Positions 1 through 64,000 of a DNA stretch of 64,000 nt are shown in pieces; positions within the stretch are counted from its first letter, which is position 1, and the number at the start of each line of letters is the position of its first letter. The position numbers were made by a program, and so were the translations under genes. This stretch comes from Candidatus Marinacidobacterales bacterium (GTDB lineage Bacteria > Acidobacteriota > Vicinamibacteria > Marinacidobacterales > DATDRI01), in the NCBI GenBank assembly GCA_965226495.1, contig OZ245365.1:416001-480000 (forward strand). Direction: 5' to 3'. The notes beneath the pieces are model-generated. The model did not search any database and was not told the DNA's origin. It was given only the letters and a program-made list of their open reading frames with translations.

Positions 1-2967
1 TCCCGTTCGCTCTTCAAGGGAATGTTTTTCAACCCGCAGAAATACGACTTCTCACGAGTGGGAAGGCTCAAGCTCAACACCAAGCTGGGTCTGGAGGGAA
101 GCCTCGACCAGCGACTGCTCGAGCCCGCCGATTTCTTCGAGGTCATCAAGTATCTCCTGAGGCTCCAGAAGAATGTCGGGTCGGTGGATGACATCGACCA
201 CCTGGGTAACCGGCGCGTGCGATCGGTCGGTGAGCTCTTGGAGAACCAGTTCCGCATCGGTCTGGTACGGATGGAGCGAGCCATCAAAGAGAAGATGAGC
301 GTCTATCAGGAGATGGCCACCGCCATGCCTCATGACCTCATCAACGCCAAACCGGTCATGGCCGCGGTCAGGGAGTTCTTCGGATCTTCCCAGCTGTCGC
401 AGTTCATGGACCAGACGAACCCGCTTTCGGAGGTTACCCATAAGCGACGCCTGTCAGCATTGGGCCCAGGTGGACTTTCGAGAGAGCGCGCGGGGTTCGA
501 GGTTCGCGACGTTCACCCGACCCACTACGGGCGGATCTGTCCCATCGAGACCCCAGAAGGTCCGAACATCGGTTTGATCAGCTCGCTTGCCTGCTTTGCC
601 CGCATCAACGAGTACGGTTTCATCGAGAGTCCTTACAAGATGGTCAAGGACGGCCGTGTACTCGATCATGTAAAGGTGATGGTCACCGGGGATTCCTCGT
701 TCAAGGTCGGCGAGGTCATCGAGCAGTCGGCTCTTGATAAGGAGAACAACAAGGTTTCGCGCGAGGGCAAACGGGTGGCGGAGGCCGAACCGCATGGTTT
801 CTACCTCTCCGCTTGGGAGGAAGATCGCTATGTGATTGCCCAGGCCAATGCCAAGGTCGATGACCGTGGCCGTCTGGAGTCGGATCGGATCAACTGTCGC
901 CAAGCGGGCAACTTCATTCTTGCTCCTCGCGAGCAGGTCAATTGCATCGATGTCTCGCCCAAGCAGTTGGTTTCCGTGGCGGCATCTCTGATTCCGTTTC
1001 TCGAGAACGACGACGCCAACCGCGCCTTGATGGGCTCTAACATGCAGCGGCAGGCCGTTCCTCTTCTGCGCGCTGAGGCGCCTTTCGTCGGAACGGGGAT
1101 GGAATATGTCACCGCCCGCGACAGTGGGGCGGTAGTTGTATGTCGACGCAGTGGAATCATCGACTCGGTGGACTCGCGGCGCATCATCGTTCGCATCGAG
1201 GGCGAGGGAACGAACAAGCGGGGCAAGGAGATCGGCGCCGACATCTACAATCTCACGAAGTTCAAACGGTCGAACCAGAACACCTGCATGAACCAGCGCC
1301 CGATCATCAAGGTCGGCGACAAGGTGGAAAAGGGCCAGGTTATTGCGGACGGCCCCTGCACCGACCAGGGTGAGTTGGCTCTGGGGCGCAACATTCTAGT
1401 GGCCTTCATGCCTTGGCGCGGCTACAACTTCGAAGACGCGATCTTGGTCTCGGAGAAACTGGTCAAGGCTGACGCCTACACCTCGATCCACATCGAGGAG
1501 TTCGACACCGAAGCCCGCGACACTAAGCTCGGACCGGAGGAGATCACTCGCGACATCCCCAATGTCTCGGAAGGCTTCCTGTCCAACTTGGACGAGTCGG
1601 GCATCATCCGCGTCGGCGCCTATGTGAAACCAGGCGATATCCTCGTGGGCAAGGTCACTCCTAAGGGTGAAACCCAGCTCACGCCAGAAGAAAAACTGCT
1701 GCGTGCCATCTTCGGTGAGAAGGCGGGTGACGTCAGGGATGCCTCCCTCACGTGTCCACCGGGCATCGAAGGGATCGTGGTGGACGTGAAGATCTTCTCC
1801 CGCAAGGGTGTGGAAAAGGACGAGCGGGCGAAGGCGATCGAGGCGGACGATTTGGGGTTGCTCGAGAAGAACCTCAACGACGAGATCCGCATTCTCAAGG
1901 AGGAGCGGAACAAGAGAGTGATCGAGCGTCTCTCCGGCAGCACCTTGGTGGAGGACCTCGTTAACCCGCGGACGGGCGAAAAGCTTCTCACCAGGAAGAC
2001 CAAACTGACTAAGGACGTCTTACGTGATCTGAAGCCGGGCTACTTGGGCCTTTTGGAGACCGATGTCTCCGTCGATATCCTGGACGAGATCCAGGAGATC
2101 GAAGACAAGACCGAGCGGCAGGTCGAGGTTCTCAAAGCGCTTTTCGACGAGCGCATGAATCGTCTCCAGAAGGGTGACGAGCTGCCACCCGGCGTTATCA
2201 AGATGGTCAAGGTCTACGTGGCCATGAAGCGCAAGCTGTCGGTCGGTGACAAAATGGCGGGACGACACGGCAACAAAGGTGTCATCGCCAGAATTGTCCC
2301 CGAAGAGGACATGCCCTACCTTCCCGACGGGACTCCGGTCGAGGTGGTCCTCAACCCGCTCGGCGTGCCTTCGCGTATGAACGTCGGGCAGATCTTGGAG
2401 ACCCACCTTGGTTGGGCTGGCAAGATACTCGGAAAATACTTTGCTACCCCGGTTTTCGACGGCGCTTCCGAGGCTCAGATCAAGGAGTTCCTGACCGAGG
2501 CGAACGACGGTGAGTCGTCGCACGGGGCCTTGAGACCCAATGTTCTGGAGGGTGGCAAGACCCTGCTCTATGACGGTATGAACGGCGAGCCGTTCGAGCA
2601 GGACGTCACCATTGGATACATCTATATGCTCAAGCTGTCCCATCTCGTCGACGACAAGATGCACGCCCGCAGCATCGGACCATACAGCCTAATCACCCAG
2701 CAGCCGTTGGGTGGCAAGGCGCAGTTTGGTGGGCAACGGTTCGGTGAAATGGAGGTTTGGGCGCTGGAGGCCTACGGTGCTGCGCACACCTTGCAAGAGC
2801 TGCTCACCGCCAAGTCAGATGACGTGTACGGTCGAGCAAAAATCTACGAGGCGATCGTCAAGGGCGACACCTCGTTTGCTCCAGGGCTCCCCGAATCGTT
2901 CAACGTTCTCATTCGGGAGTTGCAGAGCCTCTGTTTGGATGTCGAGTTACTAAAGACGAAAGATTGA
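1..2967 (+). CDS. rpoB: RNA polymerase beta subunit (5' end outside window)
   Basis: [21 protein letters not shown] and [17 protein letters not shown] motifs; frame open from base 1. Confidence 0.99.
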
Positions 2968-3016
2968 ACGCCACAGTACCCCAGGTAATGGAAAGACAGG
3001 ACAGGAGGATATACTC

Positions 3017-7231
<4,215 letters not shown>

Positions 7232-7349
7232 GTGCTAAGGGCACGGCACTCTGCGCGAGGAGCCATCAGCTGGCCCGAAGATGCCGAAAAAGCCGCTCTG
7301 GGCGCGGGAAATCGACCCGGAGCGGGCGCAACTTGTTATGGAAGAATCC

Positions 7350-7378
7350 TTGACAGGCTTTAACGGCCCTGCTAGACT
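7350..7378 (+). promoter_or_regulatory. sigma70-type promoter of the str/S10 superoperon
   Basis: TTGACA-N17-TAGACT with extended -10 TG, about 90 bp upstream of rpsL. Confidence 0.75.
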
Positions 7379-7469
7379 CGTCAGGTTGTGCTCTTGCAGG
7401 GCCGCCGGCCCTGCATTGCTATCTCTGGGCGGCTCAACAGCTTAAGGGAAATTACGGGAGTAGAAACTT

Positions 7470-7844
7470 TTGCCAACAATCAGTCAGCTGGTCCGCAAGG
7501 GCCGTAAGAAGCTGAGCTCGAAGACCGACAGCCCGGCACTCCAGGGGAGTCCGCAAAAGCGTGGCGTGTGTGTCCGTGTCTTTATCTCGACCCCCAAGAA
7601 GCCGAACTCGGCCCTTCGGAAAGTGGCAAGAGTAAGACTGACGAACGGAATCGAAGTGACGACGTACATTCCCGGGATTGGGCATAACCTGCAGGAGCAC
7701 TCGATCGTCTTGATTCGTGGCGGTCGTGTGAAGGATCTCCCTGGGGTTCGCTACCACGTCGTCCGTGGCGCATTAGACGCAGTTGGCGTTCAGGATAGGA
7801 AAAACGGCCGCTCCAAATACGGTGCCAAGCGGCCCAAAGCGTAA
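7470..7844 (+). CDS. rpsL: 30S ribosomal protein S12
   Basis: [10 protein letters not shown] and [12 protein letters not shown]; TTG start. Confidence 0.99.
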
Positions 7845-7867
7845 AGAAGTTTTGAGAGTTTCGGCCA

Positions 7868-8338
7868 ATGCCTAGACGAAGAGAAGTACCGAAGGCTGAA
7901 GTCAACGCGGACGCACTCTACAACAGTGTGCTTGTCTCGAAGTTCATCAACGTCGTGATGAAGGAGGGCAAGAAAAGCACCGCCGAGACGATTGTTTATC
8001 GCGCCTTCGACAAGATGCGCGAACGTGCCGATGAGGATCCGCTCAAGCTCTTCAAGAAGGCGGTCGACAACGTTCGGCCGTCGCTCGAGGTAAAGAGCCG
8101 CCGCGTGGGAGGCAGCAACTATCAAGTCCCCGTGGAGGTGAGGGTCGAGCGTCGGACATCACTTTCCCTGCGCTGGCTCGTGAATCAGGCACGCAACCGG
8201 CCCGAAAAGACGATGATCGAGAAGTTGGCTGGCGAGTTGCTCGACGCGGCCAATAACCGAGGCGGCGCAGTTAAGAAAAGAGAAGACACCCACCGGATGG
8301 CAGAGGCTAACAAGGCTTTTGCTCACTACCGCTGGTAG
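7868..8338 (+). CDS. rpsG: 30S ribosomal protein S7
   Basis: [11 protein letters not shown] and [13 protein letters not shown]. Confidence 0.99.
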
Positions 8339-8450
8339 CCAGCGGACCGGAAACATTAGAGCTCGGTGTCGTCCGGACCTCCCGAATCCGGCGGCGAACG
8401 GGCTTTTGAGGCCAGAGACGGGATATCCGTTCCTATAGAAGCAGTGTCCT

Positions 8451-10529
8451 ATGCCTAGATTAGTTCCTTTAACCAAGACGCGTAACATCGGCATCATGGC
8501 GCACATCGATGCGGGGAAGACGACTACCACCGAGCGCGTCCTGTACTACACCGGTATTACCCACAGGCTCGGTGAAGTGCACGAGGGCACGGCCACTATG
8601 GACTGGATGGAGCAGGAGCAGGAAAGGGGTATCACCATTACCTCGGCTGCTACCACCAGCTTCTGGCGCGACTACCGGATCAACATTATCGATACCCCAG
8701 GTCACGTCGACTTCACCGCGGAGGTAGAACGGTCCTTGAGGGTGCTGGACGGGGCGGTCGCCGTTTTCTGTGCCGTAGGTGGGGTCGAGCCCCAGTCGGA
8801 GACCGTCTGGCGGCAGGCGGATCGGTACCAAGTACCGCGCATTGCTCTCGTCAACAAGATGGACCGCACGGGGGCTGACTTCCAACACGCGGTAGAGATG
8901 ATGCGGACACGATTGGCGGCCAACGCGATTCCAATCCAGCTGCCCATCGGGGCGGAAGAGAACTTTGCGGGTGTCATCGACCTCATCAGTATGAAGGCGG
9001 TGCGCTACCTCGACGAGACACGCGGCGCAGAGTTCACCGTAGAAGAGATATCCGAGGATCACCTTGAGGCTGCGAAGGCCGCGCGGGACAAGCTTATCGA
9101 GGCCGTGAGCGAAGTTGACGACCACCTCATGGAACGTTACATCGAGGGAAAGACCGCCTCCAATGAGGAGATCGCGGCCGCCCTGCGCAAGGCAACCATC
9201 AGTCTCCAAATCGTGCCAGTTTTGTGCGGCTCCGCCTTCAAGAATAAGGGGATCCAACCTTTGCTGGATGCGGTGGTGGATTACCTCCCGTCCCCAGTCG
9301 ATGTTCCGGCGATCGTCGGCATCGATCCGGAAAAGGACGCAGAAGTGGAGAGAGCGGCTAATGACGACGCTCCTTTCTCCGGTTTGGTGTTCAAGATTCT
9401 CACCGATCCATTCGTCGGGCAGTTGGCCTTTTTCCGCGTCTACTCCGGGGTCTTGAAAAGTGGCTCATACGTTCTCAACGCGACGCGTGACAGCCGCGAA
9501 CGCATCGGACGAATCCTCAAGATGCACGCGAACAAGCGCGAGGACATCAAAGAAGTCTATGCCGGTGACATTGCCGCCGCGGTCGGCCTGAAAAGTGTTC
9601 AAACTGGCGACACGATCTGTGACCAGGACCATCCCGTCGTTCTGGAGTCGATGGAGTTTCCCGAACCGGTCATCTCGGTGGTCATCGAGCCCAAGACCAA
9701 GGTGGATCAGGAAAAACTAGGATTGGCCCTAGGCAAGCTCACTCAGGAAGATCCGACCTTCAAAGTCTTTAACGATCAGGAGACAAGCCAAACCATCATT
9801 AGCGGCATGGGAGAGCTTCACCTCGAGATCGTCGTCGACCGATTGCTCCGCGAATTCAACGTGGCCGCCAACGTCGGCAAGCCACAGGTCGCCTATAAAG
9901 AGACGATTCGCAAGAGTGTCAAAGCGGAAGGTCGCTACGTCCGTCAGACGGGAGGTCGTGGCCAGTTCGGTCACGTCAGGATCGAGATCGAGCCGATTCC
10001 GGGGCAGAAGTTCGAGTTCGCGAACGTTATTCGTGGTGGGTCCATTCCGCGCGAGTACATTTCGTCGATCGAGGCGGGCATCGTGGAAGCGATGGAGCAT
10101 GGCATCCTCGCCGGCTATCCGATGGTAGACATCAAGGTGAACCTCTACGACGGTTCCTACCATGAGGTGGATAGCTCGGAAATGGCATTCAAGATTGCTG
10201 GCTCCATGGCTTTCAAGGAGGCGGCTCGCAGTGCCGATCCAGTCCTCCTCGAGCCGATCATGCAGGTGGAAGTCGTGGTTCCAGAAGACTATATGGGTGA
10301 GGTCATTAACGATCTCAATTCCCGTCGGGGTCGCGTGACCGGCATGTCCGCCCGCAATAATACCCAAATCATTGGTGCCAACGTCCCGCTCGCCGAGATG
10401 TTTGGCTATGCCACCGATCTTCGTTCCGCCACCCAGGGACGCGCTACCTACACGATGCACTTCGCTGAGTATCAGGAAGCGCCCAAGCAAGTGGGCGAGG
10501 AAGTCGTAGCCAAGGTGCAAGGCCGTTAG
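8451..10529 (+). CDS. fusA: Elongation factor G
   Basis: [27 protein letters not shown]; position in str operon. Confidence 0.99.
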
Positions 10530-10617
10530 GTGACTACATTGCCGGACATATACCCACGCCTAAAGACGACAAAAAAGATGACCACGAAAAACGACCGATA
10601 AGGAGCAATAGGGAGTC

Positions 10618-11817
10618 ATGGCGAAGGAGAAATTTGATCGAAGTAAGCCGCATGTAAACGTGGGGACGATTGGGCATGTGGACCACGGTAAGACGACGTT
10701 GACGGCGGCGATAACGAAGGTCCTGCATAGCAAGGACGACAAAGTGTCGTTCCGGAGCTTCGACTCGATCGACAACGCTCCTGAAGAGCGAGAGCGAGGG
10801 ATCACGATCGCGACGGCGCACGTGGAGTACACGACGGATAACCGTCACTACGCGCACGTGGACTGCCCGGGCCATGCGGACTATGTGAAGAACATGATTA
10901 CGGGAGCGGCTCAGATGGACGGAGCGATCCTGGTGGTGTCGGCGGCTGACGGGCCAATGCCGCAGACGCGGGAGCACATATTGTTGGCGCGTCAGGTAGG
11001 AGTGCCCTTCATCGTGGTGTTTTTGAACAAGACGGATGCGGTGGACGATCCGGAGCTGTTGGACTTAGTGGAGCTCGAGGTCCGGGAGTTATTGACGCAA
11101 TACGAATTCCCTGGAGACGACATTCCGATCATACGTGGAAGTGCACTAAAGGCGTTGGAGGGAAGCGGAGAGCCAGGGGCGGAAGAGAGCAAGTCGATCA
11201 TGGAACTGATGGCGGCTCTGGACGATTACGTGCCGCTGCCGGAGCGAGACATCGACAAGCCGTTCCTGATGCCGATCGAGGACGTGTTCTCGATTTCTGG
11301 TCGTGGGACGGTGGTGACGGGTCGTGTGGACCGTGGCAAGGTGAAGGTGAGTGAAGAGATCGAGATCGTCGGCATCCAGGAGACGCGCAAGCGTGTAGTG
11401 ACGGGAGTGGAGATGTTCAAGAAGCTCCTGGACGAAGGGATGGCGGGGGACAACATAGGTGTTTTGCTTCGCGGGACGGAGAAGGACGAAGTGGAGAGAG
11501 GTATGGTGCTGGCCAAGCCTGGCTCGATCAAGCCGCACACGAAGTTTAAAGGAGCGGTCTACGTTCTGACGAAGGAAGAGGGAGGACGTCACACGCCGTT
11601 TTTCACGGGATATCGTCCGCAGTTCTATTTTCGTACGACGGACGTGACGGGAGTGGCGTCGTTGTCGAGTGGAGTGGAGATGGTGATGCCGGGCGACAAC
11701 ACGGACCTAGAGATTGAGATGATCACCCCCATCGCCATGGAGAAGGGACTGCGTTTCGCGATTCGCGAGGGCGGTCGTACGGTGGGTGCCGGCACCATCA
11801 CCGATATCATCGAGTGA
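10618..11817 (+). CDS. tuf: Elongation factor Tu
   Basis: [34 protein letters not shown]. Confidence 0.99.
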
Positions 11818-11861
11818 AGACTAGAGACAGAGGCTAGCGGTCAGGAACCGAGTAGGAGACT

Positions 11862-12197
11862 ATGGCAGCAATAAGTGAAAAAATTCGAATTCGGCTTAAG
11901 GCGTACGACCATCGCATCCTCGACCAGTCCACGCACGAGATCGTAGAAACGGCGAAGCGCACCGGAGCGCGGATCGCGGGGCCGATTCCATTGCCCACGG
12001 TAAAGAACAAGTGGACCGTTCTTCGCTCGCCGCACGTCGATAAGAAATCGCGTGAACAGTTCGAAGTTCGCACCCACAAGCGGTTGCTGGACATCTTCGA
12101 GCCCACGCCACAGACCGTAGACGCTCTCATGCGCCTCGACCTCCCGGCCGGCGTGGATGTGGAAATCAAGGCCTTCGGGAAGGAGCATTCCAAGTAG
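11862..12197 (+). CDS. rpsJ: 30S ribosomal protein S10
   Basis: [31 protein letters not shown]. Confidence 0.99.
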
Positions 12198-12220
12198 TTT
12201 CCGCCCGACTTCGTGACAGG

Positions 12221-12250
12221 CCAGACTAGACCAGACTAGACCAGACTAGA
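12221..12250 (+). repeat. 10-bp tandem repeat (CCAGACTAGA x3)
   Basis: Three perfect copies in the rpsJ-rplC spacer. Confidence 0.9.
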
Positions 12251-12261
12251 AAAGAGCAGCT

Positions 12262-12888
12262 ATGCCAAACGGAATCATCGGTAAGAAGATCGGCATCACG
12301 CAGCGTTTTGCTGCGGATGGTTCGGTGATCCCGCTCACTGTGGTGCAAGCCGGCCCCTGTGTCGTCGTGCAACGGAAGACCAAGGAGCGAGACGGCTACG
12401 ATGCCATTCAACTTGGTCTGGTGGAACCGGGTCGGAAGCTTCATACGAACAAACCAATGGAAGGGCACTTCAAGAAGGCTTCGGTGGCGCCTGTGAAAGT
12501 GCTGCGTGAGTTTCGAGTCGCGCCGGATGAAGAGTTGAAAGTGGGGGAGTCGGTTAAGGCTACGATGTTCACTCCTGCCGAACGAGTGAATGTCAGTGGG
12601 GTGAGTAAAGGCAAAGGGTTCGCCGGCGTGATGAAGCGTCATCACTTTGCTGGAGGTCGCGCCTCACATGGATCGATGTTTCACCGCGCTCCCGGTTCCA
12701 TCGGCCAATCGTCCTATCCGTCCAAGGTGATGAAGGGAATGAGAGCCCCCGGACACATGGGGCAGGAGCGAGTCACCGTAAAAAACCTTCAAGTAGTGGA
12801 AGTCAGTGAGGAAGACAATTTGCTCTTGATCAAGGGTGCAGTACCCGGAGCCAATGGAACTTACCTCGAGATCGTCAAAGTAGGTTAA
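12262..12888 (+). CDS. rplC: 50S ribosomal protein L3
   Basis: [21 protein letters not shown]. Confidence 0.99.
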
Positions 12889-12893
12889 CTCCC

Positions 12894-13520
12894 ATGCCGA
12901 CCGTACCGCTAATAGACATCGCCGGTAAGAACCGCAGCGAGCGGATTTTGAGTGACGTCGTTTTTGGCGTCAAGCCAAACCGCCATCTTCTATACGAAGC
13001 GGTGAAACAGTTTCGCGCCGGGCAGCGACGCGGTACGCACTCAACCAAGACTCGCGGGCTCGTTTCGGGTGGTGGAAAAAAACCTTGGCGGCAGAAGGGT
13101 ACCGGCCGCGCTCGGGTTGGCAGCAACCGGACGCCTATTTGGCGAGGCGGTGGAATCACTTTCGGTCCCCACCCTCGGGATTACTCGTTCAAGCTACCGG
13201 GAAAGGTTCAAAGAGGGGCGCTTCGCTCGGCTCTTTCGCTACGAGCCAGCCAAGGAGTGGTTCTGGTAATCAACGAGTTCGATCTCGAGAAACCCAGTGC
13301 CAAACGGCTACGTGCGCAGCTCGACGAGCTCGGAGCCACCAAGGGGACGTTGCTGGTCGATGTCAAACCGAACCGCGAGCTCCTGTTGTCGGCTAGAAAC
13401 CTGCCGGGAGTGGAAGTGCGGTCGGTGGCGGCTCTACATACTTATGAGGTTTTGGCGGCCCGACACGTTTTCCTCTCCGAGGACGCGGTCACCCACCTGG
13501 AACAGAGGCTCGGCTCATGA
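12894..13520 (+). CDS. rplD: 50S ribosomal protein L4
   Basis: GGGKKPWRQKGTGRAR. Confidence 0.99.
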   Translation: MPTVPLIDIAGKNRSERILSDVVFGVKPNRHLLYEAVKQFRAGQRRGTHSTKTRGLVSGGGKKPWRQKGTGRARVGSNRTPIWRGGGITFGPHPRDYSFKLPGKVQRGALRSALSLRASQGVVLVINEFDLEKPSAKRLRAQLDELGATKGTLLVDVKPNRELLLSARNLPGVEVRSVAALHTYEVLAARHVFLSEDAVTHLEQRLGS

Positions 13521-13807
13521 ACATGATGGACGTCATTCGGGGGCCCCTCATTACCGAGAAGGCGACCCGGCTCAAAGAAGATGGACGCACGCTTTGTTTC
13601 GAAGTCGCCACCGCGGCCAGCAAGTCCGAAATTCGCCTAGCAGTGGAAAAGTTGTTCAGTGTCAAGGTGGCCTCGGTTCGCACCGTCTCGATGCGTGGCA
13701 AGATGAAGCGCTACGGCCGATTCGAGGGGAAGCGTCCGGATTGGAAGAAAGCCTTCGTCACTCTCCGCAAGGGAGAGAAAATGATCGAGTTCTTCGAGGG
13801 GGTCTAA
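13517..13807 (+). CDS. rplW: 50S ribosomal protein L23
   Basis: PLITEK and WKKAFVTL; synteny. Confidence 0.98.
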   Translation: MNMMDVIRGPLITEKATRLKEDGRTLCFEVATAASKSEIRLAVEKLFSVKVASVRTVSMRGKMKRYGRFEGKRPDWKKAFVTLRKGEKMIEFFEGV

Positions 13808-13813
13808 CAAGCT

Positions 13814-14641
13814 ATGGGTGTGAAGAAGTTCAGCCCCACGTCGCCGGGACGGCGGTTCTTCACGGTTCAAACGTTCGAGGAGCTGACCACCGAGCGACCT
13901 CTCAAATCGTTGACCGAGTCCAAAAAAAGGACTGGTGGGCGCAACTCTGCCGGGCGGACGACGTCATGGTTTCGCGGGGGGGGCCACAAGCGTCGATACC
14001 GGGTCATCGATTTCAAGCGAGACAAAGAGGGAGTGCCGGCGAAAGTGGCGGCGATAGAGTATGACCCCAACCGGTCGGCCAGGATCGCGCGCTTACATTA
14101 TGCGGATGGGGAAAAGCGCTACATCTTGCAACCCACGGGACTGGAAGTCGGAGCGATGGTTGTTTCGAGTAGCACGGCCGATATTCTTCCCGGCAATTGC
14201 TTGCCCATCGAGTCCATTCCTCTGGGGACGATCATTCACAATGTGGAGCTCAAGCCGGGTAAGGGCGGACAGATGGCCCGCAGCGCGGGCGCCAGCGTGC
14301 AGCTGGTTGCGAAGGAAGGTGACTATGCCCACGTGAAACTTCCTTCCGGGGAGGTCCGAAGGGTTCATCGGCGCTGCCGGGCGACGATTGGGCAGGTGGG
14401 TAACCTCGATCACGAGAACATTACTTATGGCAAGGCGGGTCGCAGGCGTTGGCTGGGACGACGTCCACATAACCGCGGCGTGACCATGAATCCAGTGGAC
14501 CATCCCCATGGCGGAGGGGAAGGCCGGACGGCGGGAGGCCGACATCCCTCGACTCCTTGGGGAGTTCCGACCAAGGGCTATAAGACCCGTAACAACAAAC
14601 GCACGGACGATTTCATCATCCGTCGCCGTCGTCAAAAATGA
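13814..14641 (+). CDS. rplB: 50S ribosomal protein L2
   Basis: [21 protein letters not shown]. Confidence 0.99.
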
Positions 14642-14662
14642 ATTTGGTGTAGGAAAAACGCA

Positions 14663-14965
14663 ATGACTAGATCGTTAAAAAAAGGTGCTTTTGTTGACGA
14701 TAGCCTCATGAAGAAGCTCGACCACATGAACCAGCGGGGCGAGAAGAAAGTGATCAAGACCTGGTCACGTCGCTCGACCGTTACTCCGGACATGGTCGGC
14801 CACACGCTCGCCGTTCACAACGGGAAGAAGTTTATTCCGGTTTACTGCACCGAGAACATGGTGGGTCACAAACTGGGTGAGTTCTCGCCGACCAGAATCT
14901 TCCGCGGCCACACGACGAAGGCGGAGAAGGCGGCGCAGGTAGCTGCTGCCAGTAAGTCTAAATAA
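14663..14965 (+). CDS. rpsS: 30S ribosomal protein S19
   Basis: [20 protein letters not shown]. Confidence 0.99.
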
Positions 14966-14983
14966 GGGAAGCTCGAGAGAGAG

Positions 14984-15361
14984 ATGATTCAAGCTAGAGC
15001 GACGGCCAGATTCGTTAGAGGATCGCCGCAGAAGGCGGGGTTGGTGGTCGATCTGATCCGCGGTAAACGGGCGGTCGACGCGCTGGCGATTCTCCAGCAC
15101 ACCAATAAAGCGGTTTGTAAATTAGTAGAGAAGGTTCTTCGCTCCGCCATTGCCAACGCGCAGCAGCAAGCTCTCGAAGAGGCCAAGCGTATCGACGAAG
15201 ATGATTTGGTGGTTGTCGCCGCTTATGCGAACCAGGGCCCCTCCTTCAAGAGGATTCGGCCCGCACCCATGGGTAGGGCATTTCGCATCATCCACCGGAC
15301 GACTCACCTCACCATCCAGGTGGCCGAAAAGGAAGGTACTGCGCAAGGGCAGCCAAGCTAG
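14984..15361 (+). CDS. rplV: 50S ribosomal protein L22
   Basis: SPQKAGLVVDLIRG, SAIANA; synteny. Confidence 0.98.
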   Translation: MIQARATARFVRGSPQKAGLVVDLIRGKRAVDALAILQHTNKAVCKLVEKVLRSAIANAQQQALEEAKRIDEDDLVVVAAYANQGPSFKRIRPAPMGRAFRIIHRTTHLTIQVAEKEGTAQGQPS

Positions 15362-15414
15362 GGAACGCCGCAAGGCCAAGCTAAGAGAGACCAAGACCAG
15401 CCAAGAGGAGACAA

Positions 15415-16449
15415 ATGGGACAGAAGGTTCATCCGTACGGATTCCGGCTCGGGTATAACAAGACCTGGCGTTCGCGTTGGTATGCGGAACGGGACTACGG
15501 GAAGTTGCTGCACGAGGACCTCAAGCTCAAAAGGGATCTCAAGAAGCGGTTCTCTCATGCGGGCATTTCGCGAGTGGAGATCGAGCGGGCCGCCAACAAG
15601 CTCAAGATCAATGTCCATACATCGCGGCCTGGGATCATCATTGGTCGAAAGGGAACCGAGGTCGACAAATTGAAGACCGACGTGCAGGCGAGAACCCAGC
15701 GCGAGGTCTACATCAACATCATCGAAGTACCGAAACCGGAGCTGGATGCACAGTTGGTAGCTGAGTCGATTGCACTACAGCTCGTGAAACGTATTGCCTT
15801 CCGACGTGCCATGCGAAAGGCGGTCGACTCTACGATGCGTTTCGGAGCCCGCGGCGTCAAGGTTCGTTGCTCGGGACGATTGAACGGCGCGGAAATTGCG
15901 CGGTCCGAGTGGTACCTGAACGGACAGTTGCCGCTTCACACGCTTCGCGCCGACATCGACTACGGATTTGCCGAGGCCTTTACGACCTACGGGCAGATCG
16001 GAGTCAAGTGCTGGATTTACAAGGGCGATGCGTTCCCAACCGGGCCCGCCTTCCGTGAGGGAGTGCCTGGTCGGCGCCCTCGCCCGGGTGAGCCATCTGC
16101 GCCGACTCAGAAGGTCGAGACTCCCAGGGCTGTTCAAGCTAGCCCAGCCGGCCCAGCCGGCCCAGCCGGCCCAGCCGGCCCAGCCGGCCCAGCCCAAGAC
16201 CTGCCCCGGCGACCGAACCGGCTAAGGCTAAACCAGCAAAACCGGCTGAGCCTACTCCTGCCCCTGCCGCTAAAGTTGCTAAGGAAGCGGTCGCGCCGGA
16301 AAAGGAAGCCGAGCCTGCTAGTGATGCCAAGCTTGCTAGTGACGCCAAGCCTGCTAGTGACGCCAAGCCTGATGATGATGCCAAGCCCCCTGATGGAAAA
16401 GTCGGAAAAGTCGAGTAATCCGACCAAACGGAGAACTGCCGTATGTTGA
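15415..16449 (+). CDS. rpsC: 30S ribosomal protein S3 with long C-terminal extension (true end probably 16418 after a 1-nt frameshift)
   Basis: [34 protein letters not shown]; low-complexity tail. Confidence 0.97.
16142..16195 (+). repeat. 9-bp tandem repeat (GCCCAGCCG x6) in rpsC tail
   Basis: Five perfect copies plus one near-perfect copy. Confidence 0.9.
16312..16383 (+). repeat. 18-bp tandem repeat x4 in rpsC tail
   Basis: AGCCTGCTAGTGAYGCCA-like units; encode PASDAK repeats in the alternative frame. Confidence 0.85.
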
Positions 16450-16868
16450 TGCCAAAGAAGGTTAAGTTCCGCAAACAACAGCGGGGACGCATGCGTGGCA
16501 AAGCCTGGCGGGGGCATACCGTTGCGTTCGGCGACTATGGTCTCAAGGCGCTCGAGCCGTGCTGGTTGACGGATCGGCAAATCGAAGCGGCTCGCGTGGC
16601 GATCACCAGGTTCATCAAGCGCAGCGGTCGTATTTGGATCCGGGTGTTTCCGGACAAGCCGGTTACCAAGAAGCCGCAGGAAACACGAATGGGTAAGGGT
16701 AAGGGCAGCCCCGAGTTTTGGGTGGCGGTAGTGCGACCCGGACGGATCCTTTACGAGATGGAGGGGGTCCCGGAGGACGTGGCTCGCGAAGCCATGAGAC
16801 TCGCTGGTCACAAGCTTCCCATTCGCACGAAGTTCACAGCCCGGTTCGAGGAGGAGTCCAAGCGGTGA
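16443..16868 (+). CDS. rplP: 50S ribosomal protein L16
   Basis: [24 protein letters not shown]. Confidence 0.99.
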
Positions 16869-17077
16869 AGGTGGAAAAATTTCGTGACCTCGGTGAAGAA
16901 GAGCTGGAGGCGAAGGAAGGAGATCTCCGCGAGGAGATTTTTCGCGCACGCATTCAAAAAGCGACCGGCCAGCTGGATCAGACCGGCAAGGTGCGAGCCC
17001 TGCGCAAGGATCTAGCCCGCGTGAAGACGCTCCTGGTTGAAAGGAAGCGTGTTCAGGTGGTTCAGGAGTCCAAGTGA
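16865..17077 (+). CDS. rpmC: 50S ribosomal protein L29
   Basis: GTG start overlapping the rplP stop; ATGQL...[10 protein letters not shown]. Confidence 0.95.
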
Positions 17078-17111
17078 CTTATCGAAGCAATAGCTGAGAG
17101 AGAGTGTCCGG

Positions 17112-17408
17112 ATGCCCAAGGTAAGCAAAGTTGGTATGGTGACTAGCAACAAGATGGATAAAACCGTCGTGGTGGCGGTGGAGCGGTTGGTTCGGCACCA
17201 TCTGTACAAACGAGCCTTCAAGAAGACCTCTACCTTCATGGCGCACGATGAGGAGAACCGATGTCGCATCGGTGACCGCGTCCGTATCGTGGAGAGTCAT
17301 CCTCTTTCCAAGCGAAAGCGTTGGAGGGTGACCGAGGTCATCCGCAGCTCCCCGGTCTATGAAGAGCCCGTGGAAACGGGCAACCAAAAGGCCTCCGCCG
17401 AGGGTTAG
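17112..17408 (+). CDS. rpsQ: 30S ribosomal protein S17
   Basis: [18 protein letters not shown]. Confidence 0.98.
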
Positions 17409-17478
17409 CCCTGGGATGGCCAGGTAGTAGCCAGTTGATAGTCAAGCTAAGTAGACGAATGGAAAGTCGAGTCTAATC

Positions 17479-17847
17479 ATGATCCAGATGCAAACCGTCC
17501 TCGAAGTTGCCGACAACTCGGGGGCCAAACGGATCGCTTGTATCCTCCCTCTGGGAGGGAGTGTGGGTAGAGTGGCTCACTTGGGCGATGTTATTACCGC
17601 TTCGGTCAAGGAGGCGACGCCGGAGAGCGCCGTCAAGAAGGGCACGGTGGTCAAGGCGGTTATCGTCAGGACTCGCAAGGAGCATCGTCGCCGAGATGGT
17701 TCTTATATTCGCTTCGACAAGAACGCAGCGGTCTTGATTAACGATCAAGGCGAGCCAATTGGAACGCGTGTCTTCGGGCCGGTGGCACGTGAGCTCAGGG
17801 AAAAGAAATTCATGAAAATCATTTCGTTGGCGCCAGAGGTTTTGTAA
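17479..17847 (+). CDS. rplN: 50S ribosomal protein L14
   Basis: [21 protein letters not shown]. Confidence 0.99.
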
Positions 17848-17849
17848 TC

Positions 17850-18179
17850 GTGTCAGTCGCACTTCGTATTAGAAAGAACGATCAGGTCGTGGTGATCGCG
17901 GGCCGGGACCGGGGAAAAAAAGGCAAGGTTCTTCGGATGCTCCCCTCGCGGAACCGTGCGATCGTCGAGCGCATTAACATGATGAAACGCCATACCCGTC
18001 CCAATCCCCAGCAGAACATCAAGGGTGGCATGGTCGAGCGGGAGGCCTCCATTGAGGTGAGTAATCTCATGATCGTCTGCAGTGAGTGTGATCGGCCAAC
18101 CCGGTCTCGTCACAAGCTCCTCAGCGATGGACGCAAGGTACGAGTCTGCCACCAGTGCGAAGGGGTGATAGACAAATGA
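17850..18179 (+). CDS. rplX: 50S ribosomal protein L24
   Basis: KOW motif [15 protein letters not shown]; CxxC pairs. Confidence 0.98.
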
Positions 18180-18721
18180 GCCGCCTCCAAGAGCACTACA
18201 AAAAGTCGGTGGTTTCCCAGCTAAAGAAGGAGCTCGGGATCGAGAACGTTATGGCCGTCCCGCGCATGGAAAAGGTCGTCGTCAATATGGGCGTCGGAGA
18301 GGGAGCCCAGAACATCAAGCTGCTCGAAGCTGCCATGGACGAGCTGGGTCGCATCACCGGTCAAAAGCCTGAGTTGAGGCGAGCCAAGAAATCGATCGCG
18401 TCCTTCAAGATTCGTGAGGGTAACCCGGTGGGAACCAGCGTGACGCTTCGCAGTCACCGGATGTACGAGTTCATGGATCGACTTTTCAACATTGCCCTTC
18501 CCAGAGTGCGCGACTTCCGGGGCGTGCCGGTTCGGTCCTTCGACGGTCGTGGCAACTTCACGCTGGGACTGAAGGAACAGCTAATCTTTCCGGAAATCGA
18601 TTACTCCCGTGTGGATCGGACACGGGGCATGAATGTGACTTTTTGCACTACCGCCGGAGATGACCAAAGTGCTCGCAGGCTGCTAGAGCTTATGGGTATG
18701 CCGTTTCGGCGACAAACGTAA
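18176..18721 (+). CDS. rplE: 50S ribosomal protein L5
   Basis: [19 protein letters not shown]; ATG overlaps the rplX stop. Confidence 0.99.
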
Positions 18722-18736
18722 TCGGGGGAATTGAGC

Positions 18737-18922
18737 GTGGCGAAGAAATCATCAATAGCCAAGGCGCAGCGGACTCCTAAGTTCGCGGTGCGGCGTCATA
18801 GCCGTTGCCAGATCTGTGGGAGGGCACGTGCGTATCTACGAAAGTTCGCCATGTGTCGACTGTGCTTCCGCAAGCTCGCCTTGGAAGGGCAGATACCTGG
18901 CGTGATCAAGTCCAGCTGGTAG
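18737..18922 (+). CDS. rpsN: 30S ribosomal protein S14, Zn-binding (type Z)
   Basis: 61 aa; RCQICGR...CRLCFR; GTG start. Confidence 0.97.
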
Positions 18923-18934
18923 GAGAAATTCAAT

Positions 18935-19330
18935 ATGATGACCGATCCGATTGCGGACATGCTGACCCGGATTCGTAATAGCCTGCGGGCACGTCAAGCT
19001 AAAGTCGACGTCCCGGGCTCCAAGCTCAAGCAGGAGCTCGCTAGGATTTTGAAGGAAGAAGGGTACATTCAGAATTACAAGTTTATGGAGAATCGACACC
19101 AAGGTGTGGTGCGGGTTTTCTTTCGCAAGGGCACCGGTGATGAAGAAGTGATTCAGGGGCTCGCGCGTGTCTCTAAGCCGGGCTGCCGGATTTATTGCAA
19201 CAAGGACGAAATCCCCAAGGTTCAAGGGGGGTTGGGTATCAACATCCTGTCCACGTCTCGCGGTCTCATGACCGGCAAGCAGGCGACGCGTGACGGTGTG
19301 GGCGGAGAAATTCTTTGCAACATATGGTGA
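18935..19330 (+). CDS. rpsH: 30S ribosomal protein S8
   Basis: [22 protein letters not shown]. Confidence 0.99.
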
Positions 19331-19336
19331 TGTCTT

Positions 19337-19879
19337 ATGTCGCGTATCGGTCGTAAGCCCATTCCCATTCCCACCGGGGTAAAGGTGGCTCTCCACGAAG
19401 ATCGAGTCGAGGTGGAAGGGCCTAAGGGCAAGCTGGTTACCCGGCTGGCGAAGGGAGTGCGAATCGAACAGAGCGATGGGGAACTGCGCGCCGTTCCTGT
19501 CGAGGAATCGAAGGGCATTAGGCCGTTTTGGGGACTCACTCGCACTCTAGTGGCCAACGCCGTGCACGGCGTGACACAGGGTTTCTCGAAGGAGTTGGAC
19601 ATCGTGGGTATTGGTTACCGCGCGCAGGTGGAGGCCAAGAAGGTCTTGTTCAGTTTGGGCTACTCTCACCCCATCGAGTTCGAAATCCCTGCCGGCATCT
19701 CGGTCGACATCGAGAAACAAACCCGAATAACGGTGTCCGGTGTCGACAAGCAACAGGTCGGACAGGTCGCGGCCCGCATCCGCGACCTCCGGAAACCGGA
19801 TCCCTACAAGCAGAAGGGCATTCGCTATGTGGGCGAGGTACTCAAGAAGAAGGCGGGCAAGACGGGAGCCGCTACCTAG
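19337..19879 (+). CDS. rplF: 50S ribosomal protein L6
   Basis: [20 protein letters not shown]. Confidence 0.99.
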
Positions 19880-19886
19880 GCTGCTC

Positions 19887-19915
19887 AGCCTACATAGCCT
19901 ACATAGCCTACATAG
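19887..19915 (+). repeat. 9-bp tandem repeat (AGCCTACAT x3)
   Basis: Three perfect copies in the rplF-rplR spacer, abutting the rplR RBS. Confidence 0.9.
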
Positions 19916-19925
19916 GAAGAGTCTT

Positions 19926-20285
19926 ATGAAAGTTCGGACCAGAGAGCAGGCGCGACAGCGCATTAAGTATCGAATTCGTCGCAAGCTTTCCGGCACGGCG
20001 GAGCGGCCGCGCCTTTGCGTCTATCGAAGCCTGAAGCACATCTACGCGCAGGTCGTGGATGATGCGACGGGGCGAACTCTGGTGTCTGCCAGCAGCTTGG
20101 AGAAGGATTTCTCCGGCAAAGTGGGTCAGAACCAGCAGGCGGCCACAGAGATCGGAAAGCTCGTCGCGGAACGCAGTAAGGAAAAAGGAATCGAGCAAGT
20201 GGTGTTCGACCGCAACGGGTTCAGATATCACGGCAGGGTAAAGACATTGGCAGACGCAGCGCGCGAGGGCGGGCTTAAGTTCTAA
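19926..20285 (+). CDS. rplR: 50S ribosomal protein L18
   Basis: [23 protein letters not shown]; ATG at 19926. Confidence 0.98.
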
Positions 20286-20314
20286 CCATTCTAGCTTTAG
20301 GGCTAAGGAGCTTC

Positions 20315-20824
20315 ATGCGATTACGACGGAAGATCGACTCGAGTTCGTTAGAGCTCAAGGACCAGGTTGTCAACATCAATCGAGTCACCAAGGTCGTCAA
20401 GGGTGGTAAGAACCTATCGTTCAGTGCCTTGGTCGTTGTCGGAGATGGAGCTGGGCACGTCGGTTTCGGCATGGGTAAGGCGAAGGAAGTTCCGTCCGCG
20501 ATTCGAAAAGGGATAGAGATCGCCAAGAAGAATCTCATTCGTGTACCGCTCTCCGGATCTACGATTCCACACCTGGTCATCGGGCGGTACGGCGCGGGCC
20601 GCGTGCTCCTAAAGCCGGCTCCCGAAGGTACGGGGGTGATCGCGGGCGGAGCAGTGCGTGCGGTAGTCGAGTCGGCGGGAATTAGGGACATTCTTACAAA
20701 GTCATTGGGAACGGCGAATCCTCACAACGTTGTGAAGGCGACGTTGCAAGGACTCATCGAGCTCCGAGACCCGGTAGTGGTCGCCCGCTTGAGGGGTAAG
20801 GAGCTTTCCGAGGTAACAGGATAG
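20315..20824 (+). CDS. rpsE: 30S ribosomal protein S5
   Basis: [17 protein letters not shown]. Confidence 0.99.
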
Positions 20825-20847
20825 GTGATGGCAGAGCCTGCCAGAAG

Positions 20848-21246
20848 ATGACGAAGAAGACAACGAAGGAGTCGCCGAGCAGCAACGCGGAGGTGCCCGC
20901 TAAGCCTGCTAAGCCTGCTAAAAAGGCTAAGCCTGCTAAGGAAAAGGCTGCTACAACTGCCAAGTCTGTCCCTGGCAGTAAAGTTGCCCCTGCTGCTAAA
21001 GCCGTTAAAGAGGTCAAGCCCACCGACGAAGCCGGCCCTGCGGTCTCGGCTAGGAAGACGGTGGCCGCTTCGGGGGTTTTCCAGATCAAGCTGGTGCGCA
21101 GTCTGATCGGTAGCTCCCCCCATCAGAGGGCGGTGGTCGCGGGATTGGGGCTTCGCCGCATCAACCAGATTGTGACACGACAAGACACGCGAGAGATTCG
21201 AGGAATGGTGGCCAAGGTGGCCCATCTAGTGAACGTTCTCGCCTGA
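20848..21246 (+). CDS. rpmD: 50S ribosomal protein L30 with ~75-aa Pro/Ala/Lys N-terminal extension
   Basis: C-terminal L30 core IKLVRSLIG...LGLRRINQ...[12 protein letters not shown]; position between rpsE and rplO; start uncertain (possibly 20828). Confidence 0.93.
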
Positions 21247-21254
21247 GGTTCGAA

Positions 21255-21701
21255 ATGGGTTTGGAATCGCTGAAACCAGCTCGCGGAGCGGTGAAAAACA
21301 AAAAGAGGATTGGCCGTGGTCCCGGCTCCGGTTGGGGCAAGACGGCCGGCCGCGGCCACAAGGGCGCGAAGTCTCGCTCCGGCTACTCGAGACGCTACGG
21401 ATTCGAGGGAGGCCAGATGCCCCTTATCCGACGCCTCCCCAAGCGCGGTTTCGTCAACAACTTTGCCAAGGAGCTGGCTACGGTCAACGTTCGCGACCTG
21501 GAGCGATTCCCGGAAGGAACAGTCGTGACGCCTGAGCTTCTGCAGACCACCGGGCTCATCCGAAAGTTGGGCGATGGGCTCAAGGTATTGGGCGACGGTG
21601 AATTAAAGAAGAACCTCGTCGTTCAAGCTCATCGGTTCAGCGCCACTGCGATCGCCAAGATCGAAGCCGCCGGAGGTAGGGCGGAGGTTTTGCCTACGTG
21701 A
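21255..21701 (+). CDS. rplO: 50S ribosomal protein L15
   Basis: [23 protein letters not shown]. Confidence 0.99.
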
Positions 21702-23083
21702 TTGAGAGCCTCAAGAACATCTTTCGCATCCCCGATTTGAGGAATCGGGTGTTGTTTACCTTGGCGATGCTAGCCGTTTATCGCCTCGGTAATCACGTGC
21801 CCACTCCCGGCGTCGATGCGAGGGCTCTCACGGATTTTTTCGAGCAGAACCGGGCCACTTGGTTCGGCTTCGTGGACATGTTCTCCGGAGGCAATCTTTC
21901 CAAGGTCACGGTGTTCGCCCTTGGGATCATGCCCTACATCAGTGCCTCGATCATCCTGCAGCTATTGACAGTGGTGTGGCCCTACTTGGAGAAACTCTCC
22001 AAGGAGGGTGAGTTGGGGCGAAGGAAAATAACTCAGTACACGCGGTACGGGACGGTCTTGTTGAGTGTGATCCAGTCGGCGGGCATCGCCGCCTTCCTGC
22101 AAAAGACGACGTTGACCGGAGGGATTACCTTGGTCAGCAATCCCGGCCTGGGCTTCACGCTCATGACGGTGTTGACGCTGACCGCAGGCACGGTGTTCAT
22201 CATGTGGCTGGGGGAGCAAATCACCGAACGCGGCGTCGGCAATGGAATGTCTTTGTTGATCTTTGCCGGGATCGTCGTGGGTTTTCCATCCGCCATAGTG
22301 ACCACCGTTCGCAACCTGCAGACCGGGCAGCAATCGATCCTCGTGGTGTTGCTCCTATCGGCTTTTATGGTCGTTGTGGTAGCAGCCATTGTTTTTGTAG
22401 AACGTGGGCAGCGGAGGATTCCCGTCCAATATGCCAAACGGGTCGTGGGAAGGAAGATGTATCAGGGGCAGTCGACGCACTTGCCGCTTCGCGTCAATAC
22501 CGGCGGAGTCATCCCGGTCATTTTCGCCAGCTCGATCATCGCTTTGCCGCAAACCTTTGCTTCGATGTTTCCGAGCAGTCCCTGGATGATAAATATCGCC
22601 CAGCAGCTGGCTTGGGGCATGCCGCTCTATACGCTCCTGTATGTTACGGCGATCATATTCTTTTGTTACTTTTACACCGCCATCATCTTCAACCCGAACG
22701 ACGTGGCCGATAACATGCGGAAATATGGCGGCTACATACCAGGAATAAGACCCGGGAAACGTACCGCGGAGTATATTGATTCGATCCTGACGCGACTGAC
22801 TCTAGGTGGCGCTATCTATTTGGCTGCGGTGGCCGTCTTGCCGGAGTTCTTGCTGGCAGGGTTCAAGGTCGCTCCCTTGCCCTTGATCGGGCCGTTTCTC
22901 GACTCGATTCTTCCGACTTTTGTGACGGAAGGACTGAACGTGACGTTCTATTTCGGGGGCACTTCGCTGCTCATCGTGGTGGGCGTCGCCATGGACACCG
23001 TTCAGCAGATAGAAAGTCAGCTGATCATGCGTCACTACGACGGCTTCATGAAGCGAGGGCGCGTCCGGGGAAGGCGGGGATAG
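21698..23083 (+). CDS. secY: Preprotein translocase SecY
   Basis: [39 protein letters not shown]. Confidence 0.99.
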
Positions 23084-23087
23084 GGCC

Positions 23088-23753
23088 ATGCTGCGGCTGA
23101 TCCTCTTGGGGCCCCCGGGTGCGGGCAAGGGAACGCAAGCGGAAAGACTTTCTGAAGAATTGAAGGTGCCCCGTATCTCGACCGGAGACATCCTGCGGCA
23201 GGCGGTTGCCGATGGGACGAGGCTCGGGCTCGAGGCGAAAAAGGTCATGGAGGCCGGTCAACTCGTGAGCGACGAAATCATGCTGGGCATTATCCGAGAG
23301 CGATTGGCCCAGTCCGACGCGGCGAGGGGTTACATTTTGGACGGTTATCCGCGAACGCTTCCGCAGGCACGCTCGCTCGACGAGCTTATGGGGGAACATC
23401 CAGATCCGGCGGTGGTGGTGGCTAACATCAGCGTGGATGACGAGGAACTGGTTCGGCGCATCTCCGGCCGCCGGAGTTGTCCGAACTGCAAGGCGGTTTT
23501 CAATGTACATCTACATCCTCCGCAGAAGCCAGACGTTTGCGATGCTTGTGGGCAGGGGCTGGTGCAACGAGCGGACGACGAAGAGGATACGGTGCCGGAG
23601 CGCCTGGCTGTCTACGATCGTCAGACCAGGCCTTTGTTGGACTATTACGGAGATCGTGTGGCGAACGTCGATGGCCAGGGCAATCCACAAACTGTGTTCG
23701 AACGGCTCTCCTCCGTATTGGGGCAGAAGACTGGGGAGCGTGGGAACCCATGA
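23088..23753 (+). CDS. adk: Adenylate kinase (Zn lid)
   Basis: GPPGAGKGTQ, LDGYPRT, CxxC...CxxC lid. Confidence 0.98.
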   Translation: MLRLILLGPPGAGKGTQAERLSEELKVPRISTGDILRQAVADGTRLGLEAKKVMEAGQLVSDEIMLGIIRERLAQSDAARGYILDGYPRTLPQARSLDELMGEHPDPAVVVANISVDDEELVRRISGRRSCPNCKAVFNVHLHPPQKPDVCDACGQGLVQRADDEEDTVPERLAVYDRQTRPLLDYYGDRVANVDGQGNPQTVFERLSSVLGQKTGERGNP

Positions 23754-24523
23754 TCGTCCGTCGATCCGAGAAAGAGCTGGAGAAGATGCACCGGGCGAAT
23801 GCACTGGTGGTCAGCGTCCTCGAGGAATTGACGGAGTCGTTGGAGCCGGGCATCAGTACCGAAGACTTGGATCGCCAGGCTGAAAAGAGCATCCGTAAGG
23901 CAGGCGCCGAGCCGGCCTTCAAGGGCTATCGCGGCTTCCCCGCGACCTTGTGTGTCTCGATCAACGACGAGGTGGTGCATGGCATTCCCTCGTCGGAACG
24001 AGTGATCAAGGATGGCGATTTGGTAAGCCTGGATTTGGGCACTATAGTGGAGGGTCTCTATGGGGACGGCGCGGTGACCGTCGCGGTGGGAGAGGTTTCG
24101 GAGTCCCTCCGGAAGCTTCTCGAGGTAACCGAGGCCGCGCTCTACAAGGGTATCGAAGCCATGCGGGTCGGTAACCGGATTTCCGACATCGGCCACGCAG
24201 TCCAAAGTTACGTCGAGAGCCAAGGGCTCTCGGTAGTACGGGATTTCGTCGGCCATGGCATCGGAACCTCGCTTCATGAGGATCCGCAGGTTCCTAACTA
24301 TGGAGAGCCCGGAAAAGGGCCGCGGTTGCTCCCGGGGATGGCTCTGGCGATCGAGCCTATGGTCAACGTAGGGGCACACTTCGTCAAGACGCTGTCGGAC
24401 AATTGGACGGTGGTGACGATGGACGGCAGCCATTCGGCCCACTTCGAGCGATCGGTGGCCGTTACCGAGAATGGCCCGTGGGTTTTGAGTGGGCCCAATC
24501 CTGGAGGGGGCAACGGTGTCTAA
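23750..24523 (+). CDS. map: Methionine aminopeptidase type I
   Basis: [30 protein letters not shown]; ATG at 23750. Confidence 0.98.
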
Positions 24524-24734
24524 AGAGGACGCGATCGAGGTCGTGGCCACGGTGTTAGAACCGCTGCCCAACGCTATGTTCAAAGTAGAGCTCGAGAACA
24601 AGCACAAAGTGCTAGCCCACGTCTCAGGCAAGATGAGACGGCATTTCATCCGGATTCTGCCAGGGGATAAGGTTTTGGTGGAGCTTTCTCCCTATGACCT
24701 CACCCGCGGCAGAATCGTTTATCGGTACAAATAG
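24516..24734 (+). CDS. infA: Translation initiation factor IF-1
   Basis: [22 protein letters not shown]; GTG start. Confidence 0.98.
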
Positions 24735-24742
24735 GAACGGGA

Positions 24743-24856
24743 ATGAAAGTTAGAGCATCAGTCAAACGCATGTGCGACAAATGCAAGGTCATTCGGCGCC
24801 GGGGAGTGGTGCGCGTTATTTGCACGAATCCCAAGCACAAACAGCGTCAGGGATAG
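24743..24856 (+). CDS. rpmJ: 50S ribosomal protein L36 (absent from ORF track)
   Basis: Manual translation [37 protein letters not shown]. Confidence 0.98.
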
Positions 24857-24868
24857 GAGAAGAGAATC

Positions 24869-25243
24869 GTGGCACGAATCGCGGGTGTGGATTTACCACG
24901 CAATAAGCGCGTTGAGATTGGTCTGACCTACATCTATGGCATCGGGCGGATCAGGTCGAAACGGATTCTGGATGAGGCGGGCATCGGTGGCGAGATCCGG
25001 GTTCAGGATCTCTCCGAAGAGGAAGTGAGCCGGATCAGCAAAGTAATCGATGCCGCCGGCGGAGTGGAAGGAGATCTGCGCCAGGAGATCTCCATGAACA
25101 TCAAGCGGCTCATGGACATCGGCTCCTACCGGGGCTTCCGGCATCGTCGCAGCCTCCCCGTTCGCGGACAGCGGACCCACACCAACGCCAGGACCCGGAG
25201 AGGGCCTCGCAAGGGCACGATGAGAAGGACACCGACGAGGTAA
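24869..25243 (+). CDS. rpsM: 30S ribosomal protein S13
   Basis: [25 protein letters not shown]. Confidence 0.99.
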
Positions 25244-25247
25244 TTGC

Positions 25248-25661
25248 ATGGCGAAGAAGAAAGAAACAGACAAGAAGGGCAAGCGCAAGGCGTACAAGAA
25301 GAAGGAAAAGAAGACCCTCTACCAGGGTGTCGCCCATATCCGGGCGAGCTTCAACAACACGCTGATCACGATTACCGACCAACAGGGGAATCTCGTATGT
25401 TGGTCGAGCGCTGGATCTATGGGATTCAAAGGTTCCCGCAAGGGTACGCCCTTCGCCGCTCAGCAAGCGGCCCAATCCGCGGCCAACGCCGCCCGTTCAC
25501 TCGGCTGCAAACAGCTCGACGTGCGAGTCAAAGGGCCTGGCTCGGGCCGCGAATCCGCGATTCGGGCACTCCAGGCGGCGGGAATAGACGTGCGGTCGAT
25601 TCGCGACGTGACGCCTATTCCTCACAACGGTTGTCGGCCTCCAAAGAGGCGGAGAGTTTAG
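25248..25661 (+). CDS. rpsK: 30S ribosomal protein S11
   Basis: [29 protein letters not shown]. Confidence 0.99.
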
Positions 25662-25703
25662 CGATGTCGCAGCAGTGCGACGAGAGGACACGGAGGTAGT
25701 CTC

Positions 25704-26333
25704 TTGGCAAGGTATCGAGGCCCAGTTTGCAGGCTCTGCCGGCGGGAAGGCACGAAGCTCTTCCTCAAGGGGGAGCGATGTTTCACGGAAAAGTGCGCCA
25801 TCGAGAAGCGCAACTTTGCGCCCGGTCAGCATGGGAAGAGCCGTCGAGCCAGAATTCAGGGCTACGGCTTGCAGCTCAGAGAAAAGCAGAAGGTGAAGAG
25901 GATCTTCGGCTTGCTCGAGAAGCAGTTTCGTAACTACTTCGAGCGAGCCGAGCGTCAACGTGGAATTACCGGCGAAATCCTGCTGCAGTTACTCGAGCGC
26001 CGGCTCGACAACGCCGTCTATCGACTGGGGTTTGCCAGCTCGCGCGCTCAGGCCCGATTGTTGGTTTGCCACGGGCACGTACGGGTGGGCGAGCGGCGGG
26101 TCGACATTCCATCCTACATACTACGGCCGGGTGAGGTTATGACGGTTAGTCAGAAGTACAGCAAGAACCCTCAATTCCAACAGTCGCTGGAAGCGGCAAA
26201 GAGTCGAGGGACGCCACCTTGGTTGGAACTAGCTGAGGATCAAACGTCTGGGAGGGTTATCTCTCTCCCCAAGCGGGAGGACGTCGGTCTGCCGGTGCAA
26301 GAGCAGCTCGTCGTCGAGCTTTACTCGAAATAG
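25704..26333 (+). CDS. rpsD: 30S ribosomal protein S4
   Basis: CRLCRREG, LERRLDNAVYRLG; TTG start. Confidence 0.99.
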   Translation: MARYRGPVCRLCRREGTKLFLKGERCFTEKCAIEKRNFAPGQHGKSRRARIQGYGLQLREKQKVKRIFGLLEKQFRNYFERAERQRGITGEILLQLLERRLDNAVYRLGFASSRAQARLLVCHGHVRVGERRVDIPSYILRPGEVMTVSQKYSKNPQFQQSLEAAKSRGTPPWLELAEDQTSGRVISLPKREDVGLPVQEQLVVELYSK

Positions 26334-26353
26334 GTCTAGAGAAGGAGTTTTAG

Positions 26354-27310
26354 ATGCACTGGAAGGGATTTCAAAAGCCCAAGCGGCTCGAAGTAGATCG
26401 CGAAACACTGACCGAGCGATATGGTCGATTCTACGCACAACCATTCGAACGGGGATTCGGCACCACCGTTGGCAACGCGCTCCGGCGTGTTCTTTTGTCA
26501 TCGATCGAAGGCGCCGCAATAACCGCAGTCAAGATCGAGGGAGTCCTCCACGAGTTCTCCCCCATTCCCGGCGCCTTGGAGGATGCAACGGGAATCGTCC
26601 TGAATCTCAAGCAGATTCCCTTTAAACTCCACACGCCCGGCCCCAAGACGATTTATCTAAAGGCCGAGGGGGAGGGGCAAGTGAAGGCGGGGGACATCGA
26701 AGTGGACTCCGATGTGGAGATTCTCGACCCGGACGTTCACGTCGCGAGTCTAGCCGGCGGCGCCAAGCTCAACGTGGAGATGCGCCTCAAGACCGGACGC
26801 GGTTATGTGCCGGCCGACAGGAACTTCGACGAGGACCTTTCGATCGGTTACATCCCGATCGACTCAGTTCATTCGCCGGTGAAGAAGGTCAACTTCCTCG
26901 TTGAAGCTGCCCGTGTCGGCCAGGCGACCGACTATGACAAATTGACGCTCGACGTGTGGACGAATGGTTGCATAAGTTCACCGGAGGCCATCGGACTCGC
27001 CGCGAAGCTACTCAAGGATCATCTGTCGATCTTCGTGAATTTTGAGGAGGAAGGCCCGATAGACGAGGTATTGGTCGACCGCGATCGCGAGACGCTCAAC
27101 GAGAATCTTAACCGCAGCGTCGACGAGCTGGAACTCTCGGTTCGTTCCTACAACTGCCTGAAGAACGCGAACATTCAGACCCTCGGCGAGCTGGTACAGA
27201 AGTCTGAGTCCGAGATGCTGAAGACCAAGAACTTCGGGCGGAAGTCGCTCAACGAGATCAAGGAGATCCTCACCACGATGGGTCTTTCGCTGGGGATGAG
27301 AGTGGAATAG
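26354..27310 (+). CDS. rpoA: RNA polymerase alpha subunit
   Basis: [30 protein letters not shown]. Confidence 0.99.
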
Positions 27311-27903
27311 TGAGACACCGAGTAGCCCACCGTAAGTTAGGCCGCACGACGGAGCACCGGATAAGTCTGCTCCGCAATCTGGCGGCATCGCTCTTCATCC
27401 ACGAGCGTATCCGGACGACCTTGGCCAAGGCCAAGGAGCTTCGGCCCTTTGCGGAACGGCTTATCACTCTCAGCAAGAAGGACTCGCTTCATGCCCGCCG
27501 CCGGGCGCTTAGCATCATGGTGCACAAGGAGGCGGTCGCCAAGCTCTTTCGGGATCTGTCGGCGCGTTTTGCAGATCGCCCGGGAGGCTACACACGCATC
27601 TTGAAGCTCGGCCCTCGCAAGGGAGATGGTGCCCCGATGGCTTTCATCGAGCTCGTCGACTTCGCCTTCACTAAGGAGGCCTCTTCGAAGAAAGAAAAGG
27701 CCAAGGCGAAGCCGAAGGTTGATGAAGAGCCCGAGTCGGAGACCGCGCCCGAGGCCTCAGACGCCGAGGAAGAAGCTTCTGCGGCTCCCAAGAAGAAGAG
27801 TAAGAAGACCGGAGCCAAGAGGAAGACCGCACCGAAGAAGAAAGCCGCTTCCGATCCCGGGAAGAAGAAAGCTAGTAAGAAGAAGTCTAAGAAGAAGAGC
27901 TAG
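27310..27903 (+). CDS. rplQ: 50S ribosomal protein L17 with Lys/Ala/Glu-rich C-terminal tail
   Basis: [22 protein letters not shown]; ~80-aa low-complexity tail. Confidence 0.98.
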
Positions 27904-27933
27904 TTAACCCACTAGCCCCGAAATTCATTAGTC

Positions 27934-27958
27934 CGAGCCCGGCTTCTCGCCGGGCTCG
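27934..27958 (+). terminator. GC-rich hairpin downstream of rplQ
   Basis: CGAGCCCGGC-ttctc-GCCGGGCTCG 10-bp stem; no U-tract, so it may be a REP or stability hairpin. Confidence 0.4.
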
Positions 27959-28098
27959 CGGGGACCCCGCCACTGCCAGAAATCAATTAGTTGCCTGGGG
28001 CCCCACCCGCAGGTGTGATCTTGCCGGCATCTATCTCCGCTCGCGGGGACCCCACCCCCGCCAGAAATCAATTAGTCGCCTAGGGCCCCACCCCCAGG
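27954..28098. repeat. Two 60-bp direct repeats, each carrying a GGGCCCCACCC hairpin (REP-like)
   Basis: 27954-28013 vs 28039-28098, 54/60 identical. Confidence 0.85.
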
Positions 28099-28181
28099 CG
28101 CGGCTCTCGCTCTTCGCTCGAGCCGAAAACCCGGCCAGGTTCCCTTGGCCGCTTGTTTCGTTTGCCAATTCCTCCTGGCCG

Positions 28182-28199
28182 ACGGCCCTTACGGGCCGT
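28182..28199. terminator. Hairpin between convergent rplQ and EF-G paralogue
   Basis: ACGGCCC-ttac-GGGCCGT followed by a T-rich tract on +. Confidence 0.45.
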
Positions 28200-30289
28200 T
28201 ACTTTGCTTCTTCTTTTTCTGCTTTCAAAGACTCGATGAGTTTCTGGCGTAAGTGTGTCGGTACTTCGTTGTAGCGGGCGAACTCCATGTGGAAGTCCCC
28301 GCGGCCTCCCGTCATGGAAGTCAGGGTCGGTTCATAAGAAAGCATCTCCGCCATCGGCACCTGGGCCTTGATCATGGTCTGCGAGCCTTTCTTGTCCATT
28401 CCCTGTGTACGACCGCGGCGCGAGTTCAGGTCGCCTAGCACGTCCCCGGTGGTGTCGTCGGGCACGGAGATGAACACGTTCATGATCGGCTCCAGCAACG
28501 TTGGGCGACACGTGGGCATGGCCTCTTTGAACGCCAGCGAGCCGGCGATCTTGAAGGCGAGCTCCGAAGAATCGACGGCGTGGTACTTGCCGTCGTAGAC
28601 CGCCGCCTTGAAGTTGACCATCGGGAATCCCGCCAGGTACCCCCTCATCCGCGCTTCTTGGATCCCTTTTTCTACGGCCGGTACGTATTGCTTGGGGATC
28701 GATCCTCCGAAGATCTCGTTCACGAACTCGAATTCCGGGCCGTTGTCTACCGGCTCGAAGCGGACCCAGCAGTCGGCGAACTGCCCGTGCCCGCCGGTCT
28801 GTTTCTTGTGTCGACCGTGAGCCTCGGCGCTGACGGTGATGGTTTCTCGGTACGGTATCTTCGGTGGGTGTACGTCCACTTCTACGCCGAATTTTTTCTT
28901 CAGTCGCTCCACCACGACCTCGATGTGTAGCTGGCCGGTTCCGGAGAGAATCAGCTCGTTGGTGTTGGCGTCGCGGTGGTAACCCAAAATCGGATCTTCC
29001 TCCACCATACGCTGGAGGGCGTGACTGATCTTCTCCTCGTCGCCCCGCGACTTAGGCTCGATGGCGAAGCTGATAACCGGTTCCGGCGCAGAAATCGGAT
29101 CGTACACGATGGGGTGCGCCTTATCGCTGAGGGTATCCCCGGTATGGGTGTCTTTCAGCTTCATGACCGCACCGAGATCCCCAGCCGTGATTTCGGAGAC
29201 CGACTCCGGGTTCTTGCCTTGCAGGTGCGACAAGGCGCCGACCCGCTCCGTCAAATCCCTGCCGGCATTCAAGTATGCGGTGTCCGGTTTGAAGACGCCG
29301 CTCTGCACGCGAAACAAGGTGATGCGTCCTGCGTAAGGGTCGGCAACGGTCTTGAAGATGAAGACCGATGTCGGATCATCCTGGGAGGGTTTGCGGGTAA
29401 TTTCGTCTCCGCTCGAAGGGTCTTTTCCTTTCACCTCTCCGCGGGCCGCGGGGGACGGTACTAGATCCGCCACGTGATCCAACAGCGTTTGAACGCCAAT
29501 GTTGTGGGTCGCAGACACCGCCAGCACCGGGAAGACCCGTCCCGCCATCACGCCGGCCTTCAAGCCGTTCGTGAACTCGTCCTGGGTCAACTCGCCGGCC
29601 TCGAAGAATTTTTCCATGAGCGCGTCGTCACCTTCCGCAATCATCTCGGTCAGCGTGTTGCGGGCCTCATCCGCCCTGTCTTTCATGTCCTGGGGAATTT
29701 CCTGTTCTTCGTACGAGCCGTTCTCGTCTCCGCTCGAGACGAGAGCCTTCATCCGGAGGAGATCGACGACGCCGCGAAAGTCCTTTTCTTCGCCGATTGG
29801 TAGTTGAATCGGAACCGCGGCACGCCCGAAAGACTGTTGTATCGACGCCAAACTTCTTTCAAAGCTCGCACGCTCTCGGTCCAGCCGATTGATTACCAGA
29901 ATCCGGGGCAGGCTGAACTCCTCGGCAAACTGCCAAACCTTTTCGGTTTGGACTTCGACGCCGGCCACTGCGCAGACAGTGACCACGGCCGAATCTGCGA
30001 CGTGCAACGCGGCACGCGCCTCATGGATGAAGTTGCCGTAACCCGGCGTGTCCAAGATGTTGATCTTGGTTTTGTGCCACTCGCAGTGTGCCAGGCCGGT
30101 GGACAGGGTGATCTGGCGTTCTATCTCGTCGGCGTCGAAGTCGGTAACCGTATTACCGTCTTCGACCCTTCCGACACGGTTAACCGCACCGGAATCGAAG
30201 AGTATGGCGGAGGTTAGGGAGGTTTTTCCCGAGCCTCCATGGCCGACGATAGCAATGTTCCTGAGGTTGGCGGTGTCGTAGGTTTTCAT
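28199..30289 (-). CDS. Elongation factor G paralogue (EF-G2-like)
   Basis: Full-length EF-G-like protein; GHGGSGKT, ERQITL, DTPGYGNF, NRLD, KKQTGGHGQF. Confidence 0.95.
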   Translation of the reverse strand: MKTYDTANLRNIAIVGHGGSGKTSLTSAILFDSGAVNRVGRVEDGNTVTDFDADEIERQITLSTGLAHCEWHKTKINILDTPGYGNFIHEARAALHVADSAVVTVCAVAGVEVQTEKVWQFAEEFSLPRILVINRLDRERASFERSLASIQQSFGRAAVPIQLPIGEEKDFRGVVDLLRMKALVSSGDENGSYEEQEIPQDMKDRADEARNTLTEMIAEGDDALMEKFFEAGELTQDEFTNGLKAGVMAGRVFPVLAVSATHNIGVQTLLDHVADLVPSPAARGEVKGKDPSSGDEITRKPSQDDPTSVFIFKTVADPYAGRITLFRVQSGVFKPDTAYLNAGRDLTERVGALSHLQGKNPESVSEITAGDLGAVMKLKDTHTGDTLSDKAHPIVYDPISAPEPVISFAIEPKSRGDEEKISHALQRMVEEDPILGYHRDANTNELILSGTGQLHIEVVVERLKKKFGVEVDVHPPKIPYRETITVSAEAHGRHKKQTGGHGQFADCWVRFEPVDNGPEFEFVNEIFGGSIPKQYVPAVEKGIQEARMRGYLAGFPMVNFKAAVYDGKYHAVDSSELAFKIAGSLAFKEAMPTCRPTLLEPIMNVFISVPDDTTGDVLGDLNSRRGRTQGMDKKGSQTMIKAQVPMAEMLSYEPTLTSMTGGRGDFHMEFARYNEVPTHLRQKLIESLKAEKEEAK

Positions 30290-30371
30290 TGCCCCTCCGT
30301 TTGCAAGATCGGAACCGGCCCGTCACATCGGGCTACGGATCAAACGTTGAACTCCCAGGACAGGCGGCGCG

Positions 30372-30401
30372 ATTATAACACCAGCGAGTTTTTCGGTGCA
30401 A
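30372..30401 (-). promoter_or_regulatory. sigma70-type promoter for the EF-G paralogue
   Basis: TTGCAC-N18-TATAAT with extended TG on the minus strand. Confidence 0.6.
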
Positions 30402-30560
30402 CGCCGTCGCGCATCCGGGACAAGCGAGGCGGGGAGAAGGGGCTAGCCCGAACCGAAATAGACTGTCCGGGCAGAACGCTGCCGCCAAGGAATTTCGAGT
30501 CGGGGCCAGCTGGACCCGGCGCGAGGCCAGATTTGAGTGGGTTATAATCAGCCGGACGTG

Positions 30561-31472
30561 ATGGTGAACGGGCTTTCTGGTTTCAAGGGTAGGAGTAGGC
30601 GATACGCTCTTTCGTTCGGCGAGCGGTCTGTTTTCGCCGCCAGACTCGCATTGCAGGGGCGAGACTGGGCGGTGGTCGAGAAGTCAGAGCGCCCGTTTCC
30701 GCCCGAGATGGTTTCCGTGTCTCCCGTCGAGCCCAATGTCCATTCCGTGTCCGGCTTGGCCCGTATTACCGGCGAGGCCTTGGGCGAAGTCGGATGTCAG
30801 GGGGCCAGGCTGGCCCTCATCTTGTCGGATTTGGCGGTCCGTGCCTTTGCTCTACCCGTTGAAAAGCGCACTAAGCCGCTACAGATGCTGGCGAAAGTTG
30901 CCCCGCGGTTACCGTACGCAAGCCACGAGGCCGTTTTCGACACTTGGCGCGGCGCGTCTAACTGGGCGCTCGTCGCCGCCGTCCGGGGAGCGGTACTTCG
31001 CCAGTACGAAAAAGCGGTCGAGGCGGTCGGCTGCCGAGTCTCCTGGGTCGATGGAGCGAGCCTCATTAGAATTCCGGATTGGTCACGGGAAGTGAGCGCC
31101 GAACGGGAAAACACAGGGGGAGGAGAAAGGACCTCGGCACTCCTACAAGTGCACGTTCAACTCTACCCCGGCCACTACTCGCTCTCTGTTTTTCGAGGGG
31201 AACAGCTAATCGACATCCGCGTGAAGCTAATCGGCGCGGAGGATAGCGGCCGAATCGGCCGAATCAAGGACGAGCTGACCCGACTCCCAGCGATGTCCGG
31301 AGACGCAGAGTATGCACACCTAACGATCCACGGCGTTGGTGCGGCCACCCTTCTCGAGAAGCTCGGTGAACACGAACTGATGAAGGGGCGGGTGAGACTG
31401 GGCGACAATGGGCACGAGGCGCACCTTTCTTCACTCATGGCGACGTTGGTGCGAAGAGTCCACAAAACGTGA
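30561..31472 (+). CDS. PilM/GspL-like cytoplasmic protein (divergent)
   Basis: LALILSDLAVR, RLPY...AVFD and LVAAVRGAVLRQYE resemble actin-like PilM; first gene of an overlapping series; start uncertain (TATAAT at 30543). Confidence 0.55.
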   Translation: MVNGLSGFKGRSRRYALSFGERSVFAARLALQGRDWAVVEKSERPFPPEMVSVSPVEPNVHSVSGLARITGEALGEVGCQGARLALILSDLAVRAFALPVEKRTKPLQMLAKVAPRLPYASHEAVFDTWRGASNWALVAAVRGAVLRQYEKAVEAVGCRVSWVDGASLIRIPDWSREVSAERENTGGGERTSALLQVHVQLYPGHYSLSVFRGEQLIDIRVKLIGAEDSGRIGRIKDELTRLPAMSGDAEYAHLTIHGVGAATLLEKLGEHELMKGRVRLGDNGHEAHLSSLMATLVRRVHKT

Positions 31473-32035
31473 AGAACGGCATCAACTTGAGCTCGAGTCG
31501 CTCGTTCTTCGACGAGATTCCGCCGAAGCTTTGGTGGTTCGTTCTCTTCGCGGTTCTCCTCGTTTCCGGTTTGCACATGGCAATGATGTTGCGGCTCCAA
31601 AGCGTCAAGGAAGACGTTACTCAACGGATGCATGTCGGCCAGGATAGCCTGGAGGGATTGGATCGGCAGCTCGAGATGGTGCACGCCGACCTCAAAACGA
31701 AGGCTGCCTCTGAAACTATCGAGCAGCTTATTGCACTGGAGCGCTCGGGCATATTGATGACCATTGCACCCTCCGAGGTGCTCTACGAGATCGCAAAGGC
31801 CTTGCCGGGAGAGGCACGCCTCACATCGGTTCGCCTCAGCGCCGCCGTTTCCCAAGGGGAGCTAGAGTTGGACGCGGTGACCACCAACCCCCATGCGGTC
31901 GTTACCTTCCTGGGTAGACTCACCGAATCCCCACTTGTCCGGCGAGCGGAAGTGCTCGAAGAGACCCCTGTGTCAAGAGGAGAGTTCTTCTATCGGATCG
32001 TGGCGGAGCTCGTTCCGACCGAGAGGGCGAAATGA
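31469..32035 (+). CDS. PilN-like protein
   Basis: INLSS + TM + coiled coil + ALPGEARLTS...FLGRLTESP pattern. Confidence 0.65.
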   Translation: MKNGINLSSSRSFFDEIPPKLWWFVLFAVLLVSGLHMAMMLRLQSVKEDVTQRMHVGQDSLEGLDRQLEMVHADLKTKAASETIEQLIALERSGILMTIAPSEVLYEIAKALPGEARLTSVRLSAAVSQGELELDAVTTNPHAVVTFLGRLTESPLVRRAEVLEETPVSRGEFFYRIVAELVPTERAK

Positions 32036-32541
32036 AGACCGCTTTACTTCTGGCACTATTAGGCGCGAACGGAGTGGCTTTCGCGCTCATCACCAATCCT
32101 ACGAGGCGGGAGCTCGGCGAGCTCCAACGACAAACTGACGACCTCGAGGAGACCCATACTCGTCGCTCGATAGAAGCGGACCAGTGGAAGGAGCTCCAAG
32201 CTTTGGTTCGCCTCTCCGCGTTGCGGTTGGGGCCCACGCCGACTCAGAGCAAGCTCCAACTCTCGGTTCTCCAGGGTGTTCTTCTCGAAGCCGAGCAAGG
32301 TCTCGCTATCCGTCGGAGCTCCATGGACATACGCCTCGACAGCGAAGTGCCGGTCGGTTTTCACGGATACCGAATCGACATGGAAACGAGCGGGGATTTT
32401 GCCAGCATTTACCAGTACCTGCACCGGGTGTCGCGATTGGCAGTTCCACTGAGGCTGTTGAGAATGCAACTGACCGAGGATTCTGCCTCGGCTCTTCGTC
32501 TCACTGGGACCTGGACGACGCTGTGGCCGGACTCGCAATGA
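32032..32541 (+). CDS. PilO/GspM-like protein
   Basis: N-terminal TM, coiled coil, GDFASIYQYLHRV pattern. Confidence 0.55.
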   Translation: MKTALLLALLGANGVAFALITNPTRRELGELQRQTDDLEETHTRRSIEADQWKELQALVRLSALRLGPTPTQSKLQLSVLQGVLLEAEQGLAIRRSSMDIRLDSEVPVGFHGYRIDMETSGDFASIYQYLHRVSRLAVPLRLLRMQLTEDSASALRLTGTWTTLWPDSQ

Positions 32542-32581
32542 CTCCCAATGAGCATCCTGTGCACTTAGAAGCAAGCCGGCC

Positions 32582-33091
32582 ATGAAGTGGTTGGCAGCAT
32601 CGGCACTGGTCCTTGGCGCGGGCGCCCTGCTTTGGTTGTCACTAAGCCCTTCCCCTGCGGCCATTCAAGAGACTCCTCGGGTCGAGCGCGCAACCTCTTC
32701 TCTTCCCGAAGGGCTCTCACGCGAGAGTCTTGCACGACTCCGGAACTGGCTGCAGGAGGAAAGCGCGGGCCAGCAGCAGCCTCCCGAACGGGACATCTTC
32801 CGGGAGGCCGTAGAGCCCCTGCCGACGTTCCAATCCACTCCCGACGAGCCGGAGGTCACCGCGTTCGTGTCTTCTATTCCGGCGCCTCAACTGGTCGGCT
32901 TCGTATTACGCGACGAGGACCGGGAGACCTCCCGGGTTTTGGCCGCTATCCGATTCGAAGGGAGAGTATGGTTGGTCGGGGAGGGTGAGCTCGTCGGAAG
33001 CTATCGAGTGCAGCAGATCGACTTGGAGGACGAAGAGGTCTTTCTAGTTGAAGAAGCGAGTGGTCAGCTGAGTCGCATTGGGATTGAATAG
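32582..33091 (+). CDS. PilP/GspC-HR-like protein
   Basis: N-terminal anchor, RDIF motif, LVGFV...VGEGELVGSYRVQQI beta domain. Confidence 0.5.
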   Translation: MKWLAASALVLGAGALLWLSLSPSPAAIQETPRVERATSSLPEGLSRESLARLRNWLQEESAGQQQPPERDIFREAVEPLPTFQSTPDEPEVTAFVSSIPAPQLVGFVLRDEDRETSRVLAAIRFEGRVWLVGEGELVGSYRVQQIDLEDEEVFLVEEASGQLSRIGIE

Positions 33092-33094
33092 AGA

Positions 33095-33751
33095 TCAGAA
33101 CTGCAGGTAGCGGGAGGGTATCCCTGCCCTCCTACCCTTTTGGATCACGTCATCCTTGAGTGCCTTCTTCTGTCCCTCTAGCTCTTTGTTCTTGTCTCGA
33201 AGTTGCTGCTGTTCGTTCCTCAAAGCGGGGATGCCGGCCGGATTGCGCGGGGTCATGTCGGCTTGCGGTGCGGTGGGTAATCCCGTGCCGCCGGTCGAGA
33301 CGAGCTCCTCTTGAATGTCCGCAATCCGTTGATTGTTTTTCTGTATCTCCGCATCGATCGTCTGGGCCTGTTTCTGATAACCGGCCTTCATCGCTTCGAA
33401 GGTCTTTAACTTGTCTTCGATCGCGGCGTCGGCAGCGACATCTTCGGGAACTTCATCGTCGGTCGACCTGTCGTCCCCGCTGGTCGAGTCGCCACTGGTC
33501 TTAGAGGAGGGCTCGCGTGCTTCCGCCGCCGCGGTGGGTGGAGTCGAAGTTATTTGGGCGTCGGGGTTGGCAATCGTCCCGCTGTTCTCCACCAGCTCCT
33601 TCTCTGTGATCACGTGGACTTGCCCGCCCTGCTCTTTGTTCTTCTTGCGCCTTTCCTTTTCCTCTTTCGCCAGCTCGCTGAGAGACTGGGCGACCAACAG
33701 GGCTGGGACTGCGAGGACAAGGGATAGACCGATCAGGATTCGCCACCTCAT
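33095..33751 (-). CDS. Secreted coiled-coil hypothetical protein
   Basis: Signal peptide, then QSLSELAKEEKERRK, a disordered linker and coiled coils. Confidence 0.8.
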   Translation of the reverse strand: MRWRILIGLSLVLAVPALLVAQSLSELAKEEKERRKKNKEQGGQVHVITEKELVENSGTIANPDAQITSTPPTAAAEAREPSSKTSGDSTSGDDRSTDDEVPEDVAADAAIEDKLKTFEAMKAGYQKQAQTIDAEIQKNNQRIADIQEELVSTGGTGLPTAPQADMTPRNPAGIPALRNEQQQLRDKNKELEGQKKALKDDVIQKGRRAGIPSRYLQF

Positions 33752-33863
33752 AGTCCTATTGTAGTTCTGGGGGAGGAGGCCTTCAAGTGAGCCTCTTGGA
33801 GGAGCCGAGTACGAACAAGAACTAGACCCTCCCTGACCAGACAGCCATTAACTCACACTAGAA

Positions 33864-33890
33864 TAAGCACTTGCGCTGGTAGAGTGCTGC
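33864..33890. promoter_or_regulatory. CIRCE-like (HrcA) operator
   Basis: TAAGCACTT-N9-GAGTGCTGC vs consensus TTAGCACTC-N9-GAGTGCTAA (7/9 per arm); TAGAAT directly upstream. Confidence 0.5.
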
Positions 33891-34012
33891 CAGCCTAAAC
33901 CAACTCTCCCGTTCGACCTCGACTTGTCGACCTCGCACCCGGGAGACATAAGTCTTGTTGCCGGGGTAGTTCCGTAAACATATGATTGGTAGGCAATTTA
34001 GGAGGTTGTACG

Positions 34013-35320
34013 ATGGGTGTAATTGCAGGCCGGATGGCCGCGCTCGGGACGGAGAACGCCTTCAAGGTGGGCGAGGACATTGCTCGCGCCGAGAAACGAG
34101 GCGTAGACGTGATTCGGTTCACGCTGGGAGAACCAGATTTCGCCAGCCCACCGCACGTCAATCAAGTCGGCATCGACAACATTCTGGCGGGGAACACTCA
34201 TTACGTTGATCCTGCCGGGATCGCGCCGTTCCGCAAGGCGGTTGCCGATCATGTGTCTCGGACTCGAGGTCTATCGATCGACCCGGAACGCGTGGTGGGT
34301 CTGCCGGGAGCCAAGCCTGGGATCGGCTACTCCGTGACGACATACGTCGACCCGGGCGACGAAGTGATTTACCCGAGCCCGGGGTTCCCGATCTATGAGT
34401 CATGGGTGACGTTCGTGGGTGCAAAACCGGTACCGCTGCAACTGCGACAGGAAAACGACTTTGCCTTCGCTCCCGAGGAGATGGAAGCGCTCATTACGCC
34501 GCAGACCAAGCTGATTATTCTGTGCTCTCCGTCGAATCCAACCGGTGGAGTGCTCTCCCGCGAGGTTCTGGACGGCGTCGCAGAAGTCATCAAGAAAAAG
34601 GCACGTCCCGACATTCGAGTCTATTCGGACGAGATTTACGAGCAGATCACGTACGACGGTTTCAAGCACTGCTCGATAGCCTCGGTTCCGGGGATGGAGG
34701 AGCGGACGGTCATCTCCAGTGGTCATTCCAAAAGTTTCGCGATGACGGGCTGGCGAATCGGATTCGTTGTTCTTCCAACCGTGGAGGAGGCGAGGCTCTT
34801 CAAGCAGCTCAACATCAATACCGTCAGTTGTGTGCCGCCGTTCATTCAGGAAGCGGCTCGGGAAGCTTTCGAAAATCCGAAGACCTCCGAGGTGGTTGCC
34901 CACATGGTCGGTGAGTTCAAGAAGAGGCGGGATTACATGGTGCCAGCGCTCAACGATGTGCCGGGTGTCAGCTGCCTCAAGCCGCTGGGTGCCTTTTACC
35001 TCTTTCCGGAAGTAGATGGACTCTGTGGTGACCTGGGCATCCACGAGTTCTATCGCAAAATGCCGGGAACCGTGCAAGCCATGACCAGCCCCTCCACATT
35101 ATTGATGCGGTTCCTCATCTACAATCACGGCGTCGCCGTCGTGGATCGACGAAGCTTCGGAGCCATCGGAAGTGAAGGGCAGCACTTCGTGCGATTCAGT
35201 ATCGCGACCGATCTGGAGACTCTGAGGCGGGGTGTCGATCGCCTCGCCAAGGCGAGCAAGGACCGAGATGGGTTCGTCTCTTTCACCAAGGATCGAGAAG
35301 CAGTTGGGGTTGAGATATGA
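34013..35320 (+). CDS. Class I/II PLP aminotransferase (aspartate aminotransferase-like)
   Basis: LGEPDF, SPSNPTG, SDEIY, SKSFAMTGWRIG; AGGAGG RBS before ATG 34013. Confidence 0.92.
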   Translation: MGVIAGRMAALGTENAFKVGEDIARAEKRGVDVIRFTLGEPDFASPPHVNQVGIDNILAGNTHYVDPAGIAPFRKAVADHVSRTRGLSIDPERVVGLPGAKPGIGYSVTTYVDPGDEVIYPSPGFPIYESWVTFVGAKPVPLQLRQENDFAFAPEEMEALITPQTKLIILCSPSNPTGGVLSREVLDGVAEVIKKKARPDIRVYSDEIYEQITYDGFKHCSIASVPGMEERTVISSGHSKSFAMTGWRIGFVVLPTVEEARLFKQLNINTVSCVPPFIQEAAREAFENPKTSEVVAHMVGEFKKRRDYMVPALNDVPGVSCLKPLGAFYLFPEVDGLCGDLGIHEFYRKMPGTVQAMTSPSTLLMRFLIYNHGVAVVDRRSFGAIGSEGQHFVRFSIATDLETLRRGVDRLAKASKDRDGFVSFTKDREAVGVEI

Positions 35321-36336
35321 AAATCTTCATGACCCGAAACATTCCTGACGCCGGTTTCGAAATCTTGAAAAGCGCCGGCGATGTTCACGTTGCCGAGAAC
35401 GCTGGCAACCACATCGTCCCTAAGGAGAAGGTCATCGAGGGCGTGAAGGCCGCCGACGTACTCGTCTCGCTGCTTACCGAGCCCATCGACCGTCCAGTCC
35501 TCGAGGCAGGCTCGAGTCTGCTTGGGGTGGCCAATTATGCGGTGGGATTCAACAACATCGACTTGGCGGTGGCGACCGAGCTCGGGCTTCCGGTCACGAA
35601 CACACCGGGTATACTCACCGACACGACGGCCGACCTTGCTTGGACTCTCCTGATGGCGGTAGCGCGCAACATTGTTCCTGCCGACAAGTACATGCGAGGC
35701 GGCCGTTTTCGTCTCTGGGGGCCGAGCCTGTTTCTGGGCGCGGATATCAGCCGCGGTGGTGACAACGAGCCCAAGACTCTGGGCATCGTAGGCTTTGGCC
35801 GCATCGGGCAGGCGGTCTACCGCCGTTCGCGTGGGTTCGAGATGCGGGTGCTAGCCTACGACCCGCCGCTCAAGGACCTCATTGCGAAGACGGAGGGCGT
35901 CGAGTACGCCGAGATGGGTCGTCTCCTCGATGAAAGCGACTTTGTAACCATTCACACCGTGCTAGACGACAGCACCCGTCACCTCTTCAATGCCGAATCT
36001 TTCGAGAAGATGAAATCGACCGCCTACCTCGTCAATACCGCACGGGGTCCGATCGTCGATGAAAAGGCTTTGGTGGAGGCGCTTCGTGAGAGAAAGATTG
36101 CGGGGGCGGCATTGGATGTCTTCGAGAACGAGCCGGAGATGGCACCCGGCTTGACCGAGCTCGATAACGTCGTCGTCGTACCTCACATCGCGAGCGCCAG
36201 TCGCGATACTCGAAATCGGATGGCGACGATGTGCGCCGAAAACGCCGTGGCCCATCTCAAAAGGGAGAAGGCTCCCAATTGCGTTAATCCAGACGTCTAC
36301 GAGACGGAGGCCTATCGGCGGCGGATCCGGAAGTAG
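35317..36336 (+). CDS. D-glycerate dehydrogenase / glyoxylate reductase (D-2-hydroxyacid dehydrogenase)
   Basis: AVGFNNID, TNTPG, GFGRIG, NTARG, DVFENEP, PHIASA. Confidence 0.92.
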   Translation: MKIFMTRNIPDAGFEILKSAGDVHVAENAGNHIVPKEKVIEGVKAADVLVSLLTEPIDRPVLEAGSSLLGVANYAVGFNNIDLAVATELGLPVTNTPGILTDTTADLAWTLLMAVARNIVPADKYMRGGRFRLWGPSLFLGADISRGGDNEPKTLGIVGFGRIGQAVYRRSRGFEMRVLAYDPPLKDLIAKTEGVEYAEMGRLLDESDFVTIHTVLDDSTRHLFNAESFEKMKSTAYLVNTARGPIVDEKALVEALRERKIAGAALDVFENEPEMAPGLTELDNVVVVPHIASASRDTRNRMATMCAENAVAHLKREKAPNCVNPDVYETEAYRRRIRK

Positions 36337-36339
36337 TCG

Positions 36340-37107
36340 TCATTCCCACTGGGGATCCCGTTTTTCTCGGTAGGCCGCGGCGGCCTCATTGAAGTCTGTC
36401 GAAGCCATCGCGACCGCCTGCAACTGGATGTACTCTTCGTAGAAGTCCTTGAAGTCCAGATCGAAGGCCCGGTTGGTGGCCAACTTGGCCATCCGGCTTC
36501 CCTTGGAGCAAATTCGTAAGTATTTGCCGACGTACTCCTCGAACTCCTCACGATACTTGTCCTGGTCCACCAAGTGATCGGCTAGCCCGATGCGGGCCGC
36601 CTCCTCGCCGTCGATGTTCTCGCCGGAAAGAATCATCCACCTTGCGCGCCCCATCCCGACGAAGCGGGGTAATCGCCACGTTCCGAGACCGGGAATCAGT
36701 GACTCTCTGATTGCCGGCAACCCGATCTTCGCAGTAGACGTCGAGATGCGGATATCGGCGGCCATGGCTAACTGCAGTCCGCCTCCCAAGCAATAGCCGT
36801 GAATCAAGCAGAGGACGATCGGCTCCATCGTTTCGAATTTGCGGAGCGCCCCCTCCCATTGGTCATGGTAGGTAATGTTTATCTTCCCCGCCGCAATTTC
36901 TTTCAAATCGATTCCGGTGCAAAAGGCTCGTCCCGCGCCGGTGATGGCGACGACCCGAATGGAGGGGTCGACCGATATTTGATCGGCCACGGTATTGAGG
37001 TCGTACGTCGCCTGGTTGTTCATCGCGTTCAAGAGTTGGGGGCGGTTCAGCGTGACGCGCGCCACCTTCCCGTCTTTTTCCCAACCCATCGTTTCGAGTT
37101 CTCCCAT
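36340..37107 (-). CDS. Enoyl-CoA hydratase/isomerase family protein
   Basis: LNRPQLLNA, AFCTGIDL, GYCLGGG. Confidence 0.9.
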   Translation of the reverse strand: MGELETMGWEKDGKVARVTLNRPQLLNAMNNQATYDLNTVADQISVDPSIRVVAITGAGRAFCTGIDLKEIAAGKINITYHDQWEGALRKFETMEPIVLCLIHGYCLGGGLQLAMAADIRISTSTAKIGLPAIRESLIPGLGTWRLPRFVGMGRARWMILSGENIDGEEAARIGLADHLVDQDKYREEFEEYVGKYLRICSKGSRMAKLATNRAFDLDFKDFYEEYIQLQAVAMASTDFNEAAAAYREKRDPQWE

Positions 37108-37233
37108 AGGGCCTCCTTAAGTGCGCCATAACGCAGCCATGAGTTCATGCGGAGTCGCTTGTCGGCCGCCAAAATAGGTTGTTGCCAATCTCTAGCGAGC
37201 CAGGCGGGCACTCAGTTCTCGCTTGCCGGCAAA

Positions 37234-38568
37234 TTACGCGTTGCCTTGTCCGGAGCTAGCCAGGCGGCGGTCGATAACGCGAACCGCCTTTCCTTGGCTT
37301 CTTGGGATTTGGCCAGGGCCTACGACTCGGAGTTTAACGCGGATACCCAGACTCTGTTGTAAGGCGTCGATCGCCTGCCCTTGGGTCTTCACAACCGCGG
37401 GCTCGCCGCCTCGGTGGACCTCCTCGGAACTCTCCACCCAAACTTCCAAGTCATCGAGCCGATCCGCAGTGCGGTCCACGATGATCTGATAATGAGGCGC
37501 GAGCCCGGCGACTTGGAGTAGCGCCTGTTCGACCTGCGACGGGAACACGTTGACCCCCCGGATGATGAGCATGTCGTCGGTCCGCCCGAGTAATTTGCTC
37601 ATCCGCGCGGTCGTCCGACCGCACGCACAGGGTTCCCGCGAGAGGCTTACCCGGTCGCGGGTCCGGTAGCGGAGGAGCGGAAGTGCTTCCTTAGTGAGGG
37701 TCGTGAAGACGAGCTCGCCCTCGGACCCATCGGGCAACCGCGCACCGCTTTCCGGATCGACGACTTCGGGGAGAAAGTGATCTTCGGCGATGTGAAGCCC
37801 GTCGTGCTCGCTGCACTCCACGGCGACGCCGGGGCCGATGATCTCAGAGAGCCCGTAGACATCAAAGGCCTCCAGTCCCAGGCGGCGCTCGATCTCCCCG
37901 CGAATCGATTCCGACCAAGGCTCGGCTCCGAAGAATCCGGCGCGAAGCTTCATGCTTCCCGGAAAGTCGATCCCTTCCTCTCGGGCCGTTTCCGCGAGTA
38001 CCAGGGCGTAGGAGGGAGTGCAACAAAGGATGGTTGCGCCGAAGTCCTTCATGAGCATGAGCTGTCGCTTGGTGAACCCGCCGGAGACAGGAACCGTGGC
38101 CGCACCGATGGTCTCGGCGCCGAGACCGAACCCCAAGCCTCCCGTAAAGAGCCCGTAACCGTAGGCGTTGTGGACCACGTCCGTCGCGGTTCCATCGGCC
38201 GCCTCCAAGGAGCGAACCATGACCTCCGACCAAACCTCCATGTCACGCTCGGTGTAACCAACGACGGTGGGTTTGCCGGTCGTTCCACTAGACGCGTGGA
38301 GGCGAATGACCCGCTCGAGGGGTACCGCGAACATCCCGAATGGGTATCCGTCGCGCAGGTCTCGCTTGGTCGTGAACGGCAGTTTCTCCAAATCGTCGAG
38401 GGAACGGATGCTGTCCGACTGGATGCCGCTCTTGTCGAAGAGCCGCCGATAATGCGGTACGGCTGCACCGAGCCTCGCGACGAGTTCCTGAAGTCGTCCG
38501 AGCTGCAAGGACTCCCGCTCCTGGCGGCCCATGTTTTCCATCGGTCTACTCCGGCTCGCCGAGTTCAT
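37234..38568 (-). CDS. paaK: Phenylacetate--CoA ligase family protein
   Basis: HASSGTTGKP, YGYGLFTGG, GAEPW, YGLSEIIGPG, GRTDDMLIIRGVNVFPSQ. Confidence 0.9.
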   Translation of the reverse strand: MNSASRSRPMENMGRQERESLQLGRLQELVARLGAAVPHYRRLFDKSGIQSDSIRSLDDLEKLPFTTKRDLRDGYPFGMFAVPLERVIRLHASSGTTGKPTVVGYTERDMEVWSEVMVRSLEAADGTATDVVHNAYGYGLFTGGLGFGLGAETIGAATVPVSGGFTKRQLMLMKDFGATILCCTPSYALVLAETAREEGIDFPGSMKLRAGFFGAEPWSESIRGEIERRLGLEAFDVYGLSEIIGPGVAVECSEHDGLHIAEDHFLPEVVDPESGARLPDGSEGELVFTTLTKEALPLLRYRTRDRVSLSREPCACGRTTARMSKLLGRTDDMLIIRGVNVFPSQVEQALLQVAGLAPHYQIIVDRTADRLDDLEVWVESSEEVHRGGEPAVVKTQGQAIDALQQSLGIRVKLRVVGPGQIPRSQGKAVRVIDRRLASSGQGNA

Positions 38569-38671
38569 CGATGTGGTGTTTAGTACAGCATCCTAGGCGC
38601 TAAGACAAGTTCCAGCTAGACTTTAGACGCTAAGGCGGTTTATTGTTATTCTGAGGGGGAGAGGGAAGTCA

Positions 38672-39115
38672 GTGGGCCAAGATCACATCATTCTCTACGA
38701 CGGCGTCTGCGGTCTGTGTAACCGCCTCAACCGGTTCGTGATCCGCCGCGATCGAAAGGGGAGTTTCCGCTTCGCATCGTTGCAGAGCCACTTCGCTGCC
38801 GAGGCGCTGGCCGCCTACGGGAAGGATCCACGAGACCTAGACACGCTCTATGTCATCGCTCGACCTGGCACGCCGTCCGAGAGTCTTCTCGTGAGATCCG
38901 AGGCGGTGTTCTTCATACTCAGAGAACTGGGCGGGCCCTGGCGCCTCGCCGGGGTTCTCGGGTATCTACCTAACGGCCTACTTAATTTTGGCTACAATCT
39001 CGTCGCCCGGAATCGCTATCGTGTTTTTGGGCGATACGATGCCTGCCAAATCCCCAACCCCGAAGATAGAGACAAGTTTATCGAAGTCGAGGACGTCTCG
39101 TCGCGCGCGTCATAA
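38672..39115 (+). CDS. DCC1/YuxK-like thiol-disulfide oxidoreductase
   Basis: YDGVCGLC, FASLQS, YNLVARNRYRVFG. Confidence 0.9.
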   Translation: MGQDHIILYDGVCGLCNRLNRFVIRRDRKGSFRFASLQSHFAAEALAAYGKDPRDLDTLYVIARPGTPSESLLVRSEAVFFILRELGGPWRLAGVLGYLPNGLLNFGYNLVARNRYRVFGRYDACQIPNPEDRDKFIEVEDVSSRAS

Positions 39116-39119
39116 TTGC

Positions 39120-39291
39120 CCCTCACCGGCCCCCTCCCTACCCTCACCCAGGCCCTTTCCCAAAGGGAGAGGGATTGACGGAAGAAGAGACCAACTCAGA
39201 GGGAGAGGGGTTGAAGGACGAAGAAACCATCTTACCCTCACCCCACCCTCTCCCAGAGGGAGAGGGGTTGAAGGACGAAGAAACCATCTTA
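39120..39291. repeat. Cluster of CCCTCTCCC/GGGAGAGGG palindromic repeats (BoxC/REP-like) with a 38-bp direct duplication
   Basis: CCCTCACCC..CCCTYTCCCARAGGGAGAGGG units; 39197-39234 identical to 39254-39291. Confidence 0.85.
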
Positions 39292-39311
39292 AGCCCTGGT
39301 TTGGCACTATG

Positions 39312-39340
39312 TTGACAGGGGTGGCCGGCAACGCTATAGT
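39312..39340 (+). promoter_or_regulatory. sigma70 promoter for the kinase gene
   Basis: TTGACA-N17-TATAGT. Confidence 0.75.
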
Positions 39341-39389
39341 CGTTTTCCTACGTTCCTCGAGGCACGCGAAGCTCTAAGATACCAGCCAA

Positions 39390-41609
39390 ATGTCAGTTCC
39401 TGAAAAAATCGGCAAATACAAGATCCTAGGCGAGCTAGGAAGAGGAGCGATGGGTACGGTTTACAAGGCCCAAGATCCGGACCTCGGCCGGGAGGTGGCG
39501 ATCAAGACGATGTCCGAGGAGCTTCTGGCGGAGAAGGACATGAAGGATCGTTTCCTCCGTGAGGCTCGGTCCGCCGCGGCGATTCAACATCCCAACATCG
39601 TGACCATCTTCGAGCTGGGCGTGCATGAGGATAAGCACTTCATCGCCATGGAGCTACTCGGTGGACTCGATCTCGCAGAGGTCGTCGACCATCAACAGAA
39701 GCTCACCCGGCTTGAGGACAAAATTAAGTTAGTAACCCAGGTGTGCCGCGGTCTCGACTTCGCTCACAAACGGGGGGTCATTCACCGAGATATCAAGCCC
39801 GGAAACATTCAGGTTCTTCCTGACGGAACCGCCAAGATCCTAGATTTCGGTATTGCGCGGCTCGTCGGTGCTACGGGAACAAAAACCAAGACCGGTTTGG
39901 TGATGGGGACACCCACCTATATGGCACCCGAACAAATCAAGGGCGAGCCAGTCGATCATCGATCCGACATGTGGGCGGTGGGGACGATCCTCTACGAGCT
40001 TCTGAGTGGGCACCGGCCCTTCGAGACAGATACCGTTCCCAGCCTGATCTATAAGATTGTCCATGCCTCACCACCGCCACTCGACGCCCGTGCAATGGGT
40101 CTTCCCGATGGCGTCGTGGAGGTCGTCAAACGCGCACTGACCAAGGATCCAGATGGTCGCTTTCGCGATCTCGCCGAGATGGCGGATGCTCTTCAACAGG
40201 CGATGGGTGCACCGGTCGCCGACGCAAGTTTGACCGATGAGGCGAGGGAGAGCACCTATTCGAGGAATCTCGGGCTTGCTCGCACGCTTCGCGACCAGGC
40301 GGAACCCGCGCGAGCACTGGAAGCGGCGCGGCGTGCGCAGGCACTCGAGCCATCCCGTCCCGAAGTGTCGGACCTGATCACATTGCTCGAGCGGGAGCTC
40401 AATGAGCAAGCCGACCAGCCCACGTTGGCGCAACCGTCGCCGGGGAATCGTCGGGTGCCGACCGACGCGAAGATCGATGCCGAAAAATGGATCGACGAGG
40501 CTCGTTTGGCGTTGACTGGTGGCAACCCCACCGAAGCGCTCCGCATCGTGGACGATGTTCTGGCGATCGATCCGAAATTCCCGCCGGCGGTCGAGCTGCG
40601 CGAGATCTTGGACAAACCTGCCGCACCGGGACGAGTGCGAACCGGACAACACCGAACGTTCACAGGCACCGAGGCAAGGCTCAGGGCGGGAGCTCAGTTT
40701 CACGAGGAAGTTACGTTCGGGGAGCCGGTCGGGATCCGCGCTGTCGCCATATCGCCGATGGAGAACTTGGTGGCAGTAGGGGGTCTCGATGGTGCGATTC
40801 GCCTGTGGGGCCTCGAGGTTCGCAACAAGTTGGCGACCCTGCGGAGCGACATGCACAAGCGGACTGGCCACGAGGGTTTGGTTACGACGTTGGTCATGTC
40901 TGCCGACGGAGCGTTGCTTGCGTCCGGTCACCTCGATGGCGCCATACACATTTGGAGCCTAGACACCGGCGAAGAAATGCAAGTGAAGTTGGGGCACGAT
41001 TCCGCGGTGGGCGCCATGTCCTTCTCGCCGGACGGGAAGACCTTGGCCTCCGGTGGACAAGATGCCGCTCTCAAACTTTGGGAGCTCGAAGCCTTGCGTT
41101 TCGGTGAAGCACGCCGTCGCATCTACCGGCAGCCGTCGGGTGTCAGCTCCTTAGTCTATGCACGCGACGGTGCGGTCATCGTTACCGGTCATACGAACCG
41201 GCTCATGCGTGTTCAGGACGCGGCAACCGGGAGACTTACTTCCACGCTTCGTGGTCACGAGGCTGGCGTTACCTGTCTGACCAACTCGCCGTACGGGCAC
41301 GTGATCGCCAGCGGAGGGCAGGATCGGACCATACGCCTTTTCGATCTCGAGCAGCGAGTCCAGGTGGCGGCACTCGAAGGGCACAAAAGAGCGATCTCCT
41401 CTATAGACTTCTTTCCCGACGGCGAGCATTTGGCTACCGTCGCGATGGACAACTCGCTCATCTTATGGGATCTGAAAAAGGGGACGCCCTCTGCAACGCT
41501 CTGGGGAACTCAGGAAGAAGCATTCGCCAGCGTGGCGGTCCTAGGTCAGGGGCGGCAGATCGCCTCCGCCATGTCGGACGGTCGCATTCGAATCTGGGCC
41601 GTTAGCTAG
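39390..41609 (+). CDS. Hanks-type Ser/Thr kinase with TPR-like and WD40 repeats
   Basis: LGRGAMGTVY, VAIK, HRDIKPGN, DFG, APE; C-terminal GH...WD/WE repeats. Confidence 0.93.
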   Translation: MSVPEKIGKYKILGELGRGAMGTVYKAQDPDLGREVAIKTMSEELLAEKDMKDRFLREARSAAAIQHPNIVTIFELGVHEDKHFIAMELLGGLDLAEVVDHQQKLTRLEDKIKLVTQVCRGLDFAHKRGVIHRDIKPGNIQVLPDGTAKILDFGIARLVGATGTKTKTGLVMGTPTYMAPEQIKGEPVDHRSDMWAVGTILYELLSGHRPFETDTVPSLIYKIVHASPPPLDARAMGLPDGVVEVVKRALTKDPDGRFRDLAEMADALQQAMGAPVADASLTDEARESTYSRNLGLARTLRDQAEPARALEAARRAQALEPSRPEVSDLITLLERELNEQADQPTLAQPSPGNRRVPTDAKIDAEKWIDEARLALTGGNPTEALRIVDDVLAIDPKFPPAVELREILDKPAAPGRVRTGQHRTFTGTEARLRAGAQFHEEVTFGEPVGIRAVAISPMENLVAVGGLDGAIRLWGLEVRNKLATLRSDMHKRTGHEGLVTTLVMSADGALLASGHLDGAIHIWSLDTGEEMQVKLGHDSAVGAMSFSPDGKTLASGGQDAALKLWELEALRFGEARRRIYRQPSGVSSLVYARDGAVIVTGHTNRLMRVQDAATGRLTSTLRGHEAGVTCLTNSPYGHVIASGGQDRTIRLFDLEQRVQVAALEGHKRAISSIDFFPDGEHLATVAMDNSLILWDLKKGTPSATLWGTQEEAFASVAVLGQGRQIASAMSDGRIRIWAVS

Positions 41610-41828
41610 TCCCCGGTATCAATAGTACGACGTCACATAATTCTCGGGCCCTTTTGCGCGCTGGCTTCGTTGCGACATCGGTGCAGTTCGGCCTTCGGCC
41701 TAGCCCTCCGCTCGGCCGGCTCGCTGCGGAAGGCGGTAGAAATATCCAGATATGACTTCGTCGGCCCGCCTCGCCGGCACACAAAATGGCCACGCCTTAT
41801 GCAACGAGGCACTGATACAGGGGACTAG
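41606..41828. mobile_element. MITE-like element with terminal inverted repeats bounded by CTAG
   Basis: Left CTAGTCCCCGGTATCAAT vs reverse complement of right end CTAGTCCCCTGTATCAGT; further imperfect inverted repeats inward; no transposase. Confidence 0.75.
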
Positions 41829-41838
41829 CCGATCCCCC

Positions 41839-42303
41839 TCAGGCTTCCGGCATGATGTCGGGAGGCAGTGCCCAGGTTAGGCTCCAAGTACCGCCCGCCG
41901 CCCGTTCCAACTTCACGAGGCCAGAGTGCCGAAAGCCCACTACCGGCATGCTTTCGTTTTGACAGAGGAGGGCAGCCGCCAACCGCGCGAGGAATGGCAG
42001 GTGGCCCACTATCAACAGATTCTCGGTGCGAGATTGGACCTCTCGCCGAAGCGGGCTCACGTCATCATCGGGATCGAGGCCCTCCACCTCGCGCCGTGGG
42101 GCGCCCAAAGCGCTCTCGAACTCTTCGGCGGTTTGGATGGCGCGCAGCTTCGTGGAGTGGCGAATCTCTGCGACCCGTACACTCAGGCGCGCCGCGTGGG
42201 CGGCCGCTCGCTTGGAGAGGGCTCGCCCCGTTTCGTTCAAAGGCCGATTCGGATCTTCCTCCTTTGTCGCCGCGGCGCCGTGTTGCACGAGATAGAGTTC
42301 CAT
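41839..42303 (-). CDS. sixA: Phosphohistidine phosphatase SixA
   Basis: LYLVQHG, HSTKLRAIQTA, IVGHLPFL. Confidence 0.88.
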   Translation of the reverse strand: MELYLVQHGAAATKEEDPNRPLNETGRALSKRAAAHAARLSVRVAEIRHSTKLRAIQTAEEFESALGAPRREVEGLDPDDDVSPLRREVQSRTENLLIVGHLPFLARLAAALLCQNESMPVVGFRHSGLVKLERAAGGTWSLTWALPPDIMPEA

Positions 42304-42549
42304 GTTGTCTCCCTTCCTTTTCATGATAACTCCAACTGCAGGATTAGACGAACCAACTTCCGGTTACCCATGAGCTCGCCGCTCTTACCAATTTCGTAAG
42401 TCGCTTACGCAACCGGTAAGCCTGTCGTTCGGCAAGTGTTTTCGATAGCTCTATTTCCAATCATCTGTATCGGTTACCTTCAAGCCGAGCGCACCGGTCG
42501 GGCACAAAGCTTGCACTCCGTAGTGGAATTCATCGAGGAGAAGGATTGG

Positions 42550-43476
42550 ATGCGGAAATCGACTCTTAGGACACGTTGGATCCTCTTTGCCACAAGCATT
42601 CTCTTGCTGATGCCGGTTGCCAATGCTCACGCTCAACCCGTAGTCGAGTTCGAAGAGAAACTGGATTTCTCACGCCCCGAGGCGTGGGCGATGAAGTACT
42701 TTGGTTCTATGAACCTGTTGACTGGATTCGGATCGCCGGGTCCCATTCGGGCAGGGACGATCGACGTGGGGCTCGAGATCGATTGGGTCCCGTCTCTCAG
42801 TGATGCGCAGCGGACGGTCGGATTCGAGGGGACCAAGCTAGAAGATTTGAACAAAACGTCGGTGTTTATCCGGCCGTGGTTCGCATTCGGCCTACCCAAC
42901 GATTTTTCACTGACCTTGACCTATGTTCCGCCGGTCAACGCGTTCGGTGTAAAGCCACATTTGTTTGGTGCTGCCATCGGACGACCCGTGTACCAAGGAG
43001 AGAGATGGCGGCTCGGCCTCCGGGGTTATGGGCAGCTCGGGACTATCGAAGGCGATTTCACCTGTGACGAGGAAACGGTTGCGGCAGGTTTGGATCCGGT
43101 CCGCAATCCGTTCGATTGCAGAGAAGTATCGGAAGACAAATACACGCTCGGCTCCTTTGGTGTCGAGGTGAGCTCGGCGTTTCGGGCGGACGCCGCCGGC
43201 AAGTTGGAGCCGTACGTAGGGGTTGCGTTCAACTACCTGGACGCAGACTTCCAAGTGAACGCTCGATATTCGGGGCTGATCGACCGGACGCTCCTGCTGG
43301 CCGACGGCTTCACGGTGTCTTTCACGGGCGGAGTGAGCTATGCCATCACCGAGCGATTAAGCATTAGCGGCGAAGTTTTCTATAGCCCCCTCGACGTCAT
43401 TCGGCCTCCTAGTACCGCGGGCCAAAATGACGGTCTGTTCAACATCCGCTCTTTGGTCACTTATCGTATCCGCTAA
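42550..43476 (+). CDS. Secreted protein, probable outer-membrane beta-barrel
   Basis: Signal peptide ending ANAHA; amphipathic beta strands; C-terminal VTYRIR. Confidence 0.7.
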   Translation: MRKSTLRTRWILFATSILLLMPVANAHAQPVVEFEEKLDFSRPEAWAMKYFGSMNLLTGFGSPGPIRAGTIDVGLEIDWVPSLSDAQRTVGFEGTKLEDLNKTSVFIRPWFAFGLPNDFSLTLTYVPPVNAFGVKPHLFGAAIGRPVYQGERWRLGLRGYGQLGTIEGDFTCDEETVAAGLDPVRNPFDCREVSEDKYTLGSFGVEVSSAFRADAAGKLEPYVGVAFNYLDADFQVNARYSGLIDRTLLLADGFTVSFTGGVSYAITERLSISGEVFYSPLDVIRPPSTAGQNDGLFNIRSLVTYRIR

Positions 43477-43486
43477 CCACTTTCGA

Positions 43487-43903
43487 TCAGGGGATGACGC
43501 GGTTTGAGGCCAGTCTTTCGATGTGGGAGTGGATCAAATACCACTGCCCTTTGCGAAGCTGCATAATGCTTGTGGACCGACCGTAGTCCCGATAGGACTC
43601 GTCCTTTATCTTATAGCGTGAAGTGAAACTCTCGACGACGATCGCGAGATCGCCAACTAACCTAACGTCCTCAGTTTCCGTCCGAACGTCAAGCACCAAT
43701 CCCTTTTGAGTGGAAAGGCGTAGGTACTCGAGGTAGCTTTCTTTGCCCTTAAGGACACCAGGATCGCCAATTCCGAGAGAGACGGCGTCTTCGGAAAGGT
43801 GTTCCTTGTAGAGCTTGAGGCTGCCGCGCATGTAGTCCTGACGCATGGCTTCCAGCAGCCGAATCACTTCCTGGCGGGATTTGTCGTCGGTGTCGGTGGG
43901 CAT
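43487..43903 (-). CDS. NTF2/SnoaL-like (DUF4440-type) protein
   Basis: Helix + DVRLVGDLAIV...GQWYLIHSH pattern. Confidence 0.8.
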   Translation of the reverse strand: MPTDTDDKSRQEVIRLLEAMRQDYMRGSLKLYKEHLSEDAVSLGIGDPGVLKGKESYLEYLRLSTQKGLVLDVRTETEDVRLVGDLAIVVESFTSRYKIKDESYRDYGRSTSIMQLRKGQWYLIHSHIERLASNRVIP

Positions 43904-43991
43904 CCTTGCCTTCCGCAAGTGATCGAGATGCTACGCCCCCGCCTTCCACAAATCAAGTGGTTGCTGGGTCAAGCAGTTGTCAGTGAAAGCA

Positions 43992-44022
43992 ACTGATTAC
44001 TGATGACTGTTTACTGATTACT
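43992..44022. repeat. Heptamer tandem repeat (ACTGATT-like x4)
   Basis: ACTGATT ACTGATG ACTGTTT ACTGATT; complementary CAGT units just upstream. Confidence 0.7.
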
Positions 44023-44189
44023 TCCGTCGTTTCCTGCGGATGGAATGGATGCGAAACCGATGAGATTGCCTCCCGTGAGCCAGAGCTCCTCTGCCCCGAA
44101 GCGGTTTTTCGGTAAGGGACGAGGACGTCGAATCCTTGGAGCTTTTCCCGGATCTCATCCAGGTTGGAGACCTCGAGTTAAACCGCCGT
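44011..44189 (-). pseudogene. Remnant of a VOC/glyoxalase family gene (C-terminal half)
   Basis: Manual translation TAV*LEVSNLDEIREKLQGFDVLVPYRKTA [frameshift] GAEELWLTGGNLIGFA. Confidence 0.6.
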
Positions 44190-44194
44190 TCGGC

Positions 44195-45163
44195 TCAGTG
44201 GCCGGCCCGATCGAGGTCGATCCGGCGCACTGCGTCACCCCATTCACGGGGTGCCTGGATAGAGAATGCCGTCTCCGGGATGTCCTGATTGAGGACTAGG
44301 GTTCCGGTCTTCACCGTAACGCGCAAAGCATATCGGTCGTTGGGCCGAACGATGTAAATCTCGCCGGGAAAGCTCAAGCCAGCGCTTGTTTGGGCCGGCT
44401 GATAGTTCGAGAAGGTCACGTCGCCCAACAACAGTCCTCGCCGACTGTAGCTCCTTTGTCCCACCAGCTCGAGTCCGCGGCTACGATCGAACCAATATCG
44501 ATAGCGAGGACTCGACTCGCCCCGGCGAACGACCGACAGGACATAGTAGCTGCGTATCACCAGTTGTCCCTTTTTTGCCCCGGGACTGTTGTCCTCTTCG
44601 AGGAGACGATCTTCTTCCACCACTGCAATCGTGTCCGAATCTTCTGTGTCAATAGGCTCGAAAAGGAAGGCAGACGTGAAATGCTGAGGGCGGATGTTGG
44701 CCAGAGGTCCCGCCTTCTTGAGCTCCGGATCGGATTCCATTTTCTCCGCCTGCTCCAAATATTCCCTGTCATTGCTGCCTTCGATAAGGACGCGGTAGTC
44801 TTCGGGGTAGATGAGAAGCTGAAATCGTTGGCCGTCCGAAGCCATCTCCGCGAGACTGACTCCCAGCATGGGAGCTTCGATCTGCAGCCTGATGTTCTCG
44901 GGCCGGGCTAGAATGATTCGACCCTGCGCGGTGCGGAAGCGCCGAAGGCGACCGGTCTCCGCGCCTTCGCTGGTCTCGAACTGGAGGTCTACCTTGGCGG
45001 TGAGCGTGGCGACCTCTCGCCGTTGATTCACGATCCTTATCAAGTCGTGGAGCGTCGCGTCGCTGGTGGGTGCGATGAATGGAGGCACGTTGACCCGGCG
45101 GGAAACGCAAGACGGCACGACCAGCAGCAAGCAGATAAGGAGGGAGAGCTTCGGCCGCAACAT
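44195..45163 (-). CDS. Lipoprotein, LolA/LolB-like fold (DUF4292-like)
   Basis: Lipobox-like LVVPSC; GRIILARPENIRL and LAEMASDG; beta-rich. Confidence 0.7.
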   Translation of the reverse strand: MLRPKLSLLICLLLVVPSCVSRRVNVPPFIAPTSDATLHDLIRIVNQRREVATLTAKVDLQFETSEGAETGRLRRFRTAQGRIILARPENIRLQIEAPMLGVSLAEMASDGQRFQLLIYPEDYRVLIEGSNDREYLEQAEKMESDPELKKAGPLANIRPQHFTSAFLFEPIDTEDSDTIAVVEEDRLLEEDNSPGAKKGQLVIRSYYVLSVVRRGESSPRYRYWFDRSRGLELVGQRSYSRRGLLLGDVTFSNYQPAQTSAGLSFPGEIYIVRPNDRYALRVTVKTGTLVLNQDIPETAFSIQAPREWGDAVRRIDLDRAGH

Positions 45164-45389
45164 GTTCAAACGGCAGTCATTCTATCACGCGCGTTACCGT
45201 CGATCACCGGAGCCTCTTCAATGGCGCGCGAAAGCCGCGCGAAGGTCGCAGGTTTCTTGCGCTCGTGCACTCGGGACGGCGAGGGAGCCGGCGAGCGCTA
45301 GCGGAAGGGATCGCCGGCAAGGCATCCCCTCAATCTACGCGGTAGAATAAGGCAGATCAACGCGGCGGATGCATTACCATCATGCGGCG

Positions 45390-46892
45390 TCAGCGGCGGA
45401 CGGATGCCGGCTCGGGCGCTTGGTTCCAGCGAGGCGCGGTGAGTCGGCGCTTGCCACTCGTGTCGAGCCTCAGGCTTGGCTCGTCGAGCTGTAGCCGGTC
45501 CCAGAGCTTGCAAGTGACTTGTTTGTGCTTCTGGTCCAGCGCTTCACAGTAGTTCGTGAACTCGCATCGGCGAACTTCTTCGCCGCGCCCAGCAAGAGCC
45601 TTTCGAAACCAGTCCGGATCGGCGAGCGTTTGGCGGGCTGCGGCCACGATATCCGCTTCGCCGCGTTCGAGAGCGGCCTCCGCCTGCTCGAAGCTACCGA
45701 TTCCCCCCGAGGTGACGATAGGGGTCTCCATGCCGGCTGCGTTGATGGCCTTTTTGATGGCAGCCGCGAGGGGGATGTTCCTGCCAAACGGTCCGCGCTT
45801 ATCAGAATAAACGGTGGGCATGCATTCGTAACCGCTTCGACCGGTGTAGGGGTATACCGCCCACCCTACGTCGGGGGGTTTGGCATCCTCGAACTTGCCC
45901 CCCTTCGAAATAGAGAGATAGTCCATACCGGCGCGAGCAAGCTCGACGGCGAAGTAGATGGCGTCCTCGATGTGGTTTCCGCCTTCGACCACATCGTCAC
46001 CGAGCATCCGGCAACCGACGAGGTAATCCTCTCCGACGCGGCCTCGAACCTCCCGGAACACCTCGAGGGGTAACCGCGCCCGGTGTGGTCGCGGACCACC
46101 ATAACCATCCTGCCGCGTGTTGAGCGCCGAGAGGAAGGACGCCATGGTGTAAGCGTGGGCGTAGTGAAGCTCCACGCCATCGAACCCGGCTTTTTGGGCC
46201 CTTGCCGCCGCGTCCGCAAAAAGACCGGGAAGGAACTTGGGCAAGTCGCGGATGTGCTCGAGATGCACGTCGGTGACACGTTCCCTCGCCCCGAATCGGA
46301 GGTCATCCAGTTCCCGCTCTTCTAAGACGAATTCATGTTCCTCGTCGTCGGCGTCCAGTAGTCTTTGACGGATGTCCGTTTCCAATGCTTCCTGCCATTT
46401 TTCGTCTCCCGTCAGCTGTGCCAATTTCTGTCGATGGCGGTCGGTGAGCTTGAAGAAACGGTGGAAGTACTTGTCTGCAGGAGGACGCCGCTTGATAGAG
46501 AGGAAGTCGATAGTCTGGATAAGCAGACGCGTATGGCCGTCACTGGCTCGGCGAACCGTTTCGACCAGCTCTCGCAGGCCTTCTACAAACCGATCGTGGC
46601 CGATACGTAGAAGCGGTCCGCTCGGCACCTCTCGAATACCGGTGGCCTCGACCACAATGACGCCGGGTCTGCCTTCGGCAAACCTCGCGTACCATTCGAT
46701 GATTTCCTCAGTGACGAAACCTTCCGCGGTGGCTCGCCAGGGCACCATGGCAGGAACCCACGTGCGCTGTTCGGCTAGCACCGTCTTGCCCAACCGGATG
46801 GGGCTGAACCACAAGGAAGAACGGGCTTTCTCCGCGGTCGGCCAGGAGACCTCGGGAAGCCGGTGACGGATGCGCTCTGGGGGGGTCCACAT
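45390..46892 (-). CDS. NADH:flavin oxidoreductase (Old Yellow Enzyme family)
   Basis: PAMVP, IVVEAT, AGFDGVELHYAHAY, ARQTLADPDW. Confidence 0.9.
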   Translation of the reverse strand: MWTPPERIRHRLPEVSWPTAEKARSSLWFSPIRLGKTVLAEQRTWVPAMVPWRATAEGFVTEEIIEWYARFAEGRPGVIVVEATGIREVPSGPLLRIGHDRFVEGLRELVETVRRASDGHTRLLIQTIDFLSIKRRPPADKYFHRFFKLTDRHRQKLAQLTGDEKWQEALETDIRQRLLDADDEEHEFVLEERELDDLRFGARERVTDVHLEHIRDLPKFLPGLFADAAARAQKAGFDGVELHYAHAYTMASFLSALNTRQDGYGGPRPHRARLPLEVFREVRGRVGEDYLVGCRMLGDDVVEGGNHIEDAIYFAVELARAGMDYLSISKGGKFEDAKPPDVGWAVYPYTGRSGYECMPTVYSDKRGPFGRNIPLAAAIKKAINAAGMETPIVTSGGIGSFEQAEAALERGEADIVAAARQTLADPDWFRKALAGRGEEVRRCEFTNYCEALDQKHKQVTCKLWDRLQLDEPSLRLDTSGKRRLTAPRWNQAPEPASVRR

Positions 46893-46983
46893 CTATTAAG
46901 GAGGTGCCTCTCTAGTACTCACGGTACACCAAAGCGGGGCGCCTGGCCACTTTGCTCGGCTTTCCCTTCCGTGGGCTTCTGCT

Positions 46984-47418
46984 ATGATGACGGGCGTCGT
47001 GAGCGCCGAGCAGGCTGTTCTGGAGGCAAATCAGCGCTTCTATCAGGCTTTGAGCGAGCTGGATACGGAAGCGATGGAGCAGATATGGCTACACGAGCCC
47101 TGGGTCCGCTGCATCCACCCCGGTTGGCAGGTGCTGAGCGGCTGGGACGACGTATGGCAAAGCTGGAGGCAGATCTTCAGTAATACCTTGAGCCATCAGG
47201 TCGAAGCGAGCGACATTACAGTACGGCTCTTCGGTGAGCTCGCGTGGGTACTTTGTCTGGAGCGGATTATCGGCCGACCCGAATCGGGAAATCTCGTCTC
47301 GTTCGCGCAAGGGACCAACCTATTTGTGTCTACATCTGCCGGGTGGCGGATGGTGCTCCACCATGCGTCGATGGTGCCGGTTGGAATGCCGCCCGAGACG
47401 AGCACCACGGTCCACTGA
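46984..47418 (+). CDS. SnoaL-like/NTF2 family protein
   Basis: ANQRFYQA, CIHPGW, WRMVLHHAS. Confidence 0.88.
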   Translation: MMTGVVSAEQAVLEANQRFYQALSELDTEAMEQIWLHEPWVRCIHPGWQVLSGWDDVWQSWRQIFSNTLSHQVEASDITVRLFGELAWVLCLERIIGRPESGNLVSFAQGTNLFVSTSAGWRMVLHHASMVPVGMPPETSTTVH

Positions 47419-47443
47419 TACTGATACTGGACGCTAGGATGCC

Positions 47444-48811
47444 ATGGCTGAACACCACGTCGTAATCGGCGGCAACGCTGCCGGAATGACCGCGGCGTCC
47501 CGTGCAAAGCGACTCTCTCCGTCGCTCTCCATCACGGTTCTCGAATCGAGCCGCTATATCTCGTATAGCATCTGCGGTCTACCCTACTGGTTGGGGGGGC
47601 GCATCTCGCGCTTCGACGACCTCCTCCATTTTTCTCCGGAACGCCTTCAAAACGAGCGAGGGATATCGGCCCGGATCGAGACACGTGCGGTCGAGATTCT
47701 TCCTTCAAGACGCTCGGTGGTCGTCGAAGACCTGCGGAACGGCAAAAAGGAGATCCTGAAGTACGACAAGCTGTTGATAGCCACCGGATACAAGTCCACC
47801 CCGCCCGATATCGAAGGCCTAGACGCCTCCGGGGTCTTTACCGTCAGTCGAATCGAGCACGGAGAGGCCATCGGCCGGTGGCTCGATTCGGGGCGAGTGA
47901 AGCGAGCGGTTCTAATCGGAGGGGGCTACGTGGGTTTGGAGATGGCGGAGGCCTTCCGTGAGCGGGGGGTTGACGTCACGCTGGTAGAGAAATCGCCCGC
48001 CGTGTTCCCAGCCGTCGATCCCGACATGGCTGCGCCGCTGGAATCGGAGCTCGAGGCAAAAGGCGTCCGCGTCATGACCCGTCGCGCGGTGGGGCGCATC
48101 CTATCCCGTCCCGATGGCTCTGTGGAAGGAGTGGAGTTGGTCGGAAGTGGACACCGGCTGCCCGCCGATCTCGTGCTTGCAGACGTCGGCGTGGCGCCTC
48201 GAGTGGAGCTGATAGCGGGTTCGGGTATCCAGCTTGGAGCAAGTGGCGCGATCGCGGTCTCAGAGCGGATGGAGACGAATGTCTCGGCCGTATACGCGGC
48301 GGGGAATTGTGCAGAGGCGGTGAATCTTGTCACCGGCAGGCCAAGCTTCGGCCCGCTCGGAACGGTAGCTGCCAAACAGGGGCGCGTGGCGGGAGAGAAC
48401 ATGGCGGGCAGGGTGTCCTATTTCCGCGGGGCGGTGGGAACCACGGCGGTGAAGGTCTTCGGCCTTGTCGCCGCACGAACCGGTCTCACGACCGAGCAGG
48501 CAAAGCGAGAGGGGTATCGAGTCGTAGAGGCCCGGGTGGAAGGCCGTTTTAAAGCCTCCTATTTCGGAGCCGAACCATCGGTGGTCAAGGTACTCGCCGA
48601 TCCGGAAAGTCGCCGACTTCTGGGTGCCCAAATCGTAGGCAGCGATTTGGCTGCGGTGCGGATCGACGTCGTGGCGACGGCGCTCGCCGCAAAAATGACC
48701 GTGGACGAGGCCGCCCAGCTAGATCTCACCTACACACCGCCGGTGGGAACCCTTTGGAATCCGTTGCTGGTCGCAATGAACCTGCTACTGCGACGCCTGG
48801 ACGAGCGCTAG
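47444..48811 (+). CDS. CoA-disulfide reductase / NADH oxidase family flavoprotein
   Basis: GGNAAGMTAA, SYSICGLPY redox Cys, GGGYVGLE, DLTYTPP. Confidence 0.92.
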   Translation: MAEHHVVIGGNAAGMTAASRAKRLSPSLSITVLESSRYISYSICGLPYWLGGRISRFDDLLHFSPERLQNERGISARIETRAVEILPSRRSVVVEDLRNGKKEILKYDKLLIATGYKSTPPDIEGLDASGVFTVSRIEHGEAIGRWLDSGRVKRAVLIGGGYVGLEMAEAFRERGVDVTLVEKSPAVFPAVDPDMAAPLESELEAKGVRVMTRRAVGRILSRPDGSVEGVELVGSGHRLPADLVLADVGVAPRVELIAGSGIQLGASGAIAVSERMETNVSAVYAAGNCAEAVNLVTGRPSFGPLGTVAAKQGRVAGENMAGRVSYFRGAVGTTAVKVFGLVAARTGLTTEQAKREGYRVVEARVEGRFKASYFGAEPSVVKVLADPESRRLLGAQIVGSDLAAVRIDVVATALAAKMTVDEAAQLDLTYTPPVGTLWNPLLVAMNLLLRRLDER

Positions 48812-48893
48812 GGCCCGAAGGACTTGCAAAGACACTCCCCGAATTAGAAAGGATTACCTAGATCTCTGTGGCGAGGTGGAAGTACGGTGACGG

Positions 48894-49412
48894 CTAGCGG
48901 ATGCCTTGAGACCGAGCAAGAGTCGGCTGCTCTCCCGGAAACTCCCTAACGTCCTCTTCCAGTGGCAGGGTGTGCCGATTGATGGGGGAGGACAGCACGA
49001 TGGTCGTCTTGGTGCGTAGTGTACCCGGTATGTCTCTGATCCTTTGCAGGAGCAACTCGAGCGTTCGAGGGTTCTTCGTAATGACCCGAGCCATGTAGGT
49101 TTCCTCCCCCGCAACACTGAAACACTCTTGAACCTCCGAGATACCAGCGAGTCTTCCTTCATATTCACGCGAAGGGACACTACCGCTTGTGGTGATGCTG
49201 ACGAAGGCACTGATCTCGTATCCCAGGGTGGAAGGATTGACCGAAGCGGAGTAACCCTCGATGATTCCAGTGCGTTCGAGCTTCTTGACTCTGTCGTGAA
49301 CGGTAGGAGCGGTTAAGCCAACCTGTGCCGCCAGCTCTGCGAACGTACTTCGTCCTTTGGAGAGGAGCGCTTTGAGAATCTGTCTATCGATAAAGTCAAT
49401 AGGCGGGTTCAT
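48894..49412 (-). CDS. Lrp/AsnC family transcriptional regulator
   Basis: DRQILKAL...ELAAQVGLTAPTVHDRVKKLE, ECFSVAGE. Confidence 0.92.
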   Translation of the reverse strand: MNPPIDFIDRQILKALLSKGRSTFAELAAQVGLTAPTVHDRVKKLERTGIIEGYSASVNPSTLGYEISAFVSITTSGSVPSREYEGRLAGISEVQECFSVAGEETYMARVITKNPRTLELLLQRIRDIPGTLRTKTTIVLSSPINRHTLPLEEDVREFPGEQPTLARSQGIR

Positions 49413-49623
49413 GGAATTCCACAACCGAAAAGAGGAGGCAATCCTAGCCGCTCCATGTCTATGAGTCAACCCCGGAACCCAAAAAAATCCAGTCGGTCGG
49501 AAAGGCGATCGAGAGGTGGGGAAGAGTGAAGCATCTGCAACTCTCGGGCCACAAAGTCGGCCCTGATGACGCAAGGGTCGGCCGAGGTTCGGAAGAGAAA
49601 GATAGACTGCTTGGACTTAGTGC

Positions 49624-49950
49624 TTATGCGGCCGCGTGGCTGTGCTTCTTGAGCATCCTCTTGTATTTTTTTATTCTCATTCTGAGGTCGGAGAGTGTTT
49701 CGTGATTACGATCGGCAAGCGCCTGCTTGCGCTTGGCCTGAAGTTCCTTGAGGCGGCCCTTGATCGAGGGTTTGTCAATCCCCTCGACCGCCTTGACCTC
49801 GGCTTGCGGGCGTTCGATTTCGAGTTTCTGGCACAAGGCGTCGATCAGCTGCGGTTTTTTCATGCTGGAGACGTCTTTTAGGTCCTCGAACTTCGCAGCT
49901 TCCTCACGAAGATTGGCGACTGTCATCTTTTCCAGGTCTTTGAACTCCAT
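49624..49950 (-). CDS. Small basic protein with Rho-N-terminal-like helical domain
   Basis: LEKMTVANLREEA...MKKPQLIDAL; GGAGG RBS. Confidence 0.7.
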   Translation of the reverse strand: MEFKDLEKMTVANLREEAAKFEDLKDVSSMKKPQLIDALCQKLEIERPQAEVKAVEGIDKPSIKGRLKELQAKRKQALADRNHETLSDLRMRIKKYKRMLKKHSHAAA

Positions 49951-49996
49951 TGAGCCTCCATTAATTAATGCTCGCTCGCCTCGTTCATCCAATAGT

Positions 49997-50078
49997 GCGA
50001 TGGGGCCCCACCCCCATCGCTAGTCGCTTCGCCCCTTCGCGCTCCGCGACAGCTGAGGGCTCATCGCTCGCAGCCCTC
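49997..50078. repeat. Structured REP-like element (GGGGCCCCACCCCC hairpin + CAGCTGAGGGCTC)
   Basis: GCGATGGGG-ccccac-CCCCATCGC perfect stem; motifs recur at 58781 and 60445-60533. Confidence 0.75.
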
Positions 50079-50228
50079 GCTCTTCAATCAATGGTGCGGG
50101 GCTGCGCTCGGGCCAAAAAACATAGCTGTTGCACCTTACAAATGCCACAATTTGGGCCCGACATGCAAGTCCCGTGCGGAGGATGTACTCTATGGGTTGG
50201 CGATGGACACTATTTGCGGAGGCGATCG

Positions 50229-50852
50229 ATGAGCTTTCTCCTTTCTTTCATGCTTTTCCTGGCAGCCCCACCGACTCCGACGGCATCGAGCGCGGAGGAG
50301 GCCGGCAAAACAACTATCTTGGTGGCCTACTACTCCGAAACCGGGAATACCGAGTCGCTGGCTAAGGCAATCGTGGAGGGGATCTCCTCGGTTCCAACTG
50401 CCGAGCCCATTTTGCGGAACGTTTCTGAGGTGAAGGACGAGGACATTCGGAAGGCGGACGGCATTCTCGTGGGCACCCCGGTCCAATGGGGCGGTCTCAG
50501 TGCCCGTGCCAAGGACTTTGTGGATCGAGTGGGTCGCGTATTGGGTGAAGGCGAGGGACAACACGGGGAAGGGCGAACGGCGGGCGCGTTCTGCACCGGG
50601 GGAGCTGTGGCGTCGGGCAAAGAGCTCGCTAGAATGGCGATCCTAGCCGCCTTTATGAACATGCGTTTTGTCGCGGTCGGAGGTCTCCTCGCGGACGGGT
50701 TAGGCAGCCTCGGCGCGGAAGCCACTACCGGGCCCGCCGATCCGGGACTTTCGGAGAAAGAGTTGGGGGAGGCGCGCCTGGCTGGCGAACGCTTTGCTCG
50801 GATTACACAGGGGTTTCGGAAAGCGCGGGCCCTTAGCCCAACACCAAACTAA
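50229..50852 (+). CDS. WrbA/flavodoxin family protein with hydrophobic N-terminus
   Basis: YYSETGNTESLA, ADGILVGTPV, AGAFCTGG; GGAGG RBS before ATG 50229. Confidence 0.85.
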   Translation: MSFLLSFMLFLAAPPTPTASSAEEAGKTTILVAYYSETGNTESLAKAIVEGISSVPTAEPILRNVSEVKDEDIRKADGILVGTPVQWGGLSARAKDFVDRVGRVLGEGEGQHGEGRTAGAFCTGGAVASGKELARMAILAAFMNMRFVAVGGLLADGLGSLGAEATTGPADPGLSEKELGEARLAGERFARITQGFRKARALSPTPN

Positions 50853-51030
50853 CGACCCCGGCAAGGAGTGCCGCAAGCGGAAGTGTCAGGACCCAGGACG
50901 CCACGACTTGCCGGATAACCCCGACGTCGGCTTGCGCCGTGATGAGGCCGATTCCGGGTAGAGCTCCGCAAGGCACGGGAAACCCGAGGAGGGTCGCCAA
51001 GAAAACAGTGAGAGCGGCTCTGCGGATGAG
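50833..51030 (-). pseudogene. C-terminal remnant of a PiT-family phosphate/anion transporter
   Basis: AALTVFLATLLGFPV-PCGALPGIG...VVASWVLTLPLAALLAG matches the PiT C-terminal repeat with the PVSTTH signature eroded. Confidence 0.6.
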
Positions 51031-51049
51031 AGTCGCGAAGCTCGCGAGC

Positions 51050-52213
51050 TCAACAACAGTCTCCATCCGGGCCACAGTACGGCGCGTCGGTCGTCTCGGT
51101 GACGTTATACTCCGTGCCCTTGGTCTCCTTCGGGTGTCGTACGGCGTCTTTCCGACAATTGAACGGAGCCGCTTCCGATAGGGGAGTGTCCTCGTAGGGT
51201 TCCAGCGGCTCGATCGTGCCGCGGTAGGGCTCTGAGCTATAGATGTGAAAGGTCTTGTCGCAAACCGCCATGCGCTGGCCTCGGAACAGAGTGTGGCCGT
51301 CGTCGTCGGTCACGCTGCGCCAGGGTCCCTTATAGATGACAGCCTGGTGGCGTTCGAGGCACGGACCTTCCTTTCCCTTGAAGGCTTCGACGGTCACGGC
51401 GCGGAACTCGATCCCCTCTATCGTTTGCCACGGCGTCTCGTCGCGTTTCAATACTTGGATTCCGTAGAATCCGGCTTCTTGAAAAGCGGTCAGGAAGTGA
51501 TCCTCCCGAAAGGCCCCGGACAGACAGCCGCTCCATAGCTCCGCATCAGCCTGAAGGTGAGCTGGCACGTCCTCGTCGCTCACGATGTCCGAGATCACAA
51601 CGCGACCGCCTTTCCTGAGGACACGATGCATTTCTCGAAAGAGCTCGGTCTTGTCCTCGGGCCGGACTAGATTCAGCACGCAGTTGCTCACCACCACGTC
51701 GGTCGACGCCGTGGGGACCATCGGGTGGTTTCGTCGTTGGTCCTCCTTCCAGCTCTCTAGAGCTTCGAGCTCATTCGCAGTTGTGACGGGGTGCTCGGCC
51801 AGGTAGTGCTCGAGCTTTTCATAGTCTAGGGCGAGGTCTTGAATCTTGCCTTTGTGAAAGGCGACGTTGTGATAGCCGAGCCGATCGCCGATCTCCTGAC
51901 GATAGCGTCGCGCCAGGTCGAGCATCTCGTCGTTCATGTCAACGCCGATGACCTTGCCCTCCGTTCCGACAACTTGGGCGGCGATGTAACAAACTTTGCC
52001 TCCGCCGCTTCCAAGGTCGAGGACCGTCTCGCCCGGGCGAAGGTGCTTGGAGGGGTCTCCGCATCCGTAGTCGCGCTCTAAGATCTCCTTGGGGAGAGCA
52101 TCGAGATACTGTTCTGCGTATTCCACAGGGCAGCAAAGGGCGTCTTCTTTTGCGGAAGCCGCCCTCGAGTAACGGTCTTTGACGGCGTGTTCGACGTTGG
52201 AACTGTCAGCCAT
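51050..52213 (-). CDS. ArsM/AS3MT-like arsenite S-adenosylmethionine methyltransferase (extended)
   Basis: LCCPV, DYGCGDP, VLDLGSGGG, SNCVLNL, WSGCLSGA; Cys-rich tail CGPDGDCC. Confidence 0.85.
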   Translation of the reverse strand: MADSSNVEHAVKDRYSRAASAKEDALCCPVEYAEQYLDALPKEILERDYGCGDPSKHLRPGETVLDLGSGGGKVCYIAAQVVGTEGKVIGVDMNDEMLDLARRYRQEIGDRLGYHNVAFHKGKIQDLALDYEKLEHYLAEHPVTTANELEALESWKEDQRRNHPMVPTASTDVVVSNCVLNLVRPEDKTELFREMHRVLRKGGRVVISDIVSDEDVPAHLQADAELWSGCLSGAFREDHFLTAFQEAGFYGIQVLKRDETPWQTIEGIEFRAVTVEAFKGKEGPCLERHQAVIYKGPWRSVTDDDGHTLFRGQRMAVCDKTFHIYSSEPYRGTIEPLEPYEDTPLSEAAPFNCRKDAVRHPKETKGTEYNVTETTDAPYCGPDGDCC

Positions 52214-52249
52214 GGGCTTCGTCTCCTATTATCCCGTCTGATGTTTTTC

Positions 52250-53062
52250 CTAGAACTTGCCTCGTTTACGTTCCTTTGAGGGCAAAATCTCCAGACACGT
52301 CGTCCACCATCCGGTGAGGACGGTGTCGATGAACTCCTGAGGTAGTCCCTCGCTATTCATTTCTTGGGCGAGACTGCGGTAGTCGTATTCGAGCGGCACG
52401 AACTCGACGGACAACCCTTTCCGGCTCTTCTGGCCCTTCCGTGCATCCAGTATCGTGTACCAAACATGCGTATTACCGTCGTTCTCCGGCCGCCCGATGA
52501 CCCCGACATTGACGACGTGTCGGTCTCCCGGAACTTCGCGCTTCCAGTGAATGCCGGTATGGGTCGTGAGCACGACATCCGCCTCATGTTCTTGGAGCAG
52601 ACGGTCCAGAAAGTGAGTGGGTGTCGTCGACTCCCATAGAAACTCGTTCATCTTGCGTGGTGAGCCGTGGCTCATCAGAAGACGATGGCTACCCAGTTGG
52701 ATACGAAAAGACTTTGGTAGTCCACGCATCCACACTTTCCAGCGGTCGGAGGTGTTGGAGAACGTGTAGTCATAAGAGATTTTGGCGAAGTAGTTGTCGC
52801 GGGGATCGACATAGCCACATTGGCAGTCGGCGAGCCCCTCTCCGATCGAGTTGTCATAGTTGCCCTGCATCACCTGGACGCCGGCGTCCAACAGAATCGG
52901 AAACACTTTGTCCGGGTTGGGGCCGAAGGCGCCGAGGTCGCCCTGACAGAAGATCGCCTCCACTCCTCGCCGCCGCGCGTCGTTCACCGCTGCCTCGAGC
53001 GCGAGGTGGTTGCTATAGACGCCGCCGATGGCAGCGATCCTTTCGTAGCGCTCAAGAGACAT
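52250..53062 (-). CDS. Calcineurin-like metallophosphoesterase, atypical motifs
   Basis: GGVYSN, GDLGAFG, GNYD, SHGSP, THTG, NVGVIG. Confidence 0.85.
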   Translation of the reverse strand: MSLERYERIAAIGGVYSNHLALEAAVNDARRRGVEAIFCQGDLGAFGPNPDKVFPILLDAGVQVMQGNYDNSIGEGLADCQCGYVDPRDNYFAKISYDYTFSNTSDRWKVWMRGLPKSFRIQLGSHRLLMSHGSPRKMNEFLWESTTPTHFLDRLLQEHEADVVLTTHTGIHWKREVPGDRHVVNVGVIGRPENDGNTHVWYTILDARKGQKSRKGLSVEFVPLEYDYRSLAQEMNSEGLPQEFIDTVLTGWWTTCLEILPSKERKRGKF

Positions 53063-53957
53063 CGCGGCCTCCGGAGCTCAGATTGCTGCAGATGGCCCCT
53101 CCCACGTAACAGGTGTAACAGGCACTGTGCTTGAGAGGGTAGGGTTCGGCCGATTCGGCCAGCGTGGATCCCATCCTCGCGTCCGGCGAATCGATGAGGA
53201 TCGGGCAGACGTAGACGCCTCGGTCGGTGGCGACCCGACTGTGGGAGCAGATGAGTTGGGAGGCGTCGAAACCCAACATCATGTCTGATGTCACCCGTTC
53301 CGTATCGGTGTAGGCACGCGACCTCTCTTCTTCGGCGCCGATGCGTAAGGTCGGGATGATCTTGATGCGGGGACGAGAGTAGCCTTCCGCCTTTAGTATT
53401 TCGACGAAACGTTGAAACACTTCGTCGTCCCGACCGTCTTCCCAAGTCTGGGCCACTGTGATGATGGGGAGGAACCCATGGGTCAGTAGGAGCCGAACGC
53501 CGTCCATGGCTTTGCGAAAGGTTCCTGCCCCTCGGATGGGATCGTTCATCTCCGGGGAGTACCCATCGATGCTGACGCGAAACTCGAGCGAATAGGGCGA
53601 TATCGCCTCCGCCGCAGCGAGACGCTCCACCTGCTTGGGCTTCATCACGGTGGCGTTGGTGAGGACGGTCGCGGGGCCGATCGAAAGCGTGGCTTCGAGG
53701 ACCTCGACCATGTGGGGATGGATGAACGGCTCCCCGCCTGTGAAGTAGTACTCCTTGACCCCCAGCGATTTCGATTCCTCGAGGAGGCTCTCGATGGCTC
53801 CGAGGTCCATGAGCTCGAACGCGTGGTTGGTCGGGCTACAGGAGATGAAGCAATGGGCGCAGGTCAGGTTGCAGAGCGTTCCCGATACCTGAAACCAGAG
53901 GTCGTCGAGCGCACTCAAGGCGACTCGCGGGGGAGCTTCGGCGGTCCGGGTCGTCAT
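53052..53957 (-). CDS. Radical SAM enzyme
   Basis: CNLTCAHC, FTGGEPF, RVSIDG; additional C-terminal Cys cluster. Confidence 0.92.
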   Translation of the reverse strand: MTTRTAEAPPRVALSALDDLWFQVSGTLCNLTCAHCFISCSPTNHAFELMDLGAIESLLEESKSLGVKEYYFTGGEPFIHPHMVEVLEATLSIGPATVLTNATVMKPKQVERLAAAEAISPYSLEFRVSIDGYSPEMNDPIRGAGTFRKAMDGVRLLLTHGFLPIITVAQTWEDGRDDEVFQRFVEILKAEGYSRPRIKIIPTLRIGAEEERSRAYTDTERVTSDMMLGFDASQLICSHSRVATDRGVYVCPILIDSPDARMGSTLAESAEPYPLKHSACYTCYVGGAICSNLSSGGRDVS

Positions 53958-55174
53958 GACGCGTACCGATCCACAGCAGATGTTTTTTCGATCGAGCTGA
54001 AGATCTCTCGAACTTGCTCGAGCCCGATCCGAATCAAGAAGTTGGAGTTCTTGCCATAGCTCTTCGAGCCGAGGACAAAGAAATTCGGTTCCGGGTTCGC
54101 AAGGACATCGGCCCGGTGGAATTCATTGGCAAGGCAATCCGCCGAGCTCGACCCGAGAAGAGCCGCCGAAAGCTTCATCGGGCCCATCGACGCATAACAC
54201 TCATGCATCTGGAGCTCCCGATAGATTCGGTTGTCCGGATGGTAACCCACGTAGGCCAAGATGCGATCGACCACGATCGTCTCTTGGCTTCGTGTCCCTA
54301 TGGAGCGAAGCTCGACCGCGAACGATTCTCCTCTGCGCGTCTTCCTCGTCAGGCGCTCGACGAGGGTGGCAGGATGGTACGCGACCCTAGGATTCCCGCC
54401 TTTGGCAAGCTCGTTGGCCTTCGCGGAAAGCCGAGCCCTTTCGGGAAGTGGATCATCCGGGAAGATGGGTAGGGGAGGCTTCTCGCCGGTTTGGGCAATC
54501 CACGTCACTGACGTGTTTGGCAATTGGGTGAGCGCATCGAGTGCCGTGGCGGCGGAGTGCCCGCTGCCGACGAGGAGAACTCGCCGCCCCGAGTACTGCT
54601 CGCGTTTCTCGCCCAAGAGGTCCTGCACGGTGTAGGCGATCTGCTCACGGAGCTCTATTTCGCCCAGAGCCGGGATGTTGCCGTTGCCCATCCAGTTGTG
54701 ATGGCCGTAGGTTCCGGAACAATCGATCACGATGTCTGCCTCGGCGATCTCTTCTCCTTGCTCCCGCTCGAGCAGAATGCGAAACGGATGGCGGTCCCGA
54801 GGACCACCGATCAGATCTTTCTTGCCGATACCGTCTCTCCCGACGTATAGCACTTCGACTCCCTCTCGAATGCAGTTTCTCAGCGGTTCGGTTTCGGCTA
54901 GGGGCCGAAGGTATCGCTCCACGTGCTGTCTTCCCGTCAGGTAGTCGTTCGGCCCGGGCAGAGGTCGGCCCGCTTCCCGAAGCGTCTTCGCTCCAAGCTC
55001 GGAGTGGTTGAGCTCCCAGCATGAGAAGAGGGTGATATGTCCCCATCGATTCATGTTCTCGCCGATGGTTCCTCGTTCGTATACCTGAACCCGATGACCG
55101 AGAGCCTGGCCGTGTAGGGCGGCTTCGAGGCCGACGGGGCCCGCGCCGATAATCGCAATACGTTTCCCGGGCAT
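53954..55174 (-). CDS. FAD/NAD(P)-dependent flavoprotein monooxygenase, ars-operon (ArsO/ArsV-like) type
   Basis: GAGPVG, DCSGTY, GSGHSA, EPNFFVLGSKSYG...FL...GLEQVR; GGAGGAG RBS. Confidence 0.8.
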   Translation of the reverse strand: MPGKRIAIIGAGPVGLEAALHGQALGHRVQVYERGTIGENMNRWGHITLFSCWELNHSELGAKTLREAGRPLPGPNDYLTGRQHVERYLRPLAETEPLRNCIREGVEVLYVGRDGIGKKDLIGGPRDRHPFRILLEREQGEEIAEADIVIDCSGTYGHHNWMGNGNIPALGEIELREQIAYTVQDLLGEKREQYSGRRVLLVGSGHSAATALDALTQLPNTSVTWIAQTGEKPPLPIFPDDPLPERARLSAKANELAKGGNPRVAYHPATLVERLTRKTRRGESFAVELRSIGTRSQETIVVDRILAYVGYHPDNRIYRELQMHECYASMGPMKLSAALLGSSSADCLANEFHRADVLANPEPNFFVLGSKSYGKNSNFLIRIGLEQVREIFSSIEKTSAVDRYAS

Positions 55175-55231
55175 AAACTCCTCCCCGCACAAGGCGGGAA
55201 TTATAAATAGAGTGGAGATCTAAGACGGACT

Positions 55232-55273
55232 GCCCGCCTTCGCTTGGGTTAAGGGGCTGTAGCTTCGGCGGGC
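55232..55273. repeat. REP-like hairpin in the DUF2064-flavoprotein spacer
   Basis: GCCCGCC(TTCGC)...(GCTTC)GGCGGGC inverted repeat. Confidence 0.6.
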
Positions 55274-55282
55274 TGGGGCCGT

Positions 55283-56029
55283 TTAGGCCGTGGCCTCAGG
55301 CGGAGCGCGGGGGGTAAACCACCTGGCGAGGAAAACCTGCCGATGTTCGGTTTCGGCGGATCGGTGGCCGGTCGATTCGGGGAGGAGCAGATTTGTGATC
55401 CGCCGTGCTAACGAAGCGAGACATCCCCATCGCGAGCGGGTGAGAAAGCGAGTCAGCCCGCGTCGGTCGTCGATATCTTCGAGCGAGGAAAGTGTCTCGA
55501 CCACGAAACCACTTCCGACGAGGCGCGCTTGCGTGAGCTGCGCAACCTGCGAAGATCCCCACGGCATGGACTCGAATGCTTCGGGGCAAGGTGTCGTAAG
55601 TCCGAGCAGGGCGTATCCGCCGTCCTTGGCCGGACCGAGCACCGCCGCGCGAGGGCCAGATGAGGCAAGGGCGTCGAACGCGTTTCCCAGGTAACGTCGC
55701 GAGATCTCCGGAGAATCGTTGCCAATTACCACGACGCGGCGGTAGCCCAGCGAAAAGGCGTCGTCGACTGCCAGTCGTAACGACTCGCCGAAGCTCCGGC
55801 CTCGCTGTGGGAGGACGTTCCGCCGCCGGTTTTCAGCAAGCTCTGAAGACAGCGGGGTGGCGATGAGGAGATCCACGTCCTGGAGCCCACCGCAAACGTT
55901 CTCCAAGTGGTCGAGAAGAACCGCGAACACGTCGGCGGCTCGCTCCGGCCTTCCTAGGCCGAGCGACTTCCTACGACCCTCCGCTTCGGGAGACAGCGTA
56001 AACAGAATGAGTGCGGATTCGGATCCCAT
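55283..56029 (-). CDS. DUF2064/TIGR04282-like GT-A (glycosyl/nucleotidyltransferase) protein with C-terminal RAPP motif
   Basis: PQRGRSFGESL, VVVIGNDSP, LGPAKDGGYALLG, MPWGS, LEDIDD; tail ...FTPRAPPEATA*. Confidence 0.85.
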   Translation of the reverse strand: MGSESALILFTLSPEAEGRRKSLGLGRPERAADVFAVLLDHLENVCGGLQDVDLLIATPLSSELAENRRRNVLPQRGRSFGESLRLAVDDAFSLGYRRVVVIGNDSPEISRRYLGNAFDALASSGPRAAVLGPAKDGGYALLGLTTPCPEAFESMPWGSSQVAQLTQARLVGSGFVVETLSSLEDIDDRRGLTRFLTRSRWGCLASLARRITNLLLPESTGHRSAETEHRQVFLARWFTPRAPPEATA

Positions 56030-56257
56030 CGTTCGCAATCTACAAGGAGAGCATGCTTCGGTCTATGGAAAGGCTCACACCCGGCGCAGAAAGACCTGCA
56101 CCCACCATTCTTATCACTGGCCGCTAGGGGGGTCAACGAGAAGCTCCCAAACGAGGCCGTGCCAGTCCCAAGGTGGTCGGGGGCCCCAACTCGCCTTTGG
56201 AAAATAGGGCGCTACGGAATATGCTGTGGCGAACGCAATAGGGAGAAAGAAGCATAG

Positions 56258-57049
56258 ATGCCCCCAATAACCAATCGGGAGTTCCTCGATTTCGCCATGG
56301 ATGCCGCCTGGCAGGCCGGTCAGTTCACGCTCGCGCACTTCCAAACCGGAGTCGACGTTGAATGGAAAGTGGATGAATCCCCTGTCACAGCCGCCGATCA
56401 GGGGGCAGAGAGGCTGATCCGAGAGCTCATTGCTCGCCGTTTCCCGGGTCACGCTGTTTTGGGCGAGGAGTTCGGTGAGGCGGATACAGACTCGTCGCAT
56501 CGCTGGATCATCGACCCCATTGACGGCACCCAGTCCTTCATCCGAGGGGTTCCTCTCTATGGAGTGCTGATCGGGCTCGAGGTAGCCGGAGACGTCATCG
56601 TTGGTGTGACTCACTTTCCGGGGCTTCAAGAGACGATCGCCGCCGCCAAAGGCGAAGGGTGCCGATGGAATGGCCGGGTTGCAAGGGTCTCTCGTGTATC
56701 GCGCCTCGAAGAGGCTTTGGTTGTTCATACCGAGGTGACGACCCTCGAAGACGAGCGTACCCGCGCCTCCTGGAATCGCATCAAGGCGGCGTCGCGCCTC
56801 CAACGCGGCTGGAGTGACTGCTACGGCCATTGTTTGGTTGCGACGGGAAGAGCGGAGGTGATGCTCGATCCGCTCATGAAGCCTTGGGACTGTGCTGCTC
56901 TCGTGCCCATTCTCGAAGAAGCGGGTGGTACGTTTACCGACTGGGATGGTAAGTCGACCATATACGGCGGCGACGCCATCAGCACCAACGGTTTGCTCTT
57001 CGATCAGGTGAAGAAGATGCTGGAGCAGACTTCGGTCTCTTCAGTGTAA
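56258..57049 (+). CDS. hisN: Histidinol-phosphate phosphatase (inositol monophosphatase family)
   Basis: SPVTAAD, GEEFG, WIIDPIDGT, WDCAAL. Confidence 0.8.
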   Translation: MPPITNREFLDFAMDAAWQAGQFTLAHFQTGVDVEWKVDESPVTAADQGAERLIRELIARRFPGHAVLGEEFGEADTDSSHRWIIDPIDGTQSFIRGVPLYGVLIGLEVAGDVIVGVTHFPGLQETIAAAKGEGCRWNGRVARVSRVSRLEEALVVHTEVTTLEDERTRASWNRIKAASRLQRGWSDCYGHCLVATGRAEVMLDPLMKPWDCAALVPILEEAGGTFTDWDGKSTIYGGDAISTNGLLFDQVKKMLEQTSVSSV

Positions 57050-57074
57050 CCCTCCGTCGGCCGCACAGACCTCG

Positions 57075-58715
57075 ATGCGAATCTCGAAGTGGATCTGGAC
57101 GCTCGTCGGCCTAGGCCTGATCTCGACCTTGGTCTTCTTCTGGGTTTTTGGAGAGGAAGTGGCCAACAGGCGCGCCCGCGCCCGCTACCCCCACGTCGTT
57201 CTTATCACGATCGATACTCTCCACGTCCTCGAGACCGGGGTATACAATCCCAAGAACCAGTCGACTCCAAATCTCGTCGACTTCGCGCGCAAGGGAGTAG
57301 TCTTTCAACACGCCTACACCCCGGTGCCGATTACTCTGCCTTCCCACACCGACCTCATGACCGGTATGTCGCCCCTCGACCACAGCGTCATGGCCAACGG
57401 AGACGCTGTGCCTCAAGGGCTCACGACGCTGGCAGAAATTTTCAAAGGTGCCGGCTATCGCACCGCCGCGTTCGTTTCGCTGGGAGTGCTGATGCAGGCC
57501 TTTCAACTCAATCAAGGCTTCGATACCTATTTCGATCCCTTCGGAGACCGGCAGGGCAGATGGTACCGGCGGGCCGACGAATTGTTCGAGCCGGTCAGCG
57601 AGTGGGTCACTCAAAATTACCGAGAACCGTTTTTCATGTGGGTTCATTTCTCAGATCCACACGAACCCTACCTGGTCAAAGATGCCCCGCCCGATACCCG
57701 GTTAACTCTGGACGGCGAATTGGTCGGTGAATGGACGCTTGCCAGCCGCGCCCACGTTTCAACGGCGGTCGATCTTCCCCCGGGACGCCACGTGCTGAAG
57801 TGGGCATCATTGCGCCAACCGCGGCCCGATGATCTTCGTAGGACCGGCATCAAAATGAATCTCTTTGGACAAAACGTCTTGGCCGAGTTGACCGACACGA
57901 AGCTGCCGCAGTCGAGTGACGATATTGGCCTCGATCCTTTCTGGAGTCTCGAGATCGAGAATCGCGAAAACGATACGGTCGAGTTGGAGCTCGGTTTTCG
58001 CGGAAGACTGATGAAGCCGCCGGCCTCTGAAGTCTTGGAGGCTTACCCCAAAGAGGTTGCGTGGACGGACAAGCACGTCGGCAAGGTGCGCGAGCTCTTG
58101 GAGTCTCTCGGAATCGAGGACCGTACTCTGTGGGTGATTGTCTCCGACCATGGCGAGGGACTATATCGTCGCGGGTATCTCGGGCACGCGGCCTACGTGT
58201 TCGAAGATCAGCTTCGAATTCTTTGGCAGATGCGCGGGCCGGGCGTCCCGCAGGGCAAAGTCGTAGACGATACCAGAGTCATGATGATGGATGTCGGGCC
58301 TACCCTACTCGATCTGATCGGACTTCCGATTCCGAGGGGATTCGAGGGAAACTCCCTGGTCGAGTGCTGGGACGGCGGCAGGTGCCCGGAGCGTCGGGAA
58401 TGGTGGGCCTACGGGCTCAAACACGGAAACAACCGCTTGGCGGCCGCGGCGGGCTACAGCTGGCCATATAAGTGGATTTGGAAACGAGAAGTAGGGAAGA
58501 CCGCCTTCGACATTGGCAACGATCCTTGGGAGGAGAAGGATCTCCTTGGGCCGCCTCCCCATCCGCGAGAGCTCGTCGATCTTTCTCGGGAGTTCAAGGA
58601 TTGGAGACCAAAGCTCGCCTTCCGCCTGAACCACCGGCAGCGAGTGGCTGGGCACCCGGAGCAGCTCGAGATGCTCAAGGCGCTGGGCTACATCGGCACG
58701 GGCGCGGAGCAGTAG
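57075..58715 (+). CDS. Membrane-anchored sulfatase-like protein
   Basis: LITIDTL, TLPSH...MTG, DPHEPY, SDHGE, LKALGYI. Confidence 0.85.
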   Translation: MRISKWIWTLVGLGLISTLVFFWVFGEEVANRRARARYPHVVLITIDTLHVLETGVYNPKNQSTPNLVDFARKGVVFQHAYTPVPITLPSHTDLMTGMSPLDHSVMANGDAVPQGLTTLAEIFKGAGYRTAAFVSLGVLMQAFQLNQGFDTYFDPFGDRQGRWYRRADELFEPVSEWVTQNYREPFFMWVHFSDPHEPYLVKDAPPDTRLTLDGELVGEWTLASRAHVSTAVDLPPGRHVLKWASLRQPRPDDLRRTGIKMNLFGQNVLAELTDTKLPQSSDDIGLDPFWSLEIENRENDTVELELGFRGRLMKPPASEVLEAYPKEVAWTDKHVGKVRELLESLGIEDRTLWVIVSDHGEGLYRRGYLGHAAYVFEDQLRILWQMRGPGVPQGKVVDDTRVMMMDVGPTLLDLIGLPIPRGFEGNSLVECWDGGRCPERREWWAYGLKHGNNRLAAAAGYSWPYKWIWKREVGKTAFDIGNDPWEEKDLLGPPPHPRELVDLSREFKDWRPKLAFRLNHRQRVAGHPEQLEMLKALGYIGTGAEQ

Positions 58716-58751
58716 TAGCGTTCTTCCTCCCGGCCGGCGGGCTCCGACCCG

Positions 58752-58793
58752 TCAGTGCGCGCGGGGCGGCCCCGCCTTCGCAGCTGAGGGCTC
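58752..58793. repeat. Partial copy of the CAGCTGAGGGCTC repeat
   Basis: 13-bp exact motif at 58781-58793 preceded by a GC hairpin. Confidence 0.55.
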
Positions 58794-58978
58794 TTTTACC
58801 GCAGAAGTTGGGTTTCCCCTACAGTCGTGTCGTTCCTGCCTCGTGGGTAGGTGAGGCTTGATCAACAAGCCCAATGGAAATAGTAGTTTATGGGGCAAGC
58901 CCCGACGGCCGCGTTCTTCGACTCTGAGGGCGTTCTCGGCATCATTCTTGTATTCCCAGCTAGGGGGAGAAGCGTACT

Positions 58979-60379
58979 TTGTTGCTGACGACGTCGGTCA
59001 TCGTGATTGCGTTAGGCTTGAGCCTCGGCCTGTTCTACATCATCACCCGCTACATGAGCCTCCGCACCGAGTTCGAACGAGTCAGCTCCGAAGTAGATGC
59101 CCTCACACAACAGAAAGCAGAGCTTCTCCAGGGATTGGAGCGACAGCAGTTCCTAGGCCGTTTCGTACGCGAGCTCCCGCTGCTCACCGAGCAACTTCAC
59201 AGTCGGGTCAAAGTGCGCCGAATCCCCGGCATCCTGCTGCAGGTCGTGATCCGAAGCTTGGAGCCCCGGCAGGCAGTGGTCTTGCTGCGCCGCCGCCGCT
59301 CGGAGTCCGAGCCCGAGAGAGCCGGACGTCTGACCGTGGCGGCTGTGCATCCTACGACCTCTCCTATCAAGCCTGGGTTTCAGATCAACATCGGGGACGG
59401 GGAGCTGGGCTTCGTTGCCGAGGCGCAGCTTACGATGAGTCGTGAGGATTTCGAACGAGAAACGTCCCTCAACCGGCAGAAGATCAAGGGAACAGACCTG
59501 CCCGGTTTCAAGCCCGACATGGCGGCCCCCATGGTTTTCGACGAGAAGACTGTCGGCGTGATCGCGATCTCCGGTTCGCCGTATCAGGGAATCGTTGCCA
59601 AGAAGGCCATGTGGATCGTCGCGCAGATCGGAGCGGTGGCCATGCATAACGTCGCCGCCTACAGCGAGATGAAAATCACCGCCGATATGGATGGCCTCAC
59701 TGGTATCTACAACAAACGCCACCTAGTCGGGGCACTCGGCGAAAAAATCTACCAGGCGCAGAAAGAATTGACGAACCTTTCCGTCTTCCTGTTCGACATA
59801 GACAACTTCAAGAACTACAACGACGTCAATGGTCACGTCGCCGGCGACAAGCTTTTGAAAGAGTTGGCGAGCCTGGTGAAGGACAACATCAGGGAAGAGA
59901 GCATCTTCGGTCGTTTCGGCGGTGAGGAATTCTTGGTCATTCTGCCGGGCTCTTCCAACACGGAGGCGCTCCGCGTCGCCGAGAAGCTCCGCACGCTCAT
60001 CGCCCAGCACGACTTCCCCTTCGCGGCGAAGCAGCCTCTGGGTGTCTTGAGTATTAGTGGGGGCGTGGCTACTTATCCCGGTGATGCCCTGGACAGCACC
60101 AGCCTGCTCCGAACCGCGGACGAAGCTCTCTACGCGGCCAAGGATCAGGGGCGGAATCGGGTTCTCCCGCCTCAGACCAAATACATTTGTGAGAGCCGGC
60201 CGCCAAGTGGTCAGTTCCCTGTGCCCCAGGATCTCCGACCCGCGGAGCCTCCCGAATCCCAGCCGGCGGTGATGGCCACCGAGCCTCCGAGTTTGGCGCC
60301 GCCGCAGCCCCCACAGAACGTTCGCTACGACAGGACGATCATCGGCACACGCATTTCGATTCCTGACGAAGAGCCGTAG
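58979..60379 (+). CDS. Diguanylate cyclase (TM-coiled coil-GAF-GGDEF)
   Basis: DGLTG, DIDNFKNYND, GRFGGEEF, ADEALYAAK; REES at the I-site position. Confidence 0.92.
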   Translation: MLLTTSVIVIALGLSLGLFYIITRYMSLRTEFERVSSEVDALTQQKAELLQGLERQQFLGRFVRELPLLTEQLHSRVKVRRIPGILLQVVIRSLEPRQAVVLLRRRRSESEPERAGRLTVAAVHPTTSPIKPGFQINIGDGELGFVAEAQLTMSREDFERETSLNRQKIKGTDLPGFKPDMAAPMVFDEKTVGVIAISGSPYQGIVAKKAMWIVAQIGAVAMHNVAAYSEMKITADMDGLTGIYNKRHLVGALGEKIYQAQKELTNLSVFLFDIDNFKNYNDVNGHVAGDKLLKELASLVKDNIREESIFGRFGGEEFLVILPGSSNTEALRVAEKLRTLIAQHDFPFAAKQPLGVLSISGGVATYPGDALDSTSLLRTADEALYAAKDQGRNRVLPPQTKYICESRPPSGQFPVPQDLRPAEPPESQPAVMATEPPSLAPPQPPQNVRYDRTIIGTRISIPDEEP

Positions 60380-60435
60380 GCTGAAAGCTTAGGCTTGCTC
60401 TAGGGCTTCAATCAGTGCGCCCTCACTCTTCGTTT

Positions 60436-60533
60436 AGTGGCACGAGGCCCCACCCCCACGCCCGTGGGCTCACGGCTGCGTTCGTTCGCTAGCCGCGACG
60501 CGGCTTTCGCGGCTGCGCGGCAGCTGAGGGCTC
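60436..60533. repeat. Copy of the structured REP-like element overlapping the add 3' end
   Basis: GGCCCCACCCCCA ... GCTAGCCGCG..CGCGGCAGCTGAGGGCTC. Confidence 0.7.
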
Positions 60534-61517
60534 CCGCAACTGTTCCATTAATTCGCTCTTCGTCGCTTCATCGCACCAAGCCGAGCGGATACCGTTTGCG
60601 ATGAGCGTCTTGACGTCTTCCAGCTCGAAGCCGAAAGTCTCCATTAGTTGCGTGAACTCTGTCTCCAGACTGGTTTCGAACATCTTGGGGTCGTCCGTGT
60701 TGATGGAGACCAAGAGTCCCTTCTCGAAGTATTTCTGGATGGGATGGCTTTCCAGATTCTGCACAACACCCGTCCGGACGTTAGAGATGGGGCAGATCTC
60801 GAGGGGAATCTGCCGTTCCTTCAGATGCTCGACCAGCTTGGCATCTTCGATGGCACGGGTGCCGTGTCCGATTCGCTCGATGCGGAGTGTCTGGAGCGCC
60901 CCCCAGATGCTTTCGGGGCCGGCTGCTTCCCCGGCATGTGCCGTGGTGTGGAAGCCGAGGTCCCTCGCCCTTTCGTAGACGTCGCGATACGGCTCGGGCG
61001 GAAATCGTTGCTCCGAGCCTCCGATTCCGATCCCGATGACTCCCAACTCTTGCACCTCGGCGACTTCCTCGAGCGACCTCGCTCCGATCTCTGGACCGAA
61101 ATCGCGGTTGAGATCCGCGATGAGCTTCACCGTGACCCGATCGGCGTGCTCATCGAGCCCCTTCCTTAGCGCCTCCGTGATCCGTTGCGGCTTCAGCCCA
61201 TGCTCTGCGAAGTCGCCCGGCGTGTAGAAGGCCTCCACGTAGCGAATGTTTTGCGCCACCAAGTCGGCTGCGATACGGTCGGCGAAGAAAGTGAAATCGT
61301 CGTACTCCCGCAGAAAGCCGTTTTTCCATATCCACGTTTCGATGAATTGCGGGAAATCTTTGTATTGGAATCTCGCCTGGAGGTCGGACATTCCTCCGAC
61401 TTCGGAGTCCTTGCCATATTTCTTGATCAGCTCCCAAAGGCAATCGTGTGGGATCGCCCCTTCAAGATGCAGATGGAGCTCGACCTTGGGTAACTTCCGC
61501 AGCGCTTCCGTACTCAC
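60489..61517 (-). CDS. add: Adenosine deaminase family protein
   Basis: LPKVELHLHLEG, AHAGE, RIGHG, CPISN, NTDDP. Confidence 0.92.
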   Translation of the reverse strand: MSTEALRKLPKVELHLHLEGAIPHDCLWELIKKYGKDSEVGGMSDLQARFQYKDFPQFIETWIWKNGFLREYDDFTFFADRIAADLVAQNIRYVEAFYTPGDFAEHGLKPQRITEALRKGLDEHADRVTVKLIADLNRDFGPEIGARSLEEVAEVQELGVIGIGIGGSEQRFPPEPYRDVYERARDLGFHTTAHAGEAAGPESIWGALQTLRIERIGHGTRAIEDAKLVEHLKERQIPLEICPISNVRTGVVQNLESHPIQKYFEKGLLVSINTDDPKMFETSLETEFTQLMETFGFELEDVKTLIANGIRSAWCDEATKSELMEQLREPSAAAQPRKPRRG

Positions 61518-62935
61518 CGGTCGTTTCCTTCAAGGCTCTGGAGGATGCGTGCTTGGAGCTCTCGCGCCTTGGCCATGACTTCGTCGACGTCGACGGTCGT
61601 CACCTTTCCGTCACGGACCACGAAAGCCCCTCCGACCAATACGGTTCCTACGTGACCCCCCTTAATGATGTAAACGAGGTGGGAGTAGACATCGTAGAGT
61701 GGAGTCAGCTCCGGCACGTTGGCATCGATGAGCACGATGTCGGCCAACTTGCCGGGCTCGATCGACCCGACCGACTTCTCGAGGCCGAGAGCCTTTGCTC
61801 CACCCAGCGTGGCCAGCTCGAAGACTTTTTTCGCCGACATCACCGTCGGATCCTCTTTGGTGAGCTTGTGAAGCTTCGCTGCGGTATCCATCTCCTCGAA
61901 CATGTCGAGATTGTTGTTGCTGGCCGGCCCGTCGGTCCCTAGACCCACGGTCACACCGGCGGCGATCAGATCGGGAACGCGGGCCACTCCCGAGGCGGTC
62001 TTCATGTTGCTTTCGGGGTTGTGGGATGTGGCTGCTCCGCCTCGAGCGATTCGCTCGATGTCTTCATCGGACAACCAGATCGAGTGGTGCAAGATGACGC
62101 CGGGAGACAAAATCCCCGCATCATCGAGGGCGGCGATCGTTTCCTTGCCCAATTGCTCCTTGACCGTCTGATTCTCCGTCGGCGCTTCCACCGCGTGGAT
62201 CTGAAAAGGGACTTCGTAACGTTGGGCAAGCTGGTAGGCACTCTCGACGACTTCCAGAGACGTTGTATAGAGGGCGTGTGGTGCAACCGACGGAGTCACG
62301 CGCGGGTGGTCTTTATATTGTTTGATGAATTCCTCGGTGCCCACCAACGCCTCTTCGGGCGTTGGGTAATCCGGCGCCGGAAAGCCGATAATGGTCTGAC
62401 CGAGCACGCCTCGCAGCCCTGCCTCGTTGGTGGCTCTGGCCACCTCCTCTTCGAAGTAGTACTGGTCGGTAAAGGTCGTCGTTCCGCTTCGTGCCATTTC
62501 AATGCACCCGAGAAGGCTTCCCCAGTAGACGAACTCCGGCGAGACGTTCTTCCCCTCGGCCGGGAAGATGTAGCCCTCGAGCCATTCCATCAGCCTGAGA
62601 TCGTCGGCGATGCCTCGCAGCAACGTCATGGGGATGTGACCGTGCGTATTGACCAGGCCCGGAATCACGAGATGCCCGTTGGCGTCTATGGTCTCGCGCG
62701 CCGGAGGAATCGGTTCACCGGCTTCGAGCACGGCTTCAATCGTCTCGCCACGAACGACGACCGCGCCCCCTTCTAGGATTCGTCTCCCCGGGTCCATGGT
62801 GACCACGGTCCCTCCCCGTATAACGATGTCCGCGATGTCCGCGTTGTCGGCCCCTCCGGCGGGCGTGTCCGCTGGCGGAGTTTGGCAAGTAGACAGCAAG
62901 AATAAGCACCAAATACCAATTAGAATTTTTCTCAT
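61514..62935 (-). CDS. MTA/SAH deaminase-like amidohydrolase with N-terminal signal peptide
   Basis: PGLVNTHGH, APHALYT, IHAVE, HNPESNMK, GTDGPASNN. Confidence 0.88.
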   Translation of the reverse strand: MRKILIGIWCLFLLSTCQTPPADTPAGGADNADIADIVIRGGTVVTMDPGRRILEGGAVVVRGETIEAVLEAGEPIPPARETIDANGHLVIPGLVNTHGHIPMTLLRGIADDLRLMEWLEGYIFPAEGKNVSPEFVYWGSLLGCIEMARSGTTTFTDQYYFEEEVARATNEAGLRGVLGQTIIGFPAPDYPTPEEALVGTEEFIKQYKDHPRVTPSVAPHALYTTSLEVVESAYQLAQRYEVPFQIHAVEAPTENQTVKEQLGKETIAALDDAGILSPGVILHHSIWLSDEDIERIARGGAATSHNPESNMKTASGVARVPDLIAAGVTVGLGTDGPASNNNLDMFEEMDTAAKLHKLTKEDPTVMSAKKVFELATLGGAKALGLEKSVGSIEPGKLADIVLIDANVPELTPLYDVYSHLVYIIKGGHVGTVLVGGAFVVRDGKVTTVDVDEVMAKARELQARILQSLEGNDR

Positions 62936-64000
62936 TCACTTTCCTCACGTTGGCGCATGCGCAGAGTCCGCAGCCGGTTGATGGCAGCCGCGATTTCGTA
63001 CTTCCGGGGTCGAGCGAAGTTGCCAGGATGATGTCCGGGACGGCGAAAGGGATCAAGGAGGTCCAACCCGTCTTCGTCGAAGACGCGGTCCACCTGTTCC
63101 AAGATTTCACGGAGGGTACGGTCGGCGTCCATGAACTGTCCCGCCGCAAGTTGAATGACGTGTCCGATGGCTCGCGTCTGGCTCGAGTCCACGAGCTGCT
63201 CGGCGGCTCGTAGATCGATCCGCTCTCGTCCGAACAGGATAAGGTCTACCGCTTTGATGTCGATTTTGACGTCGCGCCGGCCGCGAGAAGGATCGATGCC
63301 TTTCGCTAGCGGGATGCGGCCTATGTTGCGGGGTAGAGGGCTCCCCGCCTCGATGGAGCGTTGGGTCGGTTGGGCTTTCGCTATTTGCTTTGCTTCCTCG
63401 GTCACTTCGTACGGTAGAAAGTCTCTCATTAGCACGACGTTGTCTGCGGAGTCGAAGTAGTCTCCCGACCCTCCCATAACGAGAATCGTGGAGACACCGA
63501 GCGTATCGTAGAGCTCGCGCACTCGATCCAGAAAGGGTGTGATCGGCTCATGCTCCTTGTGCACTAGCGCCTGCATCCGAGAATCTCGGACCATGAAGTT
63601 GGTGGCCGACGTGTCCTCATCCAGAAGGAGGGTGGTGGCGCCGACTTCCAGCGCTTCCATGATATTGGCGGCTTGAGAGGTGCTTCCGCTGGCGTCTTCT
63701 GTGGAGAACGTTTCGGTGCTCCGCCCGAAAGGAAGATTGGTAATGAAGGGGCTGATATTGACCTGTTCCACACGCCTTCCGTCCTCGGCTCGGATCTTGA
63801 CCGCATCCCGGTCGGTGACGACGACCTCTCGGCCGTCTCCGGGAATGTGTGGGTAAACACCTCGCTCGAGCGCCTTCAGTAGTGTGGACTTGCCGTGGTA
63901 GCCGCCGCCCACAATGAGCGTGACCCCGCGCGGAATCCCCATTCCGGAGATCGAGCGAGTGGAGCCGTCATCTCCGCGAACCGCATGGAGTAGATCGATG
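62932..64000 (-). CDS. ABC-ATPase-domain (P-loop) protein, 5' end outside window
   Basis: GGGYHGKST, ASGSTSQA, LLLDEDTSATNFM; frame stays open to the window end. Confidence 0.88.
   Translation of the reverse strand, partial: IDLLHAVRGDDGSTRSISGMGIPRGVTLIVGGGYHGKSTLLKALERGVYPHIPGDGREVVVTDRDAVKIRAEDGRRVEQVNISPFITNLPFGRSTETFSTEDASGSTSQAANIMEALEVGATTLLLDEDTSATNFMVRDSRMQALVHKEHEPITPFLDRVRELYDTLGVSTILVMGGSGDYFDSADNVVLMRDFLPYEVTEEAKQIAKAQPTQRSIEAGSPLPRNIGRIPLAKGIDPSRGRRDVKIDIKAVDLILFGRERIDLRAAEQLVDSSQTRAIGHVIQLAAGQFMDADRTLREILEQVDRVFDEDGLDLLDPFRRPGHHPGNFARPRKYEIAAAINRLRTLRMRQREESE

Follow-up and report, generated by a model that had tools for sequence, protein, structure and literature searches.

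The gene cluster described here lies in a window of 64,000 nucleotides (G000:C1:416001-480000) and, judging from sequence comparison, probably serves to make or transform an organic arsenic compound along an undescribed route. The cluster belongs, as a variant, to the widespread ArsM-PiT-ArsS-TIGR04282 cassette rather than being an isolated invention, and it combines an ArsM-type methyltransferase with a radical SAM enzyme (rSAM) that is neither ArsS nor ArsL and with a metallophosphoesterase-fold (MPE) protein. We consider it likely that rSAM and MPE form the two subunits of a third rSAM system, one that works with ArsM on trivalent arsenic. Our first-pass annotation had proposed an undescribed organoarsenical cluster of ArsM and a non-ArsS, non-ArsL rSAM, and this proposal gains support from synteny, from ArsS locus swaps, from gene fusions and from co-occurrence across genomes. 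No account of an ArsM plus rSAM/MPE system turned up in our literature searches.

Layout of the cluster, with its DUF2064, PiT-remnant and flavoprotein genes

Six features, all on the minus strand, span positions 50833-56038 (DUF2064, flavoprotein, rSAM, MPE-fold protein, ArsM-type methyltransferase and PiT remnant), as the co-oriented arrangement first read from the DNA had it. The extent initially given, 50833-56029, was right at its start; the DUF2064 ORF, however, runs on to 56038, and 56029 is an alternative ATG start at codon 4. Overlaps between the middle three genes, also part of the original reading, measured 4 nt (flavoprotein/rSAM) and 11 nt (rSAM/MPE), and the PiT remnant overlaps the 3′ end of ArsM by 26 nt. 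Conservation of the gene neighborhood, which had been suggested as a check, was found: the five-gene order is kept in the loci of 9 of 14 relatives, across genera, and the cluster is therefore not a chance arrangement. Searches for Acr3, ArsB, ArsC and HTH_5 (ArsR-type) gave no match within the window, in line with the earlier statement that it holds no arsR, arsC or acr3; elsewhere the genome carries two other ArsM-like genes, along with ArsC-like ones.

The DUF2064/TIGR04282-like transferase (55283-56038, minus strand, 251 aa) scores 93.5 bits against PF09837 (cut-off 25.8) and 116.5 bits against TIGR04282, under the cut-off of 134, and its fold is GT-A or nucleotidyl-transferase-like. We assembled 80 metagenome loci whose encoded ArsM is 56-77% identical to that of the window (the ArsM subtype); DUF2064 homologues occur near 17 of these, mostly alongside ArsS, and near 15 of the 80 best rSAM loci in species-representative genomes. 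The PiT (PHO4) transporter remnant (50833-51075, minus strand) is an 80-aa ORF that matches PHO4 positions 290-350 of 350 at 28.8 bits (cut-off 33.7), with only the last ~60 residues remaining. Its identification as a PiT remnant stands on this C-terminal match and on the PiT at the matching position in the same-genus genome G002, where the gene is frameshifted and in two pieces, the C-terminal one sharing 74% identity with the remnant over 27 aa. A full 392-aa PiT lies within the cluster at a Calditrichota locus (L061), and PiT adjoins 18 of the 80 metagenome ArsM-subtype loci. Convergent to the cluster, on the plus strand, a flavodoxin/WrbA-like gene (49968-50852) shows FMN_red and flavodoxin matches in residues 116-239; it also neighbors the cluster in G002, G006 and G014 and is a possible accessory.

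The NAD(P)/FAD flavoprotein (53954-55192, minus strand, 412 aa), of the Pyr_redox_2/3 type, matches Pyr_redox_3 at 43.2 bits and carries the motif EPNFFVLGSKSYG, read in the sequence. Against the ArsO model it reaches 20.4 bits (cut-off 425), and its PDB and Atlas matches are generic only. It adjoins rSAM in 48 of the 80 best rSAM loci in species-representative genomes. The oxidase role first assigned to it is matched by another, since electron donation fits the 13 proteins in which a flavoprotein is fused N-terminally to rSAM at least as well; it is a candidate dedicated reductase for rSAM, or an oxidase.

The methyltransferase, the radical SAM enzyme and its predicted partner

The methyltransferase (51050-52213, minus strand, 387 aa) represents a distinct ArsM subtype. 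The four ArsM cysteine motifs originally noted were all read in its sequence (CC at 27-28, YGCG, SNCVLNL and WSGCLSGA), and by alignment the counterparts of its YGC, SNC and SGC cysteines in the Cyanidioschyzon ArsM structures 4fr0/4kw7 are Cys72, Cys174 and Cys224. It scores under every NCBIfam cut-off: the model matched best, NF040538 for arsinothricin-type ArsM, gives 352 bits (cut-off 500) and covers it in one stretch, insertion included, and PRK11873 gives 200.7 bits (cut-off 263); Methyltransf_31 gives 99.5 bits. In subtype alignments, residues ~130-165 form an insertion of ~36 aa, and the protein further has a C-terminal domain and a tail reading CGPDGDCC.

The rSAM (53052-53957, minus strand, 301 aa) belongs to an uncharacterized family, matching Radical_SAM PF04055 at 65.9 bits and, as its best NCBIfam match, the Rv1681 family at 103.8 bits (cut-off 380). 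Its motif LWFQVSGTLCNLTCAHC forms a CX3CX2C at 29-36, with further conserved cysteines at 40, 237, 251, 280, 283 and 290. In the AF2 model (pLDDT 91.3) the C-terminal part is twitch/SPASM-like, with a Cys-rich beta-hairpin/helix region typical of an auxiliary-cluster domain, and the top Foldseek matches are SkfB, BlsE, SuiB, anSME and MoaA (E 1e-12 to 1e-8, TM 0.5-0.67). No model assigns the rSAM to either ArsS or ArsL, and the folds that Foldseek ranks nearest are those of peptide- or nucleoside-modifying enzymes. That the enzyme does not look like canonical ArsS, as first remarked, was confirmed by the ArsS model TIGR04167, whose match of 56.7 bits lies far under the cut-off of 300 and is confined to the rSAM core, ruling out an ArsS assignment; identity to a true ArsS is 26-28% across about 140 residues. 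A profile search of the genome found no ArsS, the best TIGR04167 match being the rSAM itself (55.9 bits).

For the atypical MPE-fold protein (52250-53062, minus strand, 270 aa), structure prediction points to a role as partner subunit of the rSAM enzyme. The modeled rSAM-MPE complex scored 0.91 compared with 0.01 for the best control; of solved complexes 58 of 80 attain that score, and of mismatched pairs 2 of 110. The runs agree in 92% or more of their contacts, and partner pLDDT is at least 93. MPE adjoins rSAM in 67 of the 80 best rSAM loci in species-representative genomes. All 68 sequences compared retain four cysteines, C39, C80, C82 and C256. The label "metallophosphoesterase" holds for the fold, with Metallophos_2 PF12850 at 38.8 bits (cut-off 27) and SapH, PH1004, PF1291 and then Vps29 as nearest folds. 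The catalytic Asp-x-His of motif I, however, is replaced by invariant Gly14 and Tyr16, GNHD has become GNYD, and with this loss and the predicted place as an rSAM subunit, phosphoester hydrolysis is doubtful.

Fusions, alternation with ArsS and rival explanations

Each of ArsM, the flavoprotein and MPE occurs fused to the rSAM family, and the genes form a conserved unit. All 64 long rSAM homologues (E <= 1e-40) are fused to a cluster partner, as rSAM-ArsM (47), ArsM-rSAM (2), flavoprotein-rSAM (13) or rSAM-MPE (2). ArsM models were the best match in 7 of 7 methyltransferase fusions scanned, all four ArsM Cys motifs are present in 47 of the 49 ArsM fusions, and in an alignment of the 64 fusions with the rSAM of the window, 65 rows in all, each of the nine rSAM cysteines is kept in 63-65. 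Because at least seven changes are needed on the rSAM tree for the ArsM-linked members, the link to ArsM recurs in several lineages.

By locus comparison, a single ArsM subtype has two alternative partners, the flavoprotein-rSAM-MPE module and ArsS. Of the 80 metagenome loci, with a minimum of 49% identity for rSAM, 42 have ArsS adjoining ArsM, 6 have rSAM with MPE, none has both and 32 have neither. When only the 27 loci flanked by 3 kb or more at either end are considered, these numbers become 17, 4, 0 and 6. A syntenic locus beside hisN holds DUF2064, flavoprotein, rSAM, MPE and ArsM in the genus of the window. In two genomes of sister genera the locus also contains ArsS. In G004 a true ArsS (TIGR04167 444.8 bits) joins these five genes and overlaps the ArsM end, and in G005 the locus holds DUF2064, a 38-aa flavoprotein remnant, ArsM and ArsS, the latter in exchange for the flavoprotein, rSAM and MPE genes. 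The absence of both partners together from all 48 loci with either, along with this replacement at a syntenic locus, argues for an equivalent role.

It is rather unlikely that the module acts on arsenic with ArsM by chemistry other than C-As bond formation, such as O2-independent C-As cleavage, reduction of pentavalent organoarsenicals, thiolation or modification of the arsenical's carbon part. The genetic link to ArsM does not identify the reaction; going by the fold neighbors, the usual chemistry of twitch-type rSAMs is hydrogen abstraction from carbon substrates; and a flavoprotein with a Cys-rich partner would also suit arsenical redox handling. However, the alternation and syntenic swap with ArsS speak for a role equivalent to that of ArsS, and a demethylating enzyme fused to a methyltransferase, as the 49 fusions would have it, would be futile.

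Co-occurrence extends the link between rSAM and ArsM to whole genomes, although the Fisher p-values overstate significance since the counts come from related genomes. Across 101 Pirellulales genomes, the ArsM subtype is present in 19 of 24 that bear the rSAM; among the 84 without ArsS, it is present in 17 of 22 with rSAM compared with 2 of 62 without. Either rSAM or ArsS is found in 30 of the 32 Pirellulales genomes with the ArsM subtype (rSAM only 17, ArsS only 11, both 2, neither 2), and in the home order (61 genomes, 13 with the subtype) the corresponding counts are 10, 2, 1 and 0. Genomes with rSAM and no ArsM-subtype match (5 of 24 Pirellulales, 4 of 15 in the home order) include many incomplete MAGs, and the count covers the subtype only. 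Unconditioned on the ArsM subtype, rSAM and ArsS occur together in 2 Pirellulales genomes against 4.0 expected, which is not clearly exclusive; Adhaeretor mobilis has both.

Proximity is sparser, with ArsM adjoining only 8 of the 80 best rSAM loci in species-representative genomes. The remaining 72 would suit a module that serves a non-arsenic pathway, for instance on phosphate, phosphonate or nucleotide-like compounds, and lies near ArsM and PiT only through shared regulation by phosphate/arsenate stress. Other versions of the locus contain phosphate-selective porin O/P (6-7 loci), an SSS-like transporter (10), a DAO oxidoreductase, an HD-domain protein (4) or PstC (G055), and an Ap4A hydrolase has the fold closest to that of MPE. 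Against this, 49 of the 64 long homologues are covalent fusions in which an ArsM-type domain stands on one side or the other of the rSAM; co-occurrence with the ArsM subtype persists when the genes are widely separated, as in Adhaeretor, where rSAM lies at 4.007 Mb, the closer of the ArsM copies at 4.171 Mb and MPE at 4.858 Mb; and MPE lacks the catalytic Asp-x-His, all of which makes this pathway distinctly improbable. Finally, an ordinary arsenite-methylation gene beside unrelated genes by chance is hardly credible: ArsM by itself confers methylation-based detoxification in many organisms and the genome's other ArsM-like genes stand alone, but cross-genus gene order, fusions, stop/start overlaps and alternation with ArsS contradict it.

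Proposed route and comparison with known systems

In the two-subunit system that we favor, the cassette keeps its ArsM subtype, its DUF2064/TIGR04282-like transferase and a now-decayed PiT, with the three-gene module taking the place of ArsS. Given its family membership and conserved cysteines, ArsM would produce methylated trivalent arsenicals from As(III). A heterodimer, formed by the twitch-type rSAM with the Cys-rich MPE, would then perform the ArsS-equivalent step, in which a SAM-derived radical may add a further carbon substituent to trivalent arsenic, either adenosyl, as with ArsS, or another group. The flavoprotein would deliver electrons from NAD(P)H, and DUF2064 may decorate the product downstream.

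Synechocystis ArsS adenosylates DMAs(III) to 5′-deoxy-5′-dimethylarsinoyl-adenosine, and TIGR04167 occurs together with TIGR04282 and TIGR04283. The cluster resembles this ArsM-ArsS arsenosugar pathway in its ArsM subtype, which adjoins ArsS in 42 of 80 metagenome loci, in its DUF2064/TIGR04282-like and PiT companions, in the locus it shares with ArsS versions in G004 and G005, and in an rSAM of similar size with an N-terminal CX3CX2C. It differs in that the rSAM is accompanied by an MPE-fold partner and a flavoprotein, absent from ArsS loci, and in that the cluster has no TIGR04283 transferase, one sitting 1 Mb away. As in the Burkholderia gladioli arsQML genes for arsinothricin (ArsL-ArsM), an rSAM is paired with ArsM, and NF040538 is the best model for the latter; yet that score falls below the cut-off and the cluster has no ArsQ permease. 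The rSAM was rejected as an ArsL, with 301 aa and a motif at 29-36 compared with the 428 aa and CX3CX2C at 194-201 given in the passages describing ArsL (PMC8552651), the comparison resting on that description. By analogy with the RCCLKC of ArsL, which binds As(III) according to the passages concerned (PMC13598754), the cysteines close to the C-terminus of the rSAM are a possible As(III) site.

Twitch/SPASM enzymes (SkfB, BlsE, anSME, SuiB, MoaA) share the rSAM fold and a C-terminal Cys-rich region, but 15-20% of residues are identical, the rSAM has no gene for a peptide or nucleoside substrate in its vicinity, and it is accompanied by ArsM, an MPE-fold protein and a flavoprotein. Likewise, MPE resembles YfcE/SapH-type calcineurin-like metallophosphoesterases in fold (TM 0.72-0.80 to SapH) and in its PF12850 score, and, to a lower degree, the non-catalytic family member Vps29; unlike the YfcE/SapH type, it has GNYD in place of GNHD, no Asp-x-His, four invariant cysteines and predicted binding to an rSAM.

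Organization and conservation of the gene cluster

The cluster comprises five genes and one remnant, all co-oriented on the window's minus strand: a DUF2064 gene (55283-56038, PF09837 match), a Pyr_redox-type flavoprotein gene (53954-55192, Pfam match), a radical SAM gene, referred to as rSAM (53052-53957, PF04055 match), a metallophosphoesterase-fold gene, MPE (52250-53062, PF12850 match), an ArsM-type methyltransferase gene (51050-52213, PF13847 match), and an 80-aa ORF (50833-51075) whose match to the PHO4/PiT profile is confined to the final 61 positions. Overlaps of 4 nt between the flavoprotein and rSAM genes and of 11 nt between rSAM and MPE bear out the first-pass annotation's claim that the middle three genes overlap at stop and start, and the motifs it cited were all found again in the translated ORFs. 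A scan for promoters and terminators gave sites no more numerous than those in shuffles.

The gene neighborhood is conserved: rSAM was found in 15 of 61 related genomes of the home order, Marinacidobacterales, and of 14 loci retrieved from relatives, 9 keep all five genes in the identical order. At loci of six related genomes (L016, L018, L019, L023, L025, L126), ArsM or rSAM is cut short or lies in two frames, which may reflect assembly frameshift errors or gene decay; we do not adopt decay.

The 80-aa ORF is not a full-length PiT transporter, as it covers only positions 290-350 of the roughly 350-position PHO4 profile (28.8 bits against a cut-off of 33.7), and a profile search of the source genome gave no PHO4 match at E ≤ 1e-5. 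It is a real PiT remnant, as first read: in the same-genus genome G002, ArsM is followed by a frameshifted PiT, G034 retains a 33-aa trace, and the Calditrichota locus L061 holds a full 392-aa PiT between rSAM and MPE. The absence of resistance genes was likewise confirmed within the window, with no matches to Acr3, ArsB, ArsC, or ArsR-type families. Beyond the window, two ArsC-like matches of the LMW-phosphatase type (G000:C1:810591-810968 and 839173-839550) score identically at 124.2 bits and are separated by 28.6 kb, with a third, partial match at 843573; the pairing suggests a duplicated segment.

The flavoprotein is a generic two-dinucleotide-domain enzyme: its PDB sequence matches cover the N-terminal dinucleotide fold only, Atlas matches lead to generic flavoprotein clusters, and it scores 20.4 bits with the ArsO-type model NF040505 (cut-off 425). 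The DUF2064 gene falls below the cut-off of TIGR04282 (116.5 vs 134 bits) and above that of Pfam DUF2064 (93.5 vs 25.8). Convergent with the cluster lies a flavodoxin/WrbA-like gene (49968-50852, plus strand), which also neighbors the cluster in G002, G006, and G014, and whose true start is probably internal and followed by a hydrophobic, signal-peptide-like stretch. Flavodoxins are the classical reductants of radical SAM enzymes; an exported flavodoxin would not serve in that role. Farther out are an Lrp/AsnC regulator (48894-49574) and a pyridine-nucleotide disulfide oxidoreductase with a dimerization domain (47444-48811, plus strand), the latter sharing 25% identity with the Pyr_redox_2 gene found after MPE at Bacteroidota loci.

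The radical SAM protein and its predicted partner

The rSAM protein has an invariant CX3CX2C motif (C29, C33, C36), matches PF04055 with 65.9 bits, and adopts the radical SAM partial TIM-barrel core; Cys40 and five C-terminal cysteines are also conserved. The nearest folds to its model (pLDDT 91.3) by Foldseek are the twitch/SPASM enzymes SkfB, BlsE, SuiB, anSME, and MoaA, and on this predicted structure the C-terminal part is a putative auxiliary Fe-S domain, nearest to the twitch/SPASM type. The suspicion that this protein is unlike canonical ArsS proved correct: identity with ArsS is ruled out by a TIGR04167 score of 56.7 bits (cut-off 300), confined to model positions 15-148, while a true ArsS, that of the sister-genus genome G004, scores 444.8 bits. 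A search of the source genome found no ArsS, and no NCBIfam model covers rSAM or MPE.

Among 8000 candidates scored, 6816 proteins belong to the rSAM family at E ≤ 1e-10, all with generic names. The family is widespread, with members in Planctomycetota, Acidobacteriota, Gemmatimonadota, Calditrichota, and Bacteroidota; anaerobes carry it as rSAM-ArsM fusions. Species-representative genomes hold at least 586 rSAM loci, and of the best 80 of these, 67 have MPE as an adjacent gene, 48 the flavoprotein, 15 DUF2064, and only 8 ArsM. Since MPE is the commonest neighbor across varied loci, we take rSAM plus MPE as the core. The remaining company differs by phylum, with a DAO oxidoreductase at some Planctomycetota loci, an HD-domain protein at some Gemmatimonadota loci, and a phosphate-selective porin with an SSS-like transporter at some loci of Bacteroidota, Ignavibacteriota, and Calditrichota. 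At six porin-type loci from the last three phyla (L051, L050, L068, L075, L095, L070), the genes flanking rSAM-MPE encode a phosphate-selective porin O/P and a membrane protein of about 460 aa that lacks a Pfam match and resembles SSS symporters only weakly; a Pyr_redox_2 enzyme and a NapH-like ferredoxin are also present at some of them. The 460-aa upstream protein of the Bacteroidota loci is not a relative of the flavoprotein, the sequences being unrelated.

The description of MPE as a metallophosphoesterase held for the fold and failed for the catalytic motifs. Membership is supported by PF12850 (38.8 bits against 27) and by Foldseek, which places SapH nearest (TM 0.72-0.80), followed by Vps29. 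The dinuclear-metal motifs are not kept: opposite SDIHGN of 3qfm and SDVHAN of 3rqz, the window protein reads GGVYSN, so that Gly14 and Tyr16 occupy the Asp-x-His position, and GNYD stands where GNHD is expected in the GNH(D/E) motif. Across 68 sequences, G14, Y16, and Y69 are kept in at least 95%, and four cysteines in all 68. This Cys-rich subunit could hold an arsenical or As(III), or an Fe-S cluster. Structure prediction supports binding of MPE to rSAM, with a complex score, which expresses the model's confidence, of 0.91 against 0.01 for the best control; 58 of 80 solved complexes attained the mark set for this score, as did 2 of 110 mismatched pairs. Prediction runs shared at least 92% of contacts, with partner pLDDT of at least 93.

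Linkage of the rSAM family to ArsM

The window methyltransferase has a class I SAM-binding domain (PF13847, 99.5 bits against 27), and the four As(III)-binding cysteine motifs of ArsM/AS3MT attributed to it at first reading are present: C51, C178, and C230, of the YGC, SNC, and SGC motifs, align with C72, C174, and C224 of the solved Cyanidioschyzon enzyme CmArsM, and C27 and C28 lie near the position of the first cysteine. All five are invariant in 15 of 15 aligned sequences, one canonical ArsM among them. The protein nevertheless scores under every curated cut-off (NF040538, 352.2 vs 500; NF008823, 200.7 vs 263; NF038099, 135.9 vs 400) and represents a distinct subtype, whose hallmarks are an insertion of about 36 aa, a C-terminal domain, and a Cys-rich tail. 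Elsewhere in the source genome, a canonical ArsM and a TIGR04283 gene have housekeeping surroundings with no ars operon there. At G000:C1:5785500-5786180 (L223, 7603-8214), beyond the window, lies an ArsM-like gene with one in-frame TGA, whose pre-stop part best matches the selenoprotein ArsM models NF041537 and NF041536; going by sequence, it is a possible candidate for a selenocysteine-containing ArsM.

Taken alone, the small number of rSAM loci with an adjacent ArsM weakens an arsenic reading of the family. From the ArsM side, the linkage was examined in 80 metagenome loci of the subtype (56-77% identical to the window ArsM). Adjacent genes there were ArsS (42 loci), PiT (18), DUF2064 (17), and a TIGR04283-like GT2 (12); window-type rSAM (at least 49% identity) was adjacent in 6, accompanied by MPE in 6/6 and the flavoprotein in 5/6. 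ArsS and window-type rSAM occurred together in none of the 80, and among the 27 loci whose flanks extend 3 kb or more in each direction, 17 had ArsS, 4 had window-type rSAM, 6 neither, and 0 both. The hisN-adjacent locus varies between genera: in the window genus it holds DUF2064, flavoprotein, rSAM, MPE, and ArsM; in G004 these five plus the true ArsS (444.8 bits), which overlaps the end of ArsM; and in G005, another sister genus, DUF2064, a 38-aa flavoprotein remnant, ArsM, and ArsS.

Gene fusions point the same way. All 64 longer rSAM homologues (E ≤ 1e-40) are fused to a type of protein that neighbors rSAM in the window (rSAM-ArsM 47, ArsM-rSAM 2, flavoprotein-rSAM 13, rSAM-MPE 2). The methyltransferase halves are ArsM-type in 7/7 scanned and carry all four Cys motifs in 47/49, and the rSAM halves retain all nine family cysteines. 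An 830-aa ORF at L026 (G055:C1; 6691-9183, minus strand) joins a SPASM-like radical SAM domain (residues ~115-450) to an ArsM half (PRK11873, 234.9 bits, residues 519-821) beside a DUF2064 gene and PstC; we rejected it as a member of the window rSAM family on its tree branch length of 10, and it may be yet another radical SAM type coupled to ArsM.

Co-occurrence also holds at genome level where the genes are scattered. Across 101 Pirellulales genomes, the ArsM subtype was present in 32, window-type rSAM in 24, and ArsS in 17. The 32 subtype genomes divide into 17 with rSAM only, 11 with ArsS only, 2 with both, and 2 with neither, and 60 of the 69 genomes without the subtype lack both radical SAM types. 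Of the 13 home-order genomes with the subtype, 10 have rSAM only, 2 ArsS only, 1 both, and 0 neither. The small Fisher p-values for this co-occurrence overstate the case because the genomes are related. An unpublished genome, G007, with ArsS present and rSAM and the ArsM subtype absent, is counted in the 61-genome tallies; no conclusion rests on it.

Unconditioned mutual exclusion of the two radical SAM types in Pirellulales is not convincing: genomes with both number 2 against 4.0 expected, and the pattern is visible only among genomes with the ArsM subtype. By genus in the home order it is weak (both 1, rSAM only 8, ArsS only 10, neither 9; one-sided Fisher p = 0.042, the genomes being related). 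TIGR04283 is uninformative as a discriminator, being present in 56 of 61 relatives whichever radical SAM type they carry.

Against the arsenic reading, most rSAM loci have no adjacent ArsM, several carriers lack the ArsM subtype, and Adhaeretor mobilis (G061) has both radical SAM types with the parts lying apart (4.007 Mb for rSAM, 4.171 and 4.922 Mb for the ArsM copies, 4.858 Mb for MPE, 4.924 Mb for ArsS). One of its two ArsM-subtype copies lies directly beside ArsS (C1:4922352-4925312) and the other is solitary (4170743-4171891), with no cluster members in the vicinity examined. G163 also has two copies, one beside ArsS, and both genomes fit a pattern of one ArsM copy for each radical SAM type. 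On the other side, the ArsM-subtype loci, the hisN locus, the fusions, and the genome co-occurrence restore the arsenic link of rSAM, and the cluster's genes do co-occur elsewhere, as relatives' loci, metagenome loci, fusions, and genome tallies all attest. On the rSAM tree, ArsM linkage requires at least 7 changes, so the association is not a single inherited accident. The genetic tie between the rSAM family and ArsM spans several phyla.

Proposed pathway and comparison with ArsS and ArsL

In the pathway we consider most likely, ArsM, judging by its sequence, would produce methylated As(III). An rSAM-MPE heterodimer would then take the place of ArsS, attaching a carbon group, possibly other than that of ArsS, to trivalent arsenic by radical chemistry, with electrons presumably supplied by the flavoprotein, and DUF2064 would act downstream. 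If the rSAM family does form or remodel C-As bonds, it would constitute a new enzyme class in the arsenic cycle, its genes would serve as markers of arsenic speciation in metagenomes from sea and soil, and the natural rSAM-ArsM fusions would be convenient targets for biochemistry. Adhaeretor mobilis HG15A2 is a cultured rSAM carrier, which opens the question to direct test. For many environmental organoarsenicals we know of no genes. Our search of the literature outside most subscription journals found nothing on the rSAM family, the MPE partner, or rSAM-ArsM fusions.

Passages of a review from September 2026 name just two radical SAM enzymes of arsenic-carbon chemistry, ArsS and ArsL. Identity of rSAM with ArsL is ruled out on architecture, ArsL being set apart here by its published description: in the excerpts of PMC8552651 and PMC13598754, ArsL has about 428 aa, a mid-protein CX3CX2C at 194-201, and a C-terminal RCCLKC, whereas the window rSAM has 301 aa, CX3CX2C at 29-36, and the C-terminus CYTCYVGGAIC. 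With slightly less than even confidence, we propose that rSAM represents a third C-As bond-forming radical SAM family after ArsS and ArsL (ArsL compared by description), one that, unlike those two, would be two-subunit, with a catalytically degenerate four-cysteine MPE partner possibly holding As(III) or an Fe-S cluster and its own flavoprotein reductase, and whose product would be an organoarsenical not yet tied to any gene. An organoarsenical pathway built from ArsM plus a radical SAM enzyme is of a known kind, and we place the window cluster within that kind as a variant.

Follow-up and report, generated by a model that had tools for sequence, protein, structure and literature searches.

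A putative RAPP/RGPP arrest module at the C terminus of a clade of DUF2064 proteins, with a possible role in controlling downstream genes

In the 64,000-nucleotide stretch analyzed here (the window), a DUF2064-family gene ends in a RAPP motif that is conserved beyond chance, and very strongly, in a large clade of related proteins. With 145 or more clusters at the 50% identity level, this clade carries the arrest-type core at a fixed distance from a complete soluble enzyme-fold domain. The clade-wide motif, its fixed distance, and the gene that follows suggest that the domain controls downstream genes while it is being made. The best reading of these data is a RAPP-type arrest module joined to a folded domain of the cytoplasm, either a sensor or an enzyme, that would work as CruR does, with the arrest itself predicted from known systems. 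We favor, with some reservation, arrest coupled to cis-regulation of the downstream gene by this module across the DUF2064 clade. All features described below lie on the reverse strand (-) of the window.

The tailed protein and its canonical relatives

The tailed gene (55283..56029, with its ATG at 56029) encodes a 248-amino-acid protein that is identical to protein database entry P0001 and ends in ...ARWFTP-RAPP-EATA*. The arrest-type core comprises R241, A242, P243, and P244 (55298..55309; Arg codon, 55309-55307; Ala codon, 55306-55304; Pro codons, 55303-55301 and 55300-55298). It is followed by four variable codons (EATA) and a TAA stop (together 55283..55297, with the stop at 55285-55283). 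A DIDD motif occupies residues 185 to 188, and R241 comes 53 residues past its last D.

We assigned the protein to DUF2064 based on its match to PF09837, the only Pfam family detected in it (93.5 bits; cut-off, 25.8), and on its best structural match. The top Foldseek match was the DUF2064 protein PDB 3cgx (E, 3.7e-18; TM, 0.75/0.80; 231 alignment columns), followed by the CofC/FbiD guanylyltransferases 7p97 and 6bwh. The AlphaFold2 model has a mean pLDDT of 90, with values of 87 to 98 for blocks up to residue 220 and a last helix at residues 205 to 215. Together with Foldseek, this model delimits a folded nucleotidyltransferase/GT-A-like domain at residues 1 to 215 (55385..56029), in which residues 5 to 10 form the first beta-strand of a soluble alpha/beta fold. 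Residues 216 to 240 (55310..55384) form a disordered linker with pLDDT values of ∼50 to 65, conserved in length and not in sequence, and the tail is predicted to be disordered and undocked. The domain retains the fold motifs GxDxP, DGGY, W, and DxD, and the protein is probably functional after its release. The score against TIGR04282 (116.5 bits) falls below the cut-off of 134, placing the protein outside this NCBIfam family of arsenosugar-biosynthesis glycosyltransferases. The alignment begins only at profile position 23, leaving the N-terminal loop unmatched, and the N terminus, FTLSPEAEGRRK, deviates from the canonical loop FAKaPxpGxvKTRL, as the initial annotation had recognized.

Canonical DUF2064/TIGR04282 proteins (“rSAM/selenodomain-associated transferase 1”) share their fold and core motifs with the tailed clade, and both adjoin radical SAM and ArsM-like genes. 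However, canonical proteins carry the FAKaPxpGxvKTRL loop, where the tailed clade has another N-terminal loop, and at ∼200 amino acids they end soon after DxDxPxDL, without ever having the RxPP tail. R[AG]PP occurred in none of the 60 canonical matches listed (P0061 to P0120), in none of 24 canonical Acidobacteriota loci, and not in the DUF2064 paralogue of the source genome itself. Four canonical proteins caught by a loose regular expression were rejected, as their LxPP lies ∼13 to 17 residues after DxD and is not a tail at the ruler distance. In a tree built from the domain only, 79 untailed rows fell on one side of a branch with a support of 86, and the 64 rows on the opposite side were all Pro-tailed, with a minimum of two changes needed; this tree was made with FastTree only and is unrooted, and P0060 (RGPP) adjoins the untailed group. 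The source protein falls in a clade separate from the TIGR04282-type proteins.

Conservation of the motif and of its distance from the domain

RAPP or RGPP ends the protein in 13/13 orthologous loci, comprising all 11 full-length ones (51 to 100% identity) plus L037 and L038, and in 57 of the 60 nearest homologues in the database; the exceptions (P0051, P0058, and P0059) are all short or broken. The tail was also present in 7/7 relatives at 27 to 34% identity. In a wider survey of the best 150 representatives out of 1.84 billion proteins, 145 carried either R[AG]PP or a closely similar xxPP. R[AG]PP lay within the last 16 residues of 111 of these representatives, P0162 had RAPP 14 residues from the end, and 34 more had RPPP, RSPP, HAPP, or WQ[KLI]xPP. 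The initial annotation had set as a check whether RAPP/RGPP is retained at the C terminus of cluster-leading DUF2064 homologues whose linkers diverge; the outcome is positive, over a broader range than it had named.

The R and both P residues are invariant in the alignment of close relatives (A1), and P243 and P244 are invariant clade-wide (A3). Position 2 is A or G, and the rarer variants RSPP and H-x-PP are listed in the literature as arrest-competent or avoided; judged by sequence, the substitution spectrum is that of known arrest cores. Between 1 and 14 residues follow the motif, with a median of 4 and never 0 (143 representatives). All four codons for Ala, Gly, and Pro and five Arg codons are used at the motif across the clade, with a GCT/GCA bias limited to the core subfamily. 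Because every synonymous codon occurs, selection acts on the peptide, and an RNA element conserved at the nucleotide level is ruled out. In the source genome, RAPP (17 occurrences) and RGPP (10 occurrences) are each the rarest of 12 permutations.

Within an extension of 45 to 50 residues, only the four-residue core is conserved. The distance from DxD to the last Pro has a median of 57 residues (interquartile range, 55 to 59; 143 representatives) and is exactly 57 in 31 of 50 close homologues. Pairwise identity averages 0.16 for the linker versus 0.35 for the domain, so the linker is near-random in sequence and conserved in length. At the predicted stall, the canonical domain end (about DxD+12 to DxD+15) would lie ∼41 to 44 residues from the PTC (peptidyl-transferase center), and force-profile work describes domains that start to fold, and to exert a pull on the nascent polypeptide, with ∼40 residues between them and the PTC (PMC13639035). 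The initial annotation had pictured an arrest peptide attached to a folded domain that might sense a ligand, and this idea fits the ∼57-residue ruler, the disordered linker, and the CruR precedent. A conserved linker length together with a conserved motif could also serve a function at the level of the protein.

Downstream genes

A flavoprotein gene lies directly 3' of the tailed gene in 13/13 core loci. In the window, it encodes a 406-amino-acid FAD/NAD(P)-binding oxidoreductase of the pyridine-nucleotide-disulphide type (53954..55174; Pfam Pyr_redox_3 and Pyr_redox_2), and its start is backed by aligned starts in orthologues. It is followed by genes for a radical SAM enzyme (301 amino acids; 53052..53957; Pfam Radical_SAM), a metallophosphoesterase (270 amino acids; 52250..53062; Pfam Metallophos_2), and an ArsM-like SAM methyltransferase (387 amino acids; 51050..52213; NF040538 and Pfam Methyltransf_31). 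The nearest NCBIfam models of the radical SAM enzyme are the Rv1681 family and ArsS, both scoring far below their cut-offs, and the methyltransferase reaches 352 bits against NF040538 (arsinothricin-type ArsM), below the cut-off of 500.

The longest downstream open reading frame (ORF) is co-directional in 22/22 evaluable tailed loci versus 37/91 canonical untailed loci, with related loci being non-independent samples. Elsewhere, the partners 3' of the tailed gene include TonB-dependent receptors, a phosphate-selective porin, a solute-binding protein, and a radical SAM gene, with a TonB-dependent receptor often in the operon (L141, L143, L158, L178, L208, and L220). The link to an arsenic-like operon drawn in the initial annotation was thus too narrow, and the tailed gene does not always come first in the operon, the exceptions being L145 and L147. 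The tailed arrangement was found in Acidobacteriota and in AT-rich contigs.

A C>G bubble over the stall site

A 78-nt window of C>G composition (rut-like) peaks over the stall site, stop codon, and early spacer (55240..55318), with a (C-G)/78 of 0.256 and its center 30 nt 3' of the Arg codon. Among the 4,447 ORF ends of the source genome, this bubble ranks in the top 1.9% by maximum and in the top 1.0% by mean. A stall-centered bubble occurs in all three lineage groups, and its peak is at least 0.115 in 24/25 loci. Whole spacers are not C-rich and G-poor, and the bubble emerges only when the window is centered on the stall site. C-richness near the motif is partly a by-product of the Pro, Ala, Ser, and Arg codons of the disordered linker. 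The source genome encodes Rho (721 bits, above the cut-off), and the locus thereby shows two features expected of a CruR-like mechanism, namely, a C>G stretch at the ORF end and in the spacer with Rho present.

Alternatives to an arrest that controls downstream genes

The conserved tail might instead be a protein-level motif, such as a polyproline-type docking peptide or an active-site lid, with any pausing incidental and non-regulatory. A conserved motif and distance would likewise be required of a tail with a fixed site to reach, and the retained fold motifs indicate a protein that probably functions after release. However, a docking peptide or lid would have to act through four conserved residues at the end of a linker with 16% identity and from a tail predicted to be disordered and undocked. 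It would also have to tolerate variants that mirror arrest-competent cores, and one sub-lineage swaps R[AG]PP for WQ[KL]xPP or LPPP at the same distance. Also against it, the tail stays constant while the downstream partners vary widely, the next gene is strictly co-directional only behind tailed genes, and the source genome otherwise avoids RAPP and RGPP more than any other permutation. We therefore consider a purely protein-level role unlikely.

Slightly less probable again is a programmed pause that serves only the DUF2064 protein itself (co-translational folding, cofactor loading, or assembly), with no downstream control. The ruler would suit such a role, as it times the pause to the emergence of the domain. 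However, this explanation does not account for the strictly co-directional downstream gene, for a motif placed 1 to 14 residues from the stop, or for the stall-centered C>G bubble, and canonical DUF2064 proteins of the same fold manage without a tail.

The initial annotation had proposed a switch in the RNA of the 108-nt spacer between the DUF2064 and flavoprotein genes (55175..55282), in which a stalled ribosome throws a three-segment alternative hairpin (1:2 and 3:Shine-Dalgarno [SD] versus 2:3) over the next ribosome-binding site (RBS). The RAPP, hairpin segments, SD, and TATAAT that it described are all present at the positions it gave, and the complementarities hold, so that every pairing exists in the window. 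Segment 1 (GCCCGCC; 55273-55267) and segment 2 (AAGGCGGGC; 55240-55232) form a stem (55232..55273) that is part of the minimum free energy (MFE) structure. Also in the MFE structure is a small GC hairpin, UUCCCGC-CUUGU-GCGGGGA (55182..55200), that abuts or overlaps the SD; segment 3 lies at 55200-55191, GCGGGGA at 55188-55182, and TATAAT at 55205-55200. The SD (GGAGGAG; 55184-55178) and the flavoprotein ATG (55174-55172) together span 55172..55184. Segments 2 and 3 are partly retained in L002, which is 86% identical. However, the fold energy of the 161-nt region, -56.1 kcal/mol, is unremarkable (z, -1.18; 25/200 shuffles equal or better), and the 1:2 stem is confined to L001; L002 has a different hairpin, and L003 to L011, with spacers of 44 to 68 nt (164 nt in L006), have none and are missing segments 1 and 2. 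Segment 1 lies outside the modelled footprint of the stalled ribosome, bearing out a doubt raised with the proposal, and tailed genes in AT-rich contigs have no recognizable SD before the next gene. A modelled stalled ribosome raised SD accessibility in only 3/11 orthologous loci, with the SD window mostly paired in the models. This switch is thus very unlikely, its elements being found only in the closest relatives.

Two other readings of the spacer were also rejected. The initial annotation had cautioned that the 1:2 stem resembles a REP element; no second copy of the 108-nt spacer occurs in the genome, where it has only chance matches of 13 to 19 nt. It had also cautioned that TATAAT could be an internal promoter, which was not called in a promoter scan limited to sigma-70-type sites and is not conserved in L002. 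The only sigma-70-like match within 55000-56400 (56107..56136; 9/12, a consensus match only) lies upstream of the DUF2064 gene. The scan of the spacer itself gave neither a promoter-like nor a terminator-like call, and an Rfam search of it returned no family, with a single sub-threshold match to snoU54 (E, 0.76).

A functionless chance RAPP near the C terminus is effectively refuted by the comparative data. Composition predicts about one such case per genome, and the source genome has seven, but more than 200 homologues, down to ∼27% identity, keep the motif at a fixed distance with free use of synonymous codons.

Proposed mechanism

We propose that the C-terminal extension of ∼45 to 50 residues is an arrest module on a complete nucleotidyltransferase-fold domain. 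Arrest at RAPP is likely by analogy to known cores, although RAPP by itself is described as insufficient, with upstream residues contributing and arrest in some cases being species-specific. The ribosome would stall four codons ahead of the stop, its P-site tRNA bearing ...R-A-P (Pro243) and its A site occupied by Pro-tRNA (Pro244), an assignment predicted from CruR, ApdA, and ApdP. The ruler would set this stall so that the domain end sits ∼41 to 44 residues from the PTC, and the stall, while it lasts, would allow the co-directional gene or genes downstream to be expressed.

Of the routes by which it could do so, the likeliest would be that the stall shields the C-rich, rut-like stretch around its own site and the stop codon from Rho, as in CruR, an analogy that we adopt tentatively. 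Alternatively or additionally, in Acidobacteriota that use an SD, the stall could keep its own codons from pairing with the downstream SD. This RBS route appears rather unlikely. Pairing between the stall footprint and the SD region ranks in the top 3 to 19% of windows in 13/13 loci and is never the best, and strong complements between stall site and SD occur only in L004 (8 bp) and in L037 and L038 (∼12 bp). A hairpin occupies the SD-adjacent position in 12/13 core loci, 10 of which were folded together, and its CCGC/GCGG core is conserved and not co-varying; as a candidate for covariation it was set aside, with a double change in one of five pairs.

Least certain is the release, which might come when the DUF2064 domain folds as it emerges, perhaps with the help of a ligand, so that the nascent protein would itself be the sensor. 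We hold release by domain folding or ligand binding to be possible, at about the same level as the Rho route. A further step is a natural force sensor, in which the ∼57-residue ruler and RxPP arrest are combined with ligand-dependent folding that pulls the arrest open; this is somewhat more doubtful. Candidate ligands would include nucleotides and phospho- or arseno-acid substrates, and Rho access or RBS exposure at the downstream genes would depend on how long the stall lasts. The targets would include TonB-dependent receptors, the phosphate-type porin, and the binding protein, as well as organoarsenical-like biosynthesis genes.

Implications

Most of the known RAPP/RGPP arrest peptides are small leader proteins that are secreted or lie in the membrane. 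Motif screens confined to hypothetical small proteins may miss arrest modules carried on annotated enzymes. The arrangement described here also suggests how radical-SAM/ArsM-like clusters, which are poorly understood, and the uptake genes associated with them might be regulated. If true, a force sensor of this kind would be a protein-domain analogue of a riboswitch, with a source of pulling force outside Sec/YidC. The proposal is directly testable because variants in ruler length, domain stability, and ligand can be built on a defined fold. We found no paper linking DUF2064 to arrest, and the main text of PMC12992588 contains no mention of DUF2064, glycosyltransferase, or “arsen,” whereas its supplementary tables might list such proteins.

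Comparison with known arrest systems

The sequence features of the RAPP/RGPP arrest-peptide class (PMC10951233, PMC10987492, PMC12992588), which includes ApdA and ApdP, are present in the tailed DUF2064 proteins: an R-A/G-P-P core near the C terminus, a co-directional downstream gene, and a two-module build. The last, a strict core with a variable yet contributing N-terminal adjacent segment, is described in PMC12992588, and in both cases the motif is avoided elsewhere in the proteome. In S. lividans, translation arrest was reported for 7/7 proteins that carry RAPP/RGPP at the C terminus and are followed by a co-directional gene, one of them described as having no localization signal. However, members of the ApdA/ApdP class are described as mostly small secreted or membrane “monitoring substrates” that depend on Sec/YidC pulling for their release and whose genes lie upstream of those for Sec/YidC or metal homeostasis, whereas the tailed DUF2064 protein is of a cytoplasmic enzyme family and has a conserved ruler to its folded domain. 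With a soluble-fold beta-strand at its N terminus and a flavoprotein gene downstream, it falls outside the Sec/YidC monitoring substrates (SecM, MifM, VemP, ApdA, and ApdP).

SecM-secA is similar in its related core, RAGP, and in a stall that controls the next gene in cis (PMC10987492, PMC10951233). SecM is described as a secreted leader in which the stall opens an SD-masking helix and SecA-driven translocation releases the arrest. Opening of such a helix would correspond to the RBS route above, but the helix does not appear to be conserved at the tailed loci. In CutF of Rhodobacter capsulatus, translation of a nascent protein with a proline-rich C terminus likewise controls a downstream gene in response to a metabolite, but CutF is described as exported and as sensing extracytoplasmic copper (10.1101/2022.11.11.516240, 10.1101/2025.02.05.636593). 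The constructs used in force-profile analysis share the order of folded domain, linker, and arrest peptide, with the domain end ∼40 residues from the PTC (PMC13639035). These are artificial laboratory fusions that serve as force sensors, whereas the tailed DUF2064 proteins would be natural and regulatory.

The closest parallel in logic is CruR (DUF2946) of Bordetella pertussis, encoded by a RAPP-containing upstream ORF 5' of a TonB-dependent receptor gene, in which ligand-relieved arrest at RAPP is described as controlling Rho access (PMC9426467); the arrest was later confirmed (PMC12992588). The two have no sequence or fold relationship, and Pfam assigns the tailed protein to PF09837 only and not to DUF2946. 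CruR is described as small (RAPP at residues 139 to 142) and poorly structured, with a signal peptide and with copper sensed via CXXC, whereas the would-be sensor in the tailed DUF2064 protein is predicted to be a complete cytoplasmic nucleotidyltransferase-fold domain of ∼200 residues without a signal peptide. In both, only a few residues separate RAPP from the stop, the gene leads an operon of co-directional genes, and a C>G bubble reaches from the ORF's unstructured 3' end into the spacer. The spacing between sensing motif and RAPP is reported to matter in CruR, and by this analogy the tailed DUF2064 protein may work in the same way.

Conservation of a C-terminal RAPP motif in DUF2064 proteins

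The 248-aa protein encoded at 55283..56029(-) matches Pfam DUF2064 (93.5 bits; cut-off, 25.8), scores 116.5 against NCBIfam TIGR04282, under the curated cut-off of 134, and ends ...ARWFTP-RAPP-EATA*. The RAPP codons lie at 55309-55298(-), where the initial annotation had placed them. A 108-nt spacer follows, and then four co-directional minus-strand genes for a pyridine-nucleotide-disulphide-type flavoprotein, a radical SAM enzyme, a metallophosphoesterase, and an ArsM-like methyltransferase (51050-52213(-); NF040538, 352 bits; cut-off, 500). No characterised pathway is assigned to the chemistry of this cluster. The nearest model to the methyltransferase is arsinothricin-type ArsM, well under cut-off, and its Cys-rich C-terminal tail ends ...YCGPDGDCC. 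Convergent with the cluster end is a flavodoxin/WrbA-like ORF (49968-50852(+)) with a long N-terminal extension, which adjoins the cluster in loci L032 and L034 too. A divergent histidinol-phosphatase-like gene lies upstream of the tailed gene. A promoter scan of 55000-56400 gave a sole sigma-70-like match, upstream of the DUF2064 gene, and called no promoter-like or terminator-like site in the spacer.

The initial annotation read RAPP as an arrest-type motif and proposed testing whether cluster-leading DUF2064 homologues keep it despite a divergent linker; the answer is positive. All 11 full-length orthologues from 61 related genomes (51-100% identity) carry it 3-7 residues from the stop (as RGPP in L006) after a divergent linker, and loci L037 (Acidobacteria bacterium Mor1) and L038, from named records, share the motif. 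Among the best 120 of 131 database matches, R[AG]PP lies 1-8 residues from the end in 57 of the 60 closest homologues (P0001-P0060) and in none of the 60 canonical ~200-aa proteins (P0061-P0120). Of the three exceptions, P0051 is a fragment cut by a contig end, P0058 is a piece of 173 aa, and P0059 seems to come from a disrupted gene. At locus L013 (G003:C2:1055563-1055924), in a genome of the same family, just two short stretches of the orthologue are seen, one matching query residues 2-62 (69% identity) and the other residues 68-120 (77%); the gene is probably disrupted, and P0059 may be a similar product.

More distantly, 24 of the 29 best-matching loci (L112-L140) in a search of 401 Acidobacteriota genomes are canonical, untailed DUF2064 genes; R[AG]PP is present in the other five, of which four are relatives at 30-34% identity. 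Distant relatives at 27-34% identity, taken with their context, had the tail motif in 7/7 cases. A profile from A3, the clade-wide alignment (24 sequences), was searched against 1.84 billion representatives. Among the 150 matches listed (E <= 3.3e-46), 111 have R[AG]PP within the last 16 residues, P0162 has its RAPP 14 residues from the end, and a further 34 have variants (RPPP, 7; RSPP, 1; HAPP, 1; KAPP, 9; KSPP, 4; KPPP, 3; [LI]PPP, 9), the K and L/I forms being preceded by WQ or Q among the tails inspected; the remainder are two fragments, one protein ending WQIPRP, and one canonical-looking protein. Both motif prolines are among only 12 invariant columns of A3, the other ten being fold residues. 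Conservation of the motif far exceeds chance.

An approximate, unrooted FastTree phylogeny (domain columns only; 143 rows, with truncated P0051 and P0059 left out) has one branch (support, 86) parting all 79 untailed from all 64 Pro-tailed proteins, and tail changes number two, the minimum. The distant RxPP group has a WQLPPP trio as its neighbor (support, 84), and P0060, an RGPP protein, lies next to the untailed group. On this tree, the tail is a clade trait. The N-terminal loop of the tailed clade reads FTLsPeAEgrRKpLG versus canonical FAKaPxpGxvKTRL, and GxDxP, DGGY, W, and DxD are retained. The second DUF2064 gene of this genome (L153, 218 aa) is canonical and untailed, and its neighbor is convergent.

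A sub-lineage (P0061, P0062, P0064, P0123-P0134, and others; loci L154-L156 and L164) has WQLPPP, WQK(A/S/P)PP, or QKSPP instead of R[AG]PP at the same distance from the domain; Gln at -1 and two Pro are invariant across its 27-sequence alignment, A4. Because polyproline stalls are usually EF-P-sensitive, this sub-lineage may be regulated differently from the R[AG]PP group.

Motif use in the genome and selection on the peptide

Across loci with DNA, the motif Arg is encoded by CGC, CGG, CGT, AGA, and AGG, Ala by GCT, GCA, GCC, and GCG, Gly by GGT, GGA, GGG, and GGC, and Pro by all four codons; selection at the motif is therefore on the peptide. The 4447 long ORFs of this genome contain RAPP 17 times and RGPP 10 times, in each case fewer than any other of the 12 permutations, and 7/27 occurrences fall in the last 15 residues. 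Both the rarity and the C-terminal share agree with the proteome-wide avoidance and C-terminal enrichment described in excerpts of Fujiwara et al. 2025 (PMC12992588).

Core-subfamily loci encode the Ala of RAPP (55304-55306 in the window, and L002-L011, L037, and L038) by GCT (10 loci) or GCA (2) and never by GCC or GCG, which make up 74% of this genome's Ala codons; the Gly codon of L006 is GGT. This bias is confined to the core subfamily (distant loci use GCC, GCG, and GCT) and could stem from shared ancestry or local Shine-Dalgarno (SD) pairing (GCU-CC gives CUCC).

One transposase family of this genome also has RAPP close to its C-terminus. An IS91-type Y2 transposase (L148:581-1915(+), 444 aa; Pfam Y2_Tnp and Zn_Tnp_IS91) ends ...NRHNRAPPQQPPLSLRA, and ORFs of 157 and 160 aa (L149:579-1049(+) and G000:C1:824307-824786(+)) have identical C-termini ending ...SRQRAPPQPTLNLH; the one of this pair that was scanned matched Y2_Tnp. 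RGPP falls within the last 15 residues of three more ORFs (L150:2584-3735(-), L152:2204-4252(-), and L151:2549-3193(-)), among them a DAO-family FAD oxidoreductase ending ...RFRGPPSIPEYNVI, a DUF255 thioredoxin-like protein with RGPP as its very last residues, and a 214-aa ORF with no Pfam match.

Spacing between domain and motif

An AlphaFold2 model from alignment A1 (mean pLDDT, 90) is confident up to the end of helix 205-215 and disordered over residues 216-248. In structure comparison, the model is closest to 3cgx, a DUF2064 structure, with CofC/FbiD-type guanylyltransferases next. The ruler, counted from the DxD strand to the motif's final Pro, is 57 residues in 31/50 close homologues, 57, 57, and 60 in the WQLPPP trio, and, by script, 54-60 in seven of eight distant RxPP proteins; L147 gave 53, to an upstream PPP, and about 58 to its RAPP when counted by hand. 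Over 143 diverse representatives the median is 57 (interquartile range, 55-59; range, 50-75), with every motif class at equal distance, and mean pairwise identity is 0.35 for the domain versus 0.16 for the linker. With Pro243 in the P site, the canonical DUF2064 end point (about DxD+12 to +15) would lie roughly 41-44 residues from the peptidyl-transferase centre, and we infer that a stall may be timed to domain emergence.

Genes downstream of tailed genes

Each of the 13 core loci has the flavoprotein gene next; L037 and L038 are no exception, although their radical SAM and phosphoesterase genes have moved to the opposite strand. In distant Acidobacteriota, the next gene encodes a TonB-dependent receptor-like barrel (L141, L143), a phosphate-selective porin (L144), a solute-binding protein (L147), an ArsM-like enzyme (L145), a radical SAM enzyme (L146), or an unknown protein with a signal-peptide-like start (L142). 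Ten further tailed genes came from metagenome contigs that span 31-53% GC and are mostly AT-rich. The scan covered seven downstream ORFs, two more run off contigs, and L164 is too short to call; the matches were TonB-dependent receptors (L158, L178, L208, L220), a porin (L156), a weak symporter-like match (L155), and the same flavoprotein family (L154). By one uniform heuristic, applied to related and not independent loci, the longest downstream ORF is co-directional in 22/22 evaluable tailed loci versus 37/91 canonical ones.

Candidate routes of stall action

Rho antitermination of the CruR type fits better than SD unmasking. Excerpts of the CruR study (PMC9426467) describe a RAPP three residues from the C-terminus that stalls the lead ribosome and bars Rho from a C>G bubble, which extends from the unstructured ORF end into the spacer. 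The nascent chain senses copper, which lifts the stall, and sensor-RAPP spacing matters. In tailed loci, (C-G)/78 is about 0 within the gene body; in windows whose centres lie -20 to +30 nt from the Arg codon it reaches +0.19 to +0.21 (GC-rich groups) or +0.12 to +0.14 (AT-rich group), and it is lower again by +60 to +80. The peak is at least 0.115 in 24/25 loci (only 0.051 in L208). With 0.256, the bubble at the window's own locus ranks in the top 1.9% among 4447 gene ends of this genome, its mean over -20..+30 is in the top 1.0%, and Rho is encoded in the genome. The C excess is owed in part to Pro, Ala, Ser, and Arg codons of the disordered tail, and whole spacers are not G-poor.

SecM-like unmasking of the next gene's SD is weakly supported. 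The initial annotation had proposed a three-segment alternative-hairpin switch over this SD, with a TATAAT as a possible internal promoter. All of these elements are present where it located them; the 161-nt region around them shows no folding advantage over shuffles (z = -1.18; 25/200 shuffles at least as stable). The RNA region matched no Rfam family. A small GC hairpin abuts the SD in 12/13 core loci, its core conserved and not co-varying. Forcing the footprint single-stranded raised SD accessibility in 3/11 loci. Footprint-SD pairing is in the top 3-19% of upstream windows in 13/13 loci and the best window in 0/13, and strong complements occur only in L004 (8 bp) and in L037/L038 (about 12 bp by hand count, with G-U at the one difference). 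No recognisable SD precedes the next gene of the ten metagenome-contig genes. In L006 (genome G014), the longer spacer (164 nt) that separates the RGPP gene from the flavoprotein gene has a strong hairpin and also a terminator-like stem with seven T after it; the other core loci lack these features. The further reading of the 1:2 stem as a REP element is ruled out because the spacer occurs once in the genome.

Comparison with known arrest peptides

The tailed protein has the sequence features that define the RAPP/RGPP arrest-peptide class. In S. lividans, translation arrest was seen for all seven proteins that combine a C-terminal RAPP/RGPP with a co-directional downstream gene, one of which has no localization signal, according to excerpts of PMC12992588; the prior for the putative arrest by the DUF2064 tail is therefore high. 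A literature search with supplementary files outside its reach found no paper connecting DUF2064 with arrest. The tailed protein is not a DUF2946 protein. Nor is it a Sec/YidC monitoring substrate, since its fold is soluble and the model shows no localization signal. The tailed gene resembles in its logic CruR, whose arrest was shown experimentally (excerpts of PMC12992588). A putative arrest core that a conserved ruler links to a whole cytoplasmic domain of enzyme fold would be new within this known class, in an arrangement that is widespread and sited before uptake and biosynthesis genes.
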